NCBI GenBank assembly: GCA_027491735.1
Contig: JAOZGP010000017.1
Location: 1 to 52,271 of the forward strand
Direction of reading: 5' to 3'
Source of the DNA: Thermoproteota archaeon
GTDB lineage: Archaea; Korarchaeota; Korarchaeia; Korarchaeales; Korarchaeaceae
Length of the DNA stretch: 52,271 nucleotides
Shown here: piece after piece, positions 1 to 52,271 of the stretch
How positions within the stretch are numbered: position 1 is the first letter of the stretch
How the letters are laid out: every line of letters starts with the position of its first letter
Translations under genes and position numbers: made by a program
Notes under the pieces: generated by a model
The model's database searches: none
Told to the model about the DNA's origin: nothing
Seen by the model: the letters and a program-made list of their open reading frames with translations, nothing else

Positions 1-74
1 ATTCGATGATGCATGGGCTCCGCTCGGGATGGGCGCGAGAGGAAGGGATAAGCCCGAGAGGGCTGAGCTTCGAC

Positions 75-187
75 AAGATAGATGTAGGGGGCTCTGTTCC
101 CCAGAAATCCCGTTGATGAGCGGAGAAGGGGGAGTTCTCCACTGCTTTTATAGCTTTCGATGCATTCGTAGCGGAGAACCAGAACGA
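75..187 (+). mobile_element. Right end / omega-RNA-like 3' segment of a decayed tnpB element (probably IS607-type)
   Basis: ATGTAGGGGGCTCTGTTCCCCAGAAA resembles the 'MWG..VPP' tail of archaeal tnpB. It is followed by a G-run, hairpin GTTCTCCACTGC(134-145)/GTAGCGGAGAAC(168-179) and terminal CAGAACG. The same architecture occurs on the minus strand at 30903-31010. Confidence 0.6.
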
Positions 188-194
188 ACCCCCT

Positions 195-665
195 ACAGTT
201 TTACGGACACCTAACTTTCCAGCGAAATACGAGATTACGGTATCAAATCTTCGATTAGTTCTTCCTGCAGAGACTTTTCCCCTTGTTTATCACAACTATT
301 TCAGTCTCACAGCTCTTGAGGAAATCTTCGAGGATTTTGAATTCGAACCTCGTTACCTGTCTAGATACGCTAATACAACCCTGAGACTTCTTTATTCATT
401 ACCATCTTCAGCAGTTTCTGAAAGTCCCTCCTGTTTTCCTTCAGTCCAGAACCTACATCCTTGCGAATCTCTACATCTCATCCCCTCTCCTTAGCATAAC
501 TCTTTATCAACTCCCTGCCTTTACTGAGTGTGAGATGAAACCTTGGCATTACAATCTTTCTCTCCTCTTATCTCTGACTCTGGAATTCTCCTCCTACTAG
601 AGTCCTAACACACCTCTATCTTCCCTTCTACATCTCACCTTTGAATAGTCCTGACCGTAACTCCA
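195..665 (-). pseudogene. tnpA: Degraded IS607-family TnpA (MerR-like HTH + serine recombinase)
   Basis: Minus-strand translation across frameshifts and stops gives GVTVRTIQR*D..RRIPESEI..(A)[95 protein letters not shown], all hallmark IS607 TnpA segments. Confidence 0.85.
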
Positions 666-729
666 AAGTAAATTTTACAGTTTTAAGTGTAACGATATTA
701 TCTAGATATTTCTCTGGAATCGGTGAGCA

Positions 730-1272
730 TTGGTGAGCATCAAAATTCTAATCAGAGGAAGGCCAGGATCGGGAAAATCAACAGTTATCTCGTTGATCAC
801 CGAGAGAATAAGGAATGCCAAAGAGGATCTGAGAATAGGAGGGATAATCACACCGGAGATCAGGTTTGGAAGGAGGAGAATTGGATTCAAGGTCATCGAC
901 GTCCTCACCGGAGATGAGATGATTCTCGCATCTGTCTCACTTCGAGGACCGAAGATCGGAAGATATTTCGTTAATGTAAGGGGTTTTGATGAATTTCTCA
1001 AGGCACATAGGACGAGTTGGGTTGGCAGCGAACTTGTGGTAATAGACGAGATAGGCAAGATGGAGCTCCTCAGTGAGACTTTCAGAAGATACGTCCTCAA
1101 CCTCATTGATTCGGAGAAGCCTTTTGTGGGAACAGCCCCATACTACAGGCTACCATTTCTCGATGAGATATTGAAGAGAAAAGACATTGAGGTTATGTGG
1201 ATAAAAAAAGAGTTTGCTGAGGCGGTGGCATCGGGGATCTCCAAGAGGATCATAGCCTCTCTGAAGCTATGA
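730..1272 (+). CDS. Nucleoside-triphosphatase, THEP1/NTPase_1 family
   Basis: Walker A GRPGSGKS, G-I-ITPEIR..GRRIGF, Walker B VVIDEIGKMEL; 180 aa. Confidence 0.92.
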   Translation: MVSIKILIRGRPGSGKSTVISLITERIRNAKEDLRIGGIITPEIRFGRRRIGFKVIDVLTGDEMILASVSLRGPKIGRYFVNVRGFDEFLKAHRTSWVGSELVVIDEIGKMELLSETFRRYVLNLIDSEKPFVGTAPYYRLPFLDEILKRKDIEVMWIKKEFAEAVASGISKRIIASLKL

Positions 1273-2883
1273 TCACGGATGGAGAGGTCCCCCTCCCATC
1301 ACGTGGATCGGTGGGTTCCAGCCGGCTATTATGGACATTGCCACCAGAGCTATGAATGAGAAGAGGGTCAGCTCCCTGAGGGCTGATGTGAGGTATCCCG
1401 TTCTTACTGTGCCGAGTGTCAGAGCGAGGAGAATGCTTGTTAGAAGACATTGCATCATAAGACCTTCCTTTAAGGTATCAGCTACGGCCTGAGAGGGAAC
1501 AGGGAGGTTGAGGAACGTCACCAGCACCACCATGCTCACTATCACAAACATGTAGGAGAGCATGGCTGTTATGTAGTTGCCCTTCTTGTCACCCTCCAGC
1601 TCATACCATACCTCCTTCGTTCTCATCATGAAATCAGATATCGTTTTGAAGGCGTCCTGTATATCGACACCAGAGCGGAGTGCCACTATTATCAGAAGAG
1701 CTGAGAGTCTAGATATCGACTGTCTCAGGGAGAGGGCTATGTTCTCTAGGATGTCTGAGTAAGGAAGCTTTAATTTTGCCCAATATTTTATTCTCAATAC
1801 CATATCCCTCAAAGACCTATAGCTGGCCTTCATGTCAAGAATAGCGCTTGAGAAGGACTTACCTGTCCTTAACTCTGTAAAGAGATCCTCCAAGAATGAA
1901 GGAAAGTCGAAAGCTATTCTGTAAAGCTTTCTTTCGATCTTTACTATTGACAGGGTTCCGGCCAGAGCTCCACATCCGATGGCAATGGCAAGTTTACCCC
2001 ATAGACTAGGATGGGCCAGGAACCTCATGAACTGTCCTGTCAGGGGGTCGGCCTGAAGGGAGGTAGGAATTATTCTGTAAAGGTAATTACTCGACACGAA
2101 CGCTGCCACTGCCACAGCAGCGAAGACCCCCCAGGATCTGAGGACATCCCTCTTAGAGAAGCTGAAATACTTGGGGATGAGTATCCTGAAAAGTATGAGG
2201 AAGAAAGGAGTTGGGAGAACTGATGTCAGAAGAACGAGGTTCGAGATGCCACCACCTCCGAATCCGCTCACAAGCGTCTGGAAGGTGAACATCATTATAG
2301 AGACGAAAGGAAACACCGTAGCTGTAAGCACGTAGATTATCAGGACCATCATCAGAAGCTCAACGGTTTTTTTTAGAGAGATCATGGTCTTCTCTATGGT
2401 TTCCTCTGTCTCCCTACGGAGCATCTCCCCTATGGCCTCCCCTCGGGTGAAATAATAGTCCCTTATCCTCATGAAGACGTTCTTCCAGGCCTCGCTGGGA
2501 GTTATCCTCGTGTTGAACTCGAGGCCTTCTATAGTTCCGGCAGCAAAAAGTCTATCCGCAGCTCTGTTAAAGAACTTGCAAACCTCCTCATCCTCAGAGA
2601 TCTGAGCCACAGATCTCAGGCTATCACCAACAGATCTGCCCGCATCCTGAAGAAGCCACAGCGTCGATAAATAAGCCCACATGTTCTTCTCCAGCTTGGA
2701 TGCTAGATTCATTCTGGAGAGGAGTGGGCTTATCAGAAAGAGCCCTACTGGAATGAAGGTTATAAGAAAAAGTCTTACCGGGTCTGTGAGAAATCCTGTT
2801 CTATAGGCTATCGAATCGAAAAGAAACATGAACCCCCCTATCATTGTTACCCTAAGGAGGAACCTGCCTAGCGTGGTTCTCAT
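1273..2883 (-). CDS. Type IV pilus membrane platform protein (TadC/PilC/ArlJ-like, two T2SSF domains)
   Basis: 536 aa with multiple TM segments and two T2SSF-like repeats (YLSTLWLLQDAGRSVGDSL; FPSFLEDLFTELRTGKSFSSAI); directly downstream of the secretion ATPase. Confidence 0.85.
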   Translation of the reverse strand: MRTTLGRFLLRVTMIGGFMFLFDSIAYRTGFLTDPVRLFLITFIPVGLFLISPLLSRMNLASKLEKNMWAYLSTLWLLQDAGRSVGDSLRSVAQISEDEEVCKFFNRAADRLFAAGTIEGLEFNTRITPSEAWKNVFMRIRDYYFTRGEAIGEMLRRETEETIEKTMISLKKTVELLMMVLIIYVLTATVFPFVSIMMFTFQTLVSGFGGGGISNLVLLTSVLPTPFFLILFRILIPKYFSFSKRDVLRSWGVFAAVAVAAFVSSNYLYRIIPTSLQADPLTGQFMRFLAHPSLWGKLAIAIGCGALAGTLSIVKIERKLYRIAFDFPSFLEDLFTELRTGKSFSSAILDMKASYRSLRDMVLRIKYWAKLKLPYSDILENIALSLRQSISRLSALLIIVALRSGVDIQDAFKTISDFMMRTKEVWYELEGDKKGNYITAMLSYMFVIVSMVVLVTFLNLPVPSQAVADTLKEGLMMQCLLTSILLALTLGTVRTGYLTSALRELTLFSFIALVAMSIIAGWNPPIHVMGGGPLHP

Positions 2884-2905
2884 GCCTGCGCTCTCGAAGA
2901 AGAAC

Positions 2906-4417
2906 TCACTTCGCAGGTACTTTCACCTCCTTCTCTTTTCTCTTCTCCCTAACCCTTCTCTCAAGCTCAGCCATCTTATTGAGGTATTCCTCATAGAGGG
3001 CGTCGAGGGGTAAGTTGTACCTTACGTGTATCTCCTCCAGGAGCTTGCTATCCCTCAAGGGATCGCCCACCAGTCCGAGATCCGGCTGCCTGATGAACAA
3101 GTCATGCAGCACCACGTCCTGCCTGATGTCATCGTAAAGAATTTCTGCTATCCTAAATACTCCTCTCGAGGTTCCTTCCCTCCTATTGAGCACTGCTATC
3201 TTGAAGCTAGCTATCTGCTCAGCTGTCAGATTTATCGGATCAGATTTGAGTCTCTGTATGAGACCCTCTAGTGTGTTACTGTGGAACGTTGTAAGGCTCG
3301 TGTGTCCCAGGTTTATGAACTGAATGAGAAGTCTCGTCTCAGCCCCTCTGCTTTCGCCCACAACAACGTAGTCTGGCCTCATCCTCAGAACGTCTCTCAA
3401 TAGATCCGGAATCTCCATCCCCCTCTCGCCCATCCCAGGAGGTTGCCCTATAAGTGAGGTCCAGTTTCCATGAAGTGGTAGATATATCTCTGGGGTGTCC
3501 TCGACCGTAACTATGTGAGCCTGCCTTGGAAGCAGGGATAGAAGAGCATTGAGAAGAGTCGTCTTGCCTGATCCCGTCTCCCCGACTATGAAGCCAGACA
3601 TCCCGTGTTCCACCACAAGCCAGAGATATGCCGCCGCTTCCATCGTCAGAGCTCCGTACATTATCAAGTCCTCAATGCTAGGTCTTTTTGTGAACCTCCT
3701 CACCGTGAATATAGTTCCTCCACCACTCATGGCTGAACCAAAGAGTGCATGCACTCGGCTTCCGTCAGGGAGCCGACCTTCGAGTCTAGGTTTCGCAAGG
3801 GAGATCTGTTTCCCTATATGTTCAGCGAACTTGAGAACGATTCTCCTAGCGTCATCCTCCTGTAGGTTTATCTCAGTTCTCAACCAGTTGGCCACGTCAG
3901 CACAGTAAACATAAACATATCTGGAACCCCTGGCCGGGAGAGTGAGGTCCTCTATGTAGGGATCGTGCATCAGAGGGTCTATCGGACCGAAGCCCTCTAT
4001 GTCCCTGTACAGATGGTATATTATGTTGTTCTTCAGTCTCTCATCCATGGGGAGTTTGAGGGATTTCATCGCTCTGGTAGCTGCCTCCTCATAAATCTCT
4101 TCCATCTTTTCTTTGGATGAAAGATCTACTTTTAGAAGCACATACTCCTTGCCTATGTTCAGGAGATCCTCGGCATATTCCTCAGGGAGTTGAGCCTCCA
4201 CTAACACGTAGGTGTTACCTCTGATACCCCTGTAGGCGAAATCGGGAACAAGTTCCACGACATTGCTAAGGTTCATTGACTCTATCACATCTCTCGGATG
4301 AGGAAGATCTACTCTCTCCAGCCTCTTTCTCCTCTTTTTCTCCTTCTTCTCTGATTTCTGTTCTTTAGTTTTGTCTTTTTTCCTTCTTCTGAGGGAGAAC
4401 TTGGGCATCTTTACCAA
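2906..4417 (-). CDS. Type IV pilus assembly ATPase (PilB/TadA/ArlI-like, VirB11 family)
   Basis: GFGPIDPLMHDPYIED, Walker A GETGSGKT, Asp box TVEDTPE, LRMRPDYVVVGESRG, His box GHTSLTTFH. Confidence 0.93.
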   Translation of the reverse strand: MVKMPKFSLRRRKKDKTKEQKSEKKEKKRRKRLERVDLPHPRDVIESMNLSNVVELVPDFAYRGIRGNTYVLVEAQLPEEYAEDLLNIGKEYVLLKVDLSSKEKMEEIYEEAATRAMKSLKLPMDERLKNNIIYHLYRDIEGFGPIDPLMHDPYIEDLTLPARGSRYVYVYCADVANWLRTEINLQEDDARRIVLKFAEHIGKQISLAKPRLEGRLPDGSRVHALFGSAMSGGGTIFTVRRFTKRPSIEDLIMYGALTMEAAAYLWLVVEHGMSGFIVGETGSGKTTLLNALLSLLPRQAHIVTVEDTPEIYLPLHGNWTSLIGQPPGMGERGMEIPDLLRDVLRMRPDYVVVGESRGAETRLLIQFINLGHTSLTTFHSNTLEGLIQRLKSDPINLTAEQIASFKIAVLNRREGTSRGVFRIAEILYDDIRQDVVLHDLFIRQPDLGLVGDPLRDSKLLEEIHVRYNLPLDALYEEYLNKMAELERRVREKRKEKEVKVPAK

Positions 4418-4429
4418 CTCTTAGGTGAG

Positions 4430-4450
4430 GAAAGACATTATAAAAGGTAT
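4430..4450. promoter_or_regulatory. Putative bidirectional TATA box between the ATPase and pilin genes
   Basis: TTATAAAA at 4438-4445 in a 64-bp divergent spacer; on the minus strand TTTTATAA lies about 21-28 nt upstream of the ATPase TTG. Confidence 0.45.
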
Positions 4451-4481
4451 TGCATCAGGAAGTTAGTCTTGAGGTCTGATC

Positions 4482-4928
4482 ATGAGGAGATCTGGTGGTA
4501 TATCCAACGTCGCTATAGTGGTCATTTTGATGGTCCTGGGGGTTATCCTTGCGATCTTAGTCTACTTCGTTGCCAGTGGAGCCACAGTAGGATGGTTCAG
4601 GACCAGAAGTTCCAGTTATGCAGCTACAAACCTGGAGATAGTTGGGTTTACTCCGACAGATCCTCCTGATCATCCACAGGCGTCCGTTCTGATCAAAAAC
4701 ATTGGACCTGTTTCAGTCCACTACGACAATATCCAAGATTGGCAGGTCTTCATTGACGAGCGCCAATGCTCAGTAGCCCTCCTCAATCCTCCTCCTCCAA
4801 ACGACTTAGATGTGAACAGACAGTTGAACATAACCTTGAGCTGTTATGTCGATCCCACGACCTCACACACAATCAAGGTATTCGGGCCTCAGGCCACTCA
4901 GGCATTCGCCGGTTGGAGTCCAGGTTGA
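4482..4928 (+). CDS. Archaeal type IV pilin (class III signal peptide)
   Basis: MRRSGG/ISNVAIVVILMVLGVILAILVY: basic leader, Gly at -1, hydrophobic helix; beta-rich domain with IKNIG motif and a Cys pair. Confidence 0.85.
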   Translation: MRRSGGISNVAIVVILMVLGVILAILVYFVASGATVGWFRTRSSSYAATNLEIVGFTPTDPPDHPQASVLIKNIGPVSVHYDNIQDWQVFIDERQCSVALLNPPPPNDLDVNRQLNITLSCYVDPTTSHTIKVFGPQATQAFAGWSPG

Positions 4929-5641
4929 GATCATTGCTCAGTCCTTTGGTCCCATCTTTAATATCTGTAGGCATGTTGTTCGCTGCTAGCTATCAGGACC
5001 TCAAGTACAGGATGATAGATGATAAGATCTGGGTTCTTTTTTCAACGTTGGGCATTCTGGCGGACATCTTCCTCGTCAGAGAGAACTGGTTTATTTATTT
5101 GTGGAGCTGTGTTCCCCTGACAGTTGTGCTTGTTTTTGCCTGGATCCTGAAGGTCATGGGGGAGGCAGATGTGTTAGCATACGCCTCTTTACTTGTGACA
5201 CAACCTGTATACCTGTTCGGTTGTGGATATATGCCTCCTGCTATGTCCACATTCATATACTCAAACGCTCTCTTTTCGATGACACTGCTCTACAATTTGG
5301 CCGTCAACCTCAGAAACCTCCGAGAGGGAATCTTCGATGGATTCAAGGAGACGCTCATCAGAAAGGTTTTGGCCATGTTCGTGGCTAGAGCAGTTCCTCG
5401 CAGCAGATTTGAAGATTTCAGATATGCCAGCCTAGCAGAAGCAATGACCGAAGGAACGAGAAGGTTTGTTTTTAGCTCAGCTTTATCTCCTGTAAGGGAA
5501 GAAAAGGTTCCCATTGAGGGAAAGAAGAATGAATATGTTTGGATCATTCCAGCATATCCTCTCCTACCATTCATCCTTGCGGGACATTTGATCACGCTAA
5601 GCCTTGGTGGACCCATCGCTCTCCTCTTTTATCCACGGTAA
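4925..5641 (+). CDS. Prepilin peptidase (A24, FlaK/PibD-like)
   Basis: YQDLKYRMI (first catalytic Asp), MGEAD (GxxD), C-terminal WIIPAYPLLPFILAG. In-frame TTG at 4925 overlaps the pilin TGA and is preferred over the ORF-track start at 4766. Confidence 0.88.
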   Translation: MRSLLSPLVPSLISVGMLFAASYQDLKYRMIDDKIWVLFSTLGILADIFLVRENWFIYLWSCVPLTVVLVFAWILKVMGEADVLAYASLLVTQPVYLFGCGYMPPAMSTFIYSNALFSMTLLYNLAVNLRNLREGIFDGFKETLIRKVLAMFVARAVPRSRFEDFRYASLAEAMTEGTRRFVFSSALSPVREEKVPIEGKKNEYVWIIPAYPLLPFILAGHLITLSLGGPIALLFYPR

Positions 5642-6462
5642 TAGCAAGGATGTATAAGCAGATACACAACCCATCCGAGCTTATCATGGCGGACTTCAGC
5701 TATCCAGTCGACCAGATGTCCCATGTTATCGGCCAAGGCCCTGTGTTGATATTTTCTTATTACGGGAAGGACCGTCAGGTAACATTCTGCCTCCAGTCCG
5801 AAGTCCTGAATGGTCTTGTTGGCCATTTTAAACATCTCAAAGTTCGGTATGGGCATGTCTGCCTTGTTGCAATGAGCACAAACTGTTTTGATGGGGACTA
5901 GAGAGCGCATTATCTCCAAGTCCAGTTTGAAAAGCTGAATCGCCCTTGTGGCGTTGTAGTTAGCCACATAAAGATCCTCGTAGTGAAGACCAACATCAAA
6001 TCCCCAATCAGCGATCTGCTTTATCTCATTGGAGACATCGGAAGACAGAACGTTGTACTTGGCCCTAACCCTGAAGTAATAGGAGGCGTTTATTCCGAGC
6101 TCATGCTCCATCCTCGCCATCTTAAATGCTGTCTCTGGGTCGTGGTCAACATCGTGTCTCAGAATGACCGTCACCCTATCTTTAGGCGGACGCCACCCCT
6201 TTCTTACGAGCCACACGAACTGCCTCACATTAAGCACTAGGTATCTGGGTTTTTTTAGCTCGAGAAGGAATTCCTTGTAGTATTTCAAGGTCCCTATCCT
6301 CTTCTCCGAGGGAAGCAACCGATGTTCTTCCTGAGCTGAGCCGGGAAGCTCTGAGATATAGATATTTTTCTTCTTTCCCAGGAACATCGGAGCCACTGCC
6401 ACGATCAGGAGCATCAAAGATGCTACAAGAACAATCAGGAGGACACACCTATGATCCTTCAT
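5629..6462 (-). CDS. Membrane-anchored/secreted polysaccharide deacetylase-like protein (NodB/CE4-like fold)
   Basis: N-terminal hydrophobic helix; ILRHDVD, ASYYF, VGLHYE, CAHCN and LIHP motifs. Confidence 0.7.
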   Translation of the reverse strand: MKDHRCVLLIVLVASLMLLIVAVAPMFLGKKKNIYISELPGSAQEEHRLLPSEKRIGTLKYYKEFLLELKKPRYLVLNVRQFVWLVRKGWRPPKDRVTVILRHDVDHDPETAFKMARMEHELGINASYYFRVRAKYNVLSSDVSNEIKQIADWGFDVGLHYEDLYVANYNATRAIQLFKLDLEIMRSLVPIKTVCAHCNKADMPIPNFEMFKMANKTIQDFGLEAECYLTVLPVIRKYQHRALADNMGHLVDWIAEVRHDKLGWVVYLLIHPCYYRG

Positions 6463-6502
6463 GGATACCGACCTAATGATCCGAGGTCATAAAGTGAACA
6501 TC

Positions 6503-6654
6503 CTCTGTTGAGCAATTCAAGCTTTCGCTTTGCCGTGCCGGTTTGATGGATTTGCACCTGATGACCCTTGTTATCTCCACAGTTCTTCATGCAGTTCTCT
6601 GAGTATAAAAAATTAACTGCCTCCTACCAGCCTTGCCCATCTCTCCTCTAATTC
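6503..6654 (-). mobile_element. 5' fragment (upstream region + tnpB start) of an IS200/IS605-type element, homologous to 40044-40185
   Basis: Reverse complement GAATTAGAGGAG..GGTAGGAG..TATACTCAGAGAACTGCATGAAGAACTGTGGAGATAACAAGG..ATCAGGTGCAA..CAAAGCGAAAGCT..ATTGCTCAAC aligns by eye with the + strand at 40044-40182. Confidence 0.8.
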
Positions 6655-6861
6655 GTTCTCTCATTGAAGTGAGAGGCTTTCTCAACGACTTTTCCTGATA
6701 AATTTTACAACACGTCGCCTGGAAAAGATCCTCAATTCAATGAGGAAACGAATTGAGAGCACATCTTCATAGAAGATTATAGACTAAGACGTTTTTTCAT
6801 GTGATATCTTTAAATTCTCGGAACGAAAGGTCTGTCACTCAACGAGGAGAAGGATGGTAGA

Positions 6862-7281
6862 ATGTCCGGAGTTACGAAGAAGGTGATGGACCTCACACCT
6901 GGTTCTGATAACATCGAGATCAGGGTCAGGGTCCTTGAGGTCACTGAACCTCGTGTGGTGGAAACTAGAAGTGGAAGCAGAACCCTTTCCGAGGCTATAG
7001 TTGGGGATGAGACGGGGAGGGTCAGTCTGACTTTGTGGGGAGAACACGCAGGAAAACTAGCTGAGGGACAGGCAATAGCAATACACAACGCTTTCGCAAC
7101 AGCCTATAGGGGAAAGGTTCAGCTGAATGTTGGAAAGAGAGGAAGCATAGAGGAAATAGATGATTCTGAGGTGGTCAAGGCAGAGGAGGTTCCCGAGGAT
7201 TCTCCGGAGGCCCCTGAGAACTGGAGGCCGAGAAGGAGGTACGGTGGGGGATATTCCAGAGGATATAGAAGAAGATTCTAA
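6862..7281 (+). CDS. ssb: Single-stranded DNA-binding protein (single OB fold, crenarchaeal type)
   Basis: VGDETGRVSLTLWG OB-fold motif, QLNVGK, acidic linker and Arg/Gly/Tyr-rich tail. Confidence 0.9.
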   Translation: MSGVTKKVMDLTPGSDNIEIRVRVLEVTEPRVVETRSGSRTLSEAIVGDETGRVSLTLWGEHAGKLAEGQAIAIHNAFATAYRGKVQLNVGKRGSIEEIDDSEVVKAEEVPEDSPEAPENWRPRRRYGGGYSRGYRRRF

Positions 7282-7402
7282 GGGGATTTTTTCCCCAAAG
7301 ACCTGAGCACTCGGTTTTTGGTCTATATTTTCGTTTTTTGATAAATGCTTAAAGCTAGGTTAAGAGTTTTATCTTTCAGCCGGACGCAGTCTGGGGGATC
7401 TC

Positions 7403-8704
7403 ATGAATGAGGTTAAGCATAGGGCCTTTGATTTTGCCACTTGGACTCATCTCATACCTGAATCTGAGATAAGAGCCCTCTTGAGATATAAGGTGAAGTA
7501 TTACTTCGCTGGAGGTAAGCCTGGAGTTCTGCCTCTATCCATTTTGCCTAGGATACTTGTTGAGATGGGATTAGATGACTTCAAGCTAGTCATAGAAGGG
7601 GGAGAGATGAGAAAGGAAGCCATAGACCACTACAACTACTCCTCCTCTGAGGGCATACCTGAGCTGAGGAAGGTTCTAGCGGATCTCATGATCAGGAGGG
7701 ACCACCTGCCCCTCGACAGGGAGACAGGATGGAGGGATGTCATCATAACGACAGGTTCCCAGCAAGCCATATATGCGATAATGGACGTTCTTCTAGATCC
7801 AGGAGATATAATAGTTGTTCCAAGACCGGTATACCTAGGCTTTGTCAATGTAGCATGTAAGTTTGGGGCAAGGATCGTTACAGTTCCCCAGGACAAGGAG
7901 GGAATTGTTCCGGAGCATGTTGATAAGGCAATGGAGCTTGTCAAGAAGGAGTTTGGAAGATATCCTGAGTTTGTGTACGTCGTTCCTGATTCAGACAACC
8001 CCACAGGGACTACAATGCCTGAATCCAGGAGAAGAGAGCTTTACAATATCGTCTCCTCATATGGATCCCTGATCATAGAGGACGCCGCTTACAGGGAGAT
8101 ACAGTTCGGTGAAAAGAAACTAGATCCCATAAAGGCTTTGGACAAGGGTAACGAGAACGTGATATATCTCAGAACGACGAGTAAAGAGGTTGCGGTAATA
8201 AGAGTGGGCTACTCGATCATGCCGAAGGTTATAGCCGAACAGGTGATAAAGTGTAAGGGCTATCTAGATCTTTGTACCCCAGTGCTCGCCCAGAGATTTG
8301 CTTTCTACTACTACAAGAGGTATTTCGAGAAGTACATAGACGAGGTCAGGAGAGAGTATGAGAGGAGGTGCAACACCATGGCCAAGGCTATGGATGAGAC
8401 CTTCCCTGAGGGTGAGAGGACCTATCCCACTGGAGGATTCTTCATATGGTGGGATTCTGCCAAGCAGGACTTCGACTCGAAGAAGTTCCTGATGGATGTC
8501 GCTCTCAAGGAAGACGTTGCCTACGTTCCGGGTAAGGCCTTCTATCCGCTGAGAGGGTATGCCTACGATCCAGAGACCAAAAGCATAAGGGACAATGTGG
8601 TAGAGACCAGTGGAATGAGGCTGAGCTACTCTTACCTGAGTGTGGAGGAGATAGATAAAGGGATGAGAAAACTGGGGGAGATCCTGAGGAGGCATTTGGG
8701 ATGA
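7403..8704 (+). CDS. PLP-dependent aminotransferase class I/II (ARO8/LysN-like)
   Basis: ITTGSQQA, DNPTG, IIEDAAY, TTSK (PLP Lys), RVGY, GGFFIW, MRLSY. Confidence 0.9.
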   Translation: MNEVKHRAFDFATWTHLIPESEIRALLRYKVKYYFAGGKPGVLPLSILPRILVEMGLDDFKLVIEGGEMRKEAIDHYNYSSSEGIPELRKVLADLMIRRDHLPLDRETGWRDVIITTGSQQAIYAIMDVLLDPGDIIVVPRPVYLGFVNVACKFGARIVTVPQDKEGIVPEHVDKAMELVKKEFGRYPEFVYVVPDSDNPTGTTMPESRRRELYNIVSSYGSLIIEDAAYREIQFGEKKLDPIKALDKGNENVIYLRTTSKEVAVIRVGYSIMPKVIAEQVIKCKGYLDLCTPVLAQRFAFYYYKRYFEKYIDEVRREYERRCNTMAKAMDETFPEGERTYPTGGFFIWWDSAKQDFDSKKFLMDVALKEDVAYVPGKAFYPLRGYAYDPETKSIRDNVVETSGMRLSYSYLSVEEIDKGMRKLGEILRRHLG

Positions 8705-9582
8705 ATCTTGAGGAGAGCCTGGAGAGCTGCGTAGTGAGGATGATGGAGGTCGCTGCATTTAACGTATCACCTGATGTAACGAAGGCTCTGAGAAAGGCTT
8801 TGGATAGGGAGGAAAGTGACGTCGCCAAAATCAACCTCTCAGCGATAGTGGAGAACATAGAGGCCGCTAAACAAGAGAGAAAACCCGTATGCCAGGATAC
8901 TGGAACCCCCACCTTCTTCTTGAAGATTGGAGAGGATTTCCCAGTAAAGGCTAAGATCCACGAAATCCTCAGAAGAGCTGTTCGAAGAGCAACTAAGGAG
9001 ATACCTCTCAGACCAAACGCTGTAAATCCTTGGACCCTTGAGAACAGCGGTGATAACACGGGAAGAATGGTCCCGATCGTGCACGTGGAGATCGTTGAGG
9101 GAAACTCGCTTGAACTGACCTACCTGGCGAAGGGAGGAGGTAGTGAGAACACGGTGCAGCTCTTCATGCTCTCCCCTGTCTTGGGTGTAAACGGAATAAA
9201 GAAGGCAGTTCTGGAGGCGATCTACAGGGCAGGACCAAAGCCATGTCCTCCTGTGGTAGTAGGAGTTGGTGTGGGTGGGAGCTCTGAGTTGTGTTTGAAG
9301 ATCGCTAAGAGGGCTGCTTTAAGACCAATTGATCAACCTAACCCAGATGAAAAATTGAGGAATCTGGAAAGGGAGCTTCTGGACATGATAAACTCCTCGG
9401 GATTCGGTCCGATGGGTTTGGGAGGAAGAACCTACGCCCTGGCTGTTCACGTGGACTGGGCCCACAAGCACCCGGCAAGCTTGCCCGTTGGCATATCAAC
9501 GATATGTTGGGCTCTCAGAAAGTCTGTTGCTAAGGTCCACTCGGATGGGAGTTTTGAGATTCTAGCCCCAGAGGTTGTGTAA
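8701..9582 (+). CDS. Fe-S fumarate hydratase / tartrate dehydratase alpha subunit
   Basis: PVCQDTG, LRPNAV, KGGGSEN, PCPP, GPMGLGG, HPASLPV, CWA motifs. Confidence 0.93.
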   Translation: MNLEESLESCVVRMMEVAAFNVSPDVTKALRKALDREESDVAKINLSAIVENIEAAKQERKPVCQDTGTPTFFLKIGEDFPVKAKIHEILRRAVRRATKEIPLRPNAVNPWTLENSGDNTGRMVPIVHVEIVEGNSLELTYLAKGGGSENTVQLFMLSPVLGVNGIKKAVLEAIYRAGPKPCPPVVVGVGVGGSSELCLKIAKRAALRPIDQPNPDEKLRNLERELLDMINSSGFGPMGLGGRTYALAVHVDWAHKHPASLPVGISTICWALRKSVAKVHSDGSFEILAPEVV

Positions 9583-9585
9583 GAA

Positions 9586-10182
9586 ATGGAGAGACATTTC
9601 AGAATCCCCGTGAGTGAGGAGAAGGTGCGATCCCTCAGAGTTGGGGATGTCGTCTACCTCTCCGGAGTGCTTGTGACTGGCAGGGATCAAGTCCACAGAA
9701 GAGCTTTACAGTACCTGAGGGAGGGAAAGACCCTACCGATGGATCTCAGAGATGGAGCTCTCTATCACTGCGGGCCGATAATGATAGAGAAAGGGGGAGA
9801 ATGGAGGGTTTACGGATTTGGCCCAACAACTAGCGCTAGAATGGAGCCTGTGGAGGCAGAGTTCATAGAAAGGACCGGAGTTAGGTTCATCATAGGAAAA
9901 GGAGGCATGTTCGAGAGGACGACGGAAGCTATGGGAAGACTTGGTGCCGCGTATCTAGCTCATCCAGGAGGTGTCTCCGTCCTTGCGACAAGGTCAGTCA
10001 AAAGAGTAAAAGATGTTCACTGGCTCGACCTAGGAATCCCCGAGGCCATGTGGGTTCTTGAGGTCGAGGATTTCGGCCCAACCATAGTGGCTATAGACTC
10101 CCACGGGTCCAATCTCTACATAGACGTGATGAGAAAGGCAGAGGAGCGAAAAAACTCCATACTGAGATCTCTCTCAATATAA
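9586..10182 (+). CDS. Fe-S fumarate hydratase / tartrate dehydratase beta subunit
   Basis: LRVGDVVYLSG, TGRDQVH, YHCGP, GPTTSARM, IGKGG, DLGIPEA, AIDSHG. Confidence 0.93.
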   Translation: MERHFRIPVSEEKVRSLRVGDVVYLSGVLVTGRDQVHRRALQYLREGKTLPMDLRDGALYHCGPIMIEKGGEWRVYGFGPTTSARMEPVEAEFIERTGVRFIIGKGGMFERTTEAMGRLGAAYLAHPGGVSVLATRSVKRVKDVHWLDLGIPEAMWVLEVEDFGPTIVAIDSHGSNLYIDVMRKAEERKNSILRSLSI

Positions 10183-10304
10183 TTTTTCCTTAGATTGCTT
10201 GTTTTATGTTTAGAATCTCTTAGGTTAACCATAAACGTAAATGAAACGATTTGAAACGGTATCATCAATAAACTTAATCTATTGTTTCACTCCCAGTACA
10301 CACG

Positions 10305-10622
10305 GTGAGAGAGTTGAGCAGGATAATGAACGCCCTCCTCAGCCTGAGAAATTTCGGTATGGAGCTCCTGACCTGGGAGCTTAAAAAGGGGAGGGCAGTA
10401 TTCTGCTTCTATATTGATGTGAAGCTCTCCAAGGAGGGCAGAAGGAGATTGTCCTCTCTGATAGGTGATTGGGTAGTAACTCAGCTCCCTGGATCCAAGG
10501 TTTATGTGAAGACCAAGGAGTTCGAAAACGGCCTATACATACTGGTGAGCGTGAAACTAGCCAAGAATGGGATAAACAGACCGGAGGGATTCTCCGATCT
10601 GTTGGTGTATCAGGTTCTCTGA
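10305..10622 (+). CDS. Hypothetical protein (small alpha/beta)
   Basis: 105-aa ORF filling the gap, protein-like composition, AT-rich upstream region; no family recognised. Confidence 0.6.
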   Translation: MRELSRIMNALLSLRNFGMELLTWELKKGRAVFCFYIDVKLSKEGRRRLSSLIGDWVVTQLPGSKVYVKTKEFENGLYILVSVKLAKNGINRPEGFSDLLVYQVL

Positions 10623-10665
10623 GATTTTTCGATTGTCTCCCCAAACCTGATCTCCTAGTTCTGTT

Positions 10666-11475
10666 TCAGTCCTCTTCAGGAAGCTCCACTTTCTGTTTGG
10701 TGTGAGGGATTGGAACTACCTCCACAGTTCTCTCTGTAATCTTACTCCTGAGGACATGTCTCTTTACAACGATCCTCTTGAGGAACTGTATCGCCTTGGC
10801 GGGATCCACTCCTTTGGGACATACATCACTGCAGGCAGCAGCAAAGTGACAACGCCAGCACCCATGGTCGCTGTCAACAACTTCCAATCTAACGTCGGTG
10901 CCCTGATCCCTGCTGTCAGCACACAACCTGTAGACTCTATTCAGCACGAAGGGACCTAAGTATAGTGGATCCGTTGCGACTACAGGACATGCGGCATAGC
11001 ACAGGCCGCACTCTATGCAGTTGGCGAACTCCAGGTACTCCAAGAGGTCCTTCTCCGATTGTCTGTAGAAACCCGTCGGTTCGTTGACCTCGTCGAGATC
11101 TTTCCTCATCAGGTATGGGTAGATCCTCCTCTCCTTCTCGAAGAGAGGAGCGAAGTCGGTCACCAGGTCCTTTATCACCTTGACGTTCTTGAGAGGAGCC
11201 ACCTCTATCACGTCTGAGTCAAGCTCAAGAGCCCTCGTATAACAGGCTAACCTGGGTTTTCCGTTTATTATGAGTCCACAGGAGCCACATATTGCTTGTC
11301 TACATGAGTATCTCAGGGTCAGGGTAGGATCTAGCTCCTCCTTTATCTTAAGGAGACAGTCAAGCACGCTCATCTCCTTGGTCACCTTGATCTCATACTT
11401 TTCCCAATGAGGAGCTACATCCTCCCTGGGATTGTACCTGAAGACCCTGAACGTTACCTCTCTCTCCTCGACCAT
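10666..11475 (-). CDS. sdhB: Succinate dehydrogenase/fumarate reductase iron-sulfur subunit
   Basis: SCRQAICGSC..C, CIECGLCYAACP, CHFAAACSDVCP; ATG 11475 follows GAGGAGGTG. Confidence 0.95.
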   Translation of the reverse strand: MVEEREVTFRVFRYNPREDVAPHWEKYEIKVTKEMSVLDCLLKIKEELDPTLTLRYSCRQAICGSCGLIINGKPRLACYTRALELDSDVIEVAPLKNVKVIKDLVTDFAPLFEKERRIYPYLMRKDLDEVNEPTGFYRQSEKDLLEYLEFANCIECGLCYAACPVVATDPLYLGPFVLNRVYRLCADSRDQGTDVRLEVVDSDHGCWRCHFAAACSDVCPKGVDPAKAIQFLKRIVVKRHVLRSKITERTVEVVPIPHTKQKVELPEED

Positions 11476-11489
11476 CCAACTACACCTCC

Positions 11490-11831
11490 TCACGGTGCGG
11501 GAAGTATGTGGGGTATCACCTTAGGGAAGAGATCCGACAGTGTGTTGAGTCCATATATATAGGCGGCGATTCCTATCAGGAGAAGACACCAGCTTATGGA
11601 TTTGGCAGCATACTTACCAGGTATGATCTCAATCAAGATTGATCTGAGGCCGTTGAGCAGGTGATAGAGCAAAGCCGTGAGAAATATCACCATCATAGTG
11701 GGGTACATAGGGCTATCGTGTATGAGAGGTCCTATGTGTGGAGCGTTGTTTGCCAGCAGATGGAGGCTGGCCACCACGATCAAGATCAGAGCTGATATAT
11801 ATTGAAGAAACGTTAGAGTTGACTCCCTCAA
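11490..11831 (-). CDS. sdhD: Succinate dehydrogenase membrane anchor subunit
   Basis: Three TM helices, LQYISA..H, YHLLNGLRSI; operon position. Confidence 0.85.
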   Translation of the reverse strand: MRESTLTFLQYISALILIVVASLHLLANNAPHIGPLIHDSPMYPTMMVIFLTALLYHLLNGLRSILIEIIPGKYAAKSISWCLLLIGIAAYIYGLNTLSDLFPKVIPHILPAP

Positions 11832-11835
11832 ACGA

Positions 11836-12216
11836 TCACCCCACCAGCAGGGCGTAATAAGTCCAGCCCACCATCAAAATGAGGAACAGCGAAATCACAG
11901 CGTAAACTAGGTATCTCTGAATTCTGTATAGAACCCCTTGCCTGTACGGAAAGACTGGTCTGTAAGGTTTTCCTAGAAAGAAGCCGTTCTCGGTGAGTAT
12001 GAGCCTGAGGCCATTGGTGAAGTGGAAAATTATGAGGAAGCCAAGAACCTCATTCCCCCACAGCCCTGGGCTCCAACCAGTTATAAAGAAATGTATTATG
12101 AAGAATGTTCCTATACCTATTCCCGTTAGGCGATGAAGGAGGAAAAGTGCTTTCTCAACAACATACCTCCTGACCTTGAACCAACTCAGAACACCTTCTC
12201 TATTTTGATAACCCAT
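11836..12216 (-). CDS. sdhC: Succinate dehydrogenase cytochrome b subunit
   Basis: LHRLTG, IIH, FHFTNGLR heme-ligand motifs; ATG 12216 after GGGAGGTG. Confidence 0.87.
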   Translation of the reverse strand: MGYQNREGVLSWFKVRRYVVEKALFLLHRLTGIGIGTFFIIHFFITGWSPGLWGNEVLGFLIIFHFTNGLRLILTENGFFLGKPYRPVFPYRQGVLYRIQRYLVYAVISLFLILMVGWTYYALLVG

Positions 12217-12230
12217 CAAGACACCTCCCA

Positions 12231-13967
12231 TTAGTACTTTCTCTCCTCCGGAGTCCACTTTGTTATGACCACAGGCAGATACTCAAGCCTGGGACCATCC
12301 AGGGTCTTGTATGCTAGGGTATGTTTAAGCCAGTTCTGATCATCCCTCCTAGGGTGATCTATTCTATAATGAGCCCCCCTGCTTTCTGTCCTGGCGAGGG
12401 CACTTACCACGACAACCTCCGCTACCTCAAGCATGGCATCAAGCTCCAGAACGTGGACCAAGTTTTGATTGTACTCCTTGCTCTTGTCTGCCACATGTCC
12501 TGTGTTGAACCTCTTCCTGAGCTTCTTGATCTCATTGAGAGCTTCCTTTAATCCTCCCTCATCTCTGAAAACGTATACCTTGTCGCTCATCGTCCTCTGC
12601 ATCTCCCTTCTTATGACGTACGGATCCTCCCCAGTCCTCCCTCTCAAGATTCCGTCAAATATTCTCTTCTCCTCGGCCTCAACACCGAACATGCTCACCT
12701 CGACAGTCCTCTCCTTGCCCACGTACTCACCAGCTTGACGACCAGTCAACAAACCGTAGACTAAGCAGTCTATCGTTGAGTTGCAGCCAAGCCTATTTGC
12801 TCCGTGTATGCTGACGCAGTTAACCTCGCCAGCAGCCCAGAGACCTCTTACAGGAGTTCTTCCAAACTTATCGACATGAACGCCGCCCATTGTGTAGTGG
12901 GCAACTGGTCGCACAGGAATCGGTTCCTCAACAGGGTTCACTCCAGCGAACTTCATGGCGAGCATCTTGATCTGAGTGAGTTTTTCATTTATTTTATCCT
13001 CTCCGAGGTGAGTTAAATCAAGATGAACGTAGTCCAGCCCATTAGGACCTTTAAACCCTCTTCCCTGAAGTATTTCAGTCATCTCGGCTCTGGAGACCAC
13101 ATCCCTTGGAGCCCTCTCCATCCATTTGGAAGCATATCTGCTCATGAATCTCTCTCCGTCCTTGTTCCTGAGATACCCTCCCTCTCCCCTGGCAGCCTCA
13201 GATATCAGTATTCCAGAGGGTATCAGCCCTGTCGGATGGAATTGGATGAACTCCATGTCCTTCAGTGGAATGCCCGCTCTGTACGCCATGGCCATCCCAT
13301 CGGCCGTCGCGGAGTGAGCATACGTCGTAAAGGAGTAAAGTCTCCCCACCCCTCCTGTAGCGAGAACACCGGCTTTAGCCTTGATAACGTAGAAGTCGCC
13401 GCTCTTCAGTTCTATGGCAGTCACACCCTTGAACTCTCCGCTTTCGATGAGTAAGGAGGTAACGTACCACTCATGGAGAATATCTATGTTATCATACTTT
13501 AAGGTTGTAGTATAAAGGGTTTGCATCGCGTAGAACCCAGTCTTATCGGCGGCATAGCAAGCCCTGTCATAAGTATGACCTCCAAAAGGCCTTTGAGCTA
13601 TATATCCCCGCTCATCTCTCTCCCAAGGCATGCCCCAATGCTCCATCTTTAGAATCTCCTTGGGAGCCAACCTGACGAAGAGCTCCACGGCGTCCTGATC
13701 AGCTAGATAATCGGAACCCTTTATCGTGTCGAAGGCATGCTGATCGAAACTATCTCCCTTCTCGGGATACAGAACTGCTGCTGTTCCACCGGCGTAGGCA
13801 ACTGAATGAGATCTCATGGCATGAACCTTAGTCAAAATGGTTACTCTAGCGCTCCTGTTGACGGCAGCCGCCTCGATAGCTGCCCTGAATCCAGCCAAGC
13901 CAGAACCCACGATGACCACATCGCTCTCGATAACTTCCAAGAAGCTCACCCTAGTGAGTGAACCCAT
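12231..13967 (-). CDS. sdhA: Succinate dehydrogenase/fumarate reductase flavoprotein subunit
   Basis: GSGLAG, RSHS (FAD His), QFHPTG, SEAARGEGG, HYTMGG, HGANRLG, ESRGAHYR. Confidence 0.96.
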   Translation of the reverse strand: MGSLTRVSFLEVIESDVVIVGSGLAGFRAAIEAAAVNRSARVTILTKVHAMRSHSVAYAGGTAAVLYPEKGDSFDQHAFDTIKGSDYLADQDAVELFVRLAPKEILKMEHWGMPWERDERGYIAQRPFGGHTYDRACYAADKTGFYAMQTLYTTTLKYDNIDILHEWYVTSLLIESGEFKGVTAIELKSGDFYVIKAKAGVLATGGVGRLYSFTTYAHSATADGMAMAYRAGIPLKDMEFIQFHPTGLIPSGILISEAARGEGGYLRNKDGERFMSRYASKWMERAPRDVVSRAEMTEILQGRGFKGPNGLDYVHLDLTHLGEDKINEKLTQIKMLAMKFAGVNPVEEPIPVRPVAHYTMGGVHVDKFGRTPVRGLWAAGEVNCVSIHGANRLGCNSTIDCLVYGLLTGRQAGEYVGKERTVEVSMFGVEAEEKRIFDGILRGRTGEDPYVIRREMQRTMSDKVYVFRDEGGLKEALNEIKKLRKRFNTGHVADKSKEYNQNLVHVLELDAMLEVAEVVVVSALARTESRGAHYRIDHPRRDDQNWLKHTLAYKTLDGPRLEYLPVVITKWTPEERKY

Positions 13968-14157
13968 TGGGATACAGACAAAAACCTTACGTCAAGGTGA
14001 GGGCATGTTAGTAAAAGAATTTAGCCTTCGAGATTTTTTCCGTTTTTTATTTTGATTTTTTAAAGGGAATCGAGGACCTATTGGAAGGATTAGCAGCTCC
14101 TTATATAGAAAAAATCACATCCAAAATACACATCCACATTCACTGAGGTGTTAAAGG

Positions 14158-14262
14158 AACGACGCCCCTCCACACTGAAGCGTAGGTTTCTCGTCTCTCA
14201 GGACGAGTTACATTCATTAAAACAGGAACCACACCAACTGCATAGGACTTAAAGCCCGCGAT
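14158..14262 (-). mobile_element. Degenerate IS200/IS605-like right end
   Basis: Minus strand reads AACTCGTC-CTGAGA-GACGAG-AAACC-TACGC-TTCA-GTGTGG-AGGGG: two stacked hairpins in the order typical of tnpB 3' ends. Confidence 0.4.
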
Positions 14263-14490
14263 TTGATCATTTAAAGTTATTAAGTAGAATTAAGTAGAGA
14301 TCTGCTGTTCATCTCCTACGCTCTCCCAACTCATCCCCATGTTGAAATGCGAGCTTTCTCAGCAGTGTATTGCAGACAAAAATGTAACTGAGATCATCGC
14401 AGCTCTCGGCGAGGTTATGGAAGGCAATAGACGAATATAGTCCCAGAGAGAAGCTCTTCAGATGAGAATTGAGCTGAGCTCGTTGGCGGA

Positions 14491-15765
14491 TCACCTCAGC
14501 TTCCTGAGAACCTCCTCAAAAGTCTTAGCGGTCCTCTCGACGACTTCGTCTGTGTGAGACCCACTCGTGAACATCACCTCAAACTGACTTGGTGGTACGA
14601 AGATCCCCCTCCTGAGAAGCTCTTCATGGAACTTGACGTATTTTTCCTTGTCCGATCTGCTCGCTGATCTGAAGTCCCTGACGGGCCCTTGAGTGAAGAA
14701 GATCTGAAACATGCTGGCTATCCGGTTCACGCAATGCTCTAGCCCGCTCCTGCCAGCAGCGTCATCCAAAACCTCAGCTAACCTACTGGCTGCCCTATCA
14801 GCAGTCGAATAGACTTCACCTTTCTCCAACACCTCCATTGTGGCCAAGCCAGCCGCCATTGTTACAGGATTTGCGTTGAATGTTCCCGCGTTGAACACCT
14901 TTCCGGATGGAGTTATCCTCGACATTATCTCCTCTGGTCCCAGGACGGCTCCCACGGGGAATCCACCGCCTATTATCTTCCCCAGGGTGGTTATGTCGGC
15001 CCGAACGTTAAAGTACTCCTGAGCTCCTCCAAGAGACAGTCTGAATCCCGTTATGACCTCATCCATTATAAGAAGAACGTCTTCTCTTGAGGTGAGCTCC
15101 CTCAGGCCCTTTATGAACTCCTTCTCCGGAGGTATCAGTCCGTAGTTGCCTATAACAGGCTCCACGATGATCGCCGATATCTCATCTCTGTGCTCCTTGA
15201 GGAGAGATTCGACTGAATCCAGATCGTTGAACCGAGCGATGAGGGTCTTTCCAGCCACATCTTTGGGAATGCCCTCCGATTTTGGGACTCCGAAGTGGGA
15301 GGCAGCGCTCCCAGCTCCCACGAGCAGGTAGTCATGTGCTCCGTGATAGCACCCCTCGAACTTGATTATGTAATCCCTTCTTCTCACCGCTCTAGCCAGC
15401 CTCACAGCCAGCATCGTGGCCTCCGTGCCAGAGTTGACGAACCTTATCATGTCCGCGTGAAAGTGATCTAGTACCTTCCTGGCCAACAACACCTCAAGCT
15501 CTGTTGGTGCTCCGAAGAGCCATCCTCTCTCCACCTGATCTTTGACTCTTTTCAAGACCTCTGGATGTCTATGACCCAATATGAGCGGTCCGTAGCCGAG
15601 GACATAGTCCACTAGAACCTGCCCATCCTCTGTATAGAGGTAAGGCCCCTCTCCCCTTAGAACGTAGAATGGAAATGGCTTCACGGCGGCCCTGATGGGG
15701 CTGTTCACGCCTCCCGGAAAGATCTTAAGAGCCTCGCTGAACAGCTCTTTGGACCTCCTCATCAC
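14491..15765 (-). CDS. hemL: Glutamate-1-semialdehyde 2,1-aminomutase
   Basis: PGGVNSPIR, GPLILGH, RFVNSGTEA, GCYHG, DEVITGFR, LGKIIGGG, PSQFE. Confidence 0.96.
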   Translation of the reverse strand: MMRRSKELFSEALKIFPGGVNSPIRAAVKPFPFYVLRGEGPYLYTEDGQVLVDYVLGYGPLILGHRHPEVLKRVKDQVERGWLFGAPTELEVLLARKVLDHFHADMIRFVNSGTEATMLAVRLARAVRRRDYIIKFEGCYHGAHDYLLVGAGSAASHFGVPKSEGIPKDVAGKTLIARFNDLDSVESLLKEHRDEISAIIVEPVIGNYGLIPPEKEFIKGLRELTSREDVLLIMDEVITGFRLSLGGAQEYFNVRADITTLGKIIGGGFPVGAVLGPEEIMSRITPSGKVFNAGTFNANPVTMAAGLATMEVLEKGEVYSTADRAASRLAEVLDDAAGRSGLEHCVNRIASMFQIFFTQGPVRDFRSASRSDKEKYVKFHEELLRRGIFVPPSQFEVMFTSGSHTDEVVERTAKTFEEVLRKLR

Positions 15766-15780
15766 ACCCCAGCACCTCCT

Positions 15781-16815
15781 TCAGAAGGGGTTGTATCCCT
15801 CTTGGATTAGCTCAGCCGCCTCCAATGCGTGGTACGTTATTATTATGTTGGCCCCAGCCCTCCTTATGGATGTGAGGATCTCAAATATGACCTTACTCTC
15901 ATCGATCCATCCCATGGTAGCCGCCGCCTTCACCATGGAGTACTCACCACTGACGTTATAGGCTGCAAGCGGATAGTGGGGAAACTCGCTCTTGATGAGT
16001 CTTATAACATCCAGATAGGCCAGGGCTGGTTTCACCATCAGGATATCGGCTCCCTCACCCACATCAAGAGCGGCCTCCTTTATGGACTCAAAGGAGTTGC
16101 GAGGATCCATTTGATGAGATCTCCTGTCACCAAATTGCGGAGCCGAACTTGCGGCTTCCCTGAAGGGACCATAGAAGGAGGAAGCATATTTCACCGAGTA
16201 GCTCATTATGACCACATCCTCGTAGCCTTCCCTGTCGAGGGCCTCTCTTATGGCCGCGACCATTCCGTCCATCATTCCCGAGGGAGCTACTATATCTGCT
16301 CCGGATTCAGCGTGACTCAGAGCAACTTTTCCTAGGATCTCTAGGGTTAAGTCGTTATCTATCTTCCAACACTCCCCTTTGCACCTCCCGTCCCTGATGA
16401 CGAGTCCACAGTGTCCATGCGAGGTGTATTGACAGAGACAGACGTCCGTGGCCACAACGAGGTCAGACCCAAAGGAGCTCTTCAGCAGCTTGACAGCCTT
16501 CTGAACCACCCCTCTGCGATCGTATGCTGAGCTACCCCTCTCATCCTTGGACCTGGGTATACCGAACAGGAGAACTGACCTTATCCCGAGATCAGTTGCC
16601 TTCTGAGCGATTTTGACGAGGGAATCGAGTGGGTATCTGTAATATCCGGGCATTGAGGGGATTTCTTTGGGCTCAGTTAATCCCTCCTCAACGAACATCG
16701 GCATCATCAAGCTCTCTGGAGCTAACCTGGTCTCAGCAACAATGTCACGAAGAGTTGAAAGCGCCCTCAATCTTCTAAGTCTGATCCTGGGAAAACTCAC
16801 CTTCTCGATCACCAC
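15781..16815 (-). CDS. hemB: Porphobilinogen synthase (Zn-type ALAD)
   Basis: [48 protein letters not shown]. Confidence 0.96.
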
Positions 16816-18025
16816 ATAACATCTCTGCTATCTGATTTAACCTTGACATATCTCCTCTCTCAGCCGCCATCCTGGCGTACATGAAGACGGGATGGAGAAC
16901 CTTCCTCACTATCGACCGGCTCATCATCTCCAATAGGAACTTCACATCACCTTCAACCTCCACTCCCTTGGACTTTAACGACGATATGGCCCTTCTCAGC
17001 TCCCTTTTCCTTATCTCCTCAGCCCTTGAGACTACTCTCTCCAGAACCTCGTCGGCCACTCTCCTGTTGAGCAGCCTGACGAAGAGCTCTATCTCCTCAC
17101 TCAGGATGGACTCCACCTTGGGAAGTTCCTTCTCCCTCCTCCCCCTGTTCTCTTCCACTATCCTCTCTAGGTCCTCCATGGTCACCAACCTGGCGTTTGG
17201 TCCTGGATCCGAGATGGCTGGGGGTACGGATATGTCTACTATAAGCAGATCTCTTCCAGGCAGATCCTCCCTTGATAGTATCGGACCACCGGAAACTGCG
17301 AGGAACACTGCTTCAGATGTGATCAACTCATCCCTTATCCTGTCCAGACCTCCCCATCGAGCTCCAACCCTCTCCGCTAAAGATCTTGCTCTATGGACCG
17401 TCCTGTTCAGGATACAGAGGTTCGCCCCTTTTGAGGAGAGCATTGTGGCTAGAAGCCCTCCAGCCTTACCAGCCCCTATGATGACGACTTTTTTCCCTTC
17501 TAAACCGCTTAAAGTTTCTTCCGCCAACCTAATGGCTGCTGAGGGAACGCTTAAGGCTCCTTTAGATATTTCAGTTTCCCTCCTCACTCTTTTACCTACT
17601 ATGACTGCTCTATGAAAAAGGAGTCTTAGGTAGGGGCCTAGAGAGCCTCTCATCGAGGCGTCTTCCATGGCTTGTTTGACCTGACCAAGTATCTCGTTCT
17701 CGCCTAGTAGCAGGGAGTCGACGCCGGAGGCCACCCTGAACAGATGCTCCACAGTAGTAAGGCCGTGAACGATCTCGGCTTTTTCCGATACATCGATAAC
17801 CCTCCTTGAGAGAAGATCGAGGAGGATCTCCGTCACCCTCTCCGTTTGCTCCCCATACCAATAGATCTCGAATCTGTTGCAGGTGCTCAGTACTGTGAGC
17901 TCGGGAACAGCTCCTATGAGCCCTAGGTAGATCTCTTTCGGGGGAATGGATGAGGCTGCCCTTACAGCGTCCAGCCCAGATAACCTGTGATTTATCAGAA
18001 GCGCGTGGTAGTTCTCCACGGACAT
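16775..18025 (-). CDS. hemA: Glutamyl-tRNA reductase
   Basis: [42 protein letters not shown]; likely start ATG 18025. Confidence 0.95.
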
Positions 18026-18107
18026 CCTCAACCATGTTCCTGATGAAGACAAAAGCTAAAAAGTGCGAGTGTTTTAAGAGCAGGATTCTCTAAAGATAAA
18101 AATAACT

Positions 18108-18539
18108 TTATGGTTTGATATTCGTCACATATATAATGAAGTCGTCGGTGGGAGTCATGTTCTTCGCAACGAAACGGATCTTTCCTGCGTATATTTTCGG
18201 TGGAGCTATTACAGGATAGTTTGATATGTAGGTCGCAACTCCTCTGCCGCTGATGGTTCCAGCATATATGACGGCAGTGACTGTGTGCGTTCTGTTGTCT
18301 ATCGCTATCTCGAGATGTCTCCCAGGACCGACATCCACGTAGATATCACGCTCGCCTGAGAGAGTTCCCAGATCTATCATCCGGGACATGAAGGCTATTT
18401 GATCCGCCACCGTGTTAGCTACTCTCTGGGCTTGCGTTCTCAGGAAATCTCTGAGGAAAGCTGGCTTTATGTAGAGAAAGAAGGATGCGATCAGCACGCT
18501 TATCACTATTATTATGGCCCAGACAACTGGCCGCTCCAT
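18108..18539 (-). CDS. Pilin-like protein with N-terminal hydrophobic helix
   Basis: MERPVVWAIIIVISVLIASFFLYI, then amphipathic helix (AQRVANTVADQI) and beta-rich tail; ATG 18539 preceded by GGGAGGG, 2 nt after the upstream stop. Confidence 0.7.
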   Translation of the reverse strand: MERPVVWAIIIVISVLIASFFLYIKPAFLRDFLRTQAQRVANTVADQIAFMSRMIDLGTLSGERDIYVDVGPGRHLEIAIDNRTHTVTAVIYAGTISGRGVATYISNYPVIAPPKIYAGKIRFVAKNMTPTDDFIIYVTNIKP

Positions 18540-18541
18540 GT

Positions 18542-19018
18542 CTAACCCTCCCAGTCTAGCTCCACCTGATAGGCTCTGGTGTAGTTCACCAAGACTGTGT
18601 TCTCCCTTCCAGCAATGCTTACTCCAGTCGTCGTAAAGGTCCACCCAGAGGTAGCGTTAATCTGCACCTCAACAGCGCTCCCCTTTGGGACTATACCCAC
18701 ATAGGTCACAGCACCGCTGGTCACGTTGACAGCCGCTTGATATGGAGGTGCTCCGTAAACCACAAACCTTATCGAATTTGGGCCAGAGATCACCACGGTG
18801 TTGGGCGGAAGGCTTATCCTCACAGTGGCCGCCGAGCCAACACCAGCCTCGGTGACCTTCTCTATGATGTCGCTTAGAGCGATCGCCGCTGCTCTAGCAG
18901 CATAGAACCTCTCCTCCGCTGCTCTATGTTGTATGTACGGGTATACGATGTTGAAGACGATCACTATGAGAGCGACGCCGAGGAGGAACGCTACCACGCC
19001 AACAACCACTTGGTTCAT
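18542..19018 (-). CDS. Pilin-like protein
   Basis: MNQVVVGVVAFLLGVALIVIVFNIVYPYI, ALSDIIEKV..G.GS...VRISLP pattern resembling archaeal minor pilins; ATGA coupling to the upstream gene. Confidence 0.72.
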   Translation of the reverse strand: MNQVVVGVVAFLLGVALIVIVFNIVYPYIQHRAAEERFYAARAAAIALSDIIEKVTEAGVGSAATVRISLPPNTVVISGPNSIRFVVYGAPPYQAAVNVTSGAVTYVGIVPKGSAVEVQINATSGWTFTTTGVSIAGRENTVLVNYTRAYQVELDWEG

Positions 19019-20091
19019 CCGACCACCCTCACCTTGAGGAGCACCATGTAGGGGAGAACATAGAAGGGTATGTGCACCGTGCCGCTGGCATCAACAACGG
19101 TTATGTTGAAGGGTCCCTGAATGAAAAATCCAGGGTTCATATCTGGAGGGATGAGTTGTATTGCTAAACCGCTTCCTGTTAAGATCTCTCCCTTTCTATT
19201 GCTTATTGTCCAGGTCGGAGCCCCGGCCCCTGAGATATCTATGGTCTCCCCTAGGAGATAGAGATAGCTCTGATTGCCGGAGAAGGTTAGGATTATGCTG
19301 GGAGCGCTTCCTTTTTTGAAATCGCTGGGTCCATAGGTGAAGGTCCAGGTCTTGGAGGGAGTTGAAGCTGATGCATTGGGATAGTATTTTAGGGTTACAT
19401 CTAAGCTGTTTGGGGGATCCTCAAAGATAAAGGATCTATATGATGGAATGGAGACATTCAGTATAGCTCCTCCATTCTCAATGGGGGCGTAGGCATTACC
19501 AGAGGAAGGATGCATCCCCCACTCGTCTGTGAATGAGTAATCTAAAGTTACATACGCGCCCCCCTCTGTCCTGGGGACCCCCGCATGATGATATGCTATG
19601 ACGAAAAATGTCAGGTTATCAAACGTGTAAGTGCGTATAATACCTCCTGAAACTGAGTAGTATATCTCATCTGTGTAGCTGAGGGCATACACCTTGTCGG
19701 GGGTGCAGTTCCAGCTCACCATAACGGGTGCCACTGCTGAGGCGCTGGTCCCTCCAGATTTACTGGCATTATACAGGACAAAGGTCTTATTATTACCGTC
19801 TTTATAGACAAAAGTCAAGTTCACACCAATGCCCACCCCTTGCTCGCTCTCGACAGCACTCAAGAAGTTTCTGACCTCGTTGCTGAAATCAGCATAGCTG
19901 TAAGTTCCATTTATAAAATCGTACTTCCACATACCAGCTATAACTGAGGCCACGTCCCTGGCCAGAAGCCTCCTGCCTGTCAGTCCGGAGGAGGTCGCTG
20001 TGGTTCTGGAGTAGCTGTATATAGCAAACAGGGCCACAGTTATGAGAAATATAACTATTATGACCTCAAGCGGCTCAGTCGTCATAATCAA
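19015..20091 (-). CDS. Large pilin-like / adhesin-like secreted protein
   Basis: TEPLEVIIVIFLITVALFAIY N-terminal helix; S/T/N/Y-rich with many N-x-S/T sequons; TTGA coupling. Confidence 0.7.
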   Translation of the reverse strand: MIMTTEPLEVIIVIFLITVALFAIYSYSRTTATSSGLTGRRLLARDVASVIAGMWKYDFINGTYSYADFSNEVRNFLSAVESEQGVGIGVNLTFVYKDGNNKTFVLYNASKSGGTSASAVAPVMVSWNCTPDKVYALSYTDEIYYSVSGGIIRTYTFDNLTFFVIAYHHAGVPRTEGGAYVTLDYSFTDEWGMHPSSGNAYAPIENGGAILNVSIPSYRSFIFEDPPNSLDVTLKYYPNASASTPSKTWTFTYGPSDFKKGSAPSIILTFSGNQSYLYLLGETIDISGAGAPTWTISNRKGEILTGSGLAIQLIPPDMNPGFFIQGPFNITVVDASGTVHIPFYVLPYMVLLKVRVVG

Positions 20092-20552
20092 CCACCTGAA
20101 ACTGTCAAAGTGACAACCACACGAGTGCCGTTCGGGAACAGCGCATAAGCCTTGGCCGAAGCTGAATTACCCCTTATCAAGCCTGAACCTATCCTCAGGA
20201 GGGTCCCATCTGATGGATTGTATATCGTAATCAATACATCGTCCTCGGGTGGCACTATCCCCAGCTTGAACGCTGTGTAGTTGTTCCTGGAGCAGGTGAT
20301 GCACAACAGAAGCTGACTCTTGTTTATTACATACGCCGATCCATTGATCGCTATTCCAACGACGGGCGGTTCATTGTTCATCAAGCAGGGGGTGAAGTTG
20401 CCTGGGTTTTCAAGCAACTGCTGTAAAGCCTCCCTGGCCTGGTCATCGAGAGAGGAATGACTTGTTTGGAGAGATTTAATGAAGAATATGGCGAAGAAAG
20501 CGTAAACAAATATTATGAAGAGTGCCACCATGAAGGCAAACGCTTGTCTCAC
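20088..20552 (-). CDS. Pilin-like protein
   Basis: GTG 20552 gives MRQA/FAFMVALFIIFVYAFFAIFFI; A..ALQQLL.NPG motif; three Cys; N-glycosylation sequons. Confidence 0.68.
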   Translation of the reverse strand: MRQAFAFMVALFIIFVYAFFAIFFIKSLQTSHSSLDDQAREALQQLLENPGNFTPCLMNNEPPVVGIAINGSAYVINKSQLLLCITCSRNNYTAFKLGIVPPEDDVLITIYNPSDGTLLRIGSGLIRGNSASAKAYALFPNGTRVVVTLTVSGG

Positions 20553-20712
20553 TCTCCCAACCCCTTCATCTGAGTCTCTCCCTCCAACCTGGGCTCGAAC
20601 AATACATCTCAACATAATTGCCGTAACGGATTATTAAAAGATGAGGAAAGAATTTTGAAAAAGATTTTTGGAGGGCGCTTAATCTTCACGCAGGCGTTTA
20701 GGAGAATTTTAT

Positions 20713-21630
20713 CTAGGATTGCCCGAACATTCTTGGAGGGTAGAAGCGCTTAGAGTCGAGGAAGCAGTGAAGCCAGTCGAAGAAGTTATCATACCAGTAA
20801 AGAGGTAGATAGTTGACTTTGTTACCTGAAAGCGTAACTTGTATCACATCACCGTAGTTTCCCGCCGGGCTCCTCCAGAGGACAAATAGACCGGTGAAAG
20901 CGACACCAGGCACCTTGAAGGTCCACCTTTTAACTCTGATCTCAGTAGCTGAGGGCATATAGAAGTTCAAGGTTGTCTGATTCTCACCAAAAGGTTTCAG
21001 ACCGCGAACTGTGTTCCCTGAGGCTGATATGGGCACTATTAACCACCATGGAAGTATAGCATCAGGTCCTATGAAGGTCATTTCAGCATTATAGTCACTG
21101 AATGTGGGATTTAATACAAGGAAGAGTGCATGCCAATGGTCAGGAAATCTACCACGAGGTCCATAAGCGCAGAGCTTGTTTGGAATAAAGTAAAGAGGAC
21201 CTGGGGTTGGTCCTCCAGTTGATCCTCCAGTCCCTCCCCCACCGTAGTGAGGTTTCATGAAGTAGTTCACGTCACCAGCAACTCCGTCGAAGAACGTCGA
21301 GCCCCTCCTTATGGAGTAGGCCACCAACACCTTATCCGAAACTATGTAGCGGGAGTAGTTATTAAGATGCACGCCCTTTGGAGAGATCGTTCGATTGAGG
21401 ACCCTGATCTGACCATCGAGCCAGGCATACTTGTCATGATCACTGACAGGGAGGTACTTGACCGTTCCAGCAAGCTGATTTATAGCATCTGACAGATCAA
21501 CGAAGTCGCTTGATGTATCGGCATGCACCTGAACGGTAGTAGGGTTTACATACATGGCTAAGGTGATTATCATCACTAGAACGGTGAAGCCTATGAGAAG
21601 CACGCCGCCACTTCCTATCCTCATCCTCAT
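20713..21630 (-). CDS. Two-domain pilin-like / adhesin-like protein
   Basis: MRMRIGSG/GVLLIGFTVLVMIITLAMY leader plus hydrophobic helix, GGGGTGGSTGGPTPGP linker, aromatic-rich C-terminal domain. Confidence 0.7.
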   Translation of the reverse strand: MRMRIGSGGVLLIGFTVLVMIITLAMYVNPTTVQVHADTSSDFVDLSDAINQLAGTVKYLPVSDHDKYAWLDGQIRVLNRTISPKGVHLNNYSRYIVSDKVLVAYSIRRGSTFFDGVAGDVNYFMKPHYGGGGTGGSTGGPTPGPLYFIPNKLCAYGPRGRFPDHWHALFLVLNPTFSDYNAEMTFIGPDAILPWWLIVPISASGNTVRGLKPFGENQTTLNFYMPSATEIRVKRWTFKVPGVAFTGLFVLWRSPAGNYGDVIQVTLSGNKVNYLPLYWYDNFFDWLHCFLDSKRFYPPRMFGQS

Positions 21631-21750
21631 AGCTACTCATTGGATTTTAGCTATTTGTCACTTATAAGGTTTTCTTTTTAGATATTTCTCTCAGCAGAAA
21701 AACAGATCCAGAAGACTTTCATAAGCTCTTGTGTCCTTCAACACAGCTGC

Positions 21751-23022
21751 TCATGGCAGAACCCTTTCAACGTCCCTAGGGAAGAGGGCTGCCTCTCTTA
21801 TGTTTTGTAAGTTTAACATCTTGTACACTGTTCTCTCCAGCCCCATGGCAAATCCTCCGTGAGGAGGAGCTCCGTACCTGAAGAACTTCGTGAACCACTC
21901 CAAGGAGTTCAGATCTAGTCCTTTCTCCCTTATCTGTGAGACTAGCACCTCATACCTGTGCTCCCTCTGACCTCCCGAGCTCAACTCCTCGCCTTTGTAC
22001 AGCAGATCCACGCTTCTGGCCCAGAGATCCTCGGCCTTCATAACATAGAAGGGCTTCGTCTTGAAGGGGAATCTGTTGATGAAGAGGAAATCCGTTCCGT
22101 ACTTCTCCCTTGCGTACCTCCAGAGCAGCTTCTCAGACTCGGTGTCATAGTCCTCTCCGAATGGAATCTCCTTTCCTAGATCCTCAAGTATGTTGTATAT
22201 CTCAGGAAACCTTAGCTCTGGGAAGGGTGTTTTTGGTACATCAAGATCGACGTTTAGTAGTTCCAGTTCCTTACTTCTCTCCTCCAGCACCCTTCTGAGG
22301 CCAGCCACTAAGAGCTCCTCCTCAACCCTCATCACATCCCCCTCATCAGATATGAAAGCCATTTCCACAGCTATTGACCTGAACTCGCTTATGTGTCTGG
22401 CCGTGTGACTTGGTTCAGCTCTCCAGTTTGGTCCTACGTCGTATATCTTCGTGAAACCACCTATTATGGTGAGCTGTCTGTGAAGCTGTGGATCTTGCCT
22501 TAGATAGGCCTTTTTGTCGAAGTATTTAACCTCGAAGACCTCAGCGCCGCTCTCGCTGGCAGCCCCTATTATAGCAGGGGTGAAGACCATCAGGAAGCCA
22601 TGTGAGTCGAGCCAGTCAATTACTCCCCTGAGGAAGCTGGTCTCTATCTTGAAAATAGCTTGTACCTCAGGTCTTCTGAGATCCAATGGTCTATAGTTCA
22701 TCCGAGTCGGAAAGAGCGCTGGAGTCTTCCAGTTGGGATCAAGAGGCAGTTTCCTCTCTGATGTCGAGTGAACCACAATGCTCTTCGGAATGACCTCCAT
22801 GTCAACGGCCTTAGCTATCTTCTTTTCGCTCATAAACCCAGTCGCCTCAATCACGCTCTCCTGAGTAAGATCATCGATCTGGCTGAGAAGCTCATCAGGC
22901 ACCTCACTCTTCTTGAGTGTGAGTTGAACCCTTCCTTGAGGAGTCCTCAGCACCACGAACTTTATCTTCCCGATACTTCTTATCTCGCTGACCCAGCCTC
23001 CTATTCTAACCTTCTCAGCCAT
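21751..23022 (-). CDS. aspS: Aspartyl-tRNA synthetase (archaeal type)
   Basis: OB anticodon domain (GWV..IR..GKIKF), RPLDLR, motif 2 WRAE..RHISEF, SSGGQREH, motif 3 PPHGGFAMGLER; ATG 23022 after GAGGAGG. Confidence 0.9.
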   Translation of the reverse strand: MAEKVRIGGWVSEIRSIGKIKFVVLRTPQGRVQLTLKKSEVPDELLSQIDDLTQESVIEATGFMSEKKIAKAVDMEVIPKSIVVHSTSERKLPLDPNWKTPALFPTRMNYRPLDLRRPEVQAIFKIETSFLRGVIDWLDSHGFLMVFTPAIIGAASESGAEVFEVKYFDKKAYLRQDPQLHRQLTIIGGFTKIYDVGPNWRAEPSHTARHISEFRSIAVEMAFISDEGDVMRVEEELLVAGLRRVLEERSKELELLNVDLDVPKTPFPELRFPEIYNILEDLGKEIPFGEDYDTESEKLLWRYAREKYGTDFLFINRFPFKTKPFYVMKAEDLWARSVDLLYKGEELSSGGQREHRYEVLVSQIREKGLDLNSLEWFTKFFRYGAPPHGGFAMGLERTVYKMLNLQNIREAALFPRDVERVLP

Positions 23023-25880
23023 ATCGATATCCTCCTCTCCCCTACTCTCCAGTCCTTGTGATAACATCCTTTCGGAGCTCTTCCGAACTCCAGGAGGACA
23101 GCGTCCACCTCATTCATGATATCGGATATGAGGTCTCCCAGGTCCTCTCTTTCGCACCCATCTATGTAGACCTCGACCTTCTCCACACCCTTCCTCAACC
23201 CCATCTCCTTCCTCATCTGTTGTATCCTCCTTATGATCTCCCTGGCAAATCCCTCCTTCTTAAGCTCCTCCGTCAACTCCACGTTGAGGTAGATCCTTCC
23301 TTCTGAAAGCCCAGCATCCACCCAATGAGAGGAGGTAAGCTCAAAATTGTCAAGGAACCTCACCGATTTGACGTTGGTCTCGGAGGCTATCACGTCTCTG
23401 AAAACTCTCGCTTCCACCAGATCCCCTGTTATCACGAGCTCTGGCAATGGTTGCCTTATCTTCAGCTTGTTATTCGTTCTCATACTGTTTACCACTGTTA
23501 TCACCTTCTTAGCCAGCTCCATTTTGAACTCAAGGTTCTTGTCTATGGAGCTCACATCCACCCCAGGAAACCTCAACATGACCACACTCTCGGGATCTCT
23601 CTCCCCTCTGAAGGCCTCTTGGTATATCTTCTCGGCCATTAGAGGAGCAAATATGGCGAGTATCGGTAGGGTTTTCGCTGTTATATCTCTTAAAATCTTG
23701 GAAACTGTGGGATCGCTCTTTATCCTCTTCCTCACAACTCTGAGGTACAGATGGCTCAGATCGTCAACCATAAAGTTGAGAAACTCATTTAAGGCGTCAT
23801 GAAGTCTATAACTTGACAAGGACTCGTCCACGTTCCTGATCATGCTATTAAGTCTTGACAATATCCATCTATCCTCACTCTTAGGAGCAATCTCTCCCGA
23901 TATCCTCGCGTACTCTGTTATGAACACGTACACATTCCATACCACATTGAGCTTCCTCCTGGCCTCATCCATTCCGAACCAGGTAAACCTTAGATCGCTC
24001 CATGGCACCTTGGACAGGACGAAAACCCTAAACACATCGGCTCCATAGCGCTCCAATATGACCCCCACCGGAACATAGTTGCCCTTGCTCTTGTGCATCT
24101 CCTCCCCCCTCTCATCGAGCATGAACCCATGAGACATCACCGTTCTGTAGGGGGCGCTACCGAAGATCAGATATCCCATCCTCAGCAGAGAGAAGAACCA
24201 GCCTCTGAACTGATCATGTCCCTCCACAATGAAGTCCACAGGTCTGAGCTTCTCGTACTCGTCGCTCTTTGGATATTCCAGGCTCGCGAAGAAGGCCACA
24301 CCTGAATCGTACCACACATCGGCGACGTCTGGAACCCTCCTCATCAACCCTCCGCACTTCGGACAGCTCCAGATTATCTCATCAACCCAGGGTTTATGTA
24401 AGTCCTCTGGAACCTTTCCTGACTTCTCCTTAAGTTCCTCTTCCCCTCCTATGACCTCCACATGACCGCACTTTCCGCAAAGCCATACAGGGAGAGGAGT
24501 GCCCCAGTATCTCTGCCTGGATATTATCCAGTCCTCCAGCTCCATTAGCCAGTTCTTGAACCTCTTCTCCCCTCCCCAAGCAGGAACCCATCTGACCTTC
24601 GATATCTCCTCTATCAGTCCGTCCTTGAGGTCTGAAAGCTGTACGTACCATTGCTCGGTGGCCCTTATTATCAGAGGGGACTTACACCTCCAGCACACTG
24701 GATACCTGTGAGTTATTTTTCCTTCATGAAATAGGAAGCCTTTCCTTCGCAGATCCTCTACTATCAGCCTGTTGGCGTCCTTTATGAACATCCCGTCGTA
24801 CCTTCCGGCCTCTTCCGTGAAAACGCCTTTATCATCCACAGGACTCAGGACGGGCATGCCGTAGTCCCTATGAGCCACCTCGTAGTCCTCCTTTCCGTGC
24901 CCGGGAGCGGAGTGCACACAGCCGGTCCCTTCATCCATCGTGACGTACTTGTCACTCAGGACGACCTTGTGCTCCACCTCCGCTTGAACTGGAACCTCCT
25001 CCTCGAGAGGATTCCTGTACTTCAGTCCCTCCAGATCCCTCCCTTTGAGCTTTTCCACTACTTGGTACTCCCCAACGCCGGCCTCGCTCATCACATGCTC
25101 GAGCCTCCTCTCCGCCAGTATCAGGACCTCGTCCACGACCTCCACCTTGACATAGTCCTCGTCTGGGTGAACCATGACTGCCACGTTGGCAGGTAGGGTC
25201 CACGGTGTGGTTGTCCAAATCAGTATGAATGTGTTTTCGTCATCCTCCACCGGGAACTTCACATATATGGATGGATCAGTCAGCACCTGATACTCGTGCA
25301 CCTCATAATCGGAGAGAACAGTCTCACATCGGGGGCACCAGTGGACGACCTTCAATCCACGCTTCAGTCTGCCGCTCTCCCATATTCTCTTGAACCCCCA
25401 CCAGGCTGAATTTATATAGCTCCTCCTGAGCGTCAGGTAGGGATTTCTCCAGTCCAGGGAAACGCCCAACCTCTCGAACTTCTTGGTCATCTCAGACAGA
25501 TTGTTCAAAGCCAGCTCTCTGCACTTCTCCACGAATCTATCAATGCCATATCTCTCTATATCCTTCTTTGTCCTGAAGCCAAGGTTCTTCTCCACGGTCA
25601 CTTCTATTGGAAGTCCGTGTGTGTCCCATCCAGGCTGATCTCTGACGTTATATCCCTTGGATCTCCAGTATCTCACAACCACATCCTTTATGAACTTGTT
25701 CCAGCATGTTCCAGGATGAGGCTCACCGCTGGATGGGTATGGAGGCCCATCCAGGAAGTAGAACTTCTTCCCGCAGGAGAGAGATCTCCTCAGTTTATCG
25801 TAGATCTCGTTATCCTTCCAGAACCTTAATATTTCCTCCTCGTACTCCTGAGGTGAGAATCTCTTCGAGAGGACCTTCAT
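23001..25880 (-). CDS. ileS: Isoleucyl-tRNA synthetase
   Basis: DGPPY, HPGT (HIGH), GWDTHGLP, WTTTPWTLP, GTGCVHSAPGHG, WIISRQRYWG, DQFRGWF, EMHKS (KMSKS); likely start ATG 25880. Confidence 0.96.
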   Translation of the reverse strand: MKVLSKRFSPQEYEEEILRFWKDNEIYDKLRRSLSCGKKFYFLDGPPYPSSGEPHPGTCWNKFIKDVVVRYWRSKGYNVRDQPGWDTHGLPIEVTVEKNLGFRTKKDIERYGIDRFVEKCRELALNNLSEMTKKFERLGVSLDWRNPYLTLRRSYINSAWWGFKRIWESGRLKRGLKVVHWCPRCETVLSDYEVHEYQVLTDPSIYVKFPVEDDENTFILIWTTTPWTLPANVAVMVHPDEDYVKVEVVDEVLILAERRLEHVMSEAGVGEYQVVEKLKGRDLEGLKYRNPLEEEVPVQAEVEHKVVLSDKYVTMDEGTGCVHSAPGHGKEDYEVAHRDYGMPVLSPVDDKGVFTEEAGRYDGMFIKDANRLIVEDLRRKGFLFHEGKITHRYPVCWRCKSPLIIRATEQWYVQLSDLKDGLIEEISKVRWVPAWGGEKRFKNWLMELEDWIISRQRYWGTPLPVWLCGKCGHVEVIGGEEELKEKSGKVPEDLHKPWVDEIIWSCPKCGGLMRRVPDVADVWYDSGVAFFASLEYPKSDEYEKLRPVDFIVEGHDQFRGWFFSLLRMGYLIFGSAPYRTVMSHGFMLDERGEEMHKSKGNYVPVGVILERYGADVFRVFVLSKVPWSDLRFTWFGMDEARRKLNVVWNVYVFITEYARISGEIAPKSEDRWILSRLNSMIRNVDESLSSYRLHDALNEFLNFMVDDLSHLYLRVVRKRIKSDPTVSKILRDITAKTLPILAIFAPLMAEKIYQEAFRGERDPESVVMLRFPGVDVSSIDKNLEFKMELAKKVITVVNSMRTNNKLKIRQPLPELVITGDLVEARVFRDVIASETNVKSVRFLDNFELTSSHWVDAGLSEGRIYLNVELTEELKKEGFAREIIRRIQQMRKEMGLRKGVEKVEVYIDGCEREDLGDLISDIMNEVDAVLLEFGRAPKGCYHKDWRVGERRISIWLRRLE

Positions 25881-26167
25881 CGAAACACCTCTTGAGAGCC
25901 CTCCCATCTCTCGTCAAAAAAGGAAATAAAAAGATGATCTCGATCACAAGTTCCGAAGAACTCAACCACATGTTTTACAGACTCAGCGATATCTTTGTCA
26001 GAAATTCGGAAATCCTACTGATCTTGCAATGTTAATTGTTAGTTTTTACGGAAAGAAAAGCAGTTCTTCTATGCGAGTATGTTTGTATAAGGGAATACTC
26101 CACCGATTATTTCGATGAACCTGTTTGGGATTATTAAGGCGACCACAATAACAGATGAGTCTGGAAG

Positions 26168-26398
26168 ATGTTCATCCTCATCGTTATCAAGAAGTATGAG
26201 TATAGGAAGAAGAATCAGATCATCGAGCAGCTCATAAAGGAATTCATTAGGAGAGCACAGGTAGCAGATCTACGATGCTATTTAAGTGTTTTAGGAGGAT
26301 ATAGAGGATCTGAAGAAGACTTCAAGAAGCATGTCCTAATGGCCCACACATTCGACCAGGCCGTCCGGACCGGAAGCTTTTCAGCATCCTTTAATTAG
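26168..26398 (+). other. Short ORF, possibly a decayed gene fragment
   Basis: 76 aa; EYRKK..IIEQLIKEFIRRA weakly recalls GNAT motif A; no clear RBS. Confidence 0.25.
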
Positions 26399-26430
26399 GA
26401 GTTCCCTAGACCAGGAGGACAGGAGATATT

Positions 26431-28464
26431 ATGTCGAAACAAGAGGTCATTGAAATAGCGAAACATCAGGAAGAAACCCTGTTCAAGCTGATAGAGGCCT
26501 ATCTCCATAATGGAGACATAAGCAGGCACAATGCGAACCTAATCTACTCCCTTCCAAGCCTTTCCGGCATAATAGCAGGATACGTCCAGAGGGAGTACTA
26601 TCTGAGGAGAGTCCTGAGTGAAGAGGAGCGCCTCCTTCACGAGGAGGGATGGTGGTACCACCATCAGATGAGCCAGCTCAGCCCGTACTGCGCTGGGTTC
26701 TCCGCGATGGATATAATGAGACATGGGCTCAAGTCCAAGAACTCCTTCTCAGTCAAGTCCAGACCACCCAAGCATCTCAAGACATTCCTGGATCAGGCGG
26801 TGAACATGATATTCAAGATCAGCCAGGAGGTGTCTGGTGCTGTGGCCCTCAACGATCTGACAACCGTGGCAGCCGCCTATGTGTGGTACGAGAGAGAGAT
26901 TCTTAACAAGTCAATGACCTTCAATGAAGTCAAGAACGCTTTCCAGAGTTTCGTGTACAACATAAACCTCGACTTCAGAAGTGGAAATTCCCCATTCACC
27001 AACGTCTCGATAACCATAGGCGGACCATCGCCAGCCCTAGCTCATGAACCAATACCTCTTATGAGCAACCTCCTGAAGCCCGTTACCTTCAAAGATATAC
27101 CAACGGAGATTTATGATGAGGTAAACGACGCCTTCTTCGAGGTCATGTCCGAGGGAGACGCTGAGGGGAAGCCTTGGACCTTTCCTCTCATAACAGTCTA
27201 CGTAACGGATGACTTTGACTGGGAAAGCTCCCTCTTTGATAAGCTTCTGGAGCTCATGGACAGCTTTGGTGGTGTGTACTTTGAGAACTATCTGAACAAA
27301 CCCTTCTCCGATGAGAAATGGATGAAGAAGATAGGTCGCCTTGAGAGAAGAGACCCTAAGCTCCAGAGATCGTTCTGTTGTAGATTCCAGGTTGATCTCG
27401 AGGAGCTCATGAGAACCCCGCACACCGGTTCAATATTTGGGCATAGCTCTGGCGTCGGTTCTGTGGGCGTGATAACTCTGAACTTCAACAGGTTGGGCTA
27501 TCTATACAGAGGCAACCTAGATGCTCTCCTGGAGCATATGGATAAGCTCCTGGAGTACTCCAGGAGTGCTCTTAACAAAAAAAGAAGGTTCATACTTGAG
27601 CACAAGGAGCTCTACCCAACTTTCTTCTACTACGTGGATGAAAGCTTGAAGACTTATTTCTCCACCATTTCGTTGGGAGGAGGACATGAGGGCCTGGTAA
27701 ACTTCGGAGTAAAGGAAGGAATTCTCTCAGAGGAGGGCCTTGAGGTAGCAAGAAAGGTGGCATTTTACGTGCTGGATAAGCTTGAGGAATTCAGAGAAAG
27801 AGATGGAGTTGCTTGGAACTTGGAGTATGCCCCCATGGAGACTGCTGCAGGATACCTAGCCAAGAAAGATCTGGAGCTCCTGCGCAATCTGAAGAGGAGA
27901 GATTTGAGCGGGTACAAGATATTCCGAGACGTTTTAGAGGAGAAAATCAGGAGGGGCGTTGATGAAATGTATCTATCTGGAGGTAAAGAACGACCGATCG
28001 TCACTTCAGGCTTTCAGCCACCGTTCAGTTGTAAAAACCTGACCAAAATGGTCTACGTGTCAGCTCATACGCAGAACTACGCTACTGGAGGATCAGTGCT
28101 TCACATCTTCTTAGGAGAGAAGATGAGCGTTAAGGCCAAAAAGAGGCTCGTCAGATCGATATTTTTCAACTACCCTGTCAAGTACATAACTCTCACCCCG
28201 ACCCTGACCCTATGCAACAGCTGTGGAGGAAAGTTCGTGGGAGAAAAGCTGAAGTGCCCAGCGTGTGGGAGCGAGGACACCACAGTTTACTCTAGGATCG
28301 TGGGGTACTTCAGACCGATAGCTAGAAGGATCAAGATGCGTGATGCAGAAAGAGGACTGTATGAAGGGGAGGAGAACGTATGGCAAGACAGCAGAAGATC
28401 AGACTGGGTGACCAGAGGAATCTTCAGCGAGAGCGATGTGGAAAGCTTCCTTAGGGATTTCTGA
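26431..28464 (+). CDS. nrdD: Anaerobic (class III) ribonucleoside-triphosphate reductase
   Basis: SPYCAG, SPFTN, PWTFP, RSFCCR finger loop, GSVGVIT, NLEYAPME, TGGSVLH, CxxC..CxxC Zn site, YSRIVGYFRP glycyl-radical motif. Confidence 0.95.
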   Translation: MSKQEVIEIAKHQEETLFKLIEAYLHNGDISRHNANLIYSLPSLSGIIAGYVQREYYLRRVLSEEERLLHEEGWWYHHQMSQLSPYCAGFSAMDIMRHGLKSKNSFSVKSRPPKHLKTFLDQAVNMIFKISQEVSGAVALNDLTTVAAAYVWYEREILNKSMTFNEVKNAFQSFVYNINLDFRSGNSPFTNVSITIGGPSPALAHEPIPLMSNLLKPVTFKDIPTEIYDEVNDAFFEVMSEGDAEGKPWTFPLITVYVTDDFDWESSLFDKLLELMDSFGGVYFENYLNKPFSDEKWMKKIGRLERRDPKLQRSFCCRFQVDLEELMRTPHTGSIFGHSSGVGSVGVITLNFNRLGYLYRGNLDALLEHMDKLLEYSRSALNKKRRFILEHKELYPTFFYYVDESLKTYFSTISLGGGHEGLVNFGVKEGILSEEGLEVARKVAFYVLDKLEEFRERDGVAWNLEYAPMETAAGYLAKKDLELLRNLKRRDLSGYKIFRDVLEEKIRRGVDEMYLSGGKERPIVTSGFQPPFSCKNLTKMVYVSAHTQNYATGGSVLHIFLGEKMSVKAKKRLVRSIFFNYPVKYITLTPTLTLCNSCGGKFVGEKLKCPACGSEDTTVYSRIVGYFRPIARRIKMRDAERGLYEGEENVWQDSRRSDWVTRGIFSESDVESFLRDF

Positions 28465-28501
28465 GTCTTTCGGGTTTTGAAACTCCGACCAGGAGGTGCG
28501 T

Positions 28502-29275
28502 TTGGGGTTCCCTCCTGATCCCCAATGCCTCGTTTCACCAATCGTCAGAAGGGTTTATAACTGGTTCGGGGAGGTTCTGGAGAGATTTATGTTCCCTAAG
28601 ATAGCAGGAACGTTGGTAAGCGGAATAGATCATCCAGATAGGGTTGCTCTCGTCGTTTACCTACCATACTGCAATTACCGATGTCTATGGTGTCACAACT
28701 ATGAGCTTGTGCTTGGAAAATTTAGAGAGGTTCCTCTTGAGGACCTGAGATGGGAGCTCGAGAACAACATGTTCGTGGACATGATCGTGATAACGGGGGG
28801 AGAGCCAACCGTCTACGGTGATGGGCTCATCAGGCTGATCGAGTTCGTCAAGGAGGTAAGGCCGGACCTGCCCGTGAGAGTTGACACTAACGGATCGAGA
28901 CCTGATGTCATGGAGAAGACAGTCGATCTTGTTGATGGATTCGCTGTGGACGTTAAAGCCCCCCCTCAGAAGAAGCGACTCTACTCTAGGATAATAGGTA
29001 GGGAGTTTGATGAGGAGGCCCTCGTTAAGTCCATAAAAATAGCTTGCGATCTTCCGCTCACTCTCTTCAGGACTGTTCGCTACCCAATTCTGACAGATGA
29101 GGACTTTTCATTAATAAAGAAGTTTTTAAATGATATATGCCCGAGTAAGCCTTACTACGTCAACGAGTTCGTCTTTGTGAACTCACCTGCTGATTGGAGA
29201 GGCGGAACCAGTACTTACCTCCCCAAAAACCTCCAAGATCATACTTTCTATCCTGAAGGGTTTGAGAAGGGTTGA
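28502..29275 (+). CDS. nrdG: Anaerobic RNR activating radical SAM protein
   Basis: DHP, CNYRCLWCHN (CxxxCxxC), ITGGEPT, DTNGS, DVKA, FRT. Start is either TTG 28502 (after AGGAGGTG) or ATG 28589. Confidence 0.92.
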   Translation: MGFPPDPQCLVSPIVRRVYNWFGEVLERFMFPKIAGTLVSGIDHPDRVALVVYLPYCNYRCLWCHNYELVLGKFREVPLEDLRWELENNMFVDMIVITGGEPTVYGDGLIRLIEFVKEVRPDLPVRVDTNGSRPDVMEKTVDLVDGFAVDVKAPPQKKRLYSRIIGREFDEEALVKSIKIACDLPLTLFRTVRYPILTDEDFSLIKKFLNDICPSKPYYVNEFVFVNSPADWRGGTSTYLPKNLQDHTFYPEGFEKG

Positions 29276-30772
29276 CATCTTCAGGGCTTCATCCAGCTTG
29301 GACTCACTACTGCTGTATAACTCGAATAGAGGATCTCCCTCCTCCACTTTGTCTCCTCTCTTCGCCAGAAGCCTTATACCTGCTTTTTTATCGTTTGGAG
29401 CACCAGCCGTTCTAGCTATCCTCATCATAGCCCTGTTGGATACTGAGGTCACATAGCCAGAGGTGTTAGCCCTGACTATTGCCCTGTACTCCCCGATCTC
29501 TATCTCGTCTGCCTTCATCCTCCTGCCTCCCTGAGCCTCGACGATTTCCATGAACTTCTCATATGCCTTGCCTGACTCGAGCACGGAGAGCGCCATCTGA
29601 TATCCCTTACCTCGGGGGGCCACGCTTCCTATCTCGAGCAACAATCCCGCGAGGCCCACTGATTTCTCTACGAAGCTTCCGCTTCCTCTCTTTCCGCAGG
29701 ATTCCATGACCTCTAGGGCCTCCATGGCCTCTAGGGCGGGTCCTATACATCTCCCCACGGGTTGTCCTCCGTATGATATGGCTACATGTGTTCTGATCCC
29801 CAACCTCTCGGATATCTCCATGAACCTCCTGGCCATGGTCCTGGCAGTCTTCATGTCCTCCACCTTCGCCTCAGGACCTGTCGGTATATCTATAACCAGT
29901 TTTTTAGCCCCAACAGCGTATTTCTTGGACAGAACAGAGGCATAGATTAGGGGTTCAGGATCCACGCCCAGCGGGTACTCAACGCTCTCGATGAATGTGG
30001 CATCGACCGGTGAGAGATTGGCGGGATATCCCCATGTTATCACCCCCCCAACTCTCTTTGTTATCTTCACTATCTCATCCGGCCCTAAGTTAACTGGAGC
30101 GAGAACCTCCATCGTATCCACTGTACCGGAGGGGCTTGTTATGGCCCTTGTACTTGTCTTGGGTATTATAAGCCCTGAAGCAGCTACTATTGGAACTATC
30201 ACCAAGGAGTTCTTGCTGTTTCCTGGAACCCCTCCCACACTGTGTACATCAACGACGTCCATGTCACCGAAGTCCAACACGTTCCCCACACTCGCCATGC
30301 TCCTGGTGAGCCATTCTATTTCATCCATGTCCAGACCGTAGAAGTTTACCCCAAGAACAAAAGCCGTCAGCTCGACGGCGCTTAGAGCTCCACTGTAGAC
30401 GTCCTTGACTATGCGGTCTATCTCCTTCCGTCCAAGTTTAGCTCCAGATAGCTTTTTCTTTATTGAGTTAATTGACTCCCTCGGTTCCGAAGGCTCTACT
30501 GTGACCTTGCAGCCCTCAGATAAGTTGAGCTTTTTGGCCATATCGACAAAGACCGCCAGTTGGCCCTCGCTAATGAACGTGTCCGTTAGACTGACGAGAA
30601 CGATCTCACTTCTTCCTAAGAAGGAGATCTTAACCCTGTCATTTGAGACAATCCCTATTTTTCGGGCATCCGCTCGGTTCATGACCACTTTTGGCTCTCC
30701 GAGCTCCACTTCTATCAGATGAACCGATAAGTTCACAGGACTTAGTTCAACGGAAGCTATTAAAACATTCAT
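29183..30772 (-). CDS. AMP phosphorylase (thymidine phosphorylase family)
   Basis: N-terminal double-psi-barrel-like domain, IKKKL, DVHSVGGVPGN, IPKTSTRAITSPSGTVD, IDIPTG..AK, GGQPVG..IGPALEA, AGAP.DK.AG; likely start ATG 30772. Confidence 0.93.
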   Translation of the reverse strand: MNVLIASVELSPVNLSVHLIEVELGEPKVVMNRADARKIGIVSNDRVKISFLGRSEIVLVSLTDTFISEGQLAVFVDMAKKLNLSEGCKVTVEPSEPRESINSIKKKLSGAKLGRKEIDRIVKDVYSGALSAVELTAFVLGVNFYGLDMDEIEWLTRSMASVGNVLDFGDMDVVDVHSVGGVPGNSKNSLVIVPIVAASGLIIPKTSTRAITSPSGTVDTMEVLAPVNLGPDEIVKITKRVGGVITWGYPANLSPVDATFIESVEYPLGVDPEPLIYASVLSKKYAVGAKKLVIDIPTGPEAKVEDMKTARTMARRFMEISERLGIRTHVAISYGGQPVGRCIGPALEAMEALEVMESCGKRGSGSFVEKSVGLAGLLLEIGSVAPRGKGYQMALSVLESGKAYEKFMEIVEAQGGRRMKADEIEIGEYRAIVRANTSGYVTSVSNRAMMRIARTAGAPNDKKAGIRLLAKRGDKVEEGDPLFELYSSSESKLDEALKMSTLLKPFRIESMILEVFGEVSTGSASPISR

Positions 30773-30902
30773 AGACCTTGACGAGAGATTACCCATTTTA
30801 AAGAAGCAGAGAAATTCCTCCCTTACCGCCCTCCATCAGTTTTAAAACGTCAGAGCATACATGAATTTCAATGGAGGCTACAAAGACAGCAGTCTGCAAG
30901 CT

Positions 30903-31132
30903 CGTTCTGGTTAGCCGTAACTTTTGTAGGGTTTGTAAGCTTCGTTGTGGCTAACCCCCCCACCCTCCACTCCTTCGGGAGGGAATGGAGACTCCCACAC
31001 CTTCAGGGCCCTTAAAAGAAGGTTTTAGCTCCCAACAGCATCCCTGTCAGCCTCAAAACAACAGTTTTTGCATTTTAAGACCCTATGCCCGTTCGGGATT
31101 AATTTCCCCCCACATACCGGGGACAGAGGAAG
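30903..31132 (-). pseudogene. tnpB: tnpB 3' fragment with right end (probably IS607-type)
   Basis: Minus strand translates to PVCGGKLIPNGHRVLKCKNCCFEADRDAVGS*NLLLRALKVWESPFPP (Zn finger plus RuvC-III DRD..G..N). It is followed by the 13-bp stem GGTTAGCCACAAC/GTTACGGCTAACC and CAGAACG. Confidence 0.88.
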
Positions 31133-31213
31133 TATGTGCGAGATTCATAAAAATAATTCAAACTTTACGCTTTTTATAGTGGGAGAAGCTGATTCACTAG
31201 TTGGGGCAGTTCT

Positions 31214-32299
31214 ATGGAGAAAGCTCTGAAGAACTGGGCAAAAATCTCGTTAGATCTCGTGAAGGAGTCTGTCCGATCCAGTAGAGTCATAATGCTGTAC
31301 GATCATCTGCCTGGCGGGATAGTGTCAGCGGCGATAATCCGCGAGATCTTGGAGAGATGGGGAGTGGAAGTTAAGTCAATACCTGTGATGCCGGAGGAGA
31401 TCCTGCCTACTGTAGAGAGCAACCTGGATCAGAGAGCCTCATTGGTTTTAGTCGGAGTAGCTCCCACAGGCCCAGGACCCCTCTCTGTAGCTAGGGAGAT
31501 ATATTCCTCCGTCGTTCTCGTAGATGATTTCGTATCCAATCACCTCAACAGAAGCGATGTCATTCGGATAAAATCCAAATTTCCTCTCCCACTAGCCGCA
31601 TATCATCTAGGCCTAGAGGAGAGTGAGGAACTGGAGAACTTCTGTTGGCTGGTGGCCAGTGTGGTTCATGGAGGCCTGGCTGACAGTGCCGCCCAAGAAT
31701 CTGCTGTCAGATGGCCTTATCTATTCGCTGCAGAATATGGAGGGGATAGCTTCGCCAAAGTGGAGAAGAACCTCCTTCTCTCGACATTCGAGTATCCTTT
31801 AGGACCTTCGGTTGCTATGAGAGCAATTCTAGACAATTTTGATGATCCCACCTATTTTCTAGAAGGAGAAGGTCTTCTCTCCTCCTTGATAAGATCTTTA
31901 AAGCTTGAAGATCGTGGAGAGAGAATTTTCAAGGCACTTCAGTCTACTAACAGAAGAGAAAGGTTCCTTTTCTTGAGAACTGATACGGGATGGGAGAGAA
32001 GAGCTCTGGCCTATTTGTCCCAACTTGTGTGCATCAATCTCTCGATTGTGATCTCTGAGGAGAGACCTTTGACTTTCGTAACGGCATCTGCTGGGCAGGA
32101 CATCAATGTTCACGGGCTAATGTCCATGGCCTCCGAAGGGATAGAATCCTCTCTCTGTGGAAGGGAGAACTTCGTGGATGCGATTCTCAGAAGCGAAGAT
32201 TTAGAAATTCTCCTGGACAGAGTGGCCAGGATGCACCAAAAAGATTTTAGATTTTCCTCCCCAAGGAGAGATGATCTGGAGGGAGATGAACCGCCTTGA
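31214..32299 (+). CDS. DHH/RecJ-fold protein with degenerate catalytic motifs
   Basis: MLYDHLPGGIVSAAII matches motif I context (HxDxDGxxS), LVLVGV matches motif II, VLVDDF sits in the DHH position; DHHA1-like C-terminus. Confidence 0.6.
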   Translation: MEKALKNWAKISLDLVKESVRSSRVIMLYDHLPGGIVSAAIIREILERWGVEVKSIPVMPEEILPTVESNLDQRASLVLVGVAPTGPGPLSVAREIYSSVVLVDDFVSNHLNRSDVIRIKSKFPLPLAAYHLGLEESEELENFCWLVASVVHGGLADSAAQESAVRWPYLFAAEYGGDSFAKVEKNLLLSTFEYPLGPSVAMRAILDNFDDPTYFLEGEGLLSSLIRSLKLEDRGERIFKALQSTNRRERFLFLRTDTGWERRALAYLSQLVCINLSIVISEERPLTFVTASAGQDINVHGLMSMASEGIESSLCGRENFVDAILRSEDLEILLDRVARMHQKDFRFSSPRRDDLEGDEPP

Positions 32300-32625
32300 C
32301 GATAAGGGTGGCTGTCGCCACTGAAGATGGCAGGAAGGTTAAGGAGGGAGATTTCAACAGAGCCAAGTTCTTCGCTATATATGATGTCTCAGGTATGAGT
32401 CCCACGAAGGTTGAACTAAGGCTCAACACACGAAGGACAAGCGAAGATCCCGCCTCTCCGCTGGAGATTCTAAAGGATTGTGAGGTTATAGTATCCAAGC
32501 ATTTCAGAAAGGAGGTCAAGGAAGTAATAGAATCCATGGGTGTGATTACACATGAAACTAAGCATGATGATGTAATATCAGCTGTAACAGAATTCGCTGA
32601 GATGATATCTAAGCTCAAGAGATAA
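32296..32625 (+). CDS. NifB/NifX-family (dinitrogenase FeMo-cofactor biosynthesis-like) protein
   Basis: RVAVATEDG..V..DFNRAKFFAIYD..LKDCEVIV; TTGA coupling to the upstream gene. Confidence 0.8.
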   Translation: MTIRVAVATEDGRKVKEGDFNRAKFFAIYDVSGMSPTKVELRLNTRRTSEDPASPLEILKDCEVIVSKHFRKEVKEVIESMGVITHETKHDDVISAVTEFAEMISKLKR

Positions 32626-32635
32626 CCTGAAGTAT

Positions 32636-33325
32636 TCAGACCATAAGTAGGGCTGCCGCAACGGCTAATGGAACGATCACGTTGTCAAACCCTTTCAGAG
32701 GACCAATGCTCAAGGCCTCCGACACACACCCCACGATGCCGCCTATCAAGGACTTCCTCGCAACATCCCCTACTGGGAATCCCGAGAAGCTTAGTATCCA
32801 TAGTCCCACTGCTGCACCGAGAGCCCCAAATGTGAAGACAACTAAGCTCCCCTCTAAGGTCTTCTTAGAGAAAGGATATTCAGTTCTTCCTATTTTTCCT
32901 GCTATTATAGGTGCTAGTCCATCCCCCCAAGCCAGCACGAATGTTGATGCTACAATCACATCTTTTCTCGGCCAGAAAATCAGAAGAGCTAGTATGCACA
33001 GGATGTAGTACAGCGGACCATAGAGATGAGTCCTGTCCATGCCCTCAACAAGCATGGGAGCAGATAGAGAGCTATCCTTCTTGAACAAAAAGGCTATGGA
33101 CAGCAACATTATGAGGCCCACCGGTATGAGGGCGGGCCATATGGGAGATGACATCCATCCTATTGCTACTATCGAGTCCCCAGCCAGTAGATGTATCAAT
33201 TTTCTGGTGAGCATCGGGTCTCCTAGCCTCCTCCTGAGAAACTCCCCCATGAGTATTATAACGAACACCCAGAGATACACGACCACTATTAGGAGAATGT
33301 CCATGACGGTCGGCTGTGGCAGCAT
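32636..33325 (-). CDS. Phytol/dolichol (polyprenol) kinase family membrane protein
   Basis: TRKLIHL, GPLYY, LAWGDGLA..G, KKTLEGS, DNVIVP; likely start ATG 33325. Confidence 0.88.
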   Translation of the reverse strand: MLPQPTVMDILLIVVVYLWVFVIILMGEFLRRRLGDPMLTRKLIHLLAGDSIVAIGWMSSPIWPALIPVGLIMLLSIAFLFKKDSSLSAPMLVEGMDRTHLYGPLYYILCILALLIFWPRKDVIVASTFVLAWGDGLAPIIAGKIGRTEYPFSKKTLEGSLVVFTFGALGAAVGLWILSFSGFPVGDVARKSLIGGIVGCVSEALSIGPLKGFDNVIVPLAVAAALLMV

Positions 33326-33339
33326 CAAGCTGGGAACTA

Positions 33340-33356
33340 CAGTTATATAATAAACG
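33340..33356. promoter_or_regulatory. Shared bidirectional TATA element
   Basis: GTTATATAATAAAC centred in the 47-bp spacer between the divergent ATGs at 33325 and 33373. Confidence 0.55.
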
Positions 33357-33372
33357 TTTCCAAGTTCGACGG

Positions 33373-34119
33373 ATGACATCGGTAGTTTGGAAGCGTCGAG
33401 AGATCTTCTCGAAGCTCAATATCCCAGATGATTTTCCAGTGATCCTCCGATTGGATGGATGGAGATTTCACAGAATAGCTCACGAGCTCAGGCTTAAGAA
33501 GCCTTTTGATTCTGAGTTCATTCGAAAGGTTGTTAAATCCGCCAGGAAACCGATGGAGATTTTTCCCATAGAGCTGGCATTTGTGTTCTCAGATGAGATT
33601 TCGTACCTCCTACTCCCGCCCCTCCCATGGAATGGACGTTTGGAGAAATTAGACTCCGTAATCCCATCCTTGGTCTCCTCATCGCTCTCCCTTCTCCTCG
33701 GTACGGAGACAGCGTTCGATTCCAGGGTAATAGTTGTGCATAGCACAGACGAGGTGCTGGACTATCTATCGTGGAGGCAGATGGAGGCATGGAGGAACCA
33801 TGTGAACGCTTACGCTCAGATAGCAGCTGAGAGAGACGGTGTGGACATAACAGGTATGAGATCTGAGGAGCTTCACGACCTGGTCTTCAAAAGACTGGGA
33901 ATAAACCTCGCCAAGACCCCCTGCTGGCAGAGAAGAGGTGTTTTGATCTACTGGAAAGAGTACGAAAAAGAGGGCTTTGATCCAGTCTCCTGTAAAAAGG
34001 TTAAAGTAAAAAGAAGAAGATTAGAGGAGAACTGGGAGGTTCCTACTTTCTCATCTCCTCATGGAAGAGAGCTCCTTCACGGACTGATCAGGTTCACACA
34101 TCCAGGAACCTCTCCTTGA
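33373..34119 (+). CDS. thg1: tRNA(His) guanylyltransferase Thg1 family
   Basis: ILRLDGWRFH, KPFD, FSDEIS, GRLEKL, AFDSR, YLSWRQ..AWRN..N, GIN..TP.WQRRG. Confidence 0.93.
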   Translation: MTSVVWKRREIFSKLNIPDDFPVILRLDGWRFHRIAHELRLKKPFDSEFIRKVVKSARKPMEIFPIELAFVFSDEISYLLLPPLPWNGRLEKLDSVIPSLVSSSLSLLLGTETAFDSRVIVVHSTDEVLDYLSWRQMEAWRNHVNAYAQIAAERDGVDITGMRSEELHDLVFKRLGINLAKTPCWQRRGVLIYWKEYEKEGFDPVSCKKVKVKRRRLEENWEVPTFSSPHGRELLHGLIRFTHPGTSP

Positions 34120-35281
34120 CGAAGCTCCTTATCCTTTCTATACCTTCCTTTATCACCTCCTTGGATGTCGCAAAGGACATCCTCAGGTATCCCTCACCCT
34201 CCCTGCCGAAGAAGGTTCCCGGCAGCAAAGCCACCCCGACCTCCTCGAGCAATATATCGGCCAGCATTTTGGAGTCAATTCCAAGCTTCATCACGTTGGG
34301 AAATGCGTAGAACGTGGCTTGAGGTTTTATCATCCTGAATCCGGGTATGGAGTTTATGCCCTCATGTATTATGTCCCTCCTCTCCTGATATTCGCGGACC
34401 ATCTCTCTGACGCTGTCCCATGAGTTCTTTATGGCTTCTATGGCGGCATATTGAGCAAAGCTCACAGGACAGGAGGCCACGTTCAGTTGTATGTTTGCTA
34501 TCTTCTCGGCGATCTCCTTAGGAGCCACCACCCAACCCAATCTCCACCCGGTCATAGACCAGGACTTGCTGAAACCTCCTATGAGTATTGTGCGCTCCTT
34601 AGCTCCAGAGATTGAGAGAGCACTTTCGTGCTTCCTTCCATCGAAGATTATGTGTTCATATATCTCATCGGATATGACTATCAGGTCCTTTCTCCTGACA
34701 ACCTCGTAGATGTCTTCGAGGTCCTCTCTTGTGTACATACCCCCGGTCGGATTACAAGGTGTGTTTATCAGGATCACCCTTGTCTTATCTGAAACAGCTG
34801 ACGCTATCTCCTCTCCGCTGGGTGAGAAGTTCCTCTCCTCCCTGAGCTTTACTGTCTTGACCACTCCGCCGACAAACCTCGCTACACTCTCGTAAGCAGG
34901 ATAGGCAGGGCTCGGTATAATCACCTCTTCCCCAGAATTTACCAGAGCTAAAATAGCAGCGAAAATACCCATCTTGGCTCCCACTGTTATCACTACCTCA
35001 TCCGGATGAACATCCACATCTCTGCTCTCAGAGATGTACTCGGCTACCACCTCTCTCAACTCATGAATCCCAGCGGAAGGTGTGTATCCAGTTTTACCCT
35101 CATCTAAAGCCTTCTTGGCAGCTTCTCTTATATTCTGGGGGGTGGGAAAGTCGGGTTGCCCTATCTCAAAATGGAGCACGCTCCTCCCCTTTCTCTCCAG
35201 CTCTCTAGCCTTTGCCAGTATTACAAAAGCCCCCTCAGTTCCTAGACGGCTCATTCTGTTAGCTAACCTCAGAGTGATCAC
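34094..35281 (-). CDS. Aspartate aminotransferase family (PLP class I)
   Basis: EIGQPDF, YTPSAG, NTPCNPTG, SDEIY, GFSKSWSMTGWRLG, YLRMSF. Confidence 0.92.
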   Translation of the reverse strand: MITLRLANRMSRLGTEGAFVILAKARELERKGRSVLHFEIGQPDFPTPQNIREAAKKALDEGKTGYTPSAGIHELREVVAEYISESRDVDVHPDEVVITVGAKMGIFAAILALVNSGEEVIIPSPAYPAYESVARFVGGVVKTVKLREERNFSPSGEEIASAVSDKTRVILINTPCNPTGGMYTREDLEDIYEVVRRKDLIVISDEIYEHIIFDGRKHESALSISGAKERTILIGGFSKSWSMTGWRLGWVVAPKEIAEKIANIQLNVASCPVSFAQYAAIEAIKNSWDSVREMVREYQERRDIIHEGINSIPGFRMIKPQATFYAFPNVMKLGIDSKMLADILLEEVGVALLPGTFFGREGEGYLRMSFATSKEVIKEGIERIRSFVKERFLDV

Positions 35282-35318
35282 CTTTTTACTCAGCGAGGGA
35301 GGAATTTCAAAAAATTTC

Positions 35319-36317
35319 CTAAGATCCCGAGGATTTGCTGATCCTCCTGAGCACTAGAAGATAACATACAAACCCAAATATGAGCTCGTTAAGGAATACT
35401 GTCAAAGTTGATGATAATATGGTGACAGCTCCGGCCACAGTCTTATCTATCCCTACCAGGACGAGAAGACCCGTCATCGCCCACTCCCTCACTCCGGTGT
35501 TCCCTGGAATCCCCAGCGGGATTAGTATCATTATTATAGAGAAAGAGTATATGAAAGTTCCTAGAAATACATCGATATCTATTCCTAATGAATAGGAATA
35601 TATGAATATAGGGAGCATGTCGAAGATCCAGTTGGCGAAAGCGCAGAGAAGAGCTAAGATCAGAAGGTTCCTCCTCTGAAGAAGACGAAGGAATGTAGAA
35701 GTATAATCTCTAACATATCTTCTCATGTTGCTTAGATCCTTTTTCAGAGCCCTCTCAGCTAGATCTATTACCCTGAGCAGGTACTTCTCCGTCATGCTCA
35801 TCTTCACCAGCAAGGTCGCGCCGATTACAATGAGAAGAAGAGCTAGGAGAGCAGTACAAAGGCTTTGACCAATAAGGGCTGGCAGATAGGAGATCCCCAG
35901 CGCCACGCTTGTCAGGAAGGGAATCAGCATCACAACCCTGTGGGCTACTATCGTCGAAAGGACTTCTGAACCAGAGAGATCGCTTACCTTCCCTCCCATG
36001 TAGACTCGGAAGGCCTCTCCTGAGGTGGATCCCGTTGGAATGAGAAGGTTCATGAATAGGCTGGCGTAGCTTATCAGAAAAGCATCCAAAAAAGGGATCT
36101 TTCTCTCAGAAAGGATATACCAACCAAGGGAATAGAAGACGACACCGATATTTATTGATATAAATGATAGGGCTATCGGCAGCAGCCCTACCCTCTCCAT
36201 GTAGTGGCTCAACATCGAGATATTGAGTGTAGGGAGGAGTAGCAGGAGTATCACTATTCCCACAGCTAACAGGATAGCTGTTTGCTTTCTGCTTATGGTG
36301 GGAGGTTTTTCAGCCAT
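35319..36317 (-). CDS. Lysylphosphatidylglycerol-synthase TM / UPF0104 flippase-like membrane protein
   Basis: Multiple TM helices; NLLIPTG..GEA.R and IPLGIPG..GVRE motifs. Confidence 0.82.
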   Translation of the reverse strand: MAEKPPTISRKQTAILLAVGIVILLLLLPTLNISMLSHYMERVGLLPIALSFISINIGVVFYSLGWYILSERKIPFLDAFLISYASLFMNLLIPTGSTSGEAFRVYMGGKVSDLSGSEVLSTIVAHRVVMLIPFLTSVALGISYLPALIGQSLCTALLALLLIVIGATLLVKMSMTEKYLLRVIDLAERALKKDLSNMRRYVRDYTSTFLRLLQRRNLLILALLCAFANWIFDMLPIFIYSYSLGIDIDVFLGTFIYSFSIIMILIPLGIPGNTGVREWAMTGLLVLVGIDKTVAGAVTILSSTLTVFLNELIFGFVCYLLVLRRISKSSGS

Positions 36318-37221
36318 AATTCCACCTCTTAAGAAAGTCTATGACCTCGTCCCAGGAGGGAACTCCCTCCTGTGCCCCTATTTTTGTTATTTTCAGGGCA
36401 GCTACGGCGTTGGCGTGAACAAGAGATCTTTTCACATCATATCCTCTGAGCCTGGAGATCGAGTAGGCTGCTGCGAAGGCATCCCCTGCTCCCGTCGTGT
36501 CGAGAACCTCTACCTCGAAGGCCCGTTCCCTGAAGATTTTTCCTCCTGAACAGGCAATTGCTCCCCGACTTCCAAGTTTTATCACGACCTCCTCGGAGAA
36601 CTTAGAGAGAAGCCTGGCAGCCCTCACCGGATCTGATTCTCCGGTTATCAGTTGGGCCTCCTTCTGGTTGACGAACAGTCTTCTGACGTACCTCAGATGC
36701 TTCAGGACATCAGTCCCCATTTCATGTATTATCTTTATGCCGGGATCCCAGGATATCCCGGTGACTATCTGCAAGACCGCCTTAAAGGAGGTCCTCATCA
36801 CACTGGTGACGTGAATCAGATCGCAGGATTTTAGTAAACCCTCCTTCTTCCTGAGATTTTCCTCGTTAAGGAGGGCATTGGCTCCTCTAAAGGTTATCAT
36901 CCTCCTCTGAGCCCCCTTCTCATGAAGAATCAGAACGATCCCTGTGGGAAGATCGGCAGTCCTTATAAGCCCGTCCGTGTTGACGCCCGATCTCACCAGG
37001 GAGCTCAGGTAGATCTCACTTAGAACATCTTTGCCGAGAACTGCCACTATGTAGGCTTCTGCTCCCAGTTTCCTCGAGGCGACAGCAAAATTGGAGGCCG
37101 ATCCTCCAGCACCCATGTGAAAGCTCTCCGCGAACACGTCACCGTCGGGTTCTGGGATATGGGTCACAAAACACGTTACGTCCACGTTAGCATTCCCGAT
37201 GGCAACTATACGTGGTTTCAT
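36310..37221 (-). CDS. PfkB-family carbohydrate/nucleoside kinase
   Basis: GGSASNFA, DPG, VNQKEA, VIKLGSRG, DTTGAGDAF. Confidence 0.92.
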   Translation of the reverse strand: MKPRIVAIGNANVDVTCFVTHIPEPDGDVFAESFHMGAGGSASNFAVASRKLGAEAYIVAVLGKDVLSEIYLSSLVRSGVNTDGLIRTADLPTGIVLILHEKGAQRRMITFRGANALLNEENLRKKEGLLKSCDLIHVTSVMRTSFKAVLQIVTGISWDPGIKIIHEMGTDVLKHLRYVRRLFVNQKEAQLITGESDPVRAARLLSKFSEEVVIKLGSRGAIACSGGKIFRERAFEVEVLDTTGAGDAFAAAYSISRLRGYDVKRSLVHANAVAALKITKIGAQEGVPSWDEVIDFLKRWNYG

Positions 37222-38060
37222 GGTGAATCTCCCAGAAGAGAGGGATACAGGTGCTTCTTACCTCTTCTCTCCTTCAAATTGTCCCATTCATGGAGTATCC
37301 TTACAGCCTCATTGGCGACCTCTATGGCCTCCTTCTCGCCCCTGACCGAGAACTCATCGGTCACTCTCTGAGCGTAGACCGCGCAGATTGTGCCTGCCCT
37401 CAGGCCGAATAGATTGGCTAAGGTGAAGAGTGTCGCGGACTCCATCTCGAAGTTCACCACCTTGGCGGTCCTTAGGTCCTCAACTACACTCCTCATCCAG
37501 CTCTGAAAGTAACTGTTAAATCCCCTCCTTCCCTGACCTGTGTAAAAGCTATCTGTAGTTGCCGTTATTCCGACGTGGTAGCGATGACCAAGCTCCTCAG
37601 CTGCTTCTATAAGGGCCATGACCACCTCATAACTAGCGACAGCTGGATATTCTACTCTGACGTACTGTCTGCTCGTTCCATCAAGTCTTACAGCAGCCGT
37701 TGAAATCACTAGGTCTCCAACCTCGACCTCTGGCTGAATGGTGCCACAGCTGCCCACCCTTATGAATGTATCAACCCCGACTCTCGCGAGCTCCTCTACA
37801 GCTATGGCTGTTGCAGGACATCCTATGCCTGTTGAGACGGCCATCAGATCGACATCTTTATATCGTCCTGTGTGGACCACGTACTGCCTGTGCCTTGAGA
37901 CCTCCCTTCTCGAGTCCCACATGCTCGAGATCTTTGCCACTCTCTCGGGATCTCCGGGAAGGAGAGCATACCTGGCTGCGTCTCTTCGAGAGATACGAAC
38001 ATGATATTGAACTCCCCCAGCCATCTCAGGATTTTCAGCGCTGGAGAAGGATTCGGTCAT
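37218..38060 (-). CDS. udp: Uridine phosphorylase
   Basis: QYH, LLPGDPER, STGIGCP, IRVGSCG, DSFYTGQGR, NFEMESA. Confidence 0.92.
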   Translation of the reverse strand: MTESFSSAENPEMAGGVQYHVRISRRDAARYALLPGDPERVAKISSMWDSRREVSRHRQYVVHTGRYKDVDLMAVSTGIGCPATAIAVEELARVGVDTFIRVGSCGTIQPEVEVGDLVISTAAVRLDGTSRQYVRVEYPAVASYEVVMALIEAAEELGHRYHVGITATTDSFYTGQGRRGFNSYFQSWMRSVVEDLRTAKVVNFEMESATLFTLANLFGLRAGTICAVYAQRVTDEFSVRGEKEAIEVANEAVRILHEWDNLKERRGKKHLYPSLLGDSP

Positions 38061-38650
38061 CCGTCAACACCCGCCCAATTTTTGAAGAGATTCCATATAT
38101 CTTGGAAGACCTCCTCAATAGATCTGTTCCCATCGACCACGAAAGCCCCGTATCGATCAGCTAGATCTAGAAAAATTGATTTTATTTTTATGAGATCTTT
38201 CCTGTTCTCAAACCTCTCTCGTGGCCTGTTGGATATCCTTCTAAGGGCTACGTCCACGTCAACATCTATTATTATCGCTAGATCGGGAGATATGGCCCTG
38301 CTATTTATGGAGGCAACCCACTCTAAGGGAAGTCTGCTTCCCTGGTATGCCAACGATGATAGGACGTACCTGTCAGATACCACAAACGAATCCTTGAGGT
38401 GATCCCTAAGCGACTCCATGTGATGGAGCCTATCCGCTGCAAACAGGAGAGCAAGAACGTCTTCCTCAGCGGAGATTTCCCCCTTAAGGATCTTTCTGAT
38501 CAGCAGCCCTATAGGTCCGTCTGATGGCTCTCTGGTGAGCACAGCTTTAAGACCCAATCCTTTTATTCGATTGACTAATATCCTCGACTGAGTGGTCGTA
38601 CCTGCACCATCTATTCCCTCCAGCACTATAAGCCCTGATCTCCTGGTCAG
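38057..38650 (-). CDS. tmk: Thymidylate kinase
   Basis: LEGIDGAGTTTQ, TREP, LFAADR, SDRY..SSLAYQ, PDL; probable CTG start at 38650 (ORF track uses GTG 38626). Confidence 0.92.
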   Translation of the reverse strand: MTRRSGLIVLEGIDGAGTTTQSRILVNRIKGLGLKAVLTREPSDGPIGLLIRKILKGEISAEEDVLALLFAADRLHHMESLRDHLKDSFVVSDRYVLSSLAYQGSRLPLEWVASINSRAISPDLAIIIDVDVDVALRRISNRPRERFENRKDLIKIKSIFLDLADRYGAFVVDGNRSIEEVFQDIWNLFKNWAGVDG

Positions 38651-38707
38651 CCCTTGACACCCTCCAAGCAGACCTCAAAAAGCTAAAAAATAAAACTATC
38701 AGGAGAG

Positions 38708-39631
38708 ATGTTGCCTATGCTTATCATCGGACCGAGGGATGAATTTAACTTGAGACTTTCGGAGCTTACCGGTTTTGATCTCGTTGAGCTGGAGGAGCGA
38801 GTTTTCCCTGACGGAGAGATTTGTCCTCGGGTCATCCTAAATGGGAGAGATCTGGAAGGAGAGGAGGTTCTGCTATCGATCAGGATGAGCTCTGGCGGAA
38901 GTAATCCCAACTCTTACCTCGTTGAAGTGCTGCTGACAGCAATAAACCTCAAGAGGGAGCTAGGGGTTCATAGAATCGTGGCTTTTCTTCCCTACTTTCC
39001 ATATGCCAGACAGGACGAGATCTTCAGGAAAGGAGAACCATTCAGCTCGAAGTATGTGGCAGAGCTCCTGGAGAGCTCTGGAGTCGACGAGATTATAAGC
39101 GTCACCGTCCATCTCCACAGACTGAAATCGTTTCAGGATCTGTTCGCTAGGGAGGTGAGAGCGATCAACATCTCAGGATTTGAGAGTTTGGCGAGATATC
39201 TCTTGAAGAAGAACCTCGACTCCCCCTTCATACTGGCTCCTGACACGGAGGGAATTCATTGGGCTAGGGAGCTGGCGAAGTTCATGGATGTAGCTGAATT
39301 TGAATCATTTGAGAAGGAGAGAGACCTCGCTACGGGAGAGATAAGGACAAAGGTCAAGAAGCTGAACCTTAATGGTAGGAATGTAATAGTTGTGGACGAT
39401 ATGGTGTCCACGGGAGGAACCATGGCCAACGCCGTGAGGGAAGCAAAGAGAATGGGTGCCAAAAGGATCGTCTCGGCTTTTGTTCATCCAGTTCTGGTAA
39501 AAGGAGCTCTGGATAGGATATTGGGTGCTGGTGCGGATGATATCGTTGCCACCGACACACTGAGATGGGTTGGATCCAAGGTCTCAGTAACCGATGAGGT
39601 TAGCAGATACTTAAGAGGGGCCCTATATTGA
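38708..39631 (+). CDS. prs: Ribose-phosphate pyrophosphokinase
   Basis: FPDGE, PYFPYARQD, HLH, APD, VDDMVSTGGT, HPV. Confidence 0.95.
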   Translation: MLPMLIIGPRDEFNLRLSELTGFDLVELEERVFPDGEICPRVILNGRDLEGEEVLLSIRMSSGGSNPNSYLVEVLLTAINLKRELGVHRIVAFLPYFPYARQDEIFRKGEPFSSKYVAELLESSGVDEIISVTVHLHRLKSFQDLFAREVRAINISGFESLARYLLKKNLDSPFILAPDTEGIHWARELAKFMDVAEFESFEKERDLATGEIRTKVKKLNLNGRNVIVVDDMVSTGGTMANAVREAKRMGAKRIVSAFVHPVLVKGALDRILGAGADDIVATDTLRWVGSKVSVTDEVSRYLRGALY

Positions 39632-39972
39632 ATTCTCTCTCCCTGGCAATACCGATCACCTTGGCTTCGGCCATGTTGATCCTCATCGTCGCTGCAGAGC
39701 TTTTTGAGCCGTTGCTTATAGTTGGAGCAGTGGTTGTGTTGCTGGCTACGATATCTCTAGCTGTGGACTCAATTAAGGGAAGAAGATATGCTCTTGTTGG
39801 AATAGCGCTGGAGTCCCTGGGTTTCTTTGTGGTTGGGGTCATAATATCTCCGGTCTCCCTGATGTTAGGAGCTGTCTTCACGATAATGGGAGCTGTTGGA
39901 GCATCTCTTGTCTCCGTTGAGATAAAGAAGAGCAAAGAGAAGAGGAAAAATGGATCAAATAGTTTTTCTTAA
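39628..39972 (+). CDS. Small hypothetical membrane protein (about 4 TM)
   Basis: Hydrophobic 114 aa with basic C-terminal tail; TTGA coupling to prs. Confidence 0.65.
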   Translation: MNSLSLAIPITLASAMLILIVAAELFEPLLIVGAVVVLLATISLAVDSIKGRRYALVGIALESLGFFVVGVIISPVSLMLGAVFTIMGAVGASLVSVEIKKSKEKRKNGSNSFS

Positions 39973-40043
39973 CCCTTTCTTAACCCTTCTCCTCTCGATT
40001 TTACAAAATATCACTAAGAAGTCCTGATCTTTGGAGCGGGGAT

Positions 40044-40642
40044 GAATTAGGGGAGGTGGGTGGGGGGTTGGTAGGAGATAATTGACTTTCTATACTCAAA
40101 AACTGCATGAAGGACTGTGGGGATAACAAAGGCAATCAGGTGCAAGCCATCGGACCGACAAAGCGAAAGCTATTGCTCAACGAAAAATACGACAACTTCC
40201 AGCACTACTTAAAGACTGGAGAAGACAGAGGATTCTATTCTGCCACAAAGCAATAGGGAAAGAGAACGTGCAGGAAAGTTGACCAGCAAAGAGTATCCTC
40301 TTGTCATCAGAAAGGGTTTGATGGGCATTCGCAAAACAAACAACAGATTTGCAAAATACTGAGCTCGCATTCTCGTTTATGGTGTTAGAGGCGGTGTTTA
40401 TGCTGCGGTTCGATGAATACTGAAAGACAGCATCAAGGAGTTTTCATCTACAAAGGAGTGGATATGCCGTCAATGCGGGACATCAACAGTGCTGAAAGCA
40501 TACTGAAACGAGCCATTGGACTATGTGCTCATGGTAAGAAGGTGTAGCGACCCAACTCGGAGAGGGAGCAGTTTGCGCTGTATGTCCCAACTTCCGTTAG
40601 GCTTCCGGTGGAGTCCCCTGTCTAAAGACGGGAGAAGATCAC
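40044..40642 (+). mobile_element. tnpB: Internally deleted IS200/IS605-family (tnpB-only) element
   Basis: Frameshifted TnpB N-terminus (ITKAIRCK..PTKRKL..YDNFQHYL..FYSATKQ..KEYPLVIRK..Y*ARI.VYGVRGG) joined to a C-terminal piece (QGVFI..GYAVNA.DINSAESILKRA). Right-end hairpin CCTGTC-TAAA-GACGGG and terminal TCAC at 40639-40642. Confidence 0.85.
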
Positions 40643-41544
40643 TCTCTTCTGTAGGGTTTGCCAATAGCCGCGGGTGCCCTGGTCTTCGTGAAGAACCCTG
40701 CAGCCACGAGAAGGGTTGCTGCATAGGGGAGGGACCAGACCAGCTGATCCGGTATTATCCCACTTGGTATTGTCAGAGAAAGGGCAAAGAAGAACCCAAA
40801 GAGAAGACCACTTAGTATTGCTAGGATCGGGTTCCACTTGGAGAAGACCACCATGGCCAGAGCTATGAAGCCTCTACCAGCGCTTATATCTCTGGTGTAT
40901 GAAGCTAACCAGTCGAGTCCCAGAAAGGTCCCTCCTAGAGCGGCGAAGACCGCGCCGATTACGGTAGCCACGAACCTAGTTCTGAATACGTTTATTCCAG
41001 CAGCATCAGCAGCCTTGGGGTTCTCACCAACTGCTTTCAGTCTCAACCCTATCGACGTCCTTTCCAACAAATACCAAGCGGTTACCCCGCTCATAAAGGT
41101 TAGCACGACGAAGGGACTTATCCCGTGAAGATCCGGAACACGAGCTGAATCAGGTATCAGGGGGCTATTCGCGAAGGTTCCCCAGCTCAGATAGAGGGTT
41201 ATCACGCCAAGACCATAGGCGAAGACATTGACGCCGACACCCACTATTATTTGATCTCCCCCGAGGTAAACGCTTATGATTCCATGAAGTATTCCGACGC
41301 AGACACCAGCTAAAATTCCCGCTAGGAGTGCCAATAATAGGCTGCCCGTGAAGTATCCCACGTAGACGGAAGCCAGAGCGCCGAGCATTATTATTCCCTC
41401 AAGCCCTATGTTCACCACTCCAGATCTCTCCGTTATTATTTCGCCTATCGCCGGTAGAGTTATGGGCACCATTAATCTCAGCGTGCCCAGGTACAGGGGA
41501 GCCTGAAGAAGTATGAAGAGCATGCTCGTATCCATTAGCCTCAC
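40639..41544 (-). CDS. ABC transporter permease (BMP/nucleoside-type)
   Basis: GEIITERSGVVNIGLEG, GLRLKAVGENP.AA, GRGFIALA, LPY, APAAIGKPY. Confidence 0.93.
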   Translation of the reverse strand: MRLMDTSMLFILLQAPLYLGTLRLMVPITLPAIGEIITERSGVVNIGLEGIIMLGALASVYVGYFTGSLLLALLAGILAGVCVGILHGIISVYLGGDQIIVGVGVNVFAYGLGVITLYLSWGTFANSPLIPDSARVPDLHGISPFVVLTFMSGVTAWYLLERTSIGLRLKAVGENPKAADAAGINVFRTRFVATVIGAVFAALGGTFLGLDWLASYTRDISAGRGFIALAMVVFSKWNPILAILSGLLFGFFFALSLTIPSGIIPDQLVWSLPYAATLLVAAGFFTKTRAPAAIGKPYRRE

Positions 41545-42614
41545 ACCTCCCTCCTTCCTCGGAGCCTCCGAATCAGATCGAGCATCTCGGGTATTGAGAT
41601 GAATATTATTATGATTCCCTGTACTACAAGTCCCAGCTCCAGAGGAACGCCCGTCCTTCCTCCCACAGACGTGCTGCGCTGAACTGCCTGTATTCCGGTC
41701 TTCAACATGGCAAAAAATATGCTGGATAGGATTATCCCTATGGGATGGTTTCTTCCAACCAGAGAAACAGCGATTCCATCAAAACCCATGTTCCTCACTA
41801 TGCTCAGCCCTGTATCTGTATAGTAGAAACGGCCCATTACCTCGAAGGCCCCTGCCAAGGCAGCTGTTGCACCACTGAGAAACATGGAGGTTATCATGGT
41901 CCTCTTGACATCTATCCCTCCGTATCTAGCAGCGGAGGGATTAAGCCCAACTGCTCTTATCTCGTATCCAAGAGGAGTTCTCCATAGGAGAATGTAGAGA
42001 GCCATGGCCGTGGCTATCGAAAGAAGAAATGCCAAGGAGAGATCTGTCCCAGGAACCATAAGGGGAAGCTCGGCTGAGGGAAGTATGCTCTTTGTCTTAT
42101 ACGCCTGCAGTGGATCATAGAAGACATAGGTCGCCAGGTAATTTACCAGGTAAAGAGCGAGAAAGTTCATCATTATAGTGGAGACTACCTCATTGACACC
42201 CCTCGAAACTCTGAGCCACCCGGCAACAGCACCCCATAGACCTCCTAGGAGTATGGCTAACGTTATTATGCAGAGCTGATGCATGACTGAAGGGAGCGCT
42301 ATGAAGGCCCCGATAGAAACAGCTGCCAGGACGCCGAAGTACATCTGACCCTCAGCACCTATGTTGAACAGGGACGCTCTGGCAGCTATTGCAAAGCTCA
42401 GAGCTGTCAGTATCAGAGGAGTTGAGTAGCTCAGGGTGTTGAGTGTTGAATAGATATCTCCAAAAGCCCCTGCTATGAGGGCCTCATAGAACAGTATTGG
42501 ATTGAAACCCGCAGCCCAGATTATTATCCCTCCTGCCAAAAAACCGGCGAGAAGGGATAACGATGACTCTACTACAGGCCTGAGATGGTTCCTTAGATCA
42601 TCGCAAGTCCTCAT
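41541..42614 (-). CDS. ABC transporter permease (BMP/nucleoside-type)
   Basis: FNIGAEGQ, NEVVSTIMMN, GYEIRAVGLNP.AA, GFDGIAVSL.G..HP.G. Confidence 0.93.
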   Translation of the reverse strand: MRTCDDLRNHLRPVVESSLSLLAGFLAGGIIIWAAGFNPILFYEALIAGAFGDIYSTLNTLSYSTPLILTALSFAIAARASLFNIGAEGQMYFGVLAAVSIGAFIALPSVMHQLCIITLAILLGGLWGAVAGWLRVSRGVNEVVSTIMMNFLALYLVNYLATYVFYDPLQAYKTKSILPSAELPLMVPGTDLSLAFLLSIATAMALYILLWRTPLGYEIRAVGLNPSAARYGGIDVKRTMITSMFLSGATAALAGAFEVMGRFYYTDTGLSIVRNMGFDGIAVSLVGRNHPIGIILSSIFFAMLKTGIQAVQRSTSVGGRTGVPLELGLVVQGIIIIFISIPEMLDLIRRLRGRREV

Positions 42615-44143
42615 GAGATCGCCTCCAGACGAAGCCCACCCATCATGAGGCCTATTCTCTCCCGATTGATCTCGGATGGATGGACGAGCCCCATGAACTC
42701 TCCCTCGTACATCACAGCAACCCTGTCGGAGAGGGAGAGCACTTCATCCAGATCCGCTGAAACCAACAGAACAGCCTTACCCTTGTTTCTCATCCTGATG
42801 AGGATCTTTCTTATGTACTCCGTGGCGGCCACATCGAGACCCCTAGTCGGCTGAGATGCGATCACCACGCTTGGCTCCTTGCTAAGTTCTCTTCCGACTA
42901 TAAGCTTCTGCTGATTTCCTCCACTCAAGCTTTTGGCCGGAAAATCGGATCCCGGAGCCTCTACTGTGAAGTTTTTTATTATCGATTCAGTCCACTCCCG
43001 AATTCTCGGCTCATCGAGCATGCCATATCTAGAGACGAATCTTTTGCTCCTGTGAACCCCGAGTATGGCATTCTCCTTGAGAGAGAACTCGAGGATTATT
43101 CCCCATTTGTGCCTGTCCTCGGGTATATGCCCAAGGCCCAGTGCATAGAGCTCCATTGGATTGAGACCTATGACCCTCTTGGATCTTATGTAAACGTCAC
43201 CTTTCTCTGGAGGCCTCAGACCGCAGATCGCCTCAACGAGTTCACTCTGACCGTTCCCCTCAACTCCAGCTATGCCGAATATCTCGCCTGATCTCACCGA
43301 GAATGACACGCCCTTGACGGCATAACCTCCACGATCGTTTCTGACCCAGAGGTCCTTTATTCTTAGGTAATCCTCCCGAGGAGAAACCTCCTCAGATTTT
43401 TCTACACCTGTCAGCTTCCTGCCAATCATCATTGTAGCAAGCTCTTCCATGGAAACGTCCCTCGTCCTTCTTACCCCCACAACGAGACCTTTTCTCAGTA
43501 CAGTGACTCTGTCGGTTATCGCCTTCACCTCCTTCAGCTTGTGTGTTATGAATATGACAGTTTTCCCCTCTTCCCTTATCCTTCTGAGAAAAGAGAACAG
43601 CTCCTCAACCTCAATAGGTGTGAGAACGGCTGTTGGCTCATCTAAGATAAGTATATCTGCCTCTCTGTAGAGCATCTTCAGTATCTCTATCCTCTGACGT
43701 ACACCGACAGGAAGAGTCTCTACCGGAGCATCGAGGTCAACTTTTAAGGCCACTCTCTCCATGAGCTCCATCACTCTTCTCTCGGCCTCTTTTCTATCTA
43801 TCAGAAACCCCTTCTTTCTGGGCTCAGCACCGAGTATTATGTTATCGAGGGCTGTGAAGACGGGTACCAGCATGAAATGCTGATGCACCATCCCTATACC
43901 CAGCCTCATGGCATCGTTAGGACTTGTAACCCTAACCTGTCTGCCCTTAATGAAGATCCTGCCAGAAGTTAAAGGAACTATTCCATAGAGTATGCTCATC
44001 AGAGTTGTCTTGCCGGCTCCGTTTTCACCTAGAAGTCCATGTATCTCTCCAGGGAGAACCTCAAAGGTCACTCCCCTGAGGGCAACGGTGCCGTCCGGGT
44101 AGATCTTTTTTATGCCCTCCATCCTTATTATCGGCTCTGACAT
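42611..44143 (-). CDS. ABC transporter ATP-binding protein (tandem domains, CUT2/nucleoside-type)
   Basis: GENGAGKT, GMVHQHF, LDEPTAVL, GVEGNGQ, LSGGNQQK, QPTRGLD. Confidence 0.95.
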   Translation of the reverse strand: MSEPIIRMEGIKKIYPDGTVALRGVTFEVLPGEIHGLLGENGAGKTTLMSILYGIVPLTSGRIFIKGRQVRVTSPNDAMRLGIGMVHQHFMLVPVFTALDNIILGAEPRKKGFLIDRKEAERRVMELMERVALKVDLDAPVETLPVGVRQRIEILKMLYREADILILDEPTAVLTPIEVEELFSFLRRIREEGKTVIFITHKLKEVKAITDRVTVLRKGLVVGVRRTRDVSMEELATMMIGRKLTGVEKSEEVSPREDYLRIKDLWVRNDRGGYAVKGVSFSVRSGEIFGIAGVEGNGQSELVEAICGLRPPEKGDVYIRSKRVIGLNPMELYALGLGHIPEDRHKWGIILEFSLKENAILGVHRSKRFVSRYGMLDEPRIREWTESIIKNFTVEAPGSDFPAKSLSGGNQQKLIVGRELSKEPSVVIASQPTRGLDVAATEYIRKILIRMRNKGKAVLLVSADLDEVLSLSDRVAVMYEGEFMGLVHPSEINRERIGLMMGGLRLEAIS

Positions 44144-44185
44144 CCTTCGATCACTTTCCCCTAAAGGTTAAAAAAATGAGAGGGA

Positions 44186-45388
44186 TCAGGCCCCGGTCGC
44201 TCCATACTTCTCTCTTATCTTCTTTATCTTTTCAGGAGTGTTTGCCGTCGGAACCTTTATTTCACCGCTCTTGATCTTCTGCTCGAGCTCTTTGAGGTCC
44301 TTCCACACCCAGTCAGGTATGGAGGCCCTCATCTCCTTGTATTTCTTCACTATGTTCTCGGGAGTGTCAGGGAGTTTGGCACCCAACTCTTTGGCTATCT
44401 CTATGAACTGCTCCAGATCCTTCTCGTCGCTCATCTTAACTCCTCCTTCCTTGAGACCAAGCGCCATGACACCTCCAGTGAAGTTACCGTAAACCACGTC
44501 CCTTATGCTGTAGAACACACCGTTGTCAACTCTCTTCATCATGCTAGCGATTATGTACCCGGGATGAATCCAGTCCTGATCGGAGTCGACTCCTATAGCG
44601 AACGGTGGACCCATCTCAAGCTTTTTGTTTTTATCGTACTCGTAGACAGCATCAAGCATTCCCTTGCCAGTTAAACCAGCGACGTTGTACAGAACATCAG
44701 CTCCCTGAGCGAGCATCCCCTCAGCAACCTGTTTTCCTAAAGCAGCATCCGTGAACGAGCCTGTATACTTGTAGGTTATCTTTACATCCTTGCCTGTTAT
44801 GTTGTGAGCGTAGTTAACTCCCCAGTAGAAGCCGGCCTCGAAGTGATAGAGAACAGGTATCTCCATCCCTAAAACCACGCCAACCTTATTTGTCTTCGTT
44901 ACAAATCCCGCCAGGGCACCCACTAACGCAGATCCCTCATTCTCCTTGAACACTACTGATCTCACATTTGGCAGATCGACTACAGAGTCTATTATGGCGT
45001 ACTTCTGGTTGGGGTACTCAGCAGCGACCTTCTTGAGGTCGTTGGTCATAAGGAATCCGACACAAATTATCAGGTCATACTTACCGGATTTTGACAGAGA
45101 CTCCAGGTTAGGTCGATAGTCAGCAGGAGTACGAGATTGGACATAGGTTACCTCAACATTAAGTTCTTTTTTAGCTCTTTCAGCACCCAACCAAGCCATA
45201 TCGTTAAAGCTGAGATCCCCCCTTCCCCCTATGTCAAATATGACAGCTACTCGAACCTTTTTCTTAGGGGTTTGGATCGGCTGTTGGGGCTGAACCTTGG
45301 ATGGTTTCTTCAGCGTGATAGCAAGGGCAGCCACAGCCACTATTGCCAGCACAACCAAAACAACAGCCACAGTCTTTCCAGACGCCAT
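44186..45388 (-). CDS. BMP-family ABC substrate-binding protein (nucleoside-type)
   Basis: N-terminal anchor, GGRGDLSFND, FKENEGS, AGLTGKG, IGVDSDQ, SMMKRVD. Confidence 0.93.
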   Translation of the reverse strand: MASGKTVAVVLVVLAIVAVAALAITLKKPSKVQPQQPIQTPKKKVRVAVIFDIGGRGDLSFNDMAWLGAERAKKELNVEVTYVQSRTPADYRPNLESLSKSGKYDLIICVGFLMTNDLKKVAAEYPNQKYAIIDSVVDLPNVRSVVFKENEGSALVGALAGFVTKTNKVGVVLGMEIPVLYHFEAGFYWGVNYAHNITGKDVKITYKYTGSFTDAALGKQVAEGMLAQGADVLYNVAGLTGKGMLDAVYEYDKNKKLEMGPPFAIGVDSDQDWIHPGYIIASMMKRVDNGVFYSIRDVVYGNFTGGVMALGLKEGGVKMSDEKDLEQFIEIAKELGAKLPDTPENIVKKYKEMRASIPDWVWKDLKELEQKIKSGEIKVPTANTPEKIKKIREKYGATGA

Positions 45389-45506
45389 ATCTATCCCCTT
45401 GTTTGAATTGTGGAAGGTTGATGAGAAACTTCTTATTCTTTTCGACAGACCATTTCCTTCAGCCGCTGACCTTTCATAGATGAAACATGGAGGTTATCTC
45501 CATAGC

Positions 45507-46952
45507 TCAGGAAAAGAACTTGTTGGTGATCTCCCTCAAGGAAACAAGCATCACATCGACGCCTCTCATCGATCTCAGGTACTTAGCTGCCTTGGGGGAG
45601 TTAGTGGCCACCTTTCTGAATCCCATGCGCTCTAACGGACATACGACCATGCAGGTATCCGCGTATACCTCAACTCCTGCCGTCTTCAGGATCCTCAGAT
45701 GTCCTGACCTTCGAAACGCTGTGAGCAGAGTCCTTGAGGTGAATATCCACGTTCTCACGAGAGCTCTTTTCCCTTGAACCATTTTCATGAATTCAAGAAG
45801 TTCCTCAGCTGAGAAATGTGGACATCCGAGAGCTAATAGGTCAGGAGATGAATTAAAGGTGCTTAAATCTTCTCTTAACGAGAGGATCTCTCTTTTACCC
45901 ACAGGCAACGTAGATGTGGTATCGTATCTCTCATAAAGTTGAGCCTCAGGAGTTACTCCTTTAACATGAAAGAGCTCTATTCCTCCAGAGGCCGCTCCTC
46001 CAGCGCTCAGAGCTTTTAGTTCCGAAAGTTTCATCTTATTTATCCCCGAAATCAGAGGGACAGCATCGGGAAATTCCCTACCTATTAAAAAGCCGAGAAG
46101 ACCGAACTCCATAGGGCCGGAGAGGTTACATTTCAGCACTACTTTGAGAGTCGGTTGTCTGTTTCTCTCCAGATGTTTCCCGTAGAGAGGGATACATCCG
46201 CAAGCAGCCGCCACCATTCCCTTGACGCTTCCCTCCCTGTTGGTCCTAGCACCTAGCACGCTGTTGGCGAAGGCAACCGCACTTGACTCCCCCCAACACA
46301 CATGTTCCCCGAAGAGAGGCAGATTTCCAGAGAGATAGGGGGTGCAGGTCAGTGTCGGAATTGCCCCCATCTCTGTAAGAAGCGATACAATCTCCAACTG
46401 TTTTTCAGCGAAGGATCCAGGAACCCCCATATCCCTCCATCTCTCAAGATCCATCCCAGCAGGATTTGTGGTTGTCAGGGTTTGAAAGTGGACTCCTGAA
46501 CTGTGGATCTCTCTGAGAAACTCTAGCCCTGCCTTCCCTATCGTGGCATAGGATATGCCGGACAGGTGAACAGACCTCACAGGAATGAATTCCTCAGCTT
46601 CTGTCATCTCAGCTTCCTTTTCGAGATATCTCACAAACCTCTCAGGAACTCCCTTGATACGCAGTTTGTACTTGGTTCCTCTACTGCCTGAGAGCTCCAC
46701 TTCTATTCCAGCTAAAACTGCTCCTATTGTCACACTATCTGGTCCCGTCAGAACTATTTTTCTGGGAGCTGATCCGTTTTTGACGAGCTTGAAGAATGTA
46801 TATGCTCCAACTGTTGACCCTATGGACCCAGGAACAACTACAGTCTTTCCGGTTATGGAGATACCCTTCTGTGGATGATTTTTCTGTTTTATCACGCCTG
46901 TCGAAGTATCCACACCATCTAACCAGGATATGGGCTTTTCCAGCTTTAGCAT
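45507..46952 (-). CDS. Aconitase X fusion (DUF126 swivel + DUF521 catalytic), phosphomevalonate dehydratase-like
   Basis: N-terminal PISWLDGVD..TG..HP..GSTVG (small subunit) in one frame with HLSGISYATIG, TTNP, TCTPY, ESSA..FANSVLGARTNRE, GCPH, DTC (large subunit); likely start ATG 46952. Confidence 0.88.
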   Translation of the reverse strand: MLKLEKPISWLDGVDTSTGVIKQKNHPQKGISITGKTVVVPGSIGSTVGAYTFFKLVKNGSAPRKIVLTGPDSVTIGAVLAGIEVELSGSRGTKYKLRIKGVPERFVRYLEKEAEMTEAEEFIPVRSVHLSGISYATIGKAGLEFLREIHSSGVHFQTLTTTNPAGMDLERWRDMGVPGSFAEKQLEIVSLLTEMGAIPTLTCTPYLSGNLPLFGEHVCWGESSAVAFANSVLGARTNREGSVKGMVAAACGCIPLYGKHLERNRQPTLKVVLKCNLSGPMEFGLLGFLIGREFPDAVPLISGINKMKLSELKALSAGGAASGGIELFHVKGVTPEAQLYERYDTTSTLPVGKREILSLREDLSTFNSSPDLLALGCPHFSAEELLEFMKMVQGKRALVRTWIFTSRTLLTAFRRSGHLRILKTAGVEVYADTCMVVCPLERMGFRKVATNSPKAAKYLRSMRGVDVMLVSLREITNKFFS

Positions 46953-47004
46953 CAAGAGGAGTTCTCGAAGAAATGATTTAAGGTGTACGCCTGAATTTGA
47001 TTTG

Positions 47005-48021
47005 ATGAATGATAGAGGAGAAAAAACAAAAAGGGAAATTTTAGAGCAGCCAACTGCCTTCAGGAGAACAATTGAGTCCATAAGGAAAAGTGTTAGACGG
47101 GCAGCTGAGTCTTTAACCGATAAATTCGTCTATGCCAGTGGAAGTGGGACAAGCTACCATGCCTCCTTGGTCTTCCAGAGGAGCATGTCCAAAATCGCTG
47201 GAGGACGAGTAACATGTATACCGGCATCAGAACTACCATTCTGGCTTCCCGAGGAGCTTTCTGAAACCGCTTTAGTTACTTATAGCCAGAGCGGAGAGAG
47301 CACTGACATAGTAAGTGCTGTGAAGTTCTTTAGGGAGAGGGGAGGGCATCTCGTGGTTGGAATAACAAACGTTGAGGGAAGCACCTTAGATAAGATCTCC
47401 GACATCTCTGTGATCACGAGAGCGGGGAAAGAGGAGAGCATTGCTGCCACAAAGACGTACACCTCCCAGCTGGCTGCTACTTTATTGCTTAGCATTGAAA
47501 TAGGAGAGTTACGCGGTAAAGATCTCTCGGATCTGAGATCGGAGCTTGCATCTGTCGATCTGAAGATGAGAGAGGTTCTCAAAAATATTTTTGAGAGGAC
47601 TATGACTGTAGCGGAGGCCATTAAGGACATGAACGTCGGTTTCGTTCTGGGATCTGGAGCTAACTATCCCACAGCCCTGGAGGGAGCACTCAAACTTAGA
47701 GAGACGGCAAACCTCTACTATGAGGGCTTTGCCGCTAGAGAGTTTCTTCACGGTCCTATACAGCTTGTCTCTGATAGAACACCCGTTTTGGCCATCTTGC
47801 CAAGTCGGTTTAAGGAGGTCCTCAGGAAAGTACGTTCTTATGGAGCTCCTGTTGTTCGTATCGGATTTGATCATGAGGACGAGCTCAGGATACCACGGAT
47901 CTCTGAGGAGCTCTCACCCATCATAGCTGTGATTCCTCTGCAGACCTTGGCCTATAGCTTATCTATATTAAGAGGTTTGAACCCAGATAGACCGGAGAAG
48001 TTGAGCAAGGTGGTGAAATAG
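47005..48021 (+). CDS. Double SIS-domain sugar-phosphate isomerase/deaminase (GlmS isomerase-domain-like)
   Basis: EILEQP, GSGTSYH, SQSGES, ATKTY, EGALKLRE, EFLHGP, GLNPDRP..LSKVV; no glutaminase domain. Confidence 0.9.
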   Translation: MNDRGEKTKREILEQPTAFRRTIESIRKSVRRAAESLTDKFVYASGSGTSYHASLVFQRSMSKIAGGRVTCIPASELPFWLPEELSETALVTYSQSGESTDIVSAVKFFRERGGHLVVGITNVEGSTLDKISDISVITRAGKEESIAATKTYTSQLAATLLLSIEIGELRGKDLSDLRSELASVDLKMREVLKNIFERTMTVAEAIKDMNVGFVLGSGANYPTALEGALKLRETANLYYEGFAAREFLHGPIQLVSDRTPVLAILPSRFKEVLRKVRSYGAPVVRIGFDHEDELRIPRISEELSPIIAVIPLQTLAYSLSILRGLNPDRPEKLSKVVK

Positions 48022-48660
48022 ATGTTGGTCATATTTGATATCGATGACGTTCTTTATGACGCATCCCTTCTAAAAAGAGTGGCCAGAGAGAGAGCCATTC
48101 TTTCCATGATAGATTCTGGTCTACCCGTGGACTTTGAAACAGCCATGAAGGTGCTCAGATCTATAATTAAAGAGAAGGGAGAAGATTACAGTGAGCATTT
48201 CAATGAGCTGTTGAGGAGACTTCATGTTAAGGAGTCAGCTAAGATAGTTGCTGCTGGAGTCGTGGCCTATCATAACGCTAAATTTGCCTTCTTGGAACCC
48301 CTTCCTAGAGTTGTTGAAACCCTGGTGAAGTTGCGCGATGAGGGCATCGAGTTGGGAGTAGCTTCCATCGGTAGAGCAGTTAAGGACTGGGAAAAGCTCA
48401 TCAGACTGAACCTCCATCACCTGTTTCACAGGAGCTGGGTAGGCCTTCGTTCCTGGGAGGAGATACTTATTTACGTTAGCAAAGGAGTCTTGGTGACCGC
48501 TGATCCCTCGGCGGTGGATATACTTCACGGATCTGGAATAAAGGTCATCAGGGTTATGAGGGGGAATAGATCATTCATAAGAACACAGCATCCTCCACTC
48601 AAGGAGGTGAAGCATACGTGCGAGGTGCTGAAGGCGATAGAAAGCCTTACAGAAGGGTAG
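48022..48660 (+). CDS. HAD-superfamily hydrolase
   Basis: FDIDDVLY motif I; AAGVVAYH and WEKLIRL segments of an archaeal HAD subfamily. Confidence 0.85.
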   Translation: MLVIFDIDDVLYDASLLKRVARERAILSMIDSGLPVDFETAMKVLRSIIKEKGEDYSEHFNELLRRLHVKESAKIVAAGVVAYHNAKFAFLEPLPRVVETLVKLRDEGIELGVASIGRAVKDWEKLIRLNLHHLFHRSWVGLRSWEEILIYVSKGVLVTADPSAVDILHGSGIKVIRVMRGNRSFIRTQHPPLKEVKHTCEVLKAIESLTEG

Positions 48661-49100
48661 TTGTTGGAGGGACTTTCGACAGACTCCATAAGGGACACAG
48701 GCTTCTGCTCACTGTGGCTGCTGACTTAGCTGATGAATTGCTTGTTGGTCTTGCAAATGGGCCTCTGCTGAGTGGTAAGAGATTTAGAGAGCTTATCGAG
48801 CCATATGAGATCAGAAAGCGTAAAGTGGAGGAGTTTCTGATGAATCTGGGCGTTAAATTTGAGATAGTTAGAATAACAGACCCTATAGGTCCTGCCGCAA
48901 CGTGCGATGCCGATGCCATAGTGGTCTCCGAGGAGACTGCTGACAGAGCCGAAGAGACCAACAGGATAAGGAGATCCATGGGAAAGAAGGAACTGGATGT
49001 GATAGTCGTTCCTCTTGTTCTGGCCCAGGACGGACAACCCATAAGATCTTGGAGGATAAGGGCTGGAGAAATAAGTCCAAAAGGCATTATTAAGGGTTAG
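48618..49100 (+). CDS. coaD: Phosphopantetheine adenylyltransferase (archaeal/eukaryotic type)
   Basis: VGGTFDRLHKGH, EPYEIR, DPIGPA, IVVSEET, IRAGEI..G. Confidence 0.92.
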   Translation: MRGAEGDRKPYRRVVVGGTFDRLHKGHRLLLTVAADLADELLVGLANGPLLSGKRFRELIEPYEIRKRKVEEFLMNLGVKFEIVRITDPIGPAATCDADAIVVSEETADRAEETNRIRRSMGKKELDVIVVPLVLAQDGQPIRSWRIRAGEISPKGIIKG

Positions 49101-49275
49101 GAATTATTTGAGAGATTTCAGGAAGCTAGCTGCCGATCATGATATGGGATCATAGGTAATTTCTAAGTTTGAGTTAGAGATAAAAATTCAAAAAATTTGC
49201 ATTCATCCTCAAAGAGCTAACTTTTTGTATTTCTTAGCCTCCTGCTTGGTGAGGATCCTTGGGAGGTCTTTTCCC

Positions 49276-50415
49276 TTGAAAAAGGAAAAAAAATTAATGA
49301 TTGGTTATGATGCCGTGACTGACGCAGCTATACTAGCAGGTTGCCGGTTTTTTGCCGGATATCCCATAACGCCGGCCACGGAGATAGCTGAGAGGATGGC
49401 TGAAAAGCTTCCCAAATCGGGTGGAATATTCCTTCAGATGGAAGATGAGCTTGCCTCCATAAACAGCTTAATAGGCGCTTCGTGGGCTGGTTTTAAGGCC
49501 ATGACGGCAACTAGCGGACCAGGCCTCTCCCTAATGATGGAAGGTCTTGGTTACGCTGTTTTATCGGAGACCCCGATGGTCATAGTGGATGTCCAGAGGG
49601 TGGGGCCCTCCACGGGTATGGTTACCTATCCATCACAGGGAGATGTGTGTCAGGTCAGATGGGGAAGCCATGGCGACTATTCCATCATAGCAATAGCACC
49701 TGCGAGCGTACAGGACTCCTTCGACTACACCATAATGGCGTTTAACTACGCGGAGCTTTATAGAACTCCAGTAATTCTTCTTATGGATGAGGTTATAGCC
49801 CACCTTAGGGAGCCTCTCATTGTTAGGGAGGATGTAGAGATTGTTAAGAGAAAAAGACCATCCATGCCTCCGGAGGAGTTCATGCCCTTCATGCCAAAGC
49901 CAGGGGAGTACGTCCAGAGGGAGATGCCTGCTCTTGGTGAGGGATATAAGGTGATAGTAGAGAGCACGATGCATGACGAGCTCGGTTACAGAGAGAGCGA
50001 GAGCCACGAGGTAGGAAGTAGGACCATAGCCCGCCTGTGGAATAAGATAGAGAAAAACGTTGAGAAGATAGCCAAGGAGGAGTTCTACTTCATGGAAGAT
50101 GCCGAAATAGCTGTTGTTTCTTATGGTTGTCCTTTCAGGTCAGCGATAAACGCCGCAAAGACAGCCAGAAAAGAGGGGATTAACGTGGGGGTTGTGAAGA
50201 TGATAACCATCTGGCCCTTCCACGACAGCATGATAGAAAAACTAGCGGAGAAGGTCAAGGCAATAGTAGTTCCAGAGATGAACATGAGCAAGATTGTGAG
50301 AGAGGTTGCTAGGGCTGCCAAGGGGAAAGCAAAGGTTCTTGGGGTTCCGAAACTAGCTGGACAGATGCACACCCCAGAGGACATATTGGTGGCCATTAGA
50401 AGTGTGGCGAGGTGA
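49276..50415 (+). CDS. korA: 2-oxoacid:ferredoxin oxidoreductase alpha subunit
   Basis: FFAGYPITPATE, QMEDE, TATSGPG, VQRVGPSTG..T..QGD; TTG 49276 after GGAGGT. Confidence 0.93.
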   Translation: MKKEKKLMIGYDAVTDAAILAGCRFFAGYPITPATEIAERMAEKLPKSGGIFLQMEDELASINSLIGASWAGFKAMTATSGPGLSLMMEGLGYAVLSETPMVIVDVQRVGPSTGMVTYPSQGDVCQVRWGSHGDYSIIAIAPASVQDSFDYTIMAFNYAELYRTPVILLMDEVIAHLREPLIVREDVEIVKRKRPSMPPEEFMPFMPKPGEYVQREMPALGEGYKVIVESTMHDELGYRESESHEVGSRTIARLWNKIEKNVEKIAKEEFYFMEDAEIAVVSYGCPFRSAINAAKTARKEGINVGVVKMITIWPFHDSMIEKLAEKVKAIVVPEMNMSKIVREVARAAKGKAKVLGVPKLAGQMHTPEDILVAIRSVAR

Positions 50416-51278
50416 TCGTCATGGTGAGGAGAAGCCCTCCTGATTTCGCTCACTATCTGGCCAAGAAGTACATGAGAACTGAGATGCTTCCAACAGCCTT
50501 TTGTCCGGGATGTGGCCTGGGAATAATAGAAAGAGCAATCATAATGGCAATTGATGAACTTGGGAAAGATCTGTGGGAGAGAACTGTGTTCGTTTCCGGG
50601 ATAGGATGTTCGGGGTGGATACCCGTGTACTTCAAGTGCGACGTTCTCCACACCCTGCACGGGAGAGCCCTTCCAATAGCTACAGCCATAAAAGTCTGCA
50701 GACCCGAACTCAACGTCGTCGTCACCATGGGGGATGGAGATAGCATGGCCATAGGAGGTAACCACCTCATTCACGCAGCCAGAAGGAATATCGATCTAAC
50801 GGTTGTCGTCGCGAATAACATGCTCTACTCTCTGACGGGTGGACAGGTGGCTCCAACAACTCCACAGAACGTATACACAAACACAACTCCTTATGGAAAC
50901 TTCGAACCTAATTTTAACCTTATGGAACTCATGAAAGCCGCCGGAGCCACGTACTTCGCTAGATGGACAACCTGGCATTTCGTGCAGCTTAAGAACAGCA
51001 TAAAGAAAGCGATGGAGCACAGGGGATTTGCCGTTGTTGAGGTCGTGTCTCAGTGTCCGACGTATGCAGGGAGGTATATCCTGGGTAAACCGGATCCGAG
51101 AGACTTCATGGAGTGGTTCAAGGAGAACTCCGTCCCTGTAGAGAAGTCTAAAGAGATGAGCGAGGAGGAGCTCCAGGGAAAGATAGTGGTCGGTGAGTTC
51201 TTCAAGAGATCAGACAGAAGGGAATTTGCTGAGAAGGTGCACACATTGATAAGGGCTGCAAGAGGTGATTCCGGATGA
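50412..51278 (+). CDS. korB: 2-oxoacid:ferredoxin oxidoreductase beta subunit
   Basis: FCPGCG, SGIGCS, HGRA, GDGD..AIGGNH, NN..Y.LTGGQ..PTT, SQCPT. Confidence 0.94.
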   Translation: MIVMVRRSPPDFAHYLAKKYMRTEMLPTAFCPGCGLGIIERAIIMAIDELGKDLWERTVFVSGIGCSGWIPVYFKCDVLHTLHGRALPIATAIKVCRPELNVVVTMGDGDSMAIGGNHLIHAARRNIDLTVVVANNMLYSLTGGQVAPTTPQNVYTNTTPYGNFEPNFNLMELMKAAGATYFARWTTWHFVQLKNSIKKAMEHRGFAVVEVVSQCPTYAGRYILGKPDPRDFMEWFKENSVPVEKSKEMSEEELQGKIVVGEFFKRSDRREFAEKVHTLIRAARGDSG

Positions 51279-51595
51279 GGGTCAAGGAGATAAAGATCAG
51301 TGAAGATCTTTGCAAGGGCTGTTATCTCTGTGTGTGGGCGTGCCCAAGAGAAGTGCTCAAGATATCTAAGGAGAGAAACAGAAGGGGAATAAGGCCCCCC
51401 TTTCCTGCTCACCTTGATAAATGCATCGTATGCAGGTTGTGCGAGTACAGATGTCCCGATTTTGCGATACAGGTGATAACCGACGAAGATGAAAGAATGT
51501 TGGAGGGCATAAGATCTGAGGAGCTTAGGTGGTACGATAGGATAAGAAGAAGGGATGAACTCCTGGAGAAGCATGGAGTGTGGTGGTTGAGATGA
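51275..51595 (+). CDS. korD: 2-oxoacid:ferredoxin oxidoreductase delta subunit (2[4Fe-4S] ferredoxin)
   Basis: CKGCYLCVWACP and CIVCRLCEYRCPDFAI. Confidence 0.92.
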   Translation: MRVKEIKISEDLCKGCYLCVWACPREVLKISKERNRRGIRPPFPAHLDKCIVCRLCEYRCPDFAIQVITDEDERMLEGIRSEELRWYDRIRRRDELLEKHGVWWLR

Positions 51596-52149
51596 GGAAG
51601 GAAGTTTTGATCTCAGGTTTTGGTGGACAAGGAGTTGTCCTCTCCAGCGGAGTACTCGCTCAGGCGCTAATGTACAGAGGATACGAAGTCGCTGCCACCT
51701 ACAGCTATGGAGCTGCCGCCAGATTGGGCGTCACGAGAGGAGAAGTCATAATCTCCGACGACTGGATAGATTATCCCAAGGTAAAACGTCCGGACTTTTG
51801 GATTGTCATGAACCAAGCCTCTTTGAACGTTTTATCCAAGAAGTACGACATAGAGCAAGCCGTTGTTTTGGCTGATTCATCAATGATCTCCTTCCTTGAT
51901 CCAATAATCGGTAGGGCCAAGGAGATCTTTAGAATACCCGCTTCTGATCTGGCGGAGGAGTTAGGAGCTAAGGTATCCGCCAATATGCTCATGTTAGGAG
52001 CACTTCTCAAGGTGTCTGGTCTCTCTCCACTTGAGGATTTGGAGAGAAGCATAAGAGAATTGGTCAAGCCGGAGTTCATCGATGTCGACATAGAGGCTGC
52101 TAAGAAAGGTTACGAACTCATCGAAAAGGAATATGTCATCAATCAGTGA
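51580..52149 (+). CDS. korC: 2-oxoacid:ferredoxin oxidoreductase gamma subunit
   Basis: SGFGGQG, SYG..AR.G, IDYP, ANMLMLGA. Confidence 0.92.
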   Translation: MVVEMRKEVLISGFGGQGVVLSSGVLAQALMYRGYEVAATYSYGAAARLGVTRGEVIISDDWIDYPKVKRPDFWIVMNQASLNVLSKKYDIEQAVVLADSSMISFLDPIIGRAKEIFRIPASDLAEELGAKVSANMLMLGALLKVSGLSPLEDLERSIRELVKPEFIDVDIEAAKKGYELIEKEYVINQ

Positions 52150-52271
52150 ACTGCCACCGTCTAAAGACGGTGGCTTCTCCCCCCGCACGCTGTACACTTT
52201 AAGTCCCCCCTTCGGAGTGCTGTGCGCTGGAGGAGTTTGGGCTGGTTCACCGGGCTTGAGCGGTCACAGAC
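52146..52271 (-). mobile_element. IS200/IS605-family right end (omega-RNA region); element continues beyond the window
   Basis: Reverse complement GAAGCCACCGTC-TTTA-GACGGTGGCAGTTCAC: perfect 9-bp stem hairpin followed by TCAC; shares the GTCTAAAGACGG core with 40620-40631. Confidence 0.88.

Follow-up and report, generated by a model that had tools for sequence, protein, structure and literature searches.

The five genes lying between positions 18108 and 21630 of the window (the whole 52,271-nucleotide stretch of korarchaeal DNA that we have analyzed) probably encode a lineage-specific, minor-pilin-like accessory set of the type IV pilus system of Korarchaeota, a reading to which we give a probability of roughly 0.55. 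The decisive evidence for assigning the five families to the pilus system comes from the loci of relatives, in which they are encoded among the genes of the pilus machine.

The genes, which we term g1 to g5, are all present as open reading frames on the minus strand, as the first-pass annotation had described. The product of g1 (20713..21630, 305 aa) is large and pilin-like, with a class III-like leader. The gene is separated by 97 nt from g2 (20088..20552), which gives 154 aa from a GTG start and has an N-terminal helix and a sequon-rich body; its reading frame is open up to an ATG at 20615, from which the protein would have 175 aa. The largest protein is that of g3 (19015..20085), with 356 aa from its ATG. 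An alternative TTG start at 20091 would extend this to 358 aa, so that the length given earlier stands if the TTG is used. The g4 gene (18542..19018) encodes a protein of 158 aa predicted to be pilin-shaped, and g5 (18108..18539) one of 143 aa that is the best conserved of the five. The couplings proposed for the last four genes are indeed read at their junctions: g2/g3 is TTGA with the TTG start of g3, or leaves 2 nt before its ATG, g3/g4 is ATGA and g4/g5 has a 2-nt spacer. The set is flanked by housekeeping genes, encoding AspRS (21751-23067) and HemA (16775-18052). Intact orthologs with 26-87% identity recur in conserved gene sets, so g1 to g5 are more than chance open reading frames.

The window also contains the genes of a pilus machine. 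A membrane platform of the PilC/TadC type (1273..2883, minus strand; Pfam T2SSF, E 2.5e-09) and a PilB/FlaI-like secretion ATPase (2906..4417, minus strand; Pfam T2SSE, E 1.4e-30) are found together with a major pilin (4482..4928, plus strand) and an A24 prepilin peptidase (4925..5641, plus strand; Peptidase_A24 E 2.9e-08, Arc_PepC_II E 1.6e-05), whose open reading frame is listed from 4766. The major pilin carries the leader M-R-R-S-G-G before I-S-N-V, and G6, S8 and V10 are invariant in the alignment of the major pilins. The ATPase scores 275.7 bits against the NCBIfam FlaI model, under the cut-off of 550. The nearest of these pilus genes lies 12.5 kb from the five-gene set. The observation that no ATPase or peptidase is adjacent is thus correct for this window; it fails in relatives, where they share one locus with the set.

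In other Korarchaeota the order of the locus is A24 peptidase, major pilins, the g1 to g5 families, ATPase and platform. The five families share a locus with the A24 peptidase, PilA-type pilins, ATPase and platform in L011, L012, L020, L014, L013, L018 and L019, and likewise in L043, L044 and L045, with the set interspersed among pilin genes in at least 10 loci. We have also examined co-occurrence, using g5, which is present in 13 of the 36 genomes of the taxonomic family and, by a g5 profile, in 15 of the 43 genomes of the phylum. An orthologous ATPase (at least 53% identity) is present in 15 of the 36 genomes. Thirteen of these 15 have g5, compared with none of the 21 that lack the ATPase, and the two ATPase-containing genomes without g5 are 71-72% complete. 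The two genes are less than 5 kb apart in 9 of the 13 genomes with g5; they are on separate contigs, at contig ends, in three, and 13.7 kb apart in the present genome. One genus (g4 in the numbering of genera) was otherwise negative, with g5 and the ATPase side by side in one of its genomes. The set is therefore encoded and co-occurs with a PilB-like ATPase, a PilC/TadC-like platform and an A24 peptidase. The suggested tie to the machine at 1273-5641 is borne out both by the position of the families between pilins and peptidase on one side and ATPase and platform on the other, and by their co-occurrence with the orthologous ATPase.

These data bear directly on another view, in which the five proteins form a complex for adhesion or surface functions, anchored in the membrane but otherwise making no use of it and independent of the pilus machine, the linkage reflecting co-regulation of genes for the cell surface. 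The 12.5-kb separation from the pilus genes here, beside AspRS and HemA, would fit this, as would the beta-sandwich domains predicted for g3, which resemble adhesin or S-layer-type domains in a generic way. It is nevertheless hard to reconcile with the distribution of g5 relative to the ATPase, with the interleaving of the set among pilin genes and with the pilin architecture predicted for g4, and we regard it as unlikely.

The sequences of g1 to g5 constitute new protein families, with no Pfam or NCBIfam match. The sole match among the five genes at E <= 0.01, to DUF1206, is spurious, and no curated pilin or archaellin model in Pfam or NCBIfam matched any of them at that threshold. With the search extended to E values of 10, DUF7289 was hit by two of the 13 g4 members, with a best E of 0.0055, and Arch_flagellin by one of the 14 g5 members, with an E of 0.041, both under the cut-off; within the present genome DUF7289 matches g4 only, at 14.3 bits and again under the cut-off. 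A literature search on DUF7289, DUF7266, DUF7311, DUF7288 and DUF7287 found no match. The nearest clusters in the ESM Atlas are unnamed archaeal proteins of 130-166 aa, with scores of 0.94-0.95. The Atlas also yields DUF7311 (0.88) and DUF7266 (0.91) as leads only, each resting on 10% of the members of a cluster. Paralogy among g2, g4 and g5 was considered and set aside as unsupported, the hhalign probabilities being only 2-8%. Profile comparison with the major pilins found no homology beyond the helix, with probabilities of 8% for g1, 35% for g4, 3% for g5 and 1% for g3. The set had been put forward as undescribed; a characterized operon or curated family that matches it was looked for and none was found.

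Sulfolobus displays sugar-binding proteins with class III signals in its bindosome. The five proteins might by analogy be secreted substrates or bindosome-like subunits, that is, cargo or binding proteins displayed by a pilus-like machine. Second among the NCBIfam matches of the ATPase comes the bindosome ATPase BasE, with 169 bits where the cut-off is 1000, and in g1 a class III-like leader is combined with a C-terminal module that varies. We consider this reading very unlikely, given that none of the five has a match to a family of substrate-binding proteins, and that the size of three of them (143-158 aa) and the predicted fold of g4 are unlike those of binding proteins.

The architecture of the proteins agrees in large part with a pilin-like character. 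An N-terminal hydrophobic helix is found in g1, g2, g3 and g5 by hydropathy. The AlphaFold2 model of g4 (pLDDT 89.6) has a single helix of 57 residues (2-58) followed by nine strands, and as modeled g4 has the pilin architecture. The g3 model has a helix from residue 5 to 58 with a kink at 27-34, followed by three beta-rich domains. In the alignment its last strand goes with the N-terminal domain, which suggests that the two beta-sandwich domains are insertions in the predicted fold. A long N-terminal helix, hydrophobic and then amphipathic, followed by a beta-rich head is thus predicted for these two proteins, and a helix with a beta body is probable, from their sequences, for g1, g2 and g5. 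In g1 a conserved N-terminal region of about 115 aa is joined by a poly-Gly linker to a C-terminal domain that varies. Each protein had been described as a hydrophobic helix with a beta-rich body; the helix holds for all five, and AlphaFold2 supports the body in g3 and g4. Pilin-like folds had likewise been anticipated, which the model upholds for g4, and for g3 as regards its long N-terminal helix.

Structural comparison placed neither model in a characterized family. A Foldseek search of the PDB gave no match for g4 at E <= 0.001, and for g3 only generic multi-domain Ig-like matches (complement C3/C5, arrestin and S-layer SbsB), with TM scores of 0.1-0.3. In VIA-align no ArlF/ArlG, archaellin or archaeal pilin chain is among the matches listed, a result with which such folds are compatible.

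The expected N-glycosylation sequons are present in every window copy, three in g1, five in g2, ten in g3, three in g4 and two in g5. The g2, g3 and g4 families contain 2.3-2.8 sequons per 100 aa, whereas across the genome the median is 0.16 and the 99th percentile 2.39, and there are two conserved sequon columns in g2, four in g3 and one in g4. Because the sequons are dense and their positions conserved, the bodies of g2, g3 and g4 are probably located outside the cell. The acidic N-termini of g3 and g4, with basic residues after the helix, would give the opposite topology by the positive-inside rule alone.

We have examined the N-termini for cleavage sites using the rule [KRDE][GA] followed by a hydrophobic residue, a simplification of the class III site that is not FlaFind itself. 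None of the five window copies has a site by this rule. Among orthologs it is matched in 7 of 10 for g1, 3 of 12 for g2, 3 of 13 for g4 and 7 of 14 for g5; for g3 the figure is 9 of 14, as acidic E-A only. In a comparison set of major pilins it is matched in 11 of 13. In every family several orthologs have an in-frame stop 0-8 codons before the same N-terminus, which excludes longer leaders, and the start choices made earlier agree with these orthologs throughout.

The leader of g1, M-R-M-R-I-G-S-G before the hydrophobic helix G-V-L-L, has the form [KR]x0-2 G/A-[SA]-G in all 10 orthologs, and R4, G8, F15 and D45 are invariant in their alignment. It resembles the pilin leaders of the same locus, although the alignment probability is low (8%). 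For g2 to g5 the in-frame stops in orthologs limit the leaders to at most 3-4 residues. In g2 such stops are 0-4 codons away in four orthologs, and the nearest relative has an ATG at the same M-R-Q-A-F-A-F. The g3 N-terminus M-x-x-E-P-x-E is invariant, with E4 and E7 counted from Met1. Met1 of g4 aligns to the mature +1 position of pilins. The g5 N-terminus in an alignment of 14 is M-(E/R)-(R/Q)-A-V-x-W, with P for A in the window copy, and in two orthologs a stop in frame directly precedes the start. The first-pass annotation had g1 and g2 as the leadered members and the others starting almost at the mature N-terminus. The assignment of g1 is plausible, g2 has a weaker case than g5, and the near-mature start applies to g2 as well as to g3, g4 and g5.

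Leaders of only 4-6 residues occur even in the major pilins of this genus, and PibD-type peptidases are described as cutting leaders of 3-4 residues (PMC4307647). For these reasons g5, and some g2 proteins, could still be cleaved. A bolder proposal takes g2 to g5, or g3 and g4 at a minimum, to be ready-made pilin-fold subunits, in which Met1 is the mature +1 residue and conserved acidic residues lie near the start of the helix. They would enter the start complex or the filament without a prepilin-peptidase step, as part of a hypervariable cassette that is swapped between close strains. We advance this tentatively, as rather doubtful.

Variation of the cassette is seen in one composite assembly (G003), where the DNA of the contigs is 97-99% identical in the AspRS flank and 95.8% identical at the platform end. 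Between these flanks the amino acid identity spans 28-51% over g1 to g4, with 28-39% for g1, 34-39% for g2, 29-44% for g3 and about 50% for g4, and the cassette versions differ in gene order. The assembly has one full AspRS and two contig-end fragments, 6% contamination and a size of 2.9 Mb, compared with 1.0-1.4 Mb in the three further genomes searched in this genus. Four true paralogous clusters were considered and dropped, as the AspRS copies, size and contamination point to co-binned strains.

Both the N-termini and the variability bear on an alternative role as an envelope anchor like ArlF/ArlG. Here g2 to g5 would be uncleaved, monotopic membrane proteins derived from pilins that do not enter the filament and instead form a collar or stator at its base, tying the machine to the S-layer, with g1 the sole true (minor) pilin. 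FlaF and FlaG are described as monotopic, Ig-like and S-layer-binding (PMC4307647), and the archaellum stator as gained by duplication of a filament subunit (PMC13705601). The proteins of 143-158 aa, with an N-terminal anchor and a beta body, are similar to FlaF/FlaG. The position between the filament genes and those of ATPase and platform is that found in archaellum operons, and g2 to g4 have a monotopic N-terminal helix without a conserved class III cleavage site, any leader being at most 3-4 residues. The locus is not, however, that of an archaellum, judged by the score of the ATPase relative to the FlaI cut-off, and the single Arch_flagellin match among g5 members is not significant. A pilus that does not rotate would have no need of a stator. 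The strong strain-level variability of g1 to g3 is easier to explain if they are exposed than if they belong to a buried collar; g4 and g5, however, vary less. There are moreover four to five proteins rather than two, one of them with 356 aa and three domains. This alternative is the main rival, and an anchoring role suits the findings no less well than a tip complex would, but we judge it less probable than not by a clear measure.

The closest parallels to a minor-pilin-like set are among archaeal pili. PMC4858521 describes loci that have at least five minor pilins, or three to four extra components that are untraceable and are interpreted as a set of minor pilins. The Epd pili (clade 1) of methanococci and thermococci and the extras of Desulfurococcales clade 4A, as presented there, similarly combine several small pilin-like genes and one or two large ones with an ATPase, a TadC-like platform, major pilins and a prepilin peptidase; they too evolve fast, and their major pilins may be encoded apart. 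The korarchaeal five differ in having no detectable relation to any annotated family, and are found in Korarchaeota only, as far as searched. Whereas Epd minor pilins are described as having K/R-G/A sites (PMC4371748), four of the five proteins in this genome lack a recognizable class III site.

In bacteria there is a parallel of another kind. The core minor (pseudo)pilins GspH-I-J-K and FimU-PilV-W-X, which act at the start or tip, prime filament assembly. Their class III leaders are canonical: all have G at -1, and all but GspK have E at +5. They resemble the korarchaeal set as four co-translated pilin-like genes, one of which is much larger by virtue of domains inserted in the pilin body. 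They belong to another domain of life and share no sequence similarity with the five, which lack the canonical leader, the invariant glutamates of g3 being E4 and E7 from Met1. The likely role at the start or tip of the filament is shared as well, as an analogy only.

Taking the five proteins as a minor-pilin-like accessory set, we propose the following scheme. In this genome a rearrangement would have separated motor, major pilin and A24 peptidase from the five-gene set. Coupled genes would yield g2 to g5 in fixed proportion, and each protein would be anchored in the membrane via its N-terminal helix, with a glycosylated, beta-rich body outside. As a true prepilin-like protein g1 would be cut by the A24 peptidase, and its variable C-terminal module would be borne by a glycine linker; g2 to g5 would start at the mature-pilin start or within 3-4 residues of it. 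Most likely the helices assemble the proteins into a minor-pilin-like complex on the platform, which would initiate the filament and remain at its tip or base. Binding would then fall to g1 and g3, which evolve fast and would be exposed, and contact with the machine to the conserved g4 and g5. Which members are cleaved, the formation of the complex and its position in the filament are points that we infer.

Five unannotated protein families are hereby assigned to the type IV filament system of Korarchaeota, an uncultured hot-spring lineage that a 2016 census mentions in passing only and the text of a 2026 census not at all. The cassette-like differences within almost identical surroundings mark the five genes as encoding a surface structure under strong selection. 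Attachment, cell-cell recognition or virus receptors are the likely forces, in organisms with no known surface biology. If the ready-made subunits are real, they would constitute a peptidase-independent class of type IV filament subunits. The set provides a natural test of whether pilin-fold proteins work without leader cleavage, and this bears on the origin of ArlF/ArlG from archaellins.

Five co-oriented open reading frames lie at 18108-21630, as the first-pass annotation had described; all are on the minus strand. The first, g1 (21630..20713), encodes 305 aa and is separated by 97 nt from g2 (20552..20088), which encodes 154 aa from a GTG codon in a frame that stays open up to an ATG at 20615. 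The g3 gene (20085..19015) is 356 aa long from its ATG; two codons ahead of that ATG stands a TTG that overlaps the stop codon of g2 (TTGA). It shares an ATGA overlap with g4 (19018..18542; 158 aa), which is followed after a 2-nt spacer by g5 (18539..18108; 143 aa). Housekeeping genes flank the set, with AspRS at 21751-23067 and glutamyl-tRNA reductase at 16775-18052. None of the five matched a Pfam or NCBIfam family at E ≤ 0.01, bar a spurious sub-threshold DUF1206 assignment on g2. Within g1 a glycine-rich linker (21223-21270, residues ~121-136) joins a conserved N-terminal part to a variable C-terminal part; in the alignment it is longer in orthologs of another genus (L013:12102-13148), with runs of more than 20 glycines.

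The window also carries a type IV pilus core at 1273-5641. This comprises a platform protein (1273-2883; T2SSF match), an ATPase (2906-4417; T2SSE match, with FlaI as the top NCBIfam model at 275.7 bits against a cut-off of 550), a major pilin (4482-4928) with the leader M-R-R-S-G-G followed by I-S-N-V, and an A24 peptidase (4925-5641). A 139-aa ORF with a C-terminal tail rich in arginine, glycine and tyrosine lies between the core and the five-gene set (6862-7281).

The set had been assigned to this machine, and its arrangement in relatives bears the assignment out. ORFs were called on the fetched DNA of related loci and analyzed by BLAST and HMM searches. The five families recur as a group, and in other genera they sit inside a single pilus locus. 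The order in genomes G009, G005 and G015 is A24 peptidase, pilin, g1-g2-g3-g4-g5, second pilin, ATPase, platform, while that in G014, G004 and G007 is g1, pilin, g4-g2-g3-g5, ATPase, platform; in G043 and G008 all five genes are contiguous with ATPase, platform and pilins. G027, from a second family, has pilins, a weak g1, g4, g2, g5, a diverged g3-like gene (319 aa), an ATPase of 49% identity and the platform, with three additional large genes interspersed. The distance from g5 to the orthologous ATPase is below 5 kb in 9 of the 13 g5-bearing genomes, and in 3 of the 13 the two genes are on separate contigs, at contig ends. In the window it is 13.7 kb; relative to L014, a locus of the same genus, the block of machine genes is inverted, and ~12.5 kb now lies between block and set.

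Phylogenetic profiling against the ATPase, a check proposed in the first-pass annotation, gave a consistent result. The orthologous ATPase (≥53% identity) is present in 15 of 36 genomes of the family; g5 occurs in 13 of these 15 versus none of the 21 lacking the ATPase, counts that come from kin and do not amount to a statistical test. The two genomes with the ATPase and no g5 are assemblies 71-72% complete, in 180-290 contigs. The lone g5-positive genome of the genus labelled g4 has g5 and ATPase side by side. Membership of the five proteins in this pilus system is very probable. A set independent of the pilus fits poorly with the synteny and with the folds described below, and we consider it improbable; the proposal that the proteins are displayed substrates also fits poorly and is slightly more improbable still.

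The orthologous ATPase is interrupted in G009 (L011:13503-16247). Its 914-aa ORF there matches the ATPase of the window in two pieces, residues 29-376 and 373-496, with ~1.3 kb of additional sequence in frame between them. In contig G018:C49 the open frame of the ATPase reaches 1523 aa. Both interruptions look like intein insertions.

Alignments reveal that the N-terminus is sharply conserved in each family. The consensus is R-x-G-(S/A)-G followed by (V/I)LL(V/I)GF for g1, M-(R/K/E)-x-x-(F/I/L)-A-F for g2, M-x-x-E-P-(L/I)-E for g3 (unvarying in 14/14), M-(E/N/S)-x-V-V-(E/V) for g4 and M-(E/R)-(R/Q)-A-V-x-W for g5. Orthologs of all five families were found with an in-frame stop 0-8 codons upstream of the conserved start, and it is only 0-2 codons away in 3 g2, 2 g3, 5 g4 and 3 g5 orthologs. 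That g2-g5 almost lack a leader is therefore genuine and no artefact of start-codon choice. These stops rule out long leaders, and the suggestion that most members start almost at the mature N-terminus is upheld.

The term leaderless should nevertheless be tempered, since even the major pilins in this genus carry just 4-6 leader residues and PibD-type peptidases cleave engineered leaders of 3-4 residues, FlaK requiring 5 (passages of PMC4307647). Known archaeal sites have K/R/D and then A/G (PMC4371748, Table 1). We applied a simple rule of our own for the cleavage site, [KRDE][GA] followed immediately by a hydrophobic 18-mer. It is obeyed by 11/13 major pilins of these loci, 7/10 g1, 7/14 g5, 3/12 g2 and 3/13 g4 sequences, and by 9/14 g3 sequences solely via acidic E-A. 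The window's own g1-g5 score 0/5, g5 having P at the site where its orthologs carry A. Judged on these counts, the short pilin leaders and the known sites, g1 is a plausible substrate of the prepilin peptidase, g5 and some g2 may be substrates, and g3 and g4 most likely are not. Using hhalign, g4 residue 2 aligned onto pilin residue 8 (mature +2), with a probability of just 35%.

The g3 and g4 proteins were modeled with AlphaFold2, using alignments built in this analysis. The g4 model (pLDDT 89.6, pTM 0.77) has a single helix at residues 2-58 followed by nine strands, and this predicted fold is the lollipop architecture of a pilin. Foldseek returned no match to it at E ≤ 0.001, and the structural likeness is under the tool's stated level for more than a common arrangement. 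In the g3 model (pLDDT 87.3, pTM 0.79) a helix at 5-58, with a low-confidence kink at 27-34, is followed by a helix at 64-82 and then beta structure; every structural match was generic. Sequons number 2.70, 2.81 and 2.31 per 100 aa in g2, g3 and g4, 1.21 in g5 and 0.93 in g1, the genome-wide median being 0.16 and the 99th percentile 2.39 (1226 ORFs). Conserved sequon columns number two in g2, four in g3 and one in g4. Because archaeal N-glycosylation takes place outside the membrane (a passage of PMC4307647), the protein bodies are most likely extracellular, a reading we hold despite the acidic N-termini of g3 and g4 and the basic flanks after their helices. The g3 orthologs of the genus labelled g2 (L013:9062-10174, L018:1965-3233) have an insertion rich in cysteine, with numerous C-x-x-C spacings and missing in the window's copy, that may hold disulfides or bind metal.

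The best reading, to which we give a probability of roughly 0.55, is that of a minor-pilin-like set. On this view g1 would be a modular pilin that undergoes processing, its variable C-terminal module following the glycine linker. The g2-g5 proteins, produced in fixed ratio from coupled genes, would bundle via their helices on the platform and so start the filament, with g1 and g3 exposed and g4 and g5 toward the machine. Of the minor-pilin/tip complex first proposed, the pilus-system part stands, and the complex at the filament start we infer. The missing cleavage sites would equally suit a collar resembling ArlF/ArlG that stays outside the filament, for which FlaF/FlaG provide a precedent (passages of PMC4307647 and PMC13705601); this main rival is possible, and we advance it tentatively.

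The g1-g5 families are narrow in range. A single g3 sequence retrieved 5 clusters from 5.8 billion proteins, a g3 profile 12 clusters from 1.84 billion representatives read exhaustively, and a g4 profile 12 proteins. The homologues that carry a name come from 'Candidatus Methanodesulfokora sp.', 'Candidatus Korarchaeota archaeon' and 'Thermoproteota archaeon', and all are hypothetical proteins. Among 41 relatives g3 is present in 11, every one from the same family. One g5 query sequence detected 13/36 genomes of the family, and the g5 profile 15/43 of the phylum; it matches a second family of the same class (2/2 genomes, E about 1e-9). In the largest genus (labelled g4), g5 is found in 1/21 genomes.

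The source genome (1.36 Mb, 41 contigs, 88% complete) has a second pilus-like locus, L037 (G000:C36:20000-33000). It encodes a pilin with the leader M-G-L-K-A, a FleN/MinD-type ATPase (AAA_31/CbiA) and a multi-pass protein of 411 aa. Its T2SSE ATPase ORF has just 322 aa, with a single in-frame TGA flagged in the genome search. At least five more proteins there combine one N-terminal helix with a leader that is almost absent. One protein of the locus, of 151 aa, is weakly g4-like (hhalign probability 49%, E 1.8e-4, 78 columns), and the short-leader trait may thus be general in this lineage. Distant from both loci, L038 (G000:C40:90000-97000) holds a stand-alone PilA-type pilin, the second kind known from relatives' loci, with two adjoining pilin-like genes.

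Conservation ranks g5 > g4 > g2 > g3, g1. Identity to the nearest relative is 87% for g5, 84% for g4, 80% for g2, 68% for g3 and 63% for g1, and to G003 it is 72, 61, 64, 39 and 46%, with 72-82% for AspRS and 66% for IleRS. The G003 assembly (2.9 Mb, 6% contamination; the other three searched genomes of the genus are 1.0-1.4 Mb) contains four versions of the set (L014, L015, L016, L017). Between versions, protein identity is 28-39% for g1, 29-44% for g3, 34-39% for g2 and about 50% for g4, spanning 28-51% over these four genes, and the order is g1-g2-g3 in one and g1-g3-g2 in the others. Three of the contigs have the AspRS flank in common (96.7-99.4% DNA identity) and two the platform end (95.8%); the AspRS orthologs are one full copy and two contig-end fragments. 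The versions probably represent a single locus that holds different cassettes in strains binned together; true paralogs in one genome are possible. Such cassette variation is characteristic of surface structures that are exposed and under strong selection. A pair of small genes (85 and 138 aa; L014:9371-10052, L016:1678-2359, L015:7622-7879) repeatedly adjoins the cassettes at 92-94% DNA identity. It may show where the exchanged segment ends, or it may form a small module of a mobile or toxin-antitoxin-like kind.

In the parts of PMC4858521 consulted, Korarchaea appear solely in the ATPase tree and in the statement that they have no archaellum. The text of PMC13705601 (2026), whose supplementary tables may list such loci, has 0 occurrences of 'Korarch', and none of the papers listed by a literature search, judged by titles and abstract starts, has a korarchaeal pilus as its subject. 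What is new here is a group of five families, confined to Korarchaeota within the range of the searches, whose leaders are unusually short or absent and which vary in the manner of cassettes.
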